64,000 nucleotides of DNA from Eledone cirrhosa (taxonomy: Eukaryota): NCBI GenBank assembly GCA_964016885.1, contig OZ024747.1, forward strand, positions 2,542,001 to 2,606,000, written 5' to 3'. Numbering within the stretch: the first letter of the stretch is position 1; every line of letters starts with the position of its first letter. The position numbers were made by a program, and so were the translations under genes. The notes beneath the pieces are model-generated. The model had not been told where the DNA came from. It saw only the letters and a list, made by a program, of their open reading frames with translations, and ran no database searches. Shown piece by piece: positions 1 through 64,000 of this stretch.

Positions 1-436
1 TTAATAAGAAACTGAACATAAATAACTATCTTAATTTTGCAGATATTGAACAGTCATAATCTTGTTCCTTGTATTGTTTAATCAGGGAAGGAAGGACAGT
101 GTCCATGAACCTTTCCAGGACTTCTGAGACTGCTGGGTAAATGGTATCTTAAACCAACAATTTGGCCCAAATGCTTGTCATAGAGTGGGCTCCACCCAAT
201 GACCAGGTGGTAGTGCTAAAATGGCAATCAATAAAATCTACTAGAAAAGTGAGCCACAGCATGATTTGAACTCAGAATTAAAAGAGGTTGACCAAATAAC
301 TCAAGGAATCTAGTCTGGTGCTTCAGCAATTTTACCAATCCACTCTGGACTGGTACTTTATTTTATCAACCCTAAAAGGATGAAAGGCAAAGTTGACATT
401 TGAGTGCAGAAAGTCTTATCAATTTATAATTAATAA

Positions 437-667
437 GCTAGGGTAAATTAACAAAAGTAATTCAATTTCAATTAGAATTTAGCTATATATTTTTAAAAAT
501 TAATTCTTTTCAAATTCATTTTCAATTCCTTAAATCATCAAATTATTAAGAACAAAATAATTTGGTGATTTAAAGAATTGAAAATGAATTTGAAAAGAAT
601 TAGTTAAAAAAAAATATATAGCTAAATTCTAATTGAAATTGAATTACTTCTGTTAATTTACCCTAGC
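437..667. repeat. Long AT-rich inverted repeat (~110-bp arms, ~9-bp spacer)
   Basis: gctagggtaaattaac...aaattatt (437-547) is the near reverse complement of aataatttgg...gttaatttaccctagc (557-667), with scattered mismatches. Confidence 0.85.
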
Positions 668-1143
668 AATATAGATAATAGGTTTTCAGGTATACCATAC
701 AATATGGAAATGACAAATATCAAAGGTATCTCTAATTCCTAGTTATATACTTAAATTCCTGAATTTTAATCTATTCTTTAGAATTATGATTTACTTCCAA
801 ATAGATGAATATAGAAATATACAATCTTTTGAAGTTCTCTCATATATTGCATGAAGAGGAAAAAAACTGAGAATAAGGCATAACTTCAACATTAAATTAC
901 AAAGAAACATTGAAAGAATAATGTGTAATAAAATACTTCTATCTCATGAATATCCTGTATTCTTTAAAACTGATGGAACTGAAATCTTTTGACTTCATTT
1001 TGCCACAGAAGTTCACTGTTTATATGGAAATTTACTTAATAATAATAATGTATTAGTTTAGTTGCTAAAACATGCTTTTACTCATGAGACTTGAAATTAT
1101 AGATATTTCAGTGAATATTTAACATTGGTTTGACTATATAAGT

Positions 1144-1323
1144 GTTTCTACTTTTGGCACAAGGCCAGCAATTACCCAGAGTATTACTGGTACTTTATTT
1201 TATCTACCCCATAAGGATGAAAGGCAAAGTTAACCTCGGTGGGATTTGAACTGGAAAGGGCCGTAACTCTATGCGTCAAAGCATGGTGTCTGACCCTCTA
1301 CCGATACTGCCAATCCACCGCCC
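1144..1323 (-). mobile_element. tRNA-derived SINE, family A
   Basis: Reverse complement of the ggcagtatcggtagagggtcggac...gttcaaatcc...gaggttaactttgcctttcatcc...aaataaagtaccag unit repeated >10 times in the window. Confidence 0.85.
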
Positions 1324-1347
1324 TCTGGCTATATAATAAAAATAATA

Positions 1348-1590
1348 ATGGTTTCTGATTTAGGCACAAGGCCAGCAATTTGAAGGGAAGGGGAAAATTG
1401 ATTGAATTGACCCCAAATGTGTTACATATAGTTACATCCCTTTATGTTCAAAGTTCAAATCCCACCAAGGTTAGCTTTGCCTTTCATTCTTACAGGGTCA
1501 ATAGAATAAGTACCAGTAATGCACTGGGGTCGATTTAATCGACTTCTCCTCTCCACAAAATTGTTGGCTCAGGACCTAAAATCAGAAACC
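1348..1590. mobile_element. SINE A fragments: inverted 3' tail (-, 1348-1413) plus truncated body (+, 1430-1590)
   Basis: Matches to SINE A core and tail in opposite orientations. Confidence 0.7.
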
Positions 1591-1591
1591 A

Positions 1592-1800
1592 GGGCAGTGG
1601 ATTGGCAGTATCGGTAGAGGGTCGGACACCATGCTCTGCGGCATAGAGTTACAGCCCTTTATGATCTGAGTTCAAATCCCGCCGAGGTTAACTTTGCCTT
1701 TCATCTTTACGGGGTCGATAAAATAAAGTACCAGTCACACACTGGGGTCGATTTAATCGACTTTCCCCTCCCCCCAAAAATTGCTGAAACCATTATTATT
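1592..1800 (+). mobile_element. tRNA-derived SINE A, near full length
   Basis: A-box-like tggcagtatcgg, B-box gagttcaaatcc, conserved core, ends in (ATT)n. Confidence 0.9.
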
Positions 1801-3256
1801 ATAAGAAACCATTATTATTATTATTATTTGTCTCGTTTTTATTATTAAAACATCAATAATCTAAGTTAGTGTTAACATCAAAATTCTACTTAGAAATACA
1901 TATGTGGTGAGGAAAAGACATTAGGTCAATGTTTAATTTTATCTTAATCATTTTAACAAAAGAAAACTCAGGGCATGTTTTGGTATGATTCTTATGGTAA
2001 TAAGTATCACAATCATAAGACAAGTACTTTATGAATCTTTTAGAATTTGATAAAATATCATTATAGCATTGTTGAAATGTTTGAAATATTTCATATATGA
2101 AGTTGAAGTTTACCTGAATAAACAAATAAATAAATGAATGAATAAATATAAAAGTTTAGTGCAGAAATTATCTTTATTTGTGTTTTATATTTTCAGACAT
2201 CAGAATTATTGAAGAAATCACAGTTCCAGAATACAGGTAGGAGAACCTAATCATAGCCAACAATTTCTATACCTATCGTCAAATGGCTATGACATCATCC
2301 CTTTCTTTCCAGAAAAGCATAAACAAACAAATATAATAAAAGTGAAGAAAATACACAAAATAATATCCCTTGTGAATATTGTGATGAAGCAGGCGTTTGG
2401 CAGGTTTTGGGGTTAGGGGGTTAGGGTGTTATTGATCTGAAATATTGAATGTGTTTTGCTGTAATTAATAAATTACTCACCTAGAATCAATGGAAAGAGA
2501 CATCGTTCTTTTTTTTCTCAGATAGAGTAAATGTGTATCTATCTCACCTGAAAAAATACATAGGTGATTGTAGATTTGTAAGATGAGAAGAAATGAATAC
2601 ATATAGATGAAGGAATCTGTGATGGCAACCATAATGGTAATGGTGCACGTGGAACATAGCATCGATCTACATGTGACAGGTAGAATAATATATTTACAAT
2701 AACTGGTCATGTAAAAAAAGGGGCTCTTAATATGCATATATCATTAGGTGACTAAAGAGATAATGTGGTTGTAAATATTAGTGACAAGATTACTCAAGGC
2801 TTTTAAATCTGTGTTGCTAGGCAGATATTGCATCTGTGCATAATATCTATTGTTTTTATCAGAGTTATATGAAGCATACACTTCTAGATTTATCTGCCAA
2901 AAGTGTTTGAGTTTGTTGTCTGATGAAATATTGTTAGTTATTTGCTAGTTTAGTACTATAGCCAGACCAAAATAGCTTCAAGACCAAAGAAGCTGTTTCT
3001 CTGTAGAGTTTAGCTTTTTATTATAAATCAGTGTGAGCCAATAGATTCCACTGCAGGATTTCTTAGAAATCATAGAAATATCTAAAGTTTTAACGAGAAA
3101 AAATATTCTAAAAACACATCTTTTAATTCACATGAAATCTGTTGATGATGACGATGTGTCCATATTTTGGTATATGGAAAATTTCAATAAAAGAATAAAA
3201 CAAACCTATTTCAAACATTCACAGCTAGTAATCAAATAATTTATATATATATATAT

Positions 3257-3326
3257 ATACCATCTATCTTCTTTTTGTATAATATATATATATATATATA
3301 TTATACAAAAAGAAGATATATGGTAT
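3257..3326. repeat. (TA)n-centred palindrome
   Basis: ataccatctatcttctttttgtataa-(TA)n-ttatacaaaaagaagatatatggtat. Confidence 0.85.
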
Positions 3327-3514
3327 CACATATACATCTTCTGTTTATTACATCATCATGTCATGCACATTTCAAAGACATCAAAGTAGTTGTGTAATAA
3401 TCATTTCATGTGTTGTCATCAGATAGGTATTAAGGTGTAATATTATTTTGTTTTTATTTTTAATATGCTTGCCATAGTATGGAACACAATGTTAGCAGTT
3501 CAGCTATAAGTGAT

Positions 3515-3517
<3 letters not shown>

Positions 3518-3600
<83 letters not shown>
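3518..3600. repeat. (CA)n(TA)n microsatellite
   Basis: Direct reading. Confidence 0.95.
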
Positions 3601-3603
<3 letters not shown>

Positions 3604-3992
3604 TCACAAACAAAGCATCCAAACCTGTCCAACCCTGCCCTGCAAATTGACAAATTAGCTCATACACTCATGAACTAAAAACAATCAACAAACATTCAGT
3701 TCAAATGACAATCAAACTAACAACCAAATTGTTTATATTATTTTGTATGTTTTACCAGAAATGATCAACAAAAGGTTGAATGTTCAGAGTGAAGAATGAC
3801 TGAGTTATATGTGTGATCTGTTTAAATTCTGTCATGAAACATAAACATCCTTTTCGTTATAATGTTCAAATCATTTTTCTAATTATATACATTAGGCCTA
3901 GAGAGGAGATGGGCTCCACTAGGTTTATAAATGCCTAAGAAGCATCGTAAGTTATTATGGTGCCCCTATGACTCCATCAGGAGTTACGGCTC

Positions 3993-4097
<105 letters not shown>

Positions 4098-4817
4098 GTA
4101 CAATTAAGAACATTTCCTCATTCCCTATAATGAACTAAAGAGGTTTGTTCTGCCTGAAACTTCCCTTGGCTCTATGATACAAATCTTTTGTTTGTATTTG
4201 TAATTCGATCACAATTTTATGTAAAAAACCTTTCTTTTGGTTATGTTGTAATAATTAGCTTGATAATAAAAAAGTTAATTTACTAAATTCTTCCAAATAT
4301 TTGATTATTTTCAAATTTAACTGAAATACATAAGCAGATAATTAATTTTAAAGTTATGACAACAAAAAGGTTAACTGCTTAAACTTGTTTGTTCAAACTC
4401 TATCAGAAGGATCTGTTTATTTGACGCAGCTTAGTTGAAAAATGAAAATAAAAAACAACGTTATTAACTGTCTCAGAAGAGTGGTTGGAGATAGACTAGC
4501 CATCCAGCTATAAAACACACAGTTAAAGGTACTTATGCCAATGTCTAAATTTGCAAACCCGTCCAGTGCTAACATGGAAAAATAGATGAACATTTTTTTA
4601 ATATAAATAAAAGCAAAATAAAATTAAAAAATGAATTTCCACTTCCTGCTAGGTAGAAGCAGATTAAAAGCACATTTAGTTATTTGACATTGACAGAGGA
4701 CCCAATTCCAAGAGGTTATCCCTATCTCAACCACATAAAGTCATTTTCTTCTTCAAATTATTCTTTTAATTTCTACTTTGTTTAGTTATTTTAATATTGT
4801 ACATTCCAGACACTTTT

Positions 4818-4897
<80 letters not shown>

Positions 4898-4911
4898 CAT
4901 ATATGTAGTGT

Positions 4912-5012
4912 GTATGGGACCTTGAGCCAATCATCTGTGAAACATGTGTAACAGGTCAATACACAATAAAAAACTAAATACATGTAAACGAAACTTCATC
5001 GTTTTTCTCTAT
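4912..5012 (+). mobile_element. Probable Penelope-like pLTR 3' fragment between (TA)n tracts, with a hammerhead 3' half
   Basis: ccttgagccaatcatctgtgaaac resembles the minus-strand cctgagccactcatctgtggaac at ~28.86 kb; GAAA-catgtg-TA followed by AATAAA. Confidence 0.45.
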
Positions 5013-5457
5013 ATGTGTATATATATATATATATATACTTTACTTTCTGTACATACATTTATATACATATCAATTCTTCATTGAATCTATCATACTGTCT
5101 GTAAAAGTTTTCATGTATTTCGTCAGTTTGTAATGCTAGTGTTGTATTTAAAAATTTGTTTCCAATTTTTTGGTTGAAATTTCAAGTTTGTACATTTGCA
5201 TATTTATAAATGTTCCTGTACAGTAAAAATTGCACAAAATGTATCTATATTTGCTATGCAGTATCTCTCCTATGTACAGTTACATAGAGCCATTATACAA
5301 GTTTAGATATGGAAGAAATTATTTCCAGAAAAATTATTCATTAAAATAAAATTTTGAGAAATAATACTTTTTTTAAATTTATTTCATTTATTTATTTGTG
5401 CTCTTGGCACATACAGAGATGAAAGAATAATTGGTCATCTTTATATTTGTTTGTTTT

Positions 5458-5460
<3 letters not shown>

Positions 5461-5534
<74 letters not shown>

Positions 5535-5582
5535 TCTCTCTCCCTCTCTCTCTCTCACTCTCTCTCCTCTCTCTCTCTCTCT
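5461..5582. repeat. (TC)n microsatellite
   Basis: Direct reading; source of the ERERER ORFs. Confidence 0.95.
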
Positions 5583-6290
5583 GATAAATTCTGAAAAAAT
5601 AATCAAGTAAGTCTTCTTGTTCAGAGAACAAAATCTGAAGAGATCTATTAAACATTATTAATGTGTTTTTTTATTCATAACCTGGTTACTTTTTCTAAAA
5701 CCTTGAAGATCTGTTAAACCCCACTGTGAACAGATATAGTTTTAAGATGCCCAGTCCATTCTAGCATGGAAAATTGAAATTAAAATAATGAGGAGAGTGG
5801 TGGCTGTGGTGATGAAATTCATTGAATCTGCTTAATTTTCTCAGAGCAAATACATTTTTACTATTTAGTTAGGAAGGGAAGGTCAGTGTGAGTGATCTCT
5901 TCTCAGTGACTCTAAAACGTTACCCCCAAACTGGAGACATGGCTCAAATATTTCTAACAGAGTGAACTCTACTAAAGCCAGGTGGTGATGTTAAACTTGG
6001 TGACAAATTAAGTCTACCACCAATGACTGGTTTTTTAACCTTAAATTCCACCTACAATCATTATATTTTTACAATTAACAGGACAAAATAATTGTGTTTA
6101 ATTTTAACATAAGGACAGCAATTTGTAGGGGCAAAGGAGAAAGTCGATTAAGTACTAGTATTCTATTTTATGGACCTTGGAAGGATGAAAGGTGAAGTTG
6201 ACTTCTGCCTGATTTGAACTCAGGAAGTAGAGAGCTGTAACGAAGCTGTGTCTGATTCTACCAATTGACTGTTCTTATAGGAAAAATAAA

Positions 6291-6492
6291 GGTTTCAGAT
6301 TTAGGCACAAGGCCAACAATTTAGAAGAGGGAAGTTGATTAAATCGACCCCAGTCCGTTGCTGGTACTTTATGTTATCGACTTCGAAATGATGAAAGGCA
6401 AAGCTAACCTCGGCAGGAAATGAACTCAGAACTTACAGAGACATAACTACATACCGCTAAGCATGTTATCCGACGCTCTACCGATACTGCCC
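6291..6492 (-). mobile_element. SINE A
   Basis: Reverse complement of SINE A; an older degenerate copy lies at ~6110-6270. Confidence 0.8.
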
Positions 6493-6714
6493 TTCAGGAA
6501 ATATAACAAGCCACATTATAGATGTTCAATAAAAAATAGTAAGTATGAAACTTAAAAGAAGTCATATTTTAAGAAATAATTACTTCAAAATAATTCAACT
6601 ATCAATAGTTATGTTCAAGGAAGTTAACATGTTAAATAAAGTATTATTGCACAGTGTTTTGTAAATGTAAACCTTAGACAAATAAGTAACTTATTCTGTA
6701 TTGAATCCTCTCTA

Positions 6715-7130
6715 TCATCATCATCATCATCATCGTTTAATGTCCATCTTCCATGCTTGCATTGGTTTGGACGGGAATTTTCCCACTTGAGGCAAGATTG
6801 GTTGTCTTGCTCGTATAGGACTGTCTGGCGGGTTTTCTACGGTTGGATGCCCTTCCTAACACCAACCACGTTTACAGTGTGGACTGGGAGGTTTTTACTG
6901 TGTTACCTACACGGCCACATTACAGCGTGGACTGTGTGTTTTTTTGTCGTGACACCTACACGACCTCATTTATTTAGGACTGGATGTTGTGGTACCAACA
7001 TAACTTTACATCGAAAGTGTGGTGTGGTGTGGGTGGGGGTAGTGGGACGGGGGTGTATTTTGTTAAGGGGTGCCTACTGACTGTAGGTTTCGCTTTGTAC
7101 TTAGGCAAGGCGGGTCTTCTGTATTACTGT
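6715..7130 (-). mobile_element. RTE-type LINE 3' end (3' UTR with (GAT)n tail)
   Basis: Near-identical to the 3' ends attached to RT-coding copies at 10.7, 33.4 and 58 kb (ggatgcccttcctaacaccaacc motif). Confidence 0.85.
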
Positions 7131-7469
7131 ATTAATTCTCTATATCAGTGTCATTATAGTTTTATTGATACAACATTATAATATCAGAGGGAAATAACAT
7201 TTTTGAAAGATAAATGCTGTTTCCTTAATAAATTATATTTATTAGATCAACAACTTTTTATATTGAAAACTACTTGGAGGAAACTAAACATTAAAATACT
7301 TGACTCTTGACACAAGTATATGTCTCATATTTGTTGTCTGGAACACGTTTATAGTAACCTAACAACCTGAAATATATCCTACATCCTGTATATATCATAC
7401 TTTGTGTATATATATTATACATTGTGTATATATATTATACATTGTGTATATATATTATACATATATATT

Positions 7470-7625
7470 GGGTGGTTGATTGGCAGTATCGGTAGAGGGT
7501 CGGATGCCATTCTCAGTTCAAATCCCGAGGTTAACTTTGCCTTTCATCCCTACGGGGTCGATAAAATAAAGTACCAGTAATGCACTGGGTAATTGCTGAC
7601 CTTGTGCCAAAAGTAGAAACAATTA
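7470..7625 (+). mobile_element. SINE A with internal deletion, inserted in a 20-bp tandem repeat (attgtgtatatatattatac)
   Basis: SINE A head, core and tail; the 20-mer occurs on both sides. Confidence 0.8.
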
Positions 7626-7672
7626 TGTATATATATTATACATTGTGTATATATCATAATATATTTACAGAA

Positions 7673-8016
7673 ATGCATTTGTAAGTTTTATATTGAATAA
7701 TAATAATATAATAATATTTGATTCATTTGCAAACAGTTTCATTAGTCTATGTGTTTTAGATGACCACCGCCATCCTTTTGTTCCAGGGGTGGCAGAGAGA
7801 ACAAAAGGATGGTGATGGTCGTCTAAAAAACAGCGTAATGAGGCTGTTTGCTTGCAAATGAAACAAATATTATAATATTATTATTAGTCATTAACTTTGC
7901 CTTTCATCCTTACGGGGTTGATAAAATAAAGTACCAGTAATGCACTGGGTAATTGCTGGCCTTGTGCTATAAGTAGAAACAATTATTATTATTCAATATA
8001 AAATTCACAAATGCAT
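7673..8016. repeat. Diverged inverted repeat (MITE-like) with a SINE A fragment (7890-7990) in the right arm
   Basis: 7673-7783 pairs with 7799-7885 plus 7991-8016; 15-bp spacer. Confidence 0.75.
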
Positions 8017-8819
8017 GTTAGAATGAAAAACTAAATTCTAATTTTGTTTTTATATAGAAACCTAACAACCAAAGACATATTAGACTACTGCCAACTTCCT
8101 TTTACAAAAGCTTTTATTCTCAGCAAATTTAAAATATAAAATCACAAAATATATTTATTCAGAAATATAACAGCAACAACAATGATTTCTTCCATTTTAC
8201 TGTGATTTTCATTTAATACAGGGATAACTCAAACAATTGGGTACATGCACAGTTTATGTCACTCTATATTTATTTTCTAACCAATCAACCTTAAATTTCA
8301 GGACATGACACATATAAAGTCTGAGACAACAACAAGACCTGAATGGTGGAGAACTTTTCTGGGATGCAGATGTGACAGAAGTTTAATCAGTTCTTAAATG
8401 CCTGCGTCTTATCTAACACTTCCATTGGGATGCTGGCACACATTTCCTTTGTCTTCTGATTTGTAAAAGACTTTGATAAGGTTTTCTTGATTACAGGTGA
8501 CTTTGACAGAATGAACAGTTAAGATGGTGCAGGCAACTCATACAGGAATATGTTGTTAGTTTTTTTATTTTTAGCTTATTGGTGTGTTTTTTTGTAGAGA
8601 CATCAATCTGGTATTATACAATACTTTTCCAGAAGATGACCATTTATATTTTGGCAATTGTATATTGACTACATTTGTTTTATGTTTAGTTGCTATATTT
8701 TTCATGGTAGCATTTGATACCATTGATGTTAACATAGTGGGGAAACAAATGCAAGAGAAGGATGATGAAGAGTTTACAGATTCCAAAGCCCATAATAAAC
8801 ATTCTGTTTCATACTTATT

Positions 8820-8898
8820 ATTGGGATCGATAAAATAAAGTCCCAGTAATGTACTGAGTAATTGCTGGCCTTGTGCCAAAAGTAGAAACAATTATTAT
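8820..8898 (+). mobile_element. SINE A 3' fragment
   Basis: tcgataaaataaagtcccag...aagtagaaacaattattatt. Confidence 0.75.
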
Positions 8899-10288
8899 TG
8901 GAGCTACAGGATATATACCAACTAACCTGGACCAAAGTATGACTGAACTTGTATTCTTGGAGAAAGAACTTAGCTACTTAATTCTTAAGCTACATGACAT
9001 TTGGAAATTTCAAATCTATAAAATGTTCTTAAGATTTAAAGGATAAATACATACATTTACTTTTATATAGTAATCCTTTTGATACAAAGTTGTTTGTTTT
9101 AAAGTACATATATTTATCTAAAACCTTCAACCACAGTTTTGTGTAAGAACCTTTATTAAGTTATATTTGAAACACCAACTTAATAATAATGAAATTATTT
9201 GAAAATCATTGGCACTATCTTTTATTAGAAAGGTTTAAGGCCTGATTCTTTTATCACTATTTTGGTAAGTACAGTGAGGACTATACTTTTCTGAAGAGTT
9301 ATAATAAGACCAGAGTTGTCCTCTATACTTATATAAATAAAATAAACAAGTATTAAATATTGCTTTCTCCTCCTCACACTATTTGATACTCGCTGTATTA
9401 AACATGTTAATACTAACTTATTATTTCTTCCCGTATGAATGGCATGCAAGAGTAATTTATACTCTGAACAATTCTATACATGGTACATTTTAATTAACTT
9501 CTATGTACTATCTTTTACCTTCTCTCTCAATATATATTTCACTCTTTTTCTCATCCTCTCTTTTCTCCATCTTTCTCTTTTTATCTTTTCTACTCTCTCT
9601 CTCTCTATCAAACACACACACACACACACACACCCATACATATACACACACACACCCGTACATATATACACACATACATACACACAGTGGAGAAAGAGGA
9701 AGACAGTAAATTATCATCATGGTTATGAGTCATAATACTTATTAATTTAAGAATAACATTACAAAATGATAAACATTCTAAGAAATTAATTTCAATCTAT
9801 TTCACAGCATATTTAGTAATTTAAATAGCAATTGAAAAGTTTCTCTTAAACACAGGATTCCAAGAGTAGCTTTGCAAGTTTAAAGAAGCAATGGTTAAAT
9901 TAAGCATAATTTTCGAGTAATTGGTTAGCTATTCAAAACAATTCACTGTGTAAATTGCAGTTAAAAATAATTTCAAACTGCTTCTCTTCACTTTAATTAT
10001 AATAAACAATTAAACAAGTTTTATAAATAAAATTACTTTATTCCAACTTCTGAAACTATTTATTGAATAAATCTGCAATTAGTGCTGGCAAAATTTGGCT
10101 GTTGTCTGATCATCAAAGTCAATATAGTATAAATTTAATTTAGATGTATAACCACTACAAAAGCCAAGTGATAAACAAACAAAAATGCAATCTGTCTTAC
10201 AGTCATGGTATCTATATAAGTTATTTGAGCCCTAAGTGATTTGACTGTCAATATGATGAAAGGGAGATATTTAATGGAAGTTGAATCA

Positions 10289-10546
10289 TTACCTACTTAT
10301 GGACGCTGCACACCAAGTCCGAACAGAGAAGAACTGAACTGCCACTGTCATTGTCTCCCTCTCTCTCCACCATGAGCAAATGGGGTCCCACGCGCCAGCT
10401 GTCCCATGGCTGTGGCGGAGAGAATTGAGAAGGTGTTTGCCCGGAGGATGGTAAGGGAGATGCGCTGGAGAGCCATTCCATTTCGCAAGGCTCACACCTG
10501 CAGCTAGTCAACTCAGAGCCTATGGTGATAAGGAGGGAGCCTTAAG
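10289..10546 (-). pseudogene. CRE-like non-LTR retrotransposon 3' relic (end of RLE domain)
   Basis: GC-rich island; minus strand reads EPCEMEWL then, after a 1-nt frameshift, QRISLTILRANTFSIL, resembling the C-terminal QRxSxAxQRGN motif of CRE-clade elements. Confidence 0.55.
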
Positions 10547-10739
10547 TTATGTCATTTGTATAAACAATTTCAAAGTAATATTAACATATTTAGTTAGATC
10601 TATTATAGCTTTGATGTCTACTGTCTTTGGTTATGTGAAACAAGTTCCTATAGTCAACATGTTCTGTATCCCATCATAGTTTAAGACAGTGTTTCTCATA
10701 GAAGCTGAGAGGATTGAAAGAAACAGTGGACAAATTATT

Positions 10740-11973
10740 ATCATCATCATCATCATCATCATCATTGTTAGCATGGGTTTGGACGGGAATTTTCCCACTT
10801 GAGGCAAGATTGGTTGTCTTTCTCATATAGGACTGTCTAGCGGGTTTTCTACGGCTGGATGCCCTTCCTAACACCAACCACGTTTACAGTGTGGACTGGG
10901 AGGTTTTTACCGTGTTACCTACACGGCCACATTACAGTGTGGACTGTGTTTTTTTGTCGTGACACCTACACGACCTCATTTATTTCGGACTGGATGTTGT
11001 GGTACCAACATAACGTATATTACTATTACACATCCAACGGAGCATGCAAGCTTCGTTCCTCTCCAGTCTGCGTATACCCTCTGCACACAATGCCCAAGGC
11101 TCACTGCCATGTAACATTGTTGTTTGTATGCAGGCATCATACAGCCTGCCTTTCATTTTTAGAGAGAAATCTTTAGCGGCCAATAGTGGTATAAGCACTC
11201 TGAACTTTTTCCATCCCGTTCTGACTCTAGCTACTGTACTTTCAGAGCACCCTCCACCACTGCTGATTTTGTCACCCAGGTAACGGAAGGTGTCCACTAT
11301 TTCTATAGAACCATCTGTGCAATGGAATGAGCTAGTATTCTGTGGGCTCTTGCTGCTACTTTTTGCACCTGAGCACCGGCCACATATAAAATCTATATTC
11401 TTAGTTAGCTTACCTGTGATCCCACTACATCTTTTATGCACCCATACTTTGCATTTGGGACATAAAATGGAGTTTCTGCCTATTCCTTTCCTACACACTG
11501 AGCATGGCCATTTCCCAGATGGGACCAGTGCCCTATTTTCCTTCCTACAAACTAGAACTTTAGTCTTAGACAGGTTAATTTTAAGGCCTTTTGATTCTAG
11601 GCCATGCTTCCATGTTTGGAATTTCTTCTCTAGTTCAGCCATTGATTCAGCTATGAGCGTTAGATCATCTGCGTATAGGAGTTCCCATGGGCAGCCGGTC
11701 TTGAACTCCTCTGTTATAGCCTGAAGGGCAATAATAAATAGGAGGGGGCTAAGGACTGAGCCCTGATGAACACCAACTTTTATGCTAAACTCTTCACTAT
11801 ATTCGTTGTTAATTCTAACCTTGCTGACTGTTTCTTTATACATGGCCTGTATACCTCTCACAAGCCATTCATCTACACCTAGTTTTCTAAAAGCCCACCA
11901 GATAATGGAGCAGGGGACTCTGTCAAAGGTTTTTTCCAGGTCTACAAAAGCTAAGTTGAGGGGTTTACTTTTT
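10740..11973 (-). mobile_element. 5'-truncated RTE-type LINE (RT fragment, ORF 10980-11861), internally deleted near 11012
   Basis: [24 protein letters not shown] motifs; [13 protein letters not shown] upstream; (GAT)n tail. Confidence 0.92.
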
Positions 11974-12059
11974 ATTAAATAAAATATTAAATAAAATGAA
12001 GATGGTTTTTATAACCATAATTCTATTATAAAATAATTCATTATCCTTATTCTAAATCT

Positions 12060-12330
12060 GTTATTCCATTCTTGCATAGATTGGACAGATCTTTTCCAGT
12101 ACAGCTTGCTTGCGCTAGTTATGTTTCTTCACCATCTCCTCCATAAATTTCAATGATTTGAGATCAGTTACAAGCAATTCTTCACAGGTCTTCTGCTGTC
12201 TTCCTCTTCTAAAGCTTCTCTTCATTAGAAACTCTTGGCTTTCTTCACCTAACAATCATTGCCTATCATATGTCCATACCAGTGCAACCTCCTCTCTTGC
12301 ACACTACATCTAATTTCTCTTATACTCAGC
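12060..12330 (-). mobile_element. Degenerate RTE-type LINE 3' fragment, another subfamily
   Basis: Minus strand VQERRLHWYGHM at ~12268-12303. Confidence 0.6.
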
Positions 12331-12730
12331 TGGTAGTAGTAGTAGTAGTGGTAGTGGTAGTTGTAGTGGTAGTTGTAGTGGTAGTGATAGTGGTAGTTAT
12401 AGTGGTAGTTGTAGTGATAGTGGTAGTGGTAGTGGTAGTTGTAGTTGTAGTGGTAGTGGTAGTTTATGTCATAAAATGAGAAGTTTAAAAGAGTGCAATT
12501 TTATTTTCACAAATCAATTATTGTTCCTTTTCCACCATTGTATCTTCTTCCATATCCTTCTCTTTATCATCATCTTCATTGTCATCGTCACATCATTGTC
12601 ATCTTCCTTCCCATAATCATCACCACCACTATCATCATCATCATCATCATCATTGTCATCTTCAATGTCATCTTCCTTCTTCCTATCACCAACACCACCA
12701 TCATCACCATCATCAAGGTTATCATCATTA
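12331..12730. repeat. Degenerate trinucleotide tracts, (GTA/GTG)n then (CAT)n
   Basis: Direct reading. Confidence 0.85.
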
Positions 12731-15511
12731 GAAAGTTCTAACTATTATCAGAAATGAACCGGAAATGAAGATTGTATGATGTCAGCAGCATTTGATAAAA
12801 ACTCTGAATAGCTATGGCAGAAAAAAAGAATAAAAAATATATAAAGAATCTATGACAACAGTAACTTTTGGCCTCTGTGTACATTATTAAAGCAATGCAT
12901 TTGGTAGATTACCAATTGTAAGATTCCCAATTGCAGGAAGTGTTTTTGGACATTCAATTTAGCCAGATAATGCCATGATAGTGTAAATAAAGAAGCTACT
13001 GAAGTAAATTTGGCATGGATCAAGCAATCTCTTCCTGAAAGAATGGTCTTGCATTATAGTTAATTCTTCAATTGCTGGTATTTTAGCATATTTAACATTC
13101 AGTATTTACCGTTCATCATCTTTCTCTAGTATTTACAACAGAAGGTATTCAGAAAATATTTCTGTTGTGAAATCATTTGTTAATCTTATAAATTATAAAT
13201 CTTTTCAGTTGTCCATGTATATTATTGCTATGTGTAACCCAGCTAACTTATTTATCTTCACAAAACGTTTTGAATATTCTTTTGTAAAATTGACTAAAAT
13301 AGATCAAATTCATTCCCCATTATTTTTTTTAATAAATCTAATTTAACTATACAAAAAAACCGTTATTCAGTAAGTTCTGTTACTTGAAATAAAAATATTT
13401 TTTCAAATATATTCAGGATCTATACACAGACATGTTTACTTCCATATGCACACGCTGTTTTTTCTATCTTTGATTTTAAACAGGAGTAGCATGTTTTCTC
13501 CTGTTACAATTTCAGTAATAATAGTTTCACGTTAGAGAATCTCTCTTTAAATATGAAAAATATTTGGCAGTTGGAATCTAATTATCTCAGACTGTTTGTT
13601 TGATCTTGGAAATATTAAACTGTCACACTTCACTCAATGTCAGATGGTAACTTATATTTATATGCTTCCATCTTCTGCCTTCCCTACAGCACAACCATTC
13701 TATCCTACCACTCCACCTTTCTTTTTAAATATTTATTTTTTGGCTGAGGTCTAATGAAAAGGAACCAAGCCTATTATCTTTTCTATTCTTGTGATATAGA
13801 AAATTATTGAAATCTTCTTTGATGATTTCAGTTCAGTTCACCTTTTTGAATTCAAAGGAATTGTTATTACTTTTATATATTTTGTTTTTATGTTCAAATT
13901 TAAGAAAGTGATACAGCTAAACTTCTAAATCAAGCAGTTTGTTTATGGAAAATGTTCAAAAATGAAAAAAATTAAACTACCACAAATTAATAGTTATGTT
14001 TTCCTATATGCTACAGAACTAGTTAGTGGAACAATTTGTAAATTACACATTTCTTGGAACAGAATTAGAAAGGAAATGTTAAAAAGGTATTGTTAGGCAT
14101 AAGAAGAAGAAATCTAAAAATATATAGGATTAATCCTGGAATTACATTAAAAGTTCTTTATACAACTGATGGTGTTCATGCCACTTTTAAGCATGATTAG
14201 TGTACGTTATGGATTCATGTTTTTAAAACTCTCATTAGTATTATCACAAGAATTAATAAATCTGAAGAAGAAATGCCTAAAGGTTGTTTCAAATTATAAT
14301 TGAAGTATTAACTGTTCTGAGTAGATACAGTTTAAACTATGTTACAAATGTTGACAGGTTAAGGGGTTTAAAACTACAGTGTATAGTTATAAAGCCTAAT
14401 TAGAAGTACAGTAGTTACGGTGGTTAGAATTTATAACTATTCTTCATGAACTAATGTTAAATTCAACATGTCATCATTTTGTTTTCTGTCTTTATTTCAG
14501 TTAGCTTCTGCAAACAGCAGTATGGGTAACCCTTATAGGGGATTAATATCTCTGAATAAAAACTGATAGAATGTTGAAGAGGCTCTTTACCACTGCTGTT
14601 GACAATTTCACTAGTGTCATTGGCACAATAAAGCCCACCCAGCTATGAAACAATTGTAAAAGGAAGTGCATCAAGTTGTACAATTTATGCCACACAAGGA
14701 AGGAGAAAAGAGGGGAGATGTAGCCTGCACAAGCTGTTGTACAACATGTACATATAGAATAGTGATGAGACCTTTTAGTTTCAACACCAATAACTATTTT
14801 AGTGCCGGTGGCATGATAAAATGTAGTCACTCAATGCTAAAATTGATTGGTGATAAGAAGGAAATCCAGCTGAAAAACGAATATAAAACAAAACTAGTCA
14901 TTTTCTCTATTGCATGTTACAGATTACAAAGGACTGTAACAAGGGGTGAAAGGCTGTGACAATTGTCCAACTTACCAGCAGGGAAACCAGACAAAAACTG
15001 GTGATACTTGTATAGCATAGATTTCTGGGTAGACTTAGCTTTAAAATGGTCTCAAAAATATTGCAATACATTTTTCCTTGCTTGAATATTCATATATTTT
15101 ACTTCCCACTTCAATTTCACACCTGATAGGTAGAATTATTTGATATAGAAATACTAGAAATATATGAAATATAGAACTTCTTTGTAGTTACTTGATTTGC
15201 TATAAATAACAACAAAGTCCCTCTCAGATCCCATCCTACCTTCTTAAAACAGGGAAGGGGACATTAGTTAATTGTGTCTTAGATACTCATAAAAAGACAG
15301 AAAAGTTACTGCCAAAATACCTTTGATCACAAGTCTGCTTGATAGGGTTAAACAATAACAACAGCAACAGCAGCAAAATACATAATCAATAAATGCAACT
15401 AATCTCAGGCTGGAGGATATTGATTTTAGTAAATGACACTACAACCCTCCTATATTAAACTGTCTTGTTTATTTTATATCAATGGTTAAAGTAAATTATT
15501 GACTGTGTTTT

Positions 15512-15660
15512 GCGTGGCTGCGTGTTTAAAACGTTTGCTTCCCAACCACATCATATCAGATTTAATTCCATTCCACAGTGCATTGAGGAAGTGCCTTCTA
15601 TTACAGCCTCAGATTGACCAATACCTTATAAGTGGGATCTAGTAACAGAAACTGTGTACA
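15512..15660 (+). mobile_element. tRNA-derived SINE, family C (degenerate)
   Basis: tggctgcgtg...gcttcccaaccac...aagtgccttctattacagcc; related minus-strand copies at ~16185-16312 and ~57245-57371. Confidence 0.55.
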
Positions 15661-17945
15661 CAGAAACCCTTTGTAGAATCAAAGCCACCAGCATTGAATC
15701 AATATTACACGGTCATCAACTGAGATTGTTTGGACATGTAATGAGCATGTCTGACTTGTGTCTCTCTTGTAGAATACTCTATAACCAGCTACATCATGGT
15801 CGTTGCCTGGCTGAAGGATACAAGAAGTAGTTCACGGACAAGATGAAGACCAATTTGAAGAAAAGTTAATATCAACCCTTCAAGAGTGGAAGGCATTGCA
15901 ACCTTGCTACTTTGGCATTCTCACTGCTGGACATGGACTGGAGACATGGAGAAGAAACACACTTAACAGTAACAAGAGACATGAGAAAGGAAACAGGTAC
16001 ACAAATTGACACCATGCTTCTCTAACCAAATATTAACATGTTTTGTCTGTGATTGAAACTTCATATCTAGTATTAGTGCAGCCACCAAACGATCCACAAG
16101 TGAATGAGAAAATGGACATCATCAAATGTCGATGGACAACTATGAACAAGCAATGTAAGCTAGCTTACTGTTTCTGTCAAGCAAATTCCACTCACAAGAC
16201 ATTGGTCAGCTTCAGACTTTAATAGAAACCATATACCCAAACTGCTCCATAGTGGGATCAAAACCCAAAACTATGTGATTACAAAATGAACTTCTTAACC
16301 ATACATACATGCCCTCATATTATGAAATTAATTGAGGCAAACTCTCTACAGCTAATCAGAATTCAATTCATTTCTATTTCTTATGACATCGGATTTAGAA
16401 AGATTAAAGAATTTGACATTTAAACATCAACTGATTAATTCATATCAATATTTCTTGAAGCACAAATCAGGATTAGTAGTAAGAAAATCAGTATTAGCTG
16501 CAAGCAGTTTTAAGATCAATTGACTGTCTACTTTCACTTTCTCTGTGTTATCCACTTTTCCTCATCATTCTATTCTAGCTTTTAGTTTCATCAGTAAATG
16601 ACTATTAACTTTAACAAGAAGATTGGCCTCTGCCCTTTAGAGCTAACTGGTCATTATCACCTTCAGTCAAGCACTTTCCTCCTCTCTTTATCCATATTGT
16701 GTTGACCCCACCCACACCTCTAAGGTCCCACAATAACCACTGTTCTCAGTCATTCCTGTCCAGAATGATAGCTCTATAGAACTCCCTCTCTGCTCATATC
16801 TCTCCTACAAGTATTGGACTTTCAACAGTTTTAGTGAAACATTAACATCAATCTCAACAGATTTGCTCTTCCTTTTTCTCCTGTCTTTTCCCTATACACC
16901 ATATTTTTCTCCTCACTCCATCTTGCCATTAGTGCCTGTGGTTCTGGAGTCAGGCCCTAGTAACCATCTCTAGCATGTCTCCAAATGTCTGGATAGAATT
17001 CATAAACAGAAAGAATAAGTCTGATCTTTAGTAGGTACGGTAACAACACTTAATATGTTTCAGTCATATTAATCCTCCTTAGCAAGTACTTATCACACTA
17101 TTTTTCATCAGCATTAAGCAACTGAGAGTACAAGACTCAAGATTTCAGTCCATCACAGAGTTAACCTCCAGATACCACTGGTACTTGTTTTCAGCTGAGT
17201 GTACTGAAACAATGTGAAATGAAGTGTATTGCAGAATCAAACCCACGACATTATAATCATACACCCAACACCTTAACGACAATACCATGTCCCTTCATTA
17301 TAGAAAGAACTACCTTAATGAATTTTCATAGTTGTTGTTGCTGTTGATCAAACAAAGCTATGATGAATAGCATTCCATCCATGACCATCTCTTTTTACTT
17401 TTAGTTCATGATGACAATCTCTAGAACTACATTATCAAAAGAATTCTTTATTATTTCTTTAAGATAGTATGATGTGATTTGAGAAATATATTGCTGCTAT
17501 ATCATTGCCTCCTAAGGTGTGTGTTGGAAGTATTAGATGTGAGTTACATAAATGGCATTAGTTAAAATATAGAACCAGCATAAGTTAAAGAATAATGAGT
17601 AGGTCTCGGTTGAACAACATTAATAAGTTCAACTGAGTAGAGAGAGCAACATAAGTTTTTTTAGAAAAAGAAGAAAGGAAGAGCTCAGTGACTGTAAAGA
17701 GGAAAAGATGAAATTACTACTTCAAACCTTAATATTAACTATTGGAAATATAGTTTTCTTATAAAATGATCAATGTTAGACCTCTTAGGCCATGAATATA
17801 ATTAGAGGCAGCATGCTTTAGAATAAATCTGGCTGGTCTCTAATCTAAATAATATGGTCAGAGAGAAAAAAATACCTTGAATATACGAGTGTATATAAAT
17901 CAGAGACAGAGAGGGAGGGGAGAGAGAGAGAGAAAGAGAGAGAGC

Positions 17946-17976
<31 letters not shown>

Positions 17977-19505
17977 TGAAGTGCATGTTGAATGGATGAT
18001 ATGAAGAGATTGAAAAATAGAAGAGATGAGATGATAGAAATAGAAAGAAGAGAATGTTAGCAGCAAATTAAATTCCTGTCTTTTGATGAGAATGGTAGAT
18101 AAATGGAATAGGCTCATAGAAGAATGTGTAAAAACATCAAAGATTATTTAAGTAGATTGTCAGCTCTGTTCATAGATGGAGATAATAACTCGAACATGAA
18201 GGAGTGGCCCAGAAATCCAGCCTGCTTCTTTTTTTTTTTAACAATTCTGTATATTTCATCATTCTACCATCACAGTAAAATTATTTATGTATAACTTTGA
18301 CAGTATAGAATGTAAATGAAAATACTCAGAACAGGACACTGATTATGAGAATATTGCAAAGAAAATATAATTCTGAATTACATAGTTACGTATATATATA
18401 TTTCTAGCCTAAAATTCAATTTGTGACAGATTCTTACACATTTAGTTTATTTCTAAATTGTATTCAATGTCAAAATAATAATATTGCTATTCTTTATAAA
18501 TGTAACAATTGGTTTGCCGTCTGATACTCTACTCTTTAAGACATAATCGTCAACAACAATATTTTCTGTTGTATTACCTGACTCCTTATCAACTAAATTT
18601 CATATACACCTTAATGACAGCAGCAACAGGAACTAACAGATCTATGAACTGCTATTGATTGACCAGCCAATACTATTATATTACTACATTAACAATAAAC
18701 TTCAAATACTGCACTTTAGAATTAGACTATTTTCATCAAGTGCACCAACCTCTCCTTTCTCTTTGCACTGACAATTAACAAGAACCAAGAACGAATGTAA
18801 CCATCACACTTAATAAAGGAGACTTTCCAAGCATAATTCAATTACACTTCTAACATTTCTAACATCAGAAGCTGTAATCTAACGTCCACTTCTTACATCA
18901 TTCTATAGACTGTCACTATTTTCTCCAACAATGGCATGACAACATGGTAATGTGTAACAATCATACAATACAATACAAGAGCTGTTTCTTTCAAGTGAGA
19001 ATAGCTGCAATGCTCCTTACACTTCTCATAGACAACTTTCAACTTTAACTATCCTACTCAGTGCATATATTACCTCCTAACGTCACTAATAGCCCAAACT
19101 TATATATAAGTGGAGAAGACTCTGAAGTTTTCAGAATAACTCCTCTTGTGTTGGTATACATAAACACATCTGTTTCATTTCGATTTGTTCATATCACTTT
19201 AGTTTATTTAATAAAAGAAATAACTTGATAATCTCAAATGGTTTAAACTAGTATGGGAATGAACCATCAAAGAAGGCATTATGTAGTCATTCAACCCGCT
19301 AGAAATTGTAGCTAAAATTTTTTTTTTTAATCTGTAATCACACCTTCGGTTGTGATCCACATTAGATAATGTAACTCTACAAATCCTTAAAATGAAGTGG
19401 ACATGGATGGAATGCTTTTGATAAATCTGCTTAATTTAAGTACCAGTTAAATACTATGGTCAATATAATCAGCTTTCTTCTTCCCACCAAATTACTGACC
19501 CTAGA

Positions 19506-20585
19506 AAGAATTATTTAATGTATCCATCCCTTTCTGTTAAAAATGGTAGTGTGCTATAGGAGGAAGATATGGCTGCTATAGGAGGAAGATATGGCTGCTA
19601 TATACACTAGTTTAAGTGAATATTAGAGTATGTGGGACTATGTTATCAATTGTGCCTGTCCCAATTCTTAAACCAAAATTCTCAATAGAACAATAAGTGC
19701 TTAACCATTTAATGTTTATTTTAAATGATCAACAAGATCTCAGACCTCATTCACTTACTGACTGAATGGAACTGAGGGGTGGAACTTGTCAAATTGGACC
19801 AAAGAAACAATGTTTCCATTGGTCTTTCCATTGCTGATACTATCTACCAGTTGCAACTCCTGGCAGAAAGAGCAACATGTGTCCTGCTCAAGAACATAAA
19901 ACATCCCCAGCTGGTTGCAAGCAGTCAGACCAGTTCACCAGTTTGAGGATATCTTTCTCTCTCTCAACTGTATTGGAGGCCTTGAGAAGGGTACACTGCT
20001 TTTCCCTCCCTGACTAAACTGTCAAAATAAGAAATAAATGTTGAGAAATACTAATTTTTATCTCTTTAGTTTCATATCTTAACTAACTTGTTGATAAATA
20101 AATGGTAATTAAAATTCCAAACTTCCCTTCTTCTAAGTCTTTAAATTAACTTTGGGCAAATAATTCTTAATTTCTATAAATTATCTTCCATTTTCCTCTG
20201 AGAGTTACTAACAATTGCAGGTAGGTTTTGTATGCTTTCTACATCTAATGGAAAATTTTAATTAAGAATCTTTTTTAGATATGGCATTCAGTACAATCAC
20301 CCTTTAACATATTTATCTAGTCATGTCACTGGGCTATTTGAGTCATCTCCCTTAACACATTTTATTTCAATTATCTAAGAAATTATTAATTATACTGTAT
20401 TGTTTTATTGGTTTCATTATTGGATTTCAACAATTCTGGGACAACTCATCCATGGTTATTCAATATCAGGCTTAATAAGGCAGGTACTTGTTTTATCTAT
20501 ATCTATTTCTCAAATGGCTGAGTTACAATTTCATATAATTGCATCAGTATATGCAAACACACACACACACACACATATATATGTA

Positions 20586-20655
<70 letters not shown>

Positions 20656-20706
20656 TATATATATATTATATATATTATATATATATATATATATAAATAT
20701 ATATAT
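19506..20706. repeat. Left arm of a ~1.1-1.2-kb inverted duplication
   Basis: Reverse complement of 22200-23316 with only scattered substitutions and different (CA)/(TA) tract lengths. Confidence 0.95.
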
Positions 20707-20921
20707 ATATTGTTATACTTTGGGAGGGTCATGTTGCCAATAAGAAACACACGCACCAGTTGCTTTGACTTCAATTTATTATATATTTATAAATTTATAA
20801 ATTTACAAATTTACAAACTTATAAATTTCTGGTTGGTTGGTTGGTTCCACAACCAGATAGTTGTTTATATATAGTCATAGTCCTTTCGTCACACACTCTG
20901 TGACCTCTTTAGTGAATGGGA
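20707..20921 (-). mobile_element. Inverted pseudo-LTR (pLTR) of a Penelope-like element
   Basis: Reverse complement of 21930-22144; HHR core mutated to CUAAAGA. Confidence 0.85.
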
Positions 20922-21588
20922 AAAAATGGTAAATAATGACATAAATGGGACCTGCCCCTAGTATAGGAGCAAATTTTGGAATAGAATAGAAAGAACTAGG
21001 AACAAGGCCAATAGAATAAACTCATGGTATGATAGCAATAAATACCAGAGTGTAATGTTCATCAATACAACCCCTAGAGGCGAACTAGCCTACAAATTTA
21101 GAAGGGCCCTAAATAAACATAATCTCAATATTAAGATAGTAGAAAGACCTGGTACCTCCGTAAAAACACTTATTAGCAAGACATACCCATTCCAAAGACC
21201 CTCATGTATAGATAAGAAATGTATAACCTGTAAAATAAGCCCCCATATTAACTGTAAAACTAGAAATGTAGTGTATAGCATAAGATGTACTGAAGGACAA
21301 TGTAGAAACAAAAATATAGTGTACATAGGTGAGACAGCTCGTAGTATAGGGGAACGAATAAATGAACACTGGCGAGACCTCCAAGATAATAAAGAATCAT
21401 CTGTGCTCTACCAACATGCTAAGATAGAACACAGGGGTAGATTAGAGACCATAGAAATAAAAATAGAATCCACACACAGAAAAGACGCAATGTTTAGGCA
21501 AATTACAGAGGCAGTAAGCATAAAAGAATTAAAACCAAAATTAAATAGAAAATATGAGTGGAACAGCAACATCACAACTTACAATTAA
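20914..21588 (+). pseudogene. Penelope-like retroelement ORF C-terminus: Cys-rich linker plus GIY-YIG endonuclease; 5'-truncated, in-frame TAG at 20959
   Basis: CIDKKCITC...NCKTRNVVYSIRC...VYIGETARSIGERINEH...QH...R.ITEAVSI...PKLN are GIY-YIG signatures of PLEs. Confidence 0.88.
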
Positions 21589-21760
21589 GGACAAAATGAA
21601 AACACACACACACATAGAACAAACAACTTACAATTAAGGACAAAATGAAAACACACACACACATAGAACAAACAACTTACAATTAAGGACAAAATGAAAA
21701 CACACACAAAATGAAAACACACACAGGACAAAATGAAAACACACACACACATAGAACAAA
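21574..21760 (+). repeat. ~49-bp tandem repeat (~3 copies) in the PLE 3' UTR
   Basis: acaacttacaattaaggacaaaatgaaaacacacacacacatagaacaa repeated. Confidence 0.85.
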
Positions 21761-21929
21761 CAACCAACCAACAATAAATAAATAAATAAATAAACAAATA
21801 GATAAATGAACACAAACACACACAGACACCCGGATGTGGCGCATACGCAAACTGAGCACACAACACACACACAGAAACAAAATGGCGTAGGATAGAAGAA
21901 AGGAAAGGCTCAGAAACGAAGAAAGGAAT

Positions 21930-22199
21930 CCCCAGTCACTGAAGAGGTCACAGAGTGTGTGACGAAAGGACTATGACTATATATAAACAACTATCTGGTT
22001 GTGGAACCAACCAACCAACCAGAAATTTATAAGTTTGTAAATTTGTAAATTTATAAATTTATAAATATATAATAAATTGAAGTGAAAGCAACTGGTGCGT
22101 GTGTTTCTTATTGGCAACATGACCCTCCCAAAGTATAACAATATCGGTTTCAACACACGATTTCAGATAAAGAATCTTGCTAAACAAATTCAGAAACGA
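21930..22199 (+). mobile_element. Penelope-like pLTR plus a tail that probably encodes the ORF start ([27 protein letters not shown])
   Basis: Pairs with the inverted copy at 20707-20921; the tail recurs independently at 34612-34683. Confidence 0.8.
21934..21978 (+). ncRNA. Minimal type I hammerhead ribozyme candidate
   Basis: agtca-CTGAAGA-g-gtcac(agagtgt)gtgac-GAAA-ggac-TA-tgact: stem I agtca/tgact, stem II gtcac/gtgac, minimal stem III. Confidence 0.7.
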
Positions 22200-23316
22200 A
22201 ATATATATATATTTATATATATATATATATATATACATATATACATATATATATATGTGTGTGTGTTTGCATATACTGATGCAATTATATGAAATTGTAA
22301 CTCAGCCATTTGAGAAATAGATATAGATAAAACAAGTACCTGCCTTATTAAGCCTGATATTGAATAACCATGGATGAGTTGTCCCAGAATTGTTGAAATC
22401 CAATAATGAAACCAATAAAACAATACAGTATAATTAATATTTTCTTAGATAATTGAAATAAAATGTGTTAAGGGAGATGACTCAAATAGCCCAGTGACAT
22501 GACTAGATAAATATGTTAAAGGGTGATTGTACTGAATGCCATATCTAAAAAAGATTCTAATTAAAATTTTCCATTAGATGTAGAAAGCATACAAAACCTA
22601 CCTGCAATTGTTAGTAACTCTCAGAGGAAAATGGAAGATAATTTATAGAAATTAAGAATTATTTGCCCAAAGTTAATTTAAAGACTTAGAAGAAGGGAAG
22701 TTTGGAATTTTAATTACCATTTATTTATCAACAAGTTAGTTAAGATATGAAACTAAAGAGATAAAAATTAGTATTTCTCAACATTTATTTCTTATTTTGT
22801 CAGTTTAGTCAGGGAGGGAAAAGCAGTGTACCCTTCTCAAGGCCTCCAATACAGTTGAGAGAGAGAAAGATATCCTCAAACTGGTGAACTGGTCTGACTG
22901 CTTGCAACCAGCTGGGGATGTTTTATGTTCTTGAGCAGGACACATGTTGCTCTTTCTGCCAGGAGTTGCAACTGGTAGATAGTATCAGCAATGGAAAGAC
23001 CAATGGAAACATTGTTTCTTTGGTCCAATTTGACAAGTTCCACCCCTCAGTTCCATTCAGTCAGTAAGTGAATGAGGTCTGAGATCTTGTTGATCATTTA
23101 AAATAAACATTAAATGGTTAAGCACTTATTGTTCTATTGAGAATTTTGGTTTAAGAATTGGGACAGGCACAATTGATAACATAGTCCCACATACTCTAAT
23201 ATTCACTTAAACTAGTGTATATAGCAGCCATATCTTCCTCCTATAGCAACCATATCTTCCTCCTATAGCACACTACCATTTTTAACAGAAAGGGATGAAT
23301 ACATTAAATAATTCTT
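22200..23316. repeat. Right arm of the inverted duplication
   Basis: Reverse complement of 19506-20700. Confidence 0.95.
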
Positions 23317-23420
23317 ATGTTTGAAACTGATTTATATATATATATATATATATATATCAAGCCCTCTTTGGATTTTAGTCTTCAAATTTATTATTATTAC
23401 TATATATATATATATATATA

Positions 23421-23592
23421 TCATCATCATCATCATCATTTTACGTCCGCTTTTCCCTGCTTGCAAGGGTGGGACGGGAACTAATTCTGGCTTGATTTCT
23501 ACAGCTGGATGCCCTTCCTAACACCAACCTCATTTACAGTGACTGCTGGGTGCTTTTTTTCCGTGGCACCTCCACGACCACTCTGCAGTGGA
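23421..23592 (-). mobile_element. RTE-type LINE 3' end
   Basis: (CAT)n then ggatgcccttcctaacaccaacc; matches 45089-45350. Confidence 0.8.
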
Positions 23593-23627
23593 ATGATAGG
23601 GACCCCAGACCCTATCATCTCATTTCT

Positions 23628-23759
23628 ACAGCTGAGTAAACTGGAGCAATGTGAAATAAAGTGTCTTGCTCAAGGAAACAACACATCACCCGGTCTGAGA
23701 ATTGAACTCACAACCTTTCGATTGCAAGCCCAATGCTCTAACCACTAAGCCATGTGCCT

Positions 23760-23761
<2 letters not shown>
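23628..23761 (-). mobile_element. tRNA-derived SINE, family B
   Basis: Minus strand tggcttagtgg (A box), gagttcaattc (B box), ccttgagcaagacacttta core; related copy at 27355-27485 (+). Confidence 0.8.
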
Positions 23762-23821
<60 letters not shown>

Positions 23822-23842
23822 GCACACACACATATATACACG

Positions 23843-23886
<44 letters not shown>

Positions 23887-23967
23887 TATATATATATATG
23901 TATATATATAAATATATATATATATACACACACGCACACACACACACACACATATATATATATACAC

Positions 23968-24012
<45 letters not shown>

Positions 24013-24016
24013 TATA
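23762..24016. repeat. Compound (TA)n/(CA)n microsatellite
   Basis: Direct reading. Confidence 0.95.
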
Positions 24017-24729
24017 AAGTGGGGGTAGGATAGGGAATTACTGGAGTTGGTACCAAATCAAGCACTCTATGCACAGAGTGAAACTACAAAGCTAATGAGA
24101 AAAGGTTATGAGGAGACCAAGGGGATATGCAGGGATGGAAGGAGGATATATAACGCTAATCTCCAACAGTCAAGGTGACAACATTGAACTTGTTTCAGTT
24201 TACTGGATCTCCACAGTGAAATATAATCCACTCATGGATGTTGAAAACTTAAAATGACAAATAGATTTTATATAAAGAATGTTCAATGGTTAGACTGACA
24301 GAGATTCTATATAAAGAACACACTGGTTAGGTAAAGTATAATTATGCATATCTTCATTAAAATTAAGTTTTGATTCATACAAATTTTTACTTCGTTCCAT
24401 TTCCCACCTCTCAGAACAACTTTTCATTTAATGCTAATGATTTTTTTCTCTTCAGGGTTCTAATTTTAAATAATCAAAAATTAGTTTCAGCTCACCACCT
24501 GAAGTATGTTAGTCTGCACTTAGCTATACATGTTTCATACAGAAAACACTCTTGGGAAATTTTCAAGTGTTAGTATACATGTGTGCGTGTGCGTGTGTGT
24601 GTGTGTGTACATACATGTATATATTTCCCTTTCTAACAAATATGAAAAAACTAATAAGACTTTGTGCAATTGTATCTCTGTATCTGTCTTTCAAAAATAT
24701 TGATATATATACAGATATGTGTGTGTGTG

Positions 24730-24781
<52 letters not shown>

Positions 24782-25415
24782 ATGTGTGTGTATAAATATA
24801 TATATATATACAGAGAAAGAGAGAGATTTAGTACACTAGCAATGGTGTTATTTCAGTACAATTGTTTCTCTGGCTGGCTATTGTAGATTTCCACTGGGAC
24901 AGATCCCGGATCATCAGCCTGTTATTCAATTACTAATACTTATGTACCTTTCCTTCACATGTAAAAGTGTTCCAAAAGAAAACAAAGAGTAATCAATATA
25001 CAGGAGGGAGATGTATTATATAGAGAGATTAATGAAAAGCAAGGGAACTAACTTAGTAGTTGAGGAATAGTTAGATATAGTTTATGAAGATCAGAGGGTG
25101 CTAACTATTGTAGGGTCCACATGAAGAAGAAATAAGGAGAAATATTTATGACCTGATTTATAGAGGTGGATCCACGTGGAAATATATAGGTGATAGCTGT
25201 GTTCAGTAAATAACATCCATGCTATTTATGACATTACCTTCAGGTCTTTAGTAGATCATATCTTACTTTTATACTTATTTTATCAATCTCTGTTGTTGAA
25301 CCACTAAGTTATAGGACACAATGGAGCACAATATTAACAACACCAGTTTTTAGATTTGTGTAAATATAAGCTTAGACACATAAATATATATATATACAGG
25401 ATTTGATTTTTAACC

Positions 25416-25715
25416 AGTTGTTGTTGAGCACTAGATCATAACTAATTGAGTTGTTGTTGAGCACTAGATCATAACTAATTGAGTTGTTGTTGAGCACTAG
25501 ATCATAACTAATTGAGTTGTTGTTGAGCACTAGATCATAACTAATTGAGTTTTTGTTGAGCACTAGATCAGAACTAATTGAGTTGTTGTTGAGCACTAGA
25601 TCAGAACTAATTGAGTTGTTGTTGAGCACTAGATCAGAACTAATTGAGTTGTTGTTGAGCACTAGATCAGAACTAATTGAGTTTTTGTTGAGCACTAGAT
25701 CAGAACTAATTGAGC
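25416..25715. repeat. 33-bp minisatellite, ~9 units
   Basis: gagcactagatca(t/g)aactaattgagttgttgtt; 11-aa period in the spurious ORF. Confidence 0.95.
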
Positions 25716-26416
25716 AGACCTATAATCATAATCGCTCATGATCCACAGATATGGCTTTCCTTTCTAAGAAAATAAGGTGCAATTTGATTGACTTTCAGTT
25801 AGTATTTTATCAGGTCGAGTTACAATATAGAGGTACCCTTACTATAGTAGTTAGTAATTGAGAAACAAGTAATTGTAGTTAGTAGTTAGTAAATGACAGA
25901 CAAATAATTGTGATTTGTTTTCTTGTTTACTTAAAAGATGTAATAGTCTTTTTAACAAATCTTTTTATTGATTAGTTTCAGCAGGTGAGAGTTGGTATTT
26001 AATATATAGAATAGTAAACTTATTTGTGATTATTCTTGATAGCGAGCCATTGTAATTGTCTGCTTAAAACAAATTATCTCTATTAGTGCTTCCAAGCCAT
26101 TGCTGTGAAAATATGATACTATTTAAATTAAAATTGTTTGTTTGAGTTAGTGACTATTCTTTAGAATTTGAAGTATTTTGCAATAGAAGTATTTATTATT
26201 ATGACAAAAATGTATAATTATGAAAACTTCATTTTGCAAAAGTTTCATTCTCATAATTGAGCAATTGTTATTAGAACTTAACATAGAATTCAACCATTTT
26301 ATAGAAAAAATGCAGCATCATCATCATCAATATAAATTAATATAATTATTCATCTGCACATAGAAACATATATATAATATATATACATATAATATATATA
26401 CATATATATATATATT

Positions 26417-26497
<81 letters not shown>

Positions 26498-26537
26498 GTG
26501 TGTATGTGAGAGAGAGAAAGAGCGAGATAGAGAAAGT

Positions 26538-26599
<62 letters not shown>

Positions 26600-27354
26600 A
26601 TAGTCTAAATATGTTTATATGTATGTAATTGTGTGCCTCTGTATGTGTTTATATGTATGTAAATTTACAAACATACATACACACATATATGACTGGTTGT
26701 TCATTGATTCGATAATGAAGGGGTTTCTCTCCATCAGACATCTAAATTACATCTCCTGTGAGTGAACAGATGAGATATAAATCCAATATGTGAAAATCCG
26801 ATCCAGGGACGATTTGGATATGGATGAAAAGCCTTATTGTTACAGTTGGATTACCAAATGTGATAATGGTGTTTGGCTGCTCTCTGATTATCTTGTTGCT
26901 TAGTGTGTTGAGCTTCACACCTTTTCACACCTGCTGATCCACTGTGAATCCCAGAAGATCCTTGGCAGGAATTGATCAGTCAGTTAGGATGTACTTCAGG
27001 TATTCTTGCGAACATTCCCTGAGGCCCCTACACTGATGAGAATCCTCATTTAATTGTTTGCTTTGGTATCGTTTTCCTGCATATTTCATCCTTGTTTCAA
27101 CTTAATAACTGACTTCTTTATTTAAGGCAGTTTCTGTCACTATCACCATCATCTTTCTTGCTTAGATTAGGCAAGTACTCTACAGCTGACCATTTTACCA
27201 GAAGTCATTGACCTTTTGGCACCTTTATGAGTTTCAGCCTTGGGATCAACCATCCCCACTTCCTCCTATGTCTGTTACAGCACTCTTCTATAGGCCCCGC
27301 CATGCTCTTGATGTACTTAACACTTCTTAATAAAACTACCATCTTACAACTAGT

Positions 27355-27485
27355 GGAGGCTCGACTTACGATCATAATGAAATGGGTTCAATTCCTGGAC
27401 TGGGTTGTGTGTTGTGTTGTTGAGCAAAACACTTCATTTCATGTTGCTCCAGTATATCGAGCTGACAATGAGTACCAGTAATAGC
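27355..27485 (+). mobile_element. SINE B, partial
   Basis: gggttcaattcc B box, ttgagcaaaacacttcatttcatgttgctccag core. Confidence 0.65.
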
Positions 27486-28310
27486 TGGAGGTTTAACCCC
27501 ACCATGAACTGACATCCTGTTTAGTGAGGAGTCTTGTACTTTCAGTCACTTAATACCATGGATATTGGGATAAGCCTGATGAACCTCAAGACTAGAGACA
27601 CACTTAACACCTAGATCCTCCAATTCCTTATCTTCTTTCATCTACTCTACTTACTTCTTCCAATACAAAGCTCATTCAGACTTTTATAAAAGAAATCTCA
27701 AAGGTCTCGTACTTCCATCAATCAAGTTCTGAAAAGATAAAACTAAATAAAATATGAAATAAACAGTTGCTTAAATATTTCAGTAATTCAAAGTTTTCCA
27801 TCTAATAATTGTAAAATAGAAATCTCATTTGTCTTCTAATTTGATAATTTGAAATATCAAATTCATTCTGGTTTCACTAACCATCATATACAATTATTTC
27901 AATAGTTCTTCTATATTAGATTTGAAATTAATTTGGAGAGAAAAAACAAAAAGAAAATCTATAACTTAACAATAGGGACCATCAATATAATTCTACATCT
28001 GTAAAATATATACAGAGAGAGAATATTAAAATATCTATAAAAATACTGAAACATTAATGAGAGACAAAAGAATTCAAAGCAGAAAGGAGAAGAATGATAT
28101 TTTGGTCTCTACAATCAACACATGACACTCATACACACTCATGTATATACATGTGTGTGTATATATATACACAGATATTTTATATATATACAGATGGTCA
28201 ACTGAATATGCATGTGTAGTTTTATTTTCTCTGTAACTTTTTTCTCATTTTTCCCCATTTCTTCCTCTTATAACTCTTTATTTTCTATTTTTCTTCTATT
28301 TCTAACTCTA

Positions 28311-28346
28311 TCTTCTGATGAAAGACTAGTGTCTGAAACGTTAAGA
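28311..28346 (+). ncRNA. Minimal type I hammerhead candidate in a solo pLTR-like sequence
   Basis: tctt-CTGATGA-a-agac(tagt)gtct-GAAA-cg-TT-aaga; palindromic AACGTT at stem III. Confidence 0.55.
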
Positions 28347-28414
28347 CTCTCTCCCTGTTAAGTCAAGCGTTAAACTAATATATTTCTTCCATGTACTGTG
28401 CCATTGGTTTAGTT

Positions 28415-28742
28415 CATCATCATCATCATCACCGTTCTTCCACGCAAGCATGAGTTAGACGGGTTGTGCTGTTGCGGGCAGTATCCAATCGGCTGACCTT
28501 GTCTTGCTCATACGGGAACTGATTCTGGCTTGATTTCTACAGCTGGATGCCCTTCCTAACACCAACCCCATTTACAGTGAGTACTGGGTGCTTTTTCTTT
28601 TCCGTGGCACCTACACGTCCACTTTACAGTGTGGGCTGGGTGCATTTTTGCCATGGCACCTCCACAACCACTTTGCAGTGGAAGGGGGTGGGGACATATT
28701 GTCTATATGCTTCGGCTTGTACCCATGGGAAGTCGGGTCTCT
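28415..28742 (-). mobile_element. RTE-type LINE 3' end
   Basis: Homologous to 45089-45425. Confidence 0.85.
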
Positions 28743-28757
28743 GTTTACCTTTTACAT

Positions 28758-28792
<35 letters not shown>

Positions 28793-28802
<10 letters not shown>

Positions 28803-29090
28803 GAAGAACAAAATGATATTTCACATTGAGCTTTTTATTGATTAGGTTCAGTTCCACAGATGAGTGGCTCAGGATCTATATTAGTGTTATAGATCCAACT
28901 CCAGCCCCATTGTGCTCATCAGACTTGTTAATCAAGCAAAACCAGAATCTCATCTGTGAAACTTTCATGACTGAGCCTAATCAATAAAAACCTCAATTTG
29001 AAACATCTTTTTGTTCTTCTTAATATATAGACTCTGCTATAGCGTAGAGTGCTGATATTGGTACCTTCATCAGAAAACCACAAATCCACT
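28793..29090. mobile_element. Diverged inverted pLTR-like pair with a one-sided tail
   Basis: 28793-28863 pairs with 28949-29028; internal hairpin ggatctata/tatagatcc; CTGATGA on the minus strand at ~28916-28922. Confidence 0.55.
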
Positions 29091-29900
29091 GAATCACCTT
29101 ATCTTTCTCTCTCTCTCTCCCTCCCTCCCCTCCCTCTCTCTCTCTCTCTATATATATATATATTCTCTACTAGAGCAGGAATTAACTTTATGGGTCCCGT
29201 GAAATGTTTTATATTAATCATAGGGTGCTTTTTGAGGCGATGTATAATGGTAAAATATTTTCCTGATTTTAACATTTTTAGCCACCTCTTCTGACTCTCA
29301 AGGATATGGTGTACCTATTGTAAACTGGATACATACAGCTGCTAATGAAACAAGTGGGCAAAACTTTGAAGATTGGTTGTCTGAAGAATATAACATTGTA
29401 GATAAGAGTAATACAATTATTTATGAGGAGTTAGGTTTCAGGATAACTTGAAATGTAAAAAGGAATTTTGACAGTAAATACCAGTCACTCCTTAAAAAAG
29501 AAAAAAATGTTGAAAATTGCAAAGAATATGTATCCCAATAGCCAACGATCGAACATTTCTGTCCATAAAAATTATATAAAATTTTGGTTGGACTTTCCCA
29601 TTTAGTAGTTGCAAATATTCGTATACCACATACTATATTGTTTATTATAGAAAATTGCTAAGTGGTTGTAAGTTTATTAAAGCTTTTGTTAAATGTGTAC
29701 CATGTTTATTTTATGACTTTTATCATAAAGATGCTCTCATAAAATATATGAGTTAGCAATAAGTGGTGCGTGTATACATCGATCATGTTAGTGTTAAGAC
29801 AGAGTTAAGAAAATGTTAACATAGAAAATAAAACTCAAAAGCACTTAAATCCTGTGACATTTTTCTATTTGTCTTGATGAAACCAGTGAAATTAGCTGTT

Positions 29901-30078
29901 CAGTATCGGTAGAGGGTCGGACGCCATGCTTTGACGCATAGAGTTACGGCCCTTGCCATTCTGAGTTCAAATCCTGCCGAGGTTAACTTTGCCTTTCATC
30001 CTTACGGGGTCGATAAAATAAAGTACCAGTAATGTACTGGGATAATTGCTGGCCTTGTGCCAAAAGTAGAAACAATTA
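29901..30078 (+). mobile_element. SINE A
   Basis: High identity to other SINE A copies. Confidence 0.9.
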
Positions 30079-32228
30079 TATAGTATGTTCATGGAGATTC
30101 TATTCAGGAAAAGTTGATTAAGCTAGAGAATTTGCCTCAAAACACATAAATAAGGCATAAGTGACTGGGTTGTTAAAATATTCCAGGAAGGGTAAAATAG
30201 ATTTGTAAAATTAGGTATAGTTATGACTGATGATACTCATAAAATGTTCGGTAGCACTCTAACAACAGAGTTATTAAACAAATAAAACTTCAACATTAGA
30301 GGCTAAAAGTTTTGCTGCTGTTATCTCACAGCATACAAAATTATCAAAACTCACAAACATCTATGTTAGTAAACCTCAGCAACCAAGCCACAATTGAATC
30401 AAAGTGGTTTACTCAAATTTTGAATTTCATTTAAGGCTGTTTTTTTAATGTGACAATCATTGTGTAACCTAAGTAGTAACAACTGTTATTTAAGAGTTAG
30501 ATTTACTAAGCCAGCTACTTCTACCAAGTCAAATAGCTTTGTAGTGGTACCCTTATTAATTTGTAGTATTGCTACTATTCTTGTCAGACCAACCAGACTT
30601 ATGATCAATAACCACTATTTCTATATCAGTGTGTCTGTGTATATAAGACCTCATTGTCCAATGTATCTTTATTTAAGAGATTAGAGTGCTATTAAGGACA
30701 ATTTCATTTCTATTTCTAGCAGGTTATACAACCAGGTAGAACTTCCTTCACTAGTTTGTGATAATATTATTAGTATCAGTGGTAATGACAACATGGGCTG
30801 CCCCAGATACATTCATGGGCTGCCCCAGATACACTCTATATTTGTTTAGAAGATGGGTAGTACGAATGAAAGTAAGAAACAAGAGAGAAGTTTGCTTTTA
30901 AATTTTTATTGGATTCAGAAATACTGTAATACTCTGGTGCTTACTAAGCAAAATTAATATCAACGCAAATCAATAAAGCAGGTAGCAAATGGTATGACTA
31001 ACTTTAGATAAACATCTACACTGTATTACTAAACGCTGTTCAAAGCTGCTATAAGACTAACATTAAGTAAATATTGATGCATAGAACTTAATAAATTAAA
31101 TAGCAGCCATAGAACAAATATTTGAATTTTGAGGTTTACAAAAGAGCTGAGACTGTCAGAAGTTGTAATGAGTTTTAAAGCTAAAATTGACGGAAATATT
31201 GTAAATGATTTTTGTCTTTTTTTTTGCCACTTCTTTTCATTTTGTTACAATATCTCTGAGAAAGGTATCTAATTGATGGCTAGTCGATATGGTATTAGCT
31301 ACATACAGATCATGAGTTTGTGTCTTGTCAATGACATTGTGCTCCAGCATTAAGTAAAGCTCTTAGCTCTAATTACCTCAGCTTGGAGAGATTTTGGTTG
31401 CTGTCAAAAGAAATCTTCATTAATGGTTCTCCAGTCATCTAAAACAAAATATAATGCCAGGAAATGTTACTAAGATAATAATCTCAGTCGTTTAATGCCA
31501 AGAGTAAGAGATACAATACAACACATGTGACATTAGATATGGTTAGAAAATAGTCTTTTATTTAAGGAGTAACTTTGGTTTGGGGCTTCGGTTTGATAGA
31601 TGTTAATGTTTCCAGTTTTAACAACCATAACTTGGTTCAAAATTGTTATATTTGGGGAGAGTCATGTTGTCCTAATATTGCCAAAATATAGTAAAATACA
31701 CTCACTGTTTGGTTTGGTTTTGGCTTCAGTATATTTTTATATTTTTATAAATAATTTAGCTGGCAATCAATGTTTATCATTGATTGACCAACAGTTAAAA
31801 ATATAAATATAATTCCTCTTTCATCACATATTTTTCTGTGACATCTTCAGTGATTCATATTATTTTCTTTAAAAGAATTTCCACATATAAGGTATGCAGA
31901 ATTAATTGAAATCGCTATGATAGCTAAGAAACTATTCTATGCCTGTCTTTTAAATACTAACTTACTGATTAGATAACTATTTATGGCAGAAGACAAATGG
32001 CATTGTTAAGTTGTTGTTTAACCACAAGGCAGCTCACAATAAAAGTATTCCAAACTAGACCATCTTGTTTGATTTTAGTATATCTCGGAGTATGTTGTCT
32101 AATGTTTTCTTAAATTTTTTAAGATTATAAAGAGTGATGGGAGGGCAATTTAGCTACTATTTTTAAAAGATTGATTAACCACACAGAAGGTCTTTCATTG
32201 GTGTGTACAGATTATGAACTGTTATTGT

Positions 32229-32415
32229 TGGATTGGCAGTATCGTTAGAGGGTCGGACGCCATGCTTTCCAGCATAGTTACGTCCCTTTACGATCTGAGT
32301 TCAAATCCCGCTGAGGTTGACTTTGCCTTTCATCCTTACGGGGTCGATAAAATAAAGTACCAGTAATGAACTTTGTAATTGCTGGCCTTGTGCCTAAAGT
32401 AGAAACAGTTATTGT
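32229..32415 (+). mobile_element. SINE A
   Basis: High identity to other SINE A copies. Confidence 0.9.
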
Positions 32416-33399
32416 TATTTAGCAGTAGGTTAGCAATAATTGATCATATAAGTAAAGGTATTACAGCTACAGCCTGCTAAACCCATTATTGTTTAAGACA
32501 ATAAGGTGTGATTTGAAGGAGAATTGGTTGCTAGTTTTATGAATTTATAAAGAGGATCTCTCGGAAAACATAAATATTTACATAAAGTGAAACTCTAGTT
32601 GTTGACTGGATTTATTTCTATGCCAGAGAGTGCCAGAGAGAGAGAGATGGGGAGGGAGAGAGAGATGTGGGAGGGAGAGAAACAATAAGATAGACAGAGA
32701 CCGACTAGTATTAAAGCAATATGAAACAAGATCTCTACAATCCCATGTTTGTATTACTAATAAATAAGAACTTAAATAATGGAAAGCAGCAAGGTGCTGT
32801 AAAGATATTAAACTATCTTCAAGTTTCTAGAAGAATCTAAGCTTTCTCATTAAGCTCGTATACGTTTGGAGATAATGTTGTTGTATTATGCAACATACTT
32901 CAAACTATCTTGCACATGGCACAGCCATAAGACCTTTCCAAGCAAAGTTGTTAATTTCCTTGACTAATCGTAACATCAAAGCTAATAGATATAGCATGTA
33001 CATTACTGGATAGCTGTGAGCTCAAAGCTTGCACCTTTCAGCTATCAGAAAATGGTGCTAATGATTGCATTGTAGCTATAGTCATCAGATGTTAATTGAA
33101 AATGGAAGACTAGCTGACATTTTAGTTCCTATACATGTACAACCATTATATTACCAACTTATTATTATAAGTTTATGCAAAAATGAGATAATCAATTCAC
33201 ATAGACATATATCAGACACATACATAAATGTGTACATATACATATATATATCTATGTGTGTGCATGCTTGTATATATTTATATATGTTTGTATATAGTTA
33301 TATATATCATCATCACCGTTTAACATCAATTTTTCCATGCTGGCATGGGTTAGACATATATATATATATACATATATATACATACAAATATATATATAT

Positions 33400-34416
33400 A
33401 TCATCATTATCATCATCATCGTTTAACTTCTATCTTCCACGCTAGCATGGGTTTAGACGGGAATTGTCCCACTTGAGGCAAGATTGGTCGTCTCGCTCAT
33501 ATAGCGATGCCCTTCCTAACACCAACCACATTTACAGTGTGGACTGGGAGGTTTTTACCGTGTTACCTACATGGCCACATTACAGCGTGGACTGTGTGTT
33601 TTTTTTGTTGTGACACCTACACGACCTCATTTATTTAGGACTGGATGTTGTGGCACCAACATAACTTTACAGAGAAAGGGGTGGTGTTGATGGGGGAAGG
33701 GGAGTTGGGGTAGTGGGATGGGGGTGTATATTTGATTAAGAGGTGCCTACTGACTATAGGTTTCGCTTTGTACTTAGGCAAGGTGGCTTTTCTGTATTAC
33801 TGCATAGCGCCAAAGATCTTGGTCCAGTGACATTGTAAGTGTGTAAGGTCGGAATTTATCAAATCGTCCCAGGTTTTCTGGGTCTGCCTACTCTGTAACT
33901 TCGGTCAATTTTGATCGCCCTGCAATTTTTTATACAGCTGTCGTCTTTCATGCGCATCACGTGACCATACCAACGTAGTCTTCTCTCGAGTAAACAGCAT
34001 CTGATCCCTCTTATACCTAATTTCTCACTTAGTTCATTTATGCTTTGCTGTTCACGTATATTACTATTACACATCCAGTGGAGAATGCAAGCTTCGTTCC
34101 TCCCCAGTCTGTGAAAATCCTCTGCACACAATGCCCATGTCTCACTGCCATGTAACATTGTTGTTCGTATACAGGCATCATACAGCCTGCGTTTCATTTT
34201 TAGAGAGAAACCTTTAGCGGCCAACAGTGGTATAAGCTCTCTGAACTTTTTCTATCCCGTTCTGACTCTGGCTACTGTACTTTCAGAGCACCTTCCACCA
34301 CTGCTGATTTTGTCACCCAGGTAACGGAAGGTGTCCACTATTTCTATAGAGTCATCTGGGCAATAGAAGGAGCTAGTATCCTGAGCTAGTATCCTTGCTA
34401 CTTATTGCACCTGAGC
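33400..34416 (-). mobile_element. 5'-truncated RTE-type LINE (ORF C-terminus plus 3' UTR)
   Basis: [20 protein letters not shown]...[12 protein letters not shown]...GRPRK; same subfamily as the 10.7-kb copy. Confidence 0.9.
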
Positions 34417-34611
34417 AAATGGTAAACAAATAACAAAACAAACAACACAGTACAATGAAGAAATACATTAATTTTATGCATGATATAGTAAGAAAGGAGA
34501 GTATATATGTATATGACTATTGTATTTGTCTCAACATATTTTCAGTGTAAAAGAAGACATGGTCCAGGTTACAGTTAATCATTTGAGAGAAGATATATTA
34601 TAGTAATATAA

Positions 34612-34700
34612 CAAAGTATAACAATATCGGATTCAACACACGTTTTCAGATAAAGAATCTTGCTAAACAAATTCAGAAACGAAGTAATATTAATATTACA
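34612..34700 (+). mobile_element. Penelope-like fragment (pLTR end / ORF start)
   Basis: caaagtataacaatatcggattcaacacacg...cagaaacgaa is near-identical to 22129-22200. Confidence 0.7.
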
Positions 34701-35419
34701 GTAATAAAGTAACCAAAATAACTTATTAAATGTAATTAATATGATTAAAGGTGTTTCTTTGAAAATATATGAGTAGTGATATGGTAGTGAGATAGGAGGC
34801 TGAATTCTAGAAAATGTCAGGTATGTATAATAAATTGGTAAAAAATAAGTAATGGAATAAGGACAAAACATTTATAAAGGGTTTGTAAAGAATAACTAAA
34901 AAAAGTTTCTAAATTTGTGAAAAAATAAAAATTAAAAGAATAAGTTAATATGTAAATGAGTATAAACAAATAAATAAATAAAAATATTGTATCATGTGCA
35001 AATATGGTCAGCTAAGTGAGTGGATCTGGTGTCTGAGTCTTGATAATAGGTGATGTAACTAATACATTTAAACATAATTATCATTATCACTATTTAATGT
35101 CTATTTCCCCATGTTAGCATGGGTTAGACGAGTTAGCCTGTCGTGAGACATTCCAGGTCAAGTGACCATGTCTTGTTCATACAGAACTGTTTTCGGTTTG
35201 GTTTCTACCACCGGATGTCCTTCATAATGCCAACCAGAGATGTTGGACCATGATGTGTGTGAGAGGGAGTTTATTGCTGCAGCCTGGGTTGAAACAAACT
35301 GAGAAGAAGATTGCCACATGAGTCTTACATGTTAACTAGGTAGTGTCATAGCTAGACATTCAGGCATAGATATATAATGTGTAAAGTATAGACACCTCAG
35401 TAATCCTTGTGTTATCTGT

Positions 35420-35622
35420 CATGTGGCTTACTACACATGGAGCTTCCTGCACATGGGGCTTGTTGCACACATGGCTTGTCACACATGTGGCTTGCCATAC
35501 ATGTGGCTTTCCACACATGTTGCTTGCCACACATGTGCCTTGCCGCACACGTGGCTTGCTGCACATGTGGCTTGCCATACATGTGGCTTGCTGCCACGCA
35601 TGTGGCTTGCTGCACATGTGTG
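35420..35622. repeat. ~16-bp minisatellite (cacatgtggcttgcyr)
   Basis: About a dozen degenerate units. Confidence 0.85.
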
Positions 35623-35736
35623 AGTTCATCATTGCCTTGTCCTAGCCTCCTACTATGTATCTGTTGACACAGACTGTATATTGTGTGCAGCTAGTGAATG
35701 TAGTCATATGTCATGTGCACGGAATCACAGGTGCAA

Positions 35737-35937
35737 TGTGTGTATATATACCAGTGTGTATATACCTGTGTGTATATATACCAGTGTGTATATACCAGTG
35801 TATATGCCAGTGTGTATATACCAGTGTGTATATATACCAGTGTATATATACCAGTATGTATATACCAGTGTGTATATACCAGGGTGTATATACCAGTATG
35901 TATATACCTGTGTATATGCCAGGGTGTATATACCAGT
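35737..35937. repeat. 12-16-bp minisatellite (gtgtgtatatacca)
   Basis: Direct reading. Confidence 0.85.
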
Positions 35938-38740
35938 CCCAGAGTGTTTCCTCCTAGCTTAATGTATCTGCTAATAATTATATAATCATTCTATTATAGA
36001 TGATCTCACATATTTTCAAACTTGCAAGCTTTACAATTATTCCAAAAGATTTCTAAATGTAAATATACATATTTTATGTAAACATGTACACACTCATTCA
36101 CTTTCACACACACACAAACACACACTCATACACACACTCATACACGCACTCACACACACTCACACACACACACACTCACACACACACTCACACAGACACT
36201 CACACACACTCACACACTCACACACTCACACCCATACACACATTCTCAGACATTTACACATAATCACACTCACTCACAAACACATACACACAATCACTCA
36301 CACCCACATAGTACTCACAAACACACACGTATACACGTACACACAGACACTCACATATGCATACACTCACTCACGTATATACATACACGCACATACTTAT
36401 GGAAATAAATACTTTCATATATGCAAATGTTATTTTAATTCTTAAAATAGAAGTAATGTAATTCTAAATCTATCTAGAAGAGGGGAAATTAAACCAATTT
36501 AAAGAAAATTTTCAAGAGAAAGTTTTCTGACAGAAATGTTAGTCTTTCGTGTAAGCAATATAAAACAGGTTTATTGATTTTGTTAGCTGTTCTTGAGAAG
36601 ATTCTTTTGTGTGTGCATCTTTAAAATATAGTTGATTTGACCACAGCTTCAGGAGAATAGTTGAAATTTAGAAGTGGAGCTCAAGCAATGGATTCTTTGA
36701 GGTGGATGTAGCTACAACTAAGATGTTAGCAGCAGGAAATTCCTCATCCTCAGGAAATTTCTATTCTTAATATAAGGAAGCAGTATTAGTATGAATCAAT
36801 AAATATAGAAAAATAATGTTCTATTTAAATTATTTCCTTAAGTGTACCCGTTGTACAGATTTCTATCAGCAGTTGGAAAGTAAAGTTAATTTCATTTGTG
36901 GGATTTCTGAACCCAGCAACTTCATTATATATGAGAGTAGGGTGTCTAGGGTATAATGTAGACTGACAAATTCCAGTAAACTTTTAACATTTATCCTGAG
37001 TTCACTAGCTGGGACCAATAAAAGCATTAGAGCATTTCCCCTCTATTTAAAAATTACATGGCTCATTTATTAGCGATACATCATAGCTCATTTATTAGTG
37101 ATACATCATTGTAGCTGTAAAACATGAGCTAAAGACAGAGGGAAGGAAAGTACCAAGTAGGTAAAATCTAATTAGTATGATGGATTAATTATAAGAGATA
37201 TAAGTAGCAAAGGCAAAATGTTATAATAAAGAAACTAATGTAGTGGTACAGGTATGTGATAACAATGAAAGAAAGATGCTGAATTATAGATGAAATGCTG
37301 GCAGCAGCTAGTAACCAGGAGGAGGAAGGATTAATTAAGTGTTTCAAATACCTGGATATCAAAGGTAGGATTGTCAGCTAGTGAAACAATTATAGATGTA
37401 TGTGTGATAATGAGACAAGTATGCAGAAAGGTAGACAAAATGCCATGAAGTGACAGCAGTAAGAATTTATAGATGAAATTAACTGAGAAAGTTGTAGTCA
37501 ATCCTTATAACTAATGCTAGATTGGGGAGAATATATATCAGAAAGATATTCATGAATATATTATTGAAATTTGTGAACATCAGATTTAATGTAACTCAAT
37601 ATTTTTCTTTTTCCCTACACATAAAAAGAAAATTGAAAATAACATACATAAATAATTAATTACTATATTCATTGGAAAAAAGGTTTTTAGCTTCTGAAAA
37701 GTCTTAAGGCTAAGACTTAATCATTAGTCTTTTCTCTTGTTACATGCTTGAAAAATCCTACATGAGGAATGGACTTATTTTTATACTCAAGAGTTTCCTG
37801 CAGCTGTTTCTGACACAGCTTTATTAACAAAATTAGTTTCATCAAACCACTCTGAAAATGAAATCTTAGAAAGTATAATTTTTTTTTAACTTTAAAAAAA
37901 ATAGTAAAAATTTCATTTTTGCAAAACCAAGCTTACAATTTAAATTTTATCTTTCAATAATTTTAATTAAAATCTGTAACCATTATTTTGGTTTGTTAAT
38001 TTCTTTTTCTTTTCACTGATTTTAAATTAACATTCTTTTTAATAAAAAGAACAACCCACACTGCCATATACTCTGAAGCAAAAAAAATAAAGATCCTTTT
38101 CTACTTTGTAATTAAAACATTACACATGCTCATTACTCGGTGTATGTGTGGTTTTAATTTTAATTACCTATAAAGGGACAAAAGCATCACTTCATAAAGA
38201 ATAACAACTTAGAATAGGTTTTTTTATTTTTTGTAAAATTTAACCTGCAGATTATGGATTAAATTTTCCCCCAAAAATGTAATTGAGAAAAAAAATAATA
38301 AGGCACAACACTAAAAGTTGTCCTTAATTAAGGGTATTCATAAATGAAAACATCTAACTTCAAACAAATCAGTTATGGAGTTAAAGCATTTGATTAAAAA
38401 AGTAGTATAAGGCTACGTACAAATGAAATATGATCAGCAGGCCCATCTTCCTTTTTTGAAAAATATTCTAGTCCCTACACCATTATTATAAACATGCTGT
38501 TAAAGCATTAAACTGTTTCTTACTTTACAACTTGACTGAACAATTACAAACTGGCTTTCCAGCTAACTTAGATCATTACAAATATTAAGATGCATTAATC
38601 AATACACAGCAACACTATTATATTTAAATTTTACGTTTCTTCATTGAAACTATGCTAGCATGCTTTTTCTTTCATTTTAGTAATGTTAAAATAGAGATAA
38701 TTGCACTTGAAAATAAAATGTGCATGTAAAATACTATCCA

Positions 38741-39100
38741 TTTACAGAGTGTACTGGGTGTAGTTTATCGTGAAAACACTGGTGTAATCATAAAATACAC
38801 CCAGTACATTCTGTAAAGCAGTAGTGTTGGTGCCATGATAAAGTGCACCTACTAATCCATAAAATAGAAGAGCTGGTACCATGACAAAATGCACACTATA
38901 CACTCTGTAAAGTGGTAATGCTGATGCCATGATAACCTGTATTCAGTACATTCTGTAAAATGGTTGGCATTTGGAAGGGCATCCAGCTGCAGACACACAG
39001 CCAAAAATGAAGCATATCAGCAAAATGTGGCTCTCTATCCTATCTTGTCTTGGGCCCTTGACAACCTGTCCAACCCATGCCAGCATAGAAAACAAATGTA
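38741..39100 (+). mobile_element. Degenerate RTE 3' UTR with several copies of the ~48-bp subrepeat
   Basis: ggaagggcatccag...aacccatgccagcat; repeated cattctgtaaa/cactctgtaaa units. Confidence 0.7.
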
Positions 39101-39879
39101 AAATATGATCATATATATATATGTGTGTGCATGTATTTCTGTAAAACAACCTGCTGAAGGCTACAGACTAGACCTATGGTTAGGTCAAGATCTCAGTATC
39201 ACAGAAGGGGATATTCTGGTAGAATAGTATTGTAGATAAAACCATAATGACTAAGAGATAGTTTTGACATGACTGGAAGAATAGAGGAAACAGAGAGTTG
39301 TAACAGAAATGTAGAAGAAAGGCTTGGAAGCAAGTATATTTAACTAGAAGTGAAGCAAAATCTAACAGATTTGCACATATTCTGCAATGTGAGGATCAGA
39401 GACATTAAGGGTTCATTTCTGTGGATCGACTGGAGAGCATCCATGGATAAGGAACACTATCAAAAACCTTCTGGTAATCAATCCTGGCTATACTGAAGTT
39501 TAACACCTTTTACAATCTATGATAATGGGCCAATTTACCAGCAGCTGGTCTTACCTTTCTCACAAGCATTTTTCTTCTTCTGGTAGCTAATGTCATCATT
39601 ATTATTATGTTTCTGCTGATGTAATACAGGTGTAATACAGGTGTCCACAACCAGCAGATTGAGGTGGTACCGTCAATTGTTAAGCATTTTTCAAAGTATT
39701 CTAGCAGTTCCAATGAGAGTTGTTATGTGTAGGGGCCCCACCATAAGGTTGGCTCCAATGTTTTTAAATAATCTTCAATTTTGGTGCTCATAATTCCAAC
39801 CAGGACCATCTCAACATTTTTCATTGCCCACATGTTTTATCTCCCATGCTATCTCTCATGTTATTATTATTATTATAAG

Positions 39880-40275
39880 AGCAGTATCGGTAGAGCATCA
39901 GACAACATGCTCATGGCATTGAGTTATGGTCCTTTATGTTATGAGTTCAAATCCCACCGAGGTTAGCTTTACCTTTTATCCTAACGGGGACGATAATATA
40001 AAGTACCAGTAATGCATTGGGGTCAATTTAATCGACTTTACCCTCCCTCAGAATTGCTGGCCTTGTGCCTATAGTAGAAGCCATTGTGAATTGGCAGTAT
40101 CGGTAGAGGGTCGGACGCCATGCTTTGCAGCAAAGAGTTACGGCCCTTTATGGTCTAAGTTCAAATCCCGCTGAGGTTAACTTTGCCTTTCATCCTTACG
40201 GAGTCGATAAAATAAAGTACCAGTAATACACTGAGGTAATTGCTGGCCTTGTGCCAAAAAGTAGAAACAATTATT
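39880..40275 (+). mobile_element. Two tandem SINE A copies (39880-40084, 40088-40275)
   Basis: Two heads, cores and tails in head-to-tail order. Confidence 0.9.
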
Positions 40276-40755
40276 ATCATCATCATTAGCATCAACTACG
40301 TTACCATTTATAGTCACTTGTAGGAACAACAAAAAACAACATAAATAATAAATAATAAATAAACAATATTTCTTCACCTCAAACCTAAATAAAATCTGTA
40401 GTATTAATATTGGTTCCTGTTCCACATTAAATATCAATACCTTTGTCTTTATCTCACAAACTTTTCTACTAAATCACCAAAATATATTTAGTACTCTAAC
40501 TAAACTTTATTCTTTCTGTATTTTCTTCAACATTATCAGACGATGTTGTTCAGTTACGTGACAAGTTGAAAACATTTGTTTTCCTCAAACCAATTAATAC
40601 ACTAGTGATTTTTGGGATGGAATTGACATGTTACCGAAATCATTACATAAGTTGTTACTTTTAATTATTCTAATGTGAAGTCGAAATTTTGTTTTATTCT
40701 GAAATGTTTTTAAGAGGGAATATTACTTTCTATTCAGGGTGTTTTATTGAGGCTG

Positions 40756-40950
<195 letters not shown>

Positions 40951-41096
40951 CTGTGTGTTAGAATTGGTGCTCTGAAATAGCGATGTATATATGAATGTAT
41001 ATATAGTGTATTTTGCAATACACTGTATGCTTAATTAAAAGCATTTTGAAGACCTTACTCTATTGTTTTAAAGTAGTGACTATGTCACTTACTTCT

Positions 41097-41188
41097 TTTT
41101 TCAGCAAACAAAGGGAGATAAGCTGACAGATCTCTGTTTCGTACTGTTGGTACTCCTCAGAGCTTACCACTCCCTTTGCCTGCTGAAA
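41097..41188 (-). ncRNA. Type I hammerhead ribozyme (minus-strand copy)
   Basis: Reverse complement of the plus copy; intact core; predicted GUC cleavage between 41125 and 41124. Confidence 0.88.
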
Positions 41189-41277
41189 ATTATGAATATT
41201 GGATTCTTATAGAATTCCAGTAATAATCAGGAACTGATTATACAGAGCGGTTGCCAATAAGAATCCAATATTCATAA

Positions 41278-41369
41278 TTTTCAGCAGGCAAAGGGAGTGC
41301 TAAGCTCTGAGGAGTACCAACAGTACGAAACAGAGATCTGTCAGCTTATCTCCCTTTGTTTGCTGAAAA
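41278..41369 (+). ncRNA. Type I hammerhead ribozyme, canonical, with extended stem I
   Basis: taagct-CTGAGGA-gtac(caaca)gtac-GAAA-cag(agat)ctg-TC-agctta; stem I extends cagcaggcaaagggag/ctccctttgtttgctg past a small internal loop; GUC at 41340-41342. Confidence 0.92.
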
Positions 41370-41453
41370 AAGAAGTAAGTGACATAGTCACTACTTTAAA
41401 ACAATAGAGTAAGGTCTTCAAAATGCTTTTAAGCATACAGTGTATTGCAAAAT

Positions 41454-41460
41454 ATGTATA

Positions 41461-41501
<41 letters not shown>

Positions 41502-41524
41502 GTATATATATATATATATTTATG

Positions 41525-41619
<95 letters not shown>

Positions 41620-41680
41620 ATATATATATATATGTATATATATGTATATGTATATGTATGTATATGTATATATATATTTA
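41454..41680. repeat. (TA)n-rich microsatellite
   Basis: Direct reading. Confidence 0.95.
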
Positions 41681-43899
41681 TTTATTTTAAACTGCAAGCT
41701 AGTAATCTACCAGATTTTTTTCTCCACAACACATCACCTGTATTTCAATTATTACTGTTAACTAACTTAATGTCTGAATTTCTAATTAAATTCTTCCCTG
41801 CTAACTCTAACAACACTAATGGTAATTTATTGAGGTTATATTTATATAGTCAATGACTAGCATTAAATTACAATGTATTCTACTGGACTTATTTTCAAAT
41901 CTTCATAAATGCTATCTCTATTATGTATGCAATTTATTTATGATTCTTTTATTTTGTGTCCACTTCCTTTATCTCTGAGGTAGCCTCTACATTCAATTTT
42001 CCCACCTCTATTGTAAAAAGGCTGTGTTAGTAAAATGATAAAAAGCACCCAGTCCATGCTGGAAATGTGGTTGGCATAGGGAAGGGCATCCAAACAGAAA
42101 CAGTTTTGTATGATCTGACTCATCTTACAATGGGACAACTTGTCTAACCCATGCTACCATGGTAAAATGGATGTTAAACTGGTTGTGGTGATGGTGATGG
42201 TGATTCAGCATGACACAGGGTGGGACAAGGCTGGCTTTTTGAATTACAGATAAAGATGTTTGGATAACGTACATAAGCTTAGCTGGTCTCGCTTGGGGAT
42301 CCAGCCGGATCAGTTGAAAACAGTTGCTTCTGACAGGACCCACTAGAAGGAGTGTTTGAGGAATCTACCCCTATGACCCTCTCAAACAAGTGGGCGAAGA
42401 AGAAGGTAAATTTCATCGTTTGAAACAATTTCAACCTACCCAATTTTACTGATACGGTTTGGAACAAATGGAAGCTATGATAAAAATCCCTTGTTCAATA
42501 TGCCATATAGTATCACTTGTTCAATATGCCATATAGTATCACTTGTTCAATATGCCATATAGTAGGTTTGAAACTGTAACCTGATGGTTGAGAAGCAAAC
42601 TTCTTAACTATTTGGTCATATTGCATCTTATCTCTCTATATCATAAATGAATCAAACAGACATGCTGTCTAAATCACGAACTTATCATGCAATTGCTTTA
42701 TCACCATGCTCCCAAAGTATTTTTTCTAACACATCATCTCTGTTAAATTCTACTGCTTTGTTTTTCACTCTCTGCCACTATCTTAATGTTTGCACAGCTT
42801 GGGTCATACAAACTGAGCTGTTATCACATTTGAAACTAAACAGTTATCCACATACTACAATCCTTCAAGGGTTGTTGTGTTACCCTCAGAGATATTACTC
42901 CTGTATTTTTTTTTTCAGTTTTGTATTAATGTCGAAATGTTTAAAGGTTAAGAATTGTTACATTGTTGCTGTTGACATTGTTGTCGATATTGGTACTACT
43001 GTTGTTGTTGTTATTGTTGATACTGATACTACTGGTGTTGTTGATATTATTGTTGTTGTTGTTGTCACTGTTGTTGTTGTTTACCCTAAGTGGCTAATTA
43101 CTACCACACTGTCCCTTTCTTCGTGATATTCTACTCTGCAAAAATAAAGAAAATATAAAAAAAAAACACACACAAATCTATAAATGATATCAAAATATAT
43201 AACTTTAACATAAAAAAGTAAACTAGAACCGACCATAAGAGACAAAAAGCAAGCAATTCCATTAAGCAATGGCTGGTATCTTTGCTTGCTGCTTTAAAAC
43301 CAATATAAATTGTTTCCTAAGCTTATCAATAATTGTTTATTTTTTCATGTCTGCAGTATTGCACTGACAACTGGTTTCAACTTTATTGATTGAATCCCAT
43401 AAAAAATCCATTTGGATAATCCAACAGCCTATATTAGCGAATCCATTTCAGTTCCTGTAATGCCATTTTCAGCCATTAGCTAGTTTTACTTCTTTGACAC
43501 TTCGTTGCTGCCCAAAGCATCTGTATCTTTACCCTGTTTCATTTCTCGCAGCTGTGCTAATATTATACCTTCTCTGGCTGATCAAACCACACCACTAAAC
43601 ATACTCAGGCTTTTACCTTTTTTAAGGGATACTTTTCTATCATATGCCTTTTTATTTTTCTGCATTTTTTGTCCATATATTATTTTCTTCTTCATAGAAA
43701 AAAATCCTTTATTTTTCTCTGTGTGTAGTGATATGACCAGGTATTAATCCAAATGGGTTGGGCAAAACAACATTTTTTCACTTCTCTTCAACATAAAGGT
43801 CAGTTTGCAATGAATGCACTTCTCTTAAAATCAAATCCCCCTATATAATAAAAGAAACCCTATCATTTTCTATTTCCCAATAAACACCAATATGGATAG

Positions 43900-44392
43900 C
43901 ATCATCATCATCATCATCATCATTATGGTCAGCATTCTTGATATTGGACCCACCACAACCCTTCTCTTCCTCCTTATTATCATCATCATCACCACCATCA
44001 CATCATCATTGTCATCATCACCACCACCACCATCAAAGAACCAAACTTCTATCTTGAAACTTTCTATCTCAACTACTAACATGACAGCTATTAAGATCCT
44101 TATCACTATTATCCCAACAACCACCACCACCACCACCATAAAAACCACCACCATCACCACGACCACCACCATAAAATCCACCATGACCACCACTACCACC
44201 ACCACCGCCACCACCACCACCACCACTACCACCACCACCACCACCACCACCACCACCACCACTGCCACCACCACCACCACCACCACCACCACCACCACCA
44301 CCACCACCGCCACCACTACCACCACCACCGCCGCCACCACCACCACCACCACCACCACCACCACCACCACCACCACCACCACAAACAACAAC
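43900..44392. repeat. (CAT)n and long (CAC)n trinucleotide tracts
   Basis: Direct reading; source of the poly-T/V/G ORFs. Confidence 0.95.
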
Positions 44393-45019
44393 ATAAGGTA
44401 GAAACATGTTGGGAATTGTTACAATCAATTCTTCAGAGAAAATATATCATTTTACAAGAATATTTACTTTCCTAAGAAATGACCAAATTATTTTCTAATA
44501 TTTCTATCATTGATTTGTTATGACATTTTAAAATATTCTAATATTGCTAATTTATACTGATTAGGCAGAGTTTACAGACATCTTATTATTCTCTACACTA
44601 CAGTCTACTTCTACATCAACAACATTATAATAACAATAATGACGGTAATAATGATGATGATGATGATGGTGATAATAACTACAATGGTTTAGTTTTGAAA
44701 GCTTTAAATATTGTAGAATACATCACAATTGTTATAATATATCGGTTGATTGTAGGCCGGCTTCAGCTTAGTATACACAAGTGTCTTTTGAGTGTTCCAG
44801 TGGAATGGTATATGAAAAGATGATCATCATGATAATGGTGATGCTATACAATCTTACACACACACACACATATATATATATATGCATACGTATACATATA
44901 TATATATACATATATATATATATGCATATATATATTTATATATACAGGTACAGACATACACAGATATTTTATAGAGATATATTTGTGCATAATTATCTCA
45001 TACTGATATACATCTGTAT

Positions 45020-45088
<69 letters not shown>

Positions 45089-45091
<3 letters not shown>

Positions 45092-46688
45092 TCATCATCA
45101 TCATCATCACCGTTTTACGTCCGTTCTTCCACGCTAGCATGGGTTAGACGGGTTGTCCTGTTGTGGGCAGTGTCTGGTCGGCTGACCATGCCTTGCTCAT
45201 ACAGGAACTGATCTGGCTTGATTTCTACAGCTGGATGCCCTTCCTAACACCAACCTCATTTACAGTGAGTGCTGGGTGCTTTTTCGTGGCGCCTACACGT
45301 CCACTTTACAGTGTGGGCTGGGTGCTTTTTTGCCGTGGCACCTCCACGACCACCTTGCGGTGGGGGGGGGGGGGGGGCATATTGTTTATATGCTTCAGCA
45401 TGTACCCATGGGAGGTCGGGTACCCTGTATTACTGCGTGACGCCAGAAGTCACGGTCGTGTGTCATTGACTTTGAGAGGTGTAGTTGGGTAAGGTCGGCT
45501 TTTATCACCTCATCCCAAGTCATCTTGGGTCTCCCCACTCCGCGGTTTCCATCAACTTCTAGTGCTCTGCACCTTTTTATGCAGCTGTCATCCTTCATAC
45601 GCATCACATGTCCATACCAGCGTAACCGCCTCTCCTGCACGCAGCATTTGATTCCTCTTATGCTCAGTCTCTCTCTCAATTCATTTATGCTTTGTCGTTC
45701 ACGTATATTACTGTTACACATCCATCGGAGCATGCAGGCTTCGTTTCTCTCTAATCTACGTAAGTCTTCCACCTTCAGCGCCCAGGTCTCACTACCATGC
45801 AACATCGCTGTTCGGATACACGCATCATACAGTCTGCCTTTCATTCTGAGGGAGAAGCCTTTTGCAGCTAGCAGTGGTAGTAGTTCCCTAAACTTCTTCC
45901 ATCCCGTTCTTACCCTAGTTATTGTACTTTCTGAGCACCCACCTCCGTTGCTAATTCGGTCACCTAGGTAGCAGAAGCTGTCTACTGTTTCTACAGGGCC
46001 CTCCCAGAGATTGGTGGTACTTGTTTCCTGTGGCTGTTTGCTTGCTGTTTCAGCACAGCTGCTGCATGTGAATCCTACATTCTTAATTAAGCTTCCTGAG
46101 ATCCCGCTACATCTCTTGTGTACCCATTGTTTGCATTTGGGGCAAAGAATGGAGTTCCTACCTACACCTTTCCTACATACTGAGCAAGGCCATTTCCCTG
46201 AGGGGATCTGGGTTCTGTTTTCTCGTCTACTTATAAGGACCTTAGTCTTTGTCATGTTGACTTTGAGGCCCTTTCTCTCTAGTCCCTGCTTCCAGGTTTG
46301 GAATTTATTCTCTAGTTCTACCATAGATTCAGCTATGAGTGCGAGGTCATCAGCATACAGGAGTTCCCATGGGCATCCGGTCTTAAACTCCTCCGTTATT
46401 GCCTGCAGGACTATGATGAACAGGAGAGGGCTAAGAACAGAGCCCTGGTGGACCCCAACCTGTACGCTAAATTCCTCGCTATACTCATTGCTAATCCTAA
46501 CTTTGCTGACTACTCCCCTATACATGGCTTGTACCGCTTTCACAAGCCATTCATCTACTCCTAGTTTTCTAAGAGCCCACCAGATTACTGCACGTGGAAC
46601 TCTGTCAAAGGCTTTCTCAAGGTCGACAAATGCCAAGTAGAGTGGCTTACTTTTAGCTAGGTACTTTTCCTGTAATTGCCTCACAAGG
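45089..46688 (-). mobile_element. 5'-truncated RTE-type LINE with uninterrupted RT/C-terminal frame, flanked by (TA)n
   Basis: 3' UTR 45089-45394 with (GAT)n tail; coding region 45395-46688. Confidence 0.95.
45395..46688 (-). CDS. LINE reverse transcriptase, partial (~430 aa, no native start), with an embedded C4HC3 finger
   Basis: [59 protein letters not shown]; the N-terminal 57 aa of the listed ORF are microsatellite. Confidence 0.9.
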
Positions 46689-46747
46689 AATATATATATG
46701 TACATATATATATGTATATATATATATGTATATATAAATATATATAC

Positions 46748-46823
<76 letters not shown>

Positions 46824-47094
46824 ATATATATACACATACACACAAAGACAGGTCGCATATAAATATATATATATATACTTAAATATGTAGAGATATTTAT
46901 ATATGTAAAGTGTTATTAGGTTACAGTTACTATGTATATCAAGATTTGTATGTAAGTCCTTTTTAGTTGATAGTGTAAGCTAGAGAGTAAAATGGAGGAT
47001 TAGTTCTAAATAAGATGAACATGGCTAGACATCTAGAAATAGTACGGCATACTTCTTTAAATATCACCTTCATTAATATCATTTTATGTTTGTT

Positions 47095-47260
47095 TTCAAA
47101 GCTGGCATGGGTTGGATAGGTTGTTATAGTTCATGACTAAAAAAGTTGAGAGGAGCATATCTTGCGCATACATTCCTTTTTTGATATCATTTTTAAAGCT
47201 AGATGCCCTTCCTAATGCCAACCACCTTACAGAGCATACAGGATGTATTTTAGCATGGCA
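47095..47260 (-). mobile_element. RTE-type 3' UTR relic that seeds the satellite
   Basis: gctggcatgggttgga...gatgcccttcctaatgccaaccaccttacagag. Confidence 0.75.
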
Positions 47261-50200
47261 CTGGCACTACCACTTTACAGAGTGTACAGAATACATTTTA
47301 TTGTGGCACCAACACTATCACTTTACAGAGTGTACAGAATACATTTTATCGTGGGACCAACATTACCACTTTACAGAGTGTACAGAATACATTTTATTGT
47401 GGCACCAACACTACCACTTTACAGAGTGTACAGAATACATTTTATTGTGGCACCTACACTACCACTTTACAGAGTGTACAGAATACATTTTATTGTGGCA
47501 CCAACACTATCACTTTATAGAGTGTACAGAATACATTTTATCGTGGCACCAACACTATCACTTTATAGAGTGTACAGAATACATTTTATCGTGGCACCAA
47601 CACTATCACTTTACAGAGTGTACAGAATACATTTTATCGTGGCACCAACATTACCACTTTACAGAGTGTACAGAATACATTTTATTGTGGCACCAACACT
47701 ACCACTTTACAGAGTGTACAGAATACATTTTATTGTGGCACCAACACTACCACTTTACAGAGTGTACAGAATACATTTTATTGTGACACCAACATTACCA
47801 CTTTACAGAGTGTACAGAATACATTTTATTGTGGCACCAACATTACCACTTTACAGAGTGTACAGAATACATTTTATTGTGACACCAACACTACCACTTT
47901 ACAGAGTGTACAGAATACATTTTATTGTGACACCAACACTACCACTTTACAGAGTGTACAGAATACATTTTATTGTGACACCAACACTACCACTTTACAG
48001 AGTGTACAGAATACATTTTATTGTGGCACCAACATTACCACTTTACAGAGTGTACAGAATACATTTTATTGTGACACCAACATTACCACTTTACAGAGTG
48101 TACAGAATACATTTTATTGTGGCACCAACATTACCACTTTACAGAGTGTACAGAATACATTTTATTGTGACACCAACACTACCACTTTACAGAGTGTACA
48201 GAATACATTTTATTGTGACACCAACACTACCACTTTACAGAGTGTACAGAATACATTTTATTGTGGCACCAACACTACCACTTTACAGAGTGTACAGAAT
48301 ACATTTTATTGTGACACCAACACTACCACTTTACAGAGTGTACAGAATACATTTTATTGTGGCACCAACATTACCACTTTACAGAGTGTACAGAATACAT
48401 TTTATTGTGGCACCAACATTACCACTTTACAGAGTGTACAGAATACATTTTATTGTGACACCAACACTACCACTTTACAGAGTGTACAGAATACATTTTA
48501 TTGTGACACCAACACTACCACTTTACAGAGTGTACAGAATACATTTTATTGTGACACCAACACTACCACTTTACAGAGTGTACAGAATACATTTTATTGT
48601 GGCACCAACATTACCACTTTACAGAGTGTACAGAATACATTTTATTGTGGCACCAACACTACCACTTTACAGAGTGTACAGAATACATTTTATTGTGACA
48701 CCAACACTACCACTTTACAGAGTGTACAGAATACATTTTATTGTGACACCAACACTACCACTTTACAGAGTGTACAGAATACATTTTATTGTGACACCAA
48801 CACTACCACTTTACAGAGTGTACAGAATACATTTTATTGTGACATCAACACTACCACTTTACAGAGTGTACAGAATACATTTTATTGTGACACCAACACT
48901 ACCACTTTACAGAGTGTACAGAATACATTTTATTGTGGCACCAACACTACCACTTTACAGAGTGTACAGAATACATTTTATTGTGACACCAACACTACCA
49001 CTTTACAGAGTGTACAGAATACATTTTATTGTGACACCAACACTACCACTTTACAGAGTGTACAGAATACATTTTATTGTGGCACCAACACTATCACTTT
49101 ATAGAGTGTACAGAATACATTTTATCGTGGCACCAACACTATCACTTTATAGAGTGTACAGAATACATTTTATCGTGGCACCAACACTATCACTTTACAG
49201 AGTGTACAGAATACATTTTATCGTGGCACCAACATTACCACTTTACAGAGTGTACAGAATACATTTTATTGTGGCACCAACACTACCACTTTACAGAGTG
49301 TACAGAATACATTTTATTGTGGCACCAACACTACCACTTTACAGAGTGTACAGAATACATTTTATTGTGACACCAACATTACCACTTTACAGAGTGTACA
49401 GAATACATTTTATTGTGGCACCAACATTACCACTTTACAGAGTGTACAGAATACATTTTATTGTGACACCAACACTACCACTTTACAGAGTGTACAGAAT
49501 ACATTTTATTGTGACACCAACACTACCACTTTACAGAGTGTACAGAATACATTTTATTGTGACACCAACACTACCACTTTACAGAGTGTACAGAATACAT
49601 TTTATTGTGGCACCAACATTACCACTTTACAGAGTGTACAGAATACATTTTATTGTGACACCAACATTACCACTTTACAGAGTGTACAGAATACATTTTA
49701 TTGTGGCACCAACATTACCACTTTACAGAGTGTACAGAATACATTTTATTGTGACACCAACACTACCACTTTACAGAGTGTACAGAATACATTTTATTGT
49801 GACACCAACACTACCACTTTACAGAGTGTACAGAATACATTTTATTGTGGCACCAACACTACCACTTTACAGAGTGTACAGAATACATTTTATTGTGACA
49901 CCAACACTACCACTTTACAGAGTGTACAGAATACATTTTATTGTGGCACCAACATTACCACTTTACAGAGTGTACAGAATACATTTTATTGTGACACCAA
50001 CATTACCACTTTACAGAGTGTACAGAATACATTTTATTGTGGCACCAACATTACCACTTTACAGAGTGTACAGAATACATTTTATTGTGACACCAACACT
50101 ACCACTTTACAGAGTGTACAGAATACATTTTATTGTGACACCAACACTACCACTTTACAGAGTGTACAGAATACATTTTATTGTGGCACCAACACTACCA

Positions 50201-51797
50201 CTTTACAGAGTGTACAGAATACATTTTATTGTGACACCAACACTACCACTTTACAGAGTGTACAGAATACATTTTATTGTGACACCAACACTACCACTTT
50301 ACAGAGTGTACAGAATACATTTTATTGTGACACCAACACTACCACTTTACAGAGTGTACAGAATACATTTTATTGTGACACCAACACTACCACTTTACAG
50401 AGTGTACAGAATACATTTTATTGTGACACCAACATTACCACTTTACAGAGTGTACAGAATACATTTTATTGTGGCACCAACACTACCACTTTACAGAGTG
50501 TACAGAATACATTTTATTGTGACACCAACACTACCACTTTACAGAGTGTACAGAATACATTTTATTGTGACACCAACACTACCACTTTACAGAGTGTACA
50601 GAATACATTTTATTGTGGCACCAACACTACCACTTTACAGAGTGTACAGAATACATTTTATTGTGACACCAACATTACCACTTTACAGAGTGTACAGAAT
50701 ACATTTTATTGTGGCACCAACACTACCACTTTACAGAGTGTACAGAATACATTTTATTGTGACACCAACACTACCACTTTACAGAGTGTACAGAATACAT
50801 TTTATTGTGGCACCAACATTACCACTTTACAGAGTGTACAGAATACATTTTATTGTGACACCAACACTACCACTTTACAGAGTGTACAGAATACATTTTA
50901 TTGTGACACCAACACTACCACTTTACAGAGTGTACAGAATACATTTTATTGTGGCACCAACACTACCACTTTACAGAGTGTACAGAATACATTTTATTGT
51001 GACACCAACACTACCACTTTACAGAGTGTACAGAATACATTTTATTGTGACACCAACACTACCACTTTACAGAGTGTACAGAATACATTTTTTTGTGGCA
51101 CCAACACTACCACTTTACAGAGTGTACAGAATACATTTTATTGTGACACCAACATTACCACTTTACAGAGTGTACAGAATACATTTTATTGTGGCACCAA
51201 CACTACCACTTTACAGAGTGTACAGAATACATTTTATTGTGGCACGAACATTACCACTTTACTGAGTGTACAGAATACATTTTATCGTGGCACCAACATT
51301 ACCACTTTACAGAGTGTACAGAATACATTTTATTGTGGCACCAACACTACCACTTTACAGAGTGTACAGAATACATTTTATTGTGGCACCAACACTATCA
51401 CTTTACAGAGTGTACAGAATACATTTTATTGTGGCACCAACACTATCACTTTATAGAGTGTACAGAATACATTTTATTGTGGCACCAACACTACCACTTT
51501 ACAGAGTGTACAGAATACATTTTATTGTGACACCAACATTACCACTTTACAGAGTGTACAGAATACATTTTATTGTGGCACCAACATTACCACTTTACAG
51601 AGTGTACAGAATACATTTTATTGTGGCACCAACATTACCACTTTACAGAGTGTACAGAATACATTTGATTGTGACACCAACACTACCACTTTACAGAGTG
51701 TACAGAATACATTTTATTGTGGCACCAACACTACCACTTTACAGAGTGTACAGAATACATTTGATTGTGACACCAACACTACCACTTTACAGAGTGC
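47261..51797. repeat. 48-bp tandem satellite, ~94 units
   Basis: attttattgtg(g/a)caccaaca(c/t)taccactttacagagtgtacagaatac; 16-aa period in the ORF track. Confidence 0.98.
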
Positions 51798-53879
51798 AAT
51801 GGATGCATTTTGTCATGAAACAAGCACTCCTTACAAATCAACCACCTAAAGGTTGGGTGTTTGGATGTTGTCATGAGTGGACTAGGGGAGAAGTGGTGAT
51901 GGCCAACTACACAGTTGTCATTGCCGGAATAGGGGAGGATATTTGTAAGATTCGAGACAGGGGTGGGATATATATACAGAATTAGGGGTACATCTCTTTC
52001 ACATGGGCAACATTGAGCAATAAATACAGGAATAGGTAGGCGGGTATTGTTGGGGGTTTAATAAAATCTAAGATATCACTAGCTCTACGAACAAATCAGG
52101 AGATAGAACTAATAGGATAGCTGTATGTCTAAAAAGTAAGTCTATATATGTTTGTGCGAATGTGTGTATACAAGTATCTACACACATATATATATATATA
52201 ATCTTCAGGTTTTGCCTTATTTTTCTTGATTCCCAGTCTATTACACACACACACACATATATATATACACTTTAAATGTGGTTGGCGTCAGGAAGGGCAG
52301 AAACCCCCTATTTGAGCGAGACACGGTCACTCGACACAACTTGCCTTAAATTAGGACCTGTTTAACCCATGCTAGCATGGAAGATAGACGTTAATCGATG
52401 ATATATATATATATATAATGTATATAGGGTAAAGATCACCCTTCAGTCACAAGTGGAACAAGTAACAAACACACACACAAATATATATATGCATATATTA
52501 TGTGTGTATGTATTGATATACAATTGTATATGTATAGGCACATACGCATACACGCACTTACACACACACGCATGCAAGCAAAAATACAAGTTCTTTATTC
52601 TTAAGAGGATTCAAACAACACATTGTTCAGAAAGGGAGATTGTCTGCTTCAGTATCTTATAAGTAACACTTCAATATTATTTGTGTACAGACTTTCATAA
52701 AATATAGTTTTAACCTCCACATTCTTTCTCTGTGTACTTAGAGATGATGGCAACAGTGAGGAGAGTTATATTAAGACCTGTATTAAGACTTATATTAAGA
52801 CTTATATTAAGACTTATGCTAAGTAGTGAAAAATTATTAAATTGGTTCCATTTGGTTTGGTACTAATAGAAGCTTTGACAGACTTAAGATTAGAAACAAA
52901 ACAACCAAAAGCCAAATGTATAAAAGTGAGATATTCACCAGCAGTGTCATTTAAAAAGTTGACTACTTACACTTAGTACTAAGGTACTAACTTGTTTACT
53001 TTAATAGTATGTTGTAAAGGAGATATGTTGTTTTCATACTTACATGTTGAGTTCTATAGATATAGGATGGACTTTCATGCAGTCTCTGTCTACCGAACGC
53101 CATTCACAAATTCTTTGACAACCTGAAGCAACAGCAAAAAACATTTGCCCAAATTGCTGCAGAGCGGAATCAAAATTCGAGTCATATTATTGAAAACCAA
53201 ATGAAAACAAATGTGAAACACAGAAAAATACAAAGTTTACTTTTACATGTTTTATAGCTAGTTTGTTGGTCATTAGAAGACAAGTACCTTTATACTTCCA
53301 CTTATGAAAAAAGCTTATAGAAAAAAGCTATTTGTATCAAGCACATAACAGAACTTAACTGAAATGGTTGAAAAGCTGGAGGAACCAGATGACCAGATGT
53401 ATAGACAGATGTGATCACATGAAATAGAGATTAGTTTCAATCCCATTTGGGGATTTCATCAGTGGTTGATTACCCACTTTAATTGTCAATATAGACACTA
53501 TAAAGCCACTAGTATATATAAACATGGCACTATGTATGTAATGCTTTCGCTAAAACCTATGGATATATCAGGTCTAAACAGATTTGATGCCATCACTTTT
53601 ACATAACCAACGTAATGAAAGCGAGTTGTAGAAATCACAGTTACATAATGTCCTCAATACAAAGGTAGAGAAGAGATACATATTTCTTTCATGTAGAAAT
53701 GACTTATATATATATATATATATCATGGATCTGATGGTATTGTAGCGGTGCCATCCTTATATAGGGCATGTTTTGGCCATATTAAACCTCATCGAACCCA
53801 TACCTTTCCTGATCCCTCTGTCTCTCTCTCCCTATATATATATAAAGAGAGAGAGAGATGTTGATGACACACATATTTA

Positions 53880-53923
<44 letters not shown>

Positions 53924-54507
53924 TCTATATATACATATATATACATATATATATACATATCTATGTTTATACACACACCCATATATATATATAGAGAGAG
54001 AGAAAAACACACATGAATGAGCAGAGTGTTTTCACTCTTCAGAATTTTCATGTCTATCACCGTACTATAATTTTGTATAGCACAATAGTGTTAACTCATA
54101 TATAATAATACAATAGTGTTACTTTTTATAGTGCAAATATCATAGTGAGAATGGATACGTTAACAATTGCAATGCATTAATCACAGATTATTACAAGATA
54201 TTCCAGTACTGTAACAATATGGCTTTCAGCTGCTTCACATGCAAACCATTACAAACTAATATTACTTTAGTGATATAATATTATGCATTATGATATTAAT
54301 GTCTAACATCATTTAGCTTTCGGAGACATGTCCAATCATATTTCCAAATTGTAGACTTTATTCTTCATTTAGAAATAAATGTAAAATATAAATAAAATTT
54401 ACTTTTATTATTAGATGTTTATAGTATCCAACCTAATGGAATACATCTTGCATAAAATCTGCAAAGTGTAGCAATGCTATTTTCTTGTAAATCAACATAT
54501 ATATACA

Positions 54508-54588
<81 letters not shown>

Positions 54589-54888
54589 CTATACATATAT
54601 ATATAAACACATATTAATATACATACATATATAAACACATGAATATATATGTGTATATATATATACACACATATATATTCATGTGTTTATATATATATAT
54701 ATATATACATATTAATATATATATATATACATATATATATGCATGTATACACATCTATTCATGTATGTATTATGCATGTAAGTAGGTAGGTGTGCATGGA
54801 TACATGAGTTTAAATCATATACATGTGCATACATAACATATACATTAGGTGTATATCATTAGATCATATATTATACAATATATATATG

Positions 54889-54921
<33 letters not shown>

Positions 54922-55114
54922 GTATATTCAATGTACAATATATTTTGTACATTTTACAGAATATCAATCATAATACAAATATACAATATAAATTATATAC
55001 ACATGTGTGTAAATATTGTTTCTGTCTCCAGAGGTATTTATCAGATTTTCTCAACTATTATTTGTAGTGATTGAATATTATCATGGTCATGTGCATCGGG
55101 AGGTACACATTTTA

Positions 55115-55154
55115 AATTTCCCCAATTCTTCTTAAATCAATCGCTTTATATATA

Positions 55155-55230
<76 letters not shown>

Positions 55231-55291
55231 TATATATAAAGCGATTGATTTAAGAAGAATTGGGGAAATTGGTTGTGTACATGCATATGTG

Positions 55292-55345
<54 letters not shown>

Positions 55346-55366
55346 CACATATGCATGTACACAACC
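55115..55366. repeat. Two abutting (TA)n-centred palindromes (55115-55270, 55271-55366)
   Basis: aatttccccaattcttcttaaatcaatcgcttt/aaagcgattgatttaagaagaattggggaaatt; ggttgtgtacatgcatatgtgc/gcacatatgcatgtacacaacc. Confidence 0.9.
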
Positions 55367-56963
55367 ATTTATATGTATGCATATATATATATACATAGAT
55401 ATAACACCTCTTGCAGCCATCAAAACTACTTATTTAGTGTAATATTCAATGTAAAACTGAGAATGGAGAAATGAATAAGGTTTCTTTCCTCTGTGTTCTA
55501 CTGAAAAGAAGGAAAATATTTCATGCAATTACATACACAAAAGCCATTCGTACTTGTTCTATGGGTCCATTATTTTGTATTGATGAAGGAAAGCATTCTC
55601 AATTGTCTATAGAGAAGGCCTGGTAATATCTATTTCGAAGAAAGAATCGACTGTAGAACCTCACCAAGGATTGTCATGGAAATTCAAATGAAATCGCCAT
55701 TTGAAAGACTTCATCTGCCAACTTCTCAGCCTAGCATGGAAAAAGATTCAACAAATGGAAAGAAAACTAAATAAATAAATAAATATAAAAGAAAAAATTC
55801 TATAGCTTAAAGGGCAATATATTCCTCACCTACTATATATATATATATATATGTTGGATGTGCTTTTGTATATATTATATATATATAAATATATATATGT
55901 ATATATATACACCTATGTAGATGAGTATTTAAATGTATTTATGAGTATATTTATATATGTATATATGATAGTGTGTGCATATGTATATATACACACACAC
56001 ACAAACACACAAAAACACACATATAATTGCAGATAAATGTATATATACATATATATATGTATGTATACATATATAAATATCTCGTGAGAGTTAGTGTTAG
56101 TAAATGACTTATGCAGCAACACGCATTTATGCACACACACACACAGTGACACACAGGCACACACGCACGCACACACCCACACACACTCACACAATTCTTT
56201 TTTCACAATGAAATTGTTTAGGCAAGATTTTTTGTCTTTAATCAAGCGAACTCACAAAATATGGAAAGCTCTTTATCTGCTGACTATTTCTAAAATAAAA
56301 TCACTTCATTCTTTACTTGCTTTCCTTTATATTAGATATCTTCCTTGAATAAATTTATGGACAAAATCTAGTTTTTTTTTTCAACTAAGTTAGCCTTAAT
56401 GCATTATATTAGTTATGTCTATGTCTCTCTGAATGTGCGTGAGTTTTATTTTAGCTTTCACTTCTAATTGATGTGTGTGGGTTATTTTGCTTTCTTAACA
56501 CACAGACACATATATATAATTACATACACACATACATAAAACTACATACATGAATACATACATACATATATTTATACATACATGCATACATATACATTCA
56601 TACATACTTATAAATCACCACATAACACATTCAAAAACACATACATATATATATATATATATAAACATATATGTGTTTTTGAATGTGGTAGGTAGTAATT
56701 TATATGACTGAATCTTTAGCTAGTGGAGATGTTAAAGAAACTTTCTCTGTCTCACAATCTCTATGTATATACACACGTATCATCATCATTATCATTTTTA
56801 CATCTGTTTTTCCATGCTTGCATGGGTTGGACAGATCCTTTTCAGCACATCTCCCCACTCGTTGCATTCCTTCATCATCTCTTCTGTGAGTTTCAGCAAT
56901 TTTATATATATATATATATATATATATTTGGCACTAGAAAGGGCATCTAGCCATAGAAACTGA

Positions 56964-57127
56964 TATTGTTATACCTTTGGAGGGTCATGATATCAATAAA
57001 AACACACACACCAGTTGAGTTTCACTTCAATTATGACAATTTTCCATCATTTAGTTTAGTAACCAGATGGTTGTTTAGTTGTTAATTCTCAAAGCTCTTT
57101 TGTCACATATTCTGTGACCACTTCAAT
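56964..57127 (-). mobile_element. Old solo pLTR related to the 20.7-22.1 kb Penelope-like family
   Basis: tattgttatacctttggagggtcatg...aaacacacacaccagttg...ttgtcacatattctgtgaccacttca aligns by eye to 20708-20912. Confidence 0.7.
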
Positions 57128-57762
57128 AACTACTTTTGTTACTTAGTGTCATCATTTTGTCCTTATTTACACCATCTTCACATGGTATAACAATATGAAC
57201 ATACATATATTTATATATGACTTCTATGAATTTTGTACTGACCAAATTTCACTCAGAAAGCATTGGTCAATGTGAGGCTATATTAGAAGACACTTGTTCA
57301 AAGTGCTAGATAGTGAGATTGAACTCAGAATCACTTGGCTGTAAATTTGAATATGTTAACCATACAGCCATATATATGTCCCTGAAGTGTAGATGAACTT
57401 GGCAGTAAGATGTTTAAAGATGTTCAAATTTATCTGAAATCATTGTTGCTACAATGATACACAACTGATTTGGAAGTTGTGTGCTTGATTTAATAAATTC
57501 TTTCTACATGAGGAAATAAACTTTATAACCAATCTAGTCGTAGTAAATGCTAGTGTCAGGTTCAGTTGGTTTTACATGGCTACCTTATTATCTTACAAAC
57601 TCAACATCTCCAATATTCGAAGATACCATCCTATCAGCCAAATAAATGTTCAACAGTTTTCCCATCCCATATCTGGAGTATTGTTCCATGCGACACTTAT
57701 CAAAGATACTTATCTCTCAATGAGCCAAATTTTTCAGGTTTCATGATGACTTGAACAGCAAT

Positions 57763-57823
<61 letters not shown>

Positions 57824-57837
57824 CTTCTCTGTTGTTT

Positions 57838-58462
57838 ACTCGAGAGAAGACTACATTGGTACGGTCACGTGATGCGCATGAAAGACGACACCTGTATAAA
57901 AAAGTGCAAGGCAATAAAATAAAAATAGACGGTAGCCACGGAGTAGGCAGACCCAGAAAAACCTGGGACAACTTGATAAATTCCGACCTCACACACTTAC
58001 ACCTCTCCAAGACAATGGCACTGGACCGAGATCTTTGGCGCTACACAATAATACAGAAGACTCGCCTTACCTAAGTACAAAGCGAAACCTACTACAGTCA
58101 GTAGGCACCACTAACAAAAATAGACTCCCGTCCTACTACCCCACCCCCATCCACACTACCCCTTTCAATGTAAAGTTATGTTGGTACCACAACATCCAGT
58201 CCGAAACAAATGAGGTCGTGTAGGTGTCACGACAAAAAAAACACACAGTCCACGCTGTAATGTGGCGTGTAGGTAACACAGTAAAAACCTCCCAGTCCAC
58301 ACTGTAAACGTGGTTGGTGTTAGGAAGGGCATCCAGCTGTAGAAAACCCGCCAGACAGTCCTATGCGAGCAAGACAACCACTCTTGCCTCAAGTGGGAAA
58401 ACTCCCGTCCAAACCCATGCAGGCGTGGAAGATGGACGTTAAACGATGATGATGATGATGAT
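57838..58462 (+). mobile_element. RTE-type LINE 3' fragment
   Basis: [21 protein letters not shown], 3' UTR and (GAT)n tail. Confidence 0.9.
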
Positions 58463-58722
58463 ATATATACATATACATATAGTAAAAAGTTAGTGTCTGG
58501 CGACTGAACAACTCCCTATCTCTTCCCCCCCCCCCATCTCCTTATATATATATATATATTTATATATATGCCATTTATGTTAGATGGTAAATCTAGTCAT
58601 TTTGATTAGCAGACTGTGATGCAATAAGCCAAAACACTAAACATTATGCATATCATCTATTGTTGATATGGTATCTCGTTGTTGGTGCAGGATCAGAATT
58701 AAAAACCTTTTTTTTCATTGAA

Positions 58723-58772
<50 letters not shown>

Positions 58773-59070
58773 AGAAGTTATATTTAATTTGTTGGGATAC
58801 AACAAGCAAAATATTTTTATAACTGATATAAAGCACTCAACAAATTATTGGAGTAAATATACAATATATTAATTTTCTCTTTCTTCTCTTTCTTTTTTCC
58901 TTATTCCAGCGGCTTAATTTAAATATACTGTTATTTAAACCTTTCCGACACTAATTTGCATAATAAACCAACAATAAATCTAATAACTCCACTATCCAGG
59001 AGATTCCAACCAGAATGGTTGCATTTTTTAAGGGTATGTCAATATTTATTTAAAAAACTAACCTATATTA

Positions 59071-59135
59071 TATTTTATCTGATGAAAGCGCACCATAGTT
59101 TACCTTGGTGGCCCTTGAAATATGTATAATGAAAT
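59071..59135 (+). ncRNA. Degenerate hammerhead-like motif
   Basis: ttat-CTGATGA-aagcgcacca(tagtttacct)tggtggccctt-GAAA-tatgtataa; stem I register imperfect. Confidence 0.35.
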
Positions 59136-59367
59136 AAATATGGTTTTATAAATATAGTTTCCATTTGTTAATATATTGTATATATATATATATTCATATC
59201 AGTACAATAGGTGTATGATTTATATTACTTCAAATTTAGGTATATATGTATAATATATATATAGTGAAAATTGGAACGGGAACGGAAACAGAGAGGCAGT
59301 ACAAACAAAGGCTTATTAGTTTCACGCTCTTGAGAGTGGGGGGGGGGTACATATATATATATATATA

Positions 59368-60327
59368 CAGTGGCAGACTAGGTCTAAAAATATTGGTTGC
59401 CAAGAGATGAAGGGGGGGCCCACCTACATTTAGAATGCTATCATTTAATTTTTATAATGAATAAATAACATTTTCGGAAAATACATAAGTGGAAACAAAA
59501 CAGTGCAGTTAAATTTTTGTGGAAAAATATTTTACCTTCTCCAATAAAAAATGTTTTGCGAAATCCAGAGACTTTCCATAATGACCAGAAGTCAACCCTA
59601 AATATTACTAATAGATCTAGGAAAGTCATGAACAACAGCACATCTTTTTAACTTTGATTTTGAAAGTAGGTTTATAATTATCAATTTTCATTACACTTTT
59701 GTAGCTGTCTCGGTGGCCGAGGTGGAGGAGTCACAGATGGTGGTGATCTGGGAATGAAGTTCGGTCTGGAGTAGGGTTCCCAGTAAACTTTTTCAGTTTT
59801 TTTCTGTTGGTTGTAAAATAAAAACTGAAAAAGGTTACATCCTCACCAGGATTGAACCCAAGGCCAGGATCTCCACCATCTCTATTATCTACCACTAGGC
59901 CACAGAGACAATTACAAAGATCTTATGAAAATTCATACTTATAAACCTACTTCCAAAATGTTCAAAACAAAGTGTTGTGGTGTCATTTATGTCTTTCTTG
60001 ATGTTATTGCTCCTACTTAAGGTCGATTTCTAAATCATTTGGGTGTTCCATAAACTACATCCTCATTTTGTTTCTCATCTATTTAGACTATATTTTAATT
60101 CCCTGGGGAATTGGTTGACCAAATGCTTTGCTTAATTGTTTTATTTATTTAAAAAAAAATGTTACTCTTTCGCTTAGATTTCAGGTAATTTTCGAAAGCA
60201 AAGCATTGGCCCCTAAAATACTACAGTGGGCCCTGCAATGCTATTGTGGGCTCCTGCAATGCTACAGTGGGGGTACCTGGGCCCACTTGCCATTGGGAAA
60301 CCTGGCATCCTGGCCAGTCCACCGCTG
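59368..60327. mobile_element. Non-autonomous hAT-like DNA transposon with an internal ~460-bp palindrome
   Basis: Termini cagtggcagactag / reverse complement cagcggtggactgg; flanks tatatata and tatataat (8-bp TSD-like); repeated gggccc subterminal motifs. Confidence 0.65.
59828..59908 (-). ncRNA. tRNA-like Pol III unit (A box, B box, T-run)
   Basis: Minus strand tggcctagtgg ... ggttcaatcc ... ttttt; degenerate inverted partner at ~59707-59793. Confidence 0.5.
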
Positions 60328-60913
60328 TATATAATCATTGTTATGTCTGCTGTCCACATTGGCATACACACATATGCATAAATATATCATCGTTTAACAA
60401 TCACTCTTCCTGTTATAAAGAGTTGACCAAGTTGTCAGCAGACTGTGCTGGTACTTACAGTAGAGATAGTGACCCCATAGTGAACTAGGAACCTGCATTT
60501 CATTTCAATTCCTGCACCCTCCCAAATGGACACTTGAAGAGGAAAATCAGTATGATGAAGCAATGGGTGCCTTCCAGTCAGTTTTTGTGAAAGGTGGATG
60601 AGTGTGGTGAGTATGGTCTGAGTGAATAGGCCTGTAAATTAGAGGAGGGCATCAGGGATGGGGCTCTTTCCCTAGAAGTCAAGGTAACTGGGGCTTTTTG
60701 TGAGATTTCTCTACTAGTGACCCTCAGAAGTTTCACCTTATTAAGGTATTTTCTCTTGTTTTATATCATTGTTGTTTTCTGTTATCTCACTTTTTACAAG
60801 ACCCCCCCCCCCCCACACACACACACACATACTATTGTCCTCTGTAATTCTGTATTGTCTATAATGTTTTCTTCATGTTAATTCTGTGTAGCTAATAAAG
60901 AAATCATTATCAT

Positions 60914-61040
60914 AGGTTAGCTTTGACTTTCATTGTTATGGGGTCGATAAAATAAAGTACCAGTAATGCACTCTGGTCTATTTAATCAACTATCCCCTCT
61001 CCCCAAAATGTGTGGCCTTGTGCCTGAATCAGAAATCCTT
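60914..61040 (+). mobile_element. SINE A 3' part
   Basis: Core and tail match. Confidence 0.75.
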
Positions 61041-61044
61041 ATTA

Positions 61045-61435
61045 ATATTATTATTGTTAGGAATTTGATATCTCAGTCATTGATGTTATTTAACTGAAAA
61101 ATTTGCCACTATCTGCAGCCACAGATATTCAGGACATATCAGAGGATCCTTGCAGTTCCTAGAAATGTTCCAAAAAAGGGGGTTACGCTAATGATTTTTA
61201 AACAGCCTTGGAAACTCTTTGAGATAGTACCTAGTGCTCCTCTGATAAAGGAGATGAACTTGATCTCATGACAATCCCAAATCCATTTCTGTTCCCACTT
61301 TAGATCCTGGTAACTGTTAATTTCCTCCTTCTCCATTTCTTGCACTCTTCTGTCAAAGGGGCAGGCTACATCTATAATCAAGCAAGATCTTTTTTCTTAG
61401 TTAAAAACCACCCAGTCGGGCCTATTGTGTTCCAA
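61045..61435 (-). pseudogene. R4/Dong-like non-LTR relic (restriction-like endonuclease)
   Basis: IIDVACPFD...E...YQDLKWE...IW...GALGTI...LGTARIL. Confidence 0.7.
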
Positions 61436-61781
61436 TTCTTTACTATTATTGTTGTTGTTGTTGTTTGTGTTTTTACTCTTGCTTCAGTTTTGTTTCCATT
61501 TCTTGCCAAGTGTCTTTCTGACACCTATGACAAAGAAACTCAATGTATATGTTGGTAAGCCATAAAAATAAATACACCAGATTGTTCATGCCACACACTT
61601 TACATAGTTACAAGTATATCATTTGCTTTATACATACATGTGTATATTATCTGTTTAAAATCATATTTACAACAGAATGATAATCAATCATATAAAAGTG
61701 CTCACTTATTTATAACTTGCATAATTATAGAATATAATCTAATAAAGTTATGTAAAAAAAATTCATAGAGGAATGTCATTC

Positions 61782-62175
61782 TCACAGCGATAATACGCTT
61801 CTCAATGCTTGTGTCGTATCAGCTAAAACAATTTTGTGCATTTCTTGCAGTGATGGAAAGCCAGGGATCAATCTTAAATAATTTTCTGTTCCTTTTTTGA
61901 TGCCCTCTAGTGCACCTACAATTACCTGTATTGTAACCACATTGAGATGCCACATTTTTTCAATTTCAATGGGCAAATCTTTAGAATAGATTTTTCTGAG
62001 CTTGTCAAATTCTTTTGCTGCTATATTTTGATCACAGGGGATGCTCATATCAATTAGTAAACAGACTTTGTTATTTTGGTCTTTTACAATAATCTCCAGT
62101 CCATTAGCTTTAATGGTTCTGTCTGTTTGTACAGGAAAGTCCCAAAGAATTGTTACATTTTCTCCTTCAGTTATT
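61782..62175 (-). pseudogene. R4/Dong-like non-LTR relic (RLE domain)
   Basis: TILWDFPVQTDRTIKAN...CLLIDMSIP...KEFDKL...IEIEKMWHL...IVGAL. Confidence 0.85.
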
Positions 62176-62544
62176 ATTATCATCGTAAGGGCAGTGGATT
62201 GGCAGTATCGATAGAGTGTCGGACAACATGTACCTCAATGATACTGATGTGTGTGCCCCATTGAGTTCATATTTTTGTAGGGCTAGGTGGCTAGAATAAA
62301 CTCTTCCTGTAAGTCTTATTTTATTATGGGATTTATCTTGTTTTGTTTGTTATTTTGGTGTTTGTTCTGTTGTGTATGTTATATGTAATATGAGTTGTGT
62401 TATTTCATTGGGTAGCCTATATGTTACATCTTGTAGCCTAAATGTTACATCTTGTAGCCTATATGTTACATGATCTGTGTTGTATTATTTTATTAAATTA
62501 TTGTATAGGGTGTGAAGTTTGTTCTATTTGAGCTGTGCTATTGA

Positions 62545-62968
62545 ATCAATAATCTCTTGTGCAGGATGTGAACTGTGCTTAGCAGAGTTATTTTTTCAGT
62601 AGAGCATAATTTTGTAAACTCTAATTTAGCTTCTATATTTGTTGTTGTTATACTCAGTGCTGCAATTATTATTGGCACCCGTTTTACTTTCATGCTCCAC
62701 ATTTTGTATGTTTCAATTTTCGGATCTTATTTTGACAGTTCTTCCACTTCTTTTCAGCTAATAGGCCAGAATGGATTGAGATGTCTATCAGTGTGCTTCT
62801 GTCTTTGTTTTTACCAGTCCTTGATTATTATGTCTGGATGCTTTGCCTCGATTTCTTTTGTCAGTTTGGAAAGACGTAGATAATTGTAGCCAGGTTGTTG
62901 TCATGTAATGTGTTTGTTACATGTGTATAGTATGTCTTGTCCATTTTCATGTCAAAGTGTTTTGATTA
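62545..62968 (-). pseudogene. Third, more decayed R4/Dong-like RLE relic
   Basis: Frameshifted minus-strand pieces HPDIIIKD, LIDISI, KMWSMKVKRVPIIIAAL, ITLLSTVHIL. Confidence 0.6.
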
Positions 62969-62971
62969 TTA

Positions 62972-63157
62972 TTGGCAGTATCGGTAGAAGGTCGGACGCC
63001 ATGCTTTGCAGCATAAAGTTATGCCCCTTTACGGTCTGAGTTCAAATCTGACCGAGGTTAACTTTGCCTTTCATCCTTACGGGGTCGATAAAATAAAGCA
63101 CCAGTAATACACTTGGGTAATTGCTGGCCTTGTGCAAAAAGTAGAAATTATCATTAT
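62972..63157 (+). mobile_element. SINE A
   Basis: Full head, core and tail between (ATT)n; an isolated SINE A head is also at ~62189-62230. Confidence 0.9.
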
Positions 63158-63159
63158 TA

Positions 63160-63400
63160 CTTACTGGCCCCAATTCATCAAAAATGCCAGCCATATACGA
63201 GATGATTGGGGCCAGGTTGTCAGGTATGAAGTTTGCTACATGTTTATACCACTTCTTGTTTATTTCCACATTGAAATATTGGAATATTACCCTGTAGTTG
63301 TAGCTGCCAACACAATCATGTCTGGGGATGAGCAGCCAAAGATGATGTCAACCAAGTCACTCTGCTGGTTGTGCATTTTGCATTTGGTGTTTGAAACCAA
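63160..63400 (-). pseudogene. Possible R4-like relic (decayed CCHC knuckle to KWYKH region)
   Basis: CKMHNQQ...IIFGC then EINKKWYKHV. Confidence 0.4.
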
Positions 63401-64000
63401 TTTGATTATTTTGTTCTTCCAGTTGTTTGAGGTCTGACCTTGGTCTTCTACAGTGAGAATCAGTTCTTCTATTTTTACATTTATTCTAGAGTTTCTGAGC
63501 CATTATTGACTTTCACTTCGGCTTACATCTTTTCTGCGAATGGAGTGGATCTTCTCTTCATTTCTCCTTTAGTATATTTTCTGAGTTTTAATATTGTTTT
63601 TCTCTCTTTAACCATTTTATGTTGCTATCTAAATTTGTTTCAACATATTTTGTTTCTGGTTTATATTTTATTGTTTCCTTGTATACAGAGAAAAGTATTT
63701 TGTTTTTCTTTTATCATGTTTCGTTGTTACATTTATCAGTCTTCCTCTATTTCATTCTAAGTGCTTTTCCAGTCCACCTGTTGTTATTTTGGAGTATTTT
63801 TCTATTTATGTCTGGCCATAATTATTTTGTGTGCAGGGTAGGTATATTTTTGTCTAAGTCTGCTTTGGATGCTGGCTTCAGTATGATATCAGAAGTTTCC
63901 TGGTTTTCTGTCTATATTATTTTAGTTCACTTAACTTCTAGTTATAAAAGTCGTAGTTTATAACTGGTATGACCCCTGTATCTATTCATATTCTCTTATT

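Follow-up and report, generated by a model that had tools for sequence, protein, structure and literature searches.

The locus studied here raises the question of how one piece of host DNA came to stand, in opposite orientations, on the two sides of a single retroelement insertion. An earlier note had proposed a nested palindrome with a Penelope-like element (PLE) at its centre in the window, by which we mean the whole stretch of 64,000 nucleotides that was analysed. The host looks like a cephalopod. Self-comparison and arm alignment confirmed the palindrome, with arms 99.5% alike. The host arm is called X and its mirror X′.

Layout of the palindrome and support for the assembly

The features of the locus are as follows (positions in the window).

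19506–20552, + strand: X, host DNA that carries on from the left flank, the transition being crossed by short-read contigs
near 19720–19910: old repeat fragment within X, 190 bp
20553–20709, no strand: left interrupted (CA)n(TA)n tract, candidate primer of the inverted cDNA
20707–20915, − strand: inverted 5′-truncated element copy, pLTR only, without tail, joined to the direct copy at a short imperfect microhomology
20915–22144, + strand: direct 5′-truncated copy, with the end of the RT-EN frame, the 3′ repeat region and the pLTR
20962–21588, + strand: GIY-YIG frame, passing the Pfam GIY-YIG cut-off
21934–21978, + strand: minimal hammerhead-ribozyme-type motif in the pLTR, a pattern match with core and pairing stem I
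22145–22200, + strand: tail, 56 nt, at one end only
22201–22270, no strand: right (TA)n(TG)n tract, mirroring the left tract, interruptions included
22271–23316, − strand: X′, inverted duplicate of X
23317–23358, no strand: outer junction, about 16 bp followed by (TA)13

The arms of X (19506–20552 and 22271–23316, 1047 bp) differ by four substitutions (19524, 19573, 20022 and 20383) and a 1-bp indel near 20264; the two base differences quoted in the earlier note (tatcc/tattc and ctgtc/ctgac) are both real in the alignment. The arms themselves had been seen correctly there, but the bounds given for X (19506–20700 and 22200–23316) took in the microsatellites. The inverted pLTR at 20707–20915 pairs with 21931–22144 and is 99% alike over about 210 bp, with two differing positions, 20767 and 20910, the latter beside the junction. 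The (CA)n(TA)n tracts at 20553–20709 and 22201–22270 have a common interruption pattern and unequal lengths. An AA interruption lies 11–12 nt from the junction in both tracts, and an interruption of such a kind, at any distance, occurs at 21 of 208 family junctions. Both ends of the element face outward and each adjoins the same X-(CA)n(TA)n at an equivalent position, which bears out the proposal that both were joined to the same-side flank. At one end the element sequence starts with the tail, and at the other it starts 56 nt further in; a short microhomology marks the point where the two pieces join. The tail (22145–22200) is found at the right end only, between the right pLTR and the mirror. 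X at 19506–20552 is likely the original copy and X′ the duplicate. No element DNA was found at the outer junction (23316/23317). The sequence of about 16 bp from 23317 occurs once in the genome, with no local template found as its source, and the (TA)13 is followed by part of the tail of a different PLE family and by a common repeat.

X was found at two places in the 3.0-Gb assembly, both in the window, with 40 of the 4965 candidates scored; the other listed matches, at about 80% identity, fell on the 190-bp old repeat inside X. Among these scored candidates X is single-copy host DNA apart from its mirror, in agreement with its first description as ordinary genomic sequence with old repeat debris.

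Short-read contigs from one sample, which may be the assembled individual's own, cross the junction between left flank and X unbroken in both deep runs. The right outer junction was assessed from the depth table after the listed contigs had been subtracted. A constant residue of 6.9 and 8.0 was left in runs X17 and X19, fitting a contig from 23268 to at least 23321, and no residue in run X18. The junction at 23316 is passed by sequence in two of three runs, with 5 visible bases, below the bridging rule. Both alleles at 19573 are present in short-read contigs, and contigs of runs X17 and X18 agree with the left arm at 20022 and 20264 but with the right arm at 20383; such mixed-allele contigs may represent a third, unduplicated haplotype or bubble popping. 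Neither an empty allele nor a spanning read was seen in the short-read runs, among which X1 (another species), X20 (shallow) and X21 (RAD-seq) had almost no cover of X. The structure is real in the assembly and probably real in the animal.

Elsewhere in the window, a 4.6-kb tandem array of a 48-bp unit (47221–51828), about 96% alike and with long open frames in several phases, is probably a minisatellite, and a second array, of a 33-bp unit, lies at 25350–25780. Reading frames at 10980–12008 and 45395–46912 (− strand) resemble fragments of LINE reverse transcriptase.

The inner element and its family

The family to which the inner element belongs is large and partly young: junctions with exact (TA)n number 11,813 at the tail-less end and 10,901 at the tailed end. 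Full copies have a single frame of about 1200 amino acids with an RT domain, a C-terminal GIY-YIG domain, a CX4CxxC linker and an Asn-rich N-terminal part. In the copy at L048 (3497–7216, − strand) a long Asn/His/Thr-rich stretch lies ahead of the RT, recalling the Asn-rich inserts described for rotifer Penelopes (PMC3846280). The whole 1239-residue protein of this copy had no match in the domain search; its last 667 residues match RVT_1 (E 3e-4) and GIY-YIG (E 3.5e-4), both below Pfam's cut-off.

The GIY-YIG frame of the window copy contains the linker at 21205–21231 and the nuclease core at 21274–21330. It is preceded by a stop at 20959–20961, of a kind that almost all other copies lack. Two cysteines inside the core and histidine residues downstream match the CCHH motif, which is described for EN+ PLEs with two cysteines between GIY and YIG (PMC8557442). 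The inner element is an EN+ PLE, with an ORF running from RT to GIY-YIG, a pLTR, an inverted truncated copy and an optional tail. Its motifs would make it Neptune-like (Neptune or Nematis), since the traits of these groups, a CX2-5CxxC linker ahead of the nuclease and a (TA)n bias, are both present. An Rfam search returned no hammerhead match and only microsatellite noise.

Head-to-head end pairs of the family carry a tail at one end and not at the other in 80 of the 88 surveyed. This matches the two reverse-transcription starts reported in vitro for an anole PLE, whose protein, a predicted dimer, cuts and extends both strands and whose two start sites define the tail (PMC11167929). The inner 1.5 kb of the window structure (inverted 5′-truncated copy, direct copy and one-ended tail) is an ordinary PLE insertion and, like its (TA)n target, agrees with the canonical insertions described in PMC3846280, PMC8557442 and PMC11167929. 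The flanks do not: in those accounts they normally differ or carry a short direct duplication, whereas in the window they are mirrored.

Recurrence of mirrored flanks and the palindrome background

As the earlier note had suggested, other copies were surveyed for flank inversions. We took 71 loci by likeness to the window copy, 60 in order along contig C1 and 20 as end pairs from the junction lists, together with 40 control loci. Two loci without a flank were dropped, leaving 149, of which 129 were examined by BLAST and rare-word matching and 20 by BLAST and inspection; one of the 20 end-pair loci is not a single insertion. The same flank was found at both ends, in the layout of the window, at 3 of the 149 (2%; 95% interval 0.4–5.8%), and if the sample is fair the family total would be on the order of 200 such events. 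The predicted enrichment in end pairs of the same type (tail with tail, or no tail with no tail) was seen in none of the three new insertions.

The mirrored flank is about 70 bp at L027, about 400 bp at L068 (55 bp of common repeat and a patterned microsatellite) and 270 bp at L070, where the cause is ambiguous because a second PLE is nested inside. At L027 and L068 the two flanks remain identical across interrupted microsatellites and as far as the element junction at either end. On its outer side the L068 duplicate is followed by a 7-nt filler that resembles the beginning of the duplicate itself, and then by 20 nt from the family's end, next to the far (TA)n. L015 has the layout as well, with a mirror of 1.84 kb that belongs to an older copy (arms 98% alike, with 19 substitutions to 1800 matches; the next best long matches at most 96%), but it was not counted as a flank inversion of the window family, since the mirror surrounds another family. 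L037, L053, L159, L166 and L168 were rejected because they lie within, or next to, inverted structures that belong to other PLE families. L067 had a high junction-match score but only (CA)n(TA)n in common, and L185, taken as one insertion, proved to be two separate ends.

Palindromes in general are not significantly enriched near copies. They were found within 300 non-repeat bases of 19 of 71 copies versus 7 of 42 (TA)n controls without element (p = 0.25), and at 6 of 120 random points. Nearly all of those near copies are formed by other repeat families whose inverted ends lie within the same tracts, and hammerhead-type motifs are present in many of them.

The (TA)n blocks without an element inside have a mirrored edge in 24 of 1189 cases (about 2%), a count that includes five from one array, two tail-to-tail element pairs and some low-complexity matches. 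Of the 16 of these 24 that were measured, 11 are anchored at the tract, with arms of 10–122 bp, and five are unanchored alignments. Counted over all sizes, mirrors at insertions (3/149) and at element-free blocks (24/1189) do not differ (p = 1.0); for arms of at least 250 bp the counts are 2/149 and 0/1189 (p = 0.012), a contrast weakened if the scarcity of long element-free palindromes reflects, as it may, instability or loss from the assembly when there is no spacer. The statement in the earlier note that the element would generate such duplications whichever route was taken was too strong, given a side product at about 2% of insertions, a similar rate of short fold-backs at element-free blocks, and the possible insertion of the element into an existing fold-back.

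Several smaller structures were also observed. At 55115–55270 of the window, (TA)28 forms the centre of a perfect, element-free fold-back of about 50 bp. The same (TA)n tracts as those of the window family are occupied by numerous further PLE-like families, which have tails on one side and motifs of the hammerhead type, and small palindromes of such families occur at 40758–41682 of the window, at L043 (7139–7454) and L087 (7783–8454), and at L109 and L122. At L135 (6881–7725) a mirror of about 280 bp surrounds a (TA)n-bounded fragment; one part is identical, and in the remainder 13 substitutions lie in clusters, most of them transitions (6 T>C, 4 C>T, 2 A>G and 1 C>G), for which RNA editing of a hairpin template is a possible cause. 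At L060 (377–557) alternating inverted 19-bp units, with (TA)n between them, form an array like that expected from repeated rounds of fold-back. Older palindromes are found in the window at 437–667 (91%) and 1175–1746 (71%), the latter apparently made of common short repeats.

Origin of the mirrored flank

Both ends of the window element were evidently primed by X-(CA)n(TA)n. The match continues up to the junction, as marked by the AA interruption in the window and by the tracts at L027 and L068, and therefore either two copies of one end were used or a palindrome was cut at its centre. Our main reading, to which we give a probability of about one half, is a single insertion event in which one DNA end, present in two copies on sister chromatids, supplied the primer for each of the two cDNAs, which were then joined as a fold-back. 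Sister chromatids are the most likely among the ways of obtaining two copies of a cut end, and of the options offered in the earlier note it is sister-chromatid template switching that fits best. The element's nuclease would have cut the (TA)n after replication, and the X-side 3′ end on each chromatid would have primed reverse transcription. The two cDNAs would then have been joined to give a fold-back with the element at its centre. About 1.2 kb back the second chromatid may have been broken, or copying halted, and the joining of this end to the far flank would have let a one-centromere chromosome with a small inverted duplication survive. Mirrored flanks, at about 2% of insertions, are an infrequent by-product and no programmed step.

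The main rival, though a good deal less likely, is that X-(TA)n-X′ arose earlier as a fold-back through the self-complementary (TA)n, and that its centre, as a hairpin or cruciform, afterwards became the target of the element. Such a target, cut symmetrically, would have identical ends, the window family targets (TA)n, and (TA)n-centred fold-backs with no element exist (window 55115–55270, L024, L014; the 24 of 1189 blocks), as does a 16-bp fold-back adjoining an insertion at L156. The short arms of the 11 anchored element-free cases speak against this, and so does the family's end sequence at the outer junction of L068, which favours two copies of one end over a centrally cut palindrome and suggests that the element's RT was present while the end was open. 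The ages suit either account: the four substitutions between the X arms, against five near-private changes of the element (20910 included; p = 0.31), are compatible with a single event and give no order of insertion and duplication. Less probable than this is an ordinary insertion made first, or within the same repair window: a 3′ end within the right (TA)n would have turned back and annealed to the tract on the left, been extended through X with the resected strand as template, and been rejoined to the right flank. A (TA)n strand is complementary to itself, LINE-1-linked inverted duplications have been explained by a model in which resected ends anneal to themselves (10.1101/2024.12.14.628481), and a resection of 1.2 kb is plausible. 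However, the long pure (TA)32 is where such annealing should have taken place, whereas the mirror extends over the interruption that lies 11 nt from the tail, and the flanks of L027 and L068 match right up to the junction.

We regard as improbable an assembly chimera in which one haplotype has X inverted beside the element and two haplotypes were merged through the (TA)n. The 0.4% difference between the arms could be heterozygosity, the microsatellites are spanned by no read, and contig depth over X, which is no measure of copy number, is 1.3–1.5 times that of the flank in run X17 and 1.0 times in run X18. Against it stand the unbroken passage of contigs from left flank into X in both deep runs, the same geometry at four other loci and the length of the structure, 3.8 kb in all. 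Hardly credible, finally, are repair seeded by the inverted pLTR pair, which the earlier note had offered as its second route, and the view that X is a foldback transposon's terminal inverted repeat, which that note had listed among the findings that would refute its reading. The pLTRs are indeed 99% alike over about 210 bp, but a switch inside the pLTR would lose the 56-nt tail; the tail is present between the right pLTR and the mirror, and the switch into X therefore took place outside the pLTR. Of the 4965 candidates 40 were scored, and no third copy of X was found among them; the foldback explanation is therefore removed.

For priming from two copies of one end in a single event, we count that X is single-copy but for its mirror (among the same scored candidates) and that the geometry recurs at L027, L068, L070 and L015. 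Counted against it are an all-size rate equal to that of element-free (TA)n, the failed prediction on same-type ends, the ambiguous L070 and an outer junction in the window without element DNA. In general form, which we put forward tentatively and at slightly short of even odds, PLEs prime both insertion ends, and in about 2% of insertions do so on two sister chromatids, producing heritable inverted duplications of 0.07–1.8 kb with the element as the hinge.

The nearest likeness is with the fold-back junctions that arise in tumours when a LINE-1 insert forms a head-to-head bridge between sister chromatids (Rodriguez-Martin 2020, PMC7058536; bioRxiv 10.1101/2024.12.14.628481). Common to both are a retroelement at the centre of a head-to-head duplication and the bridging or replication-fusion of sister chromatids; the same-side flank, inverted on both sides of the insert, is present in the window. 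As described in those sources, the tumour cases are somatic and involve a single insert; about 5.5 kb separates the breakpoints of the worked example, and gains on the Mb scale or breakage-fusion-bridge cycles follow. The window, in contrast, has two cDNAs at equivalent positions and a mirror that ends after 1.2 kb, where the assembled sequence continues normally; loss or translocation of the reciprocal arm and a large copy-number step were not seen in the assembled sequence, though some host DNA may have been lost at 23316. A LINE-1 insertion with a local inverted duplication of its reciprocal end (10.1101/2024.12.14.628481, Fig. 4) likewise combines a small flank duplication with target-primed insertion, but there the host DNA itself appears to make the turn, in a small hairpin, and the element lies next to the inverted pair, whereas in the window the element is the turn. 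The Dualen LINE of Chlamydomonas, of a different element class, has flank duplications of about 1 kb tied to more than half of its insertions, but these are described as resembling target-site duplications and not as mirrors (PMC9977147). No report of mirrored flanks at PLEs was found in the literature searched, judged largely by titles and abstract openings (passages of PMC13282606 included); subscription papers or supplements could hold examples.

The effect at the window locus looks neutral because no long host reading frame was found within X. Mirrored-flank PLE insertion is a recurrent but rare retroelement-linked rearrangement. The later steps of PLE integration are described as not validated (PMC11167929), and mirrored flanks reveal which DNA ends served as primers, in a family large enough for counting tests. 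If sister-chromatid priming is true, hundreds of events would be expected in this genome, with more than 10,000 insertions of the family and many similar families, and they would represent a germline, self-limiting form of the LINE-1 fold-back of cancer, as well as a direct trace of second-strand completion in PLEs, a step still unsolved. If the coupling holds, microsatellite-targeting PLEs would be a source of small inverted duplications in animal germlines.
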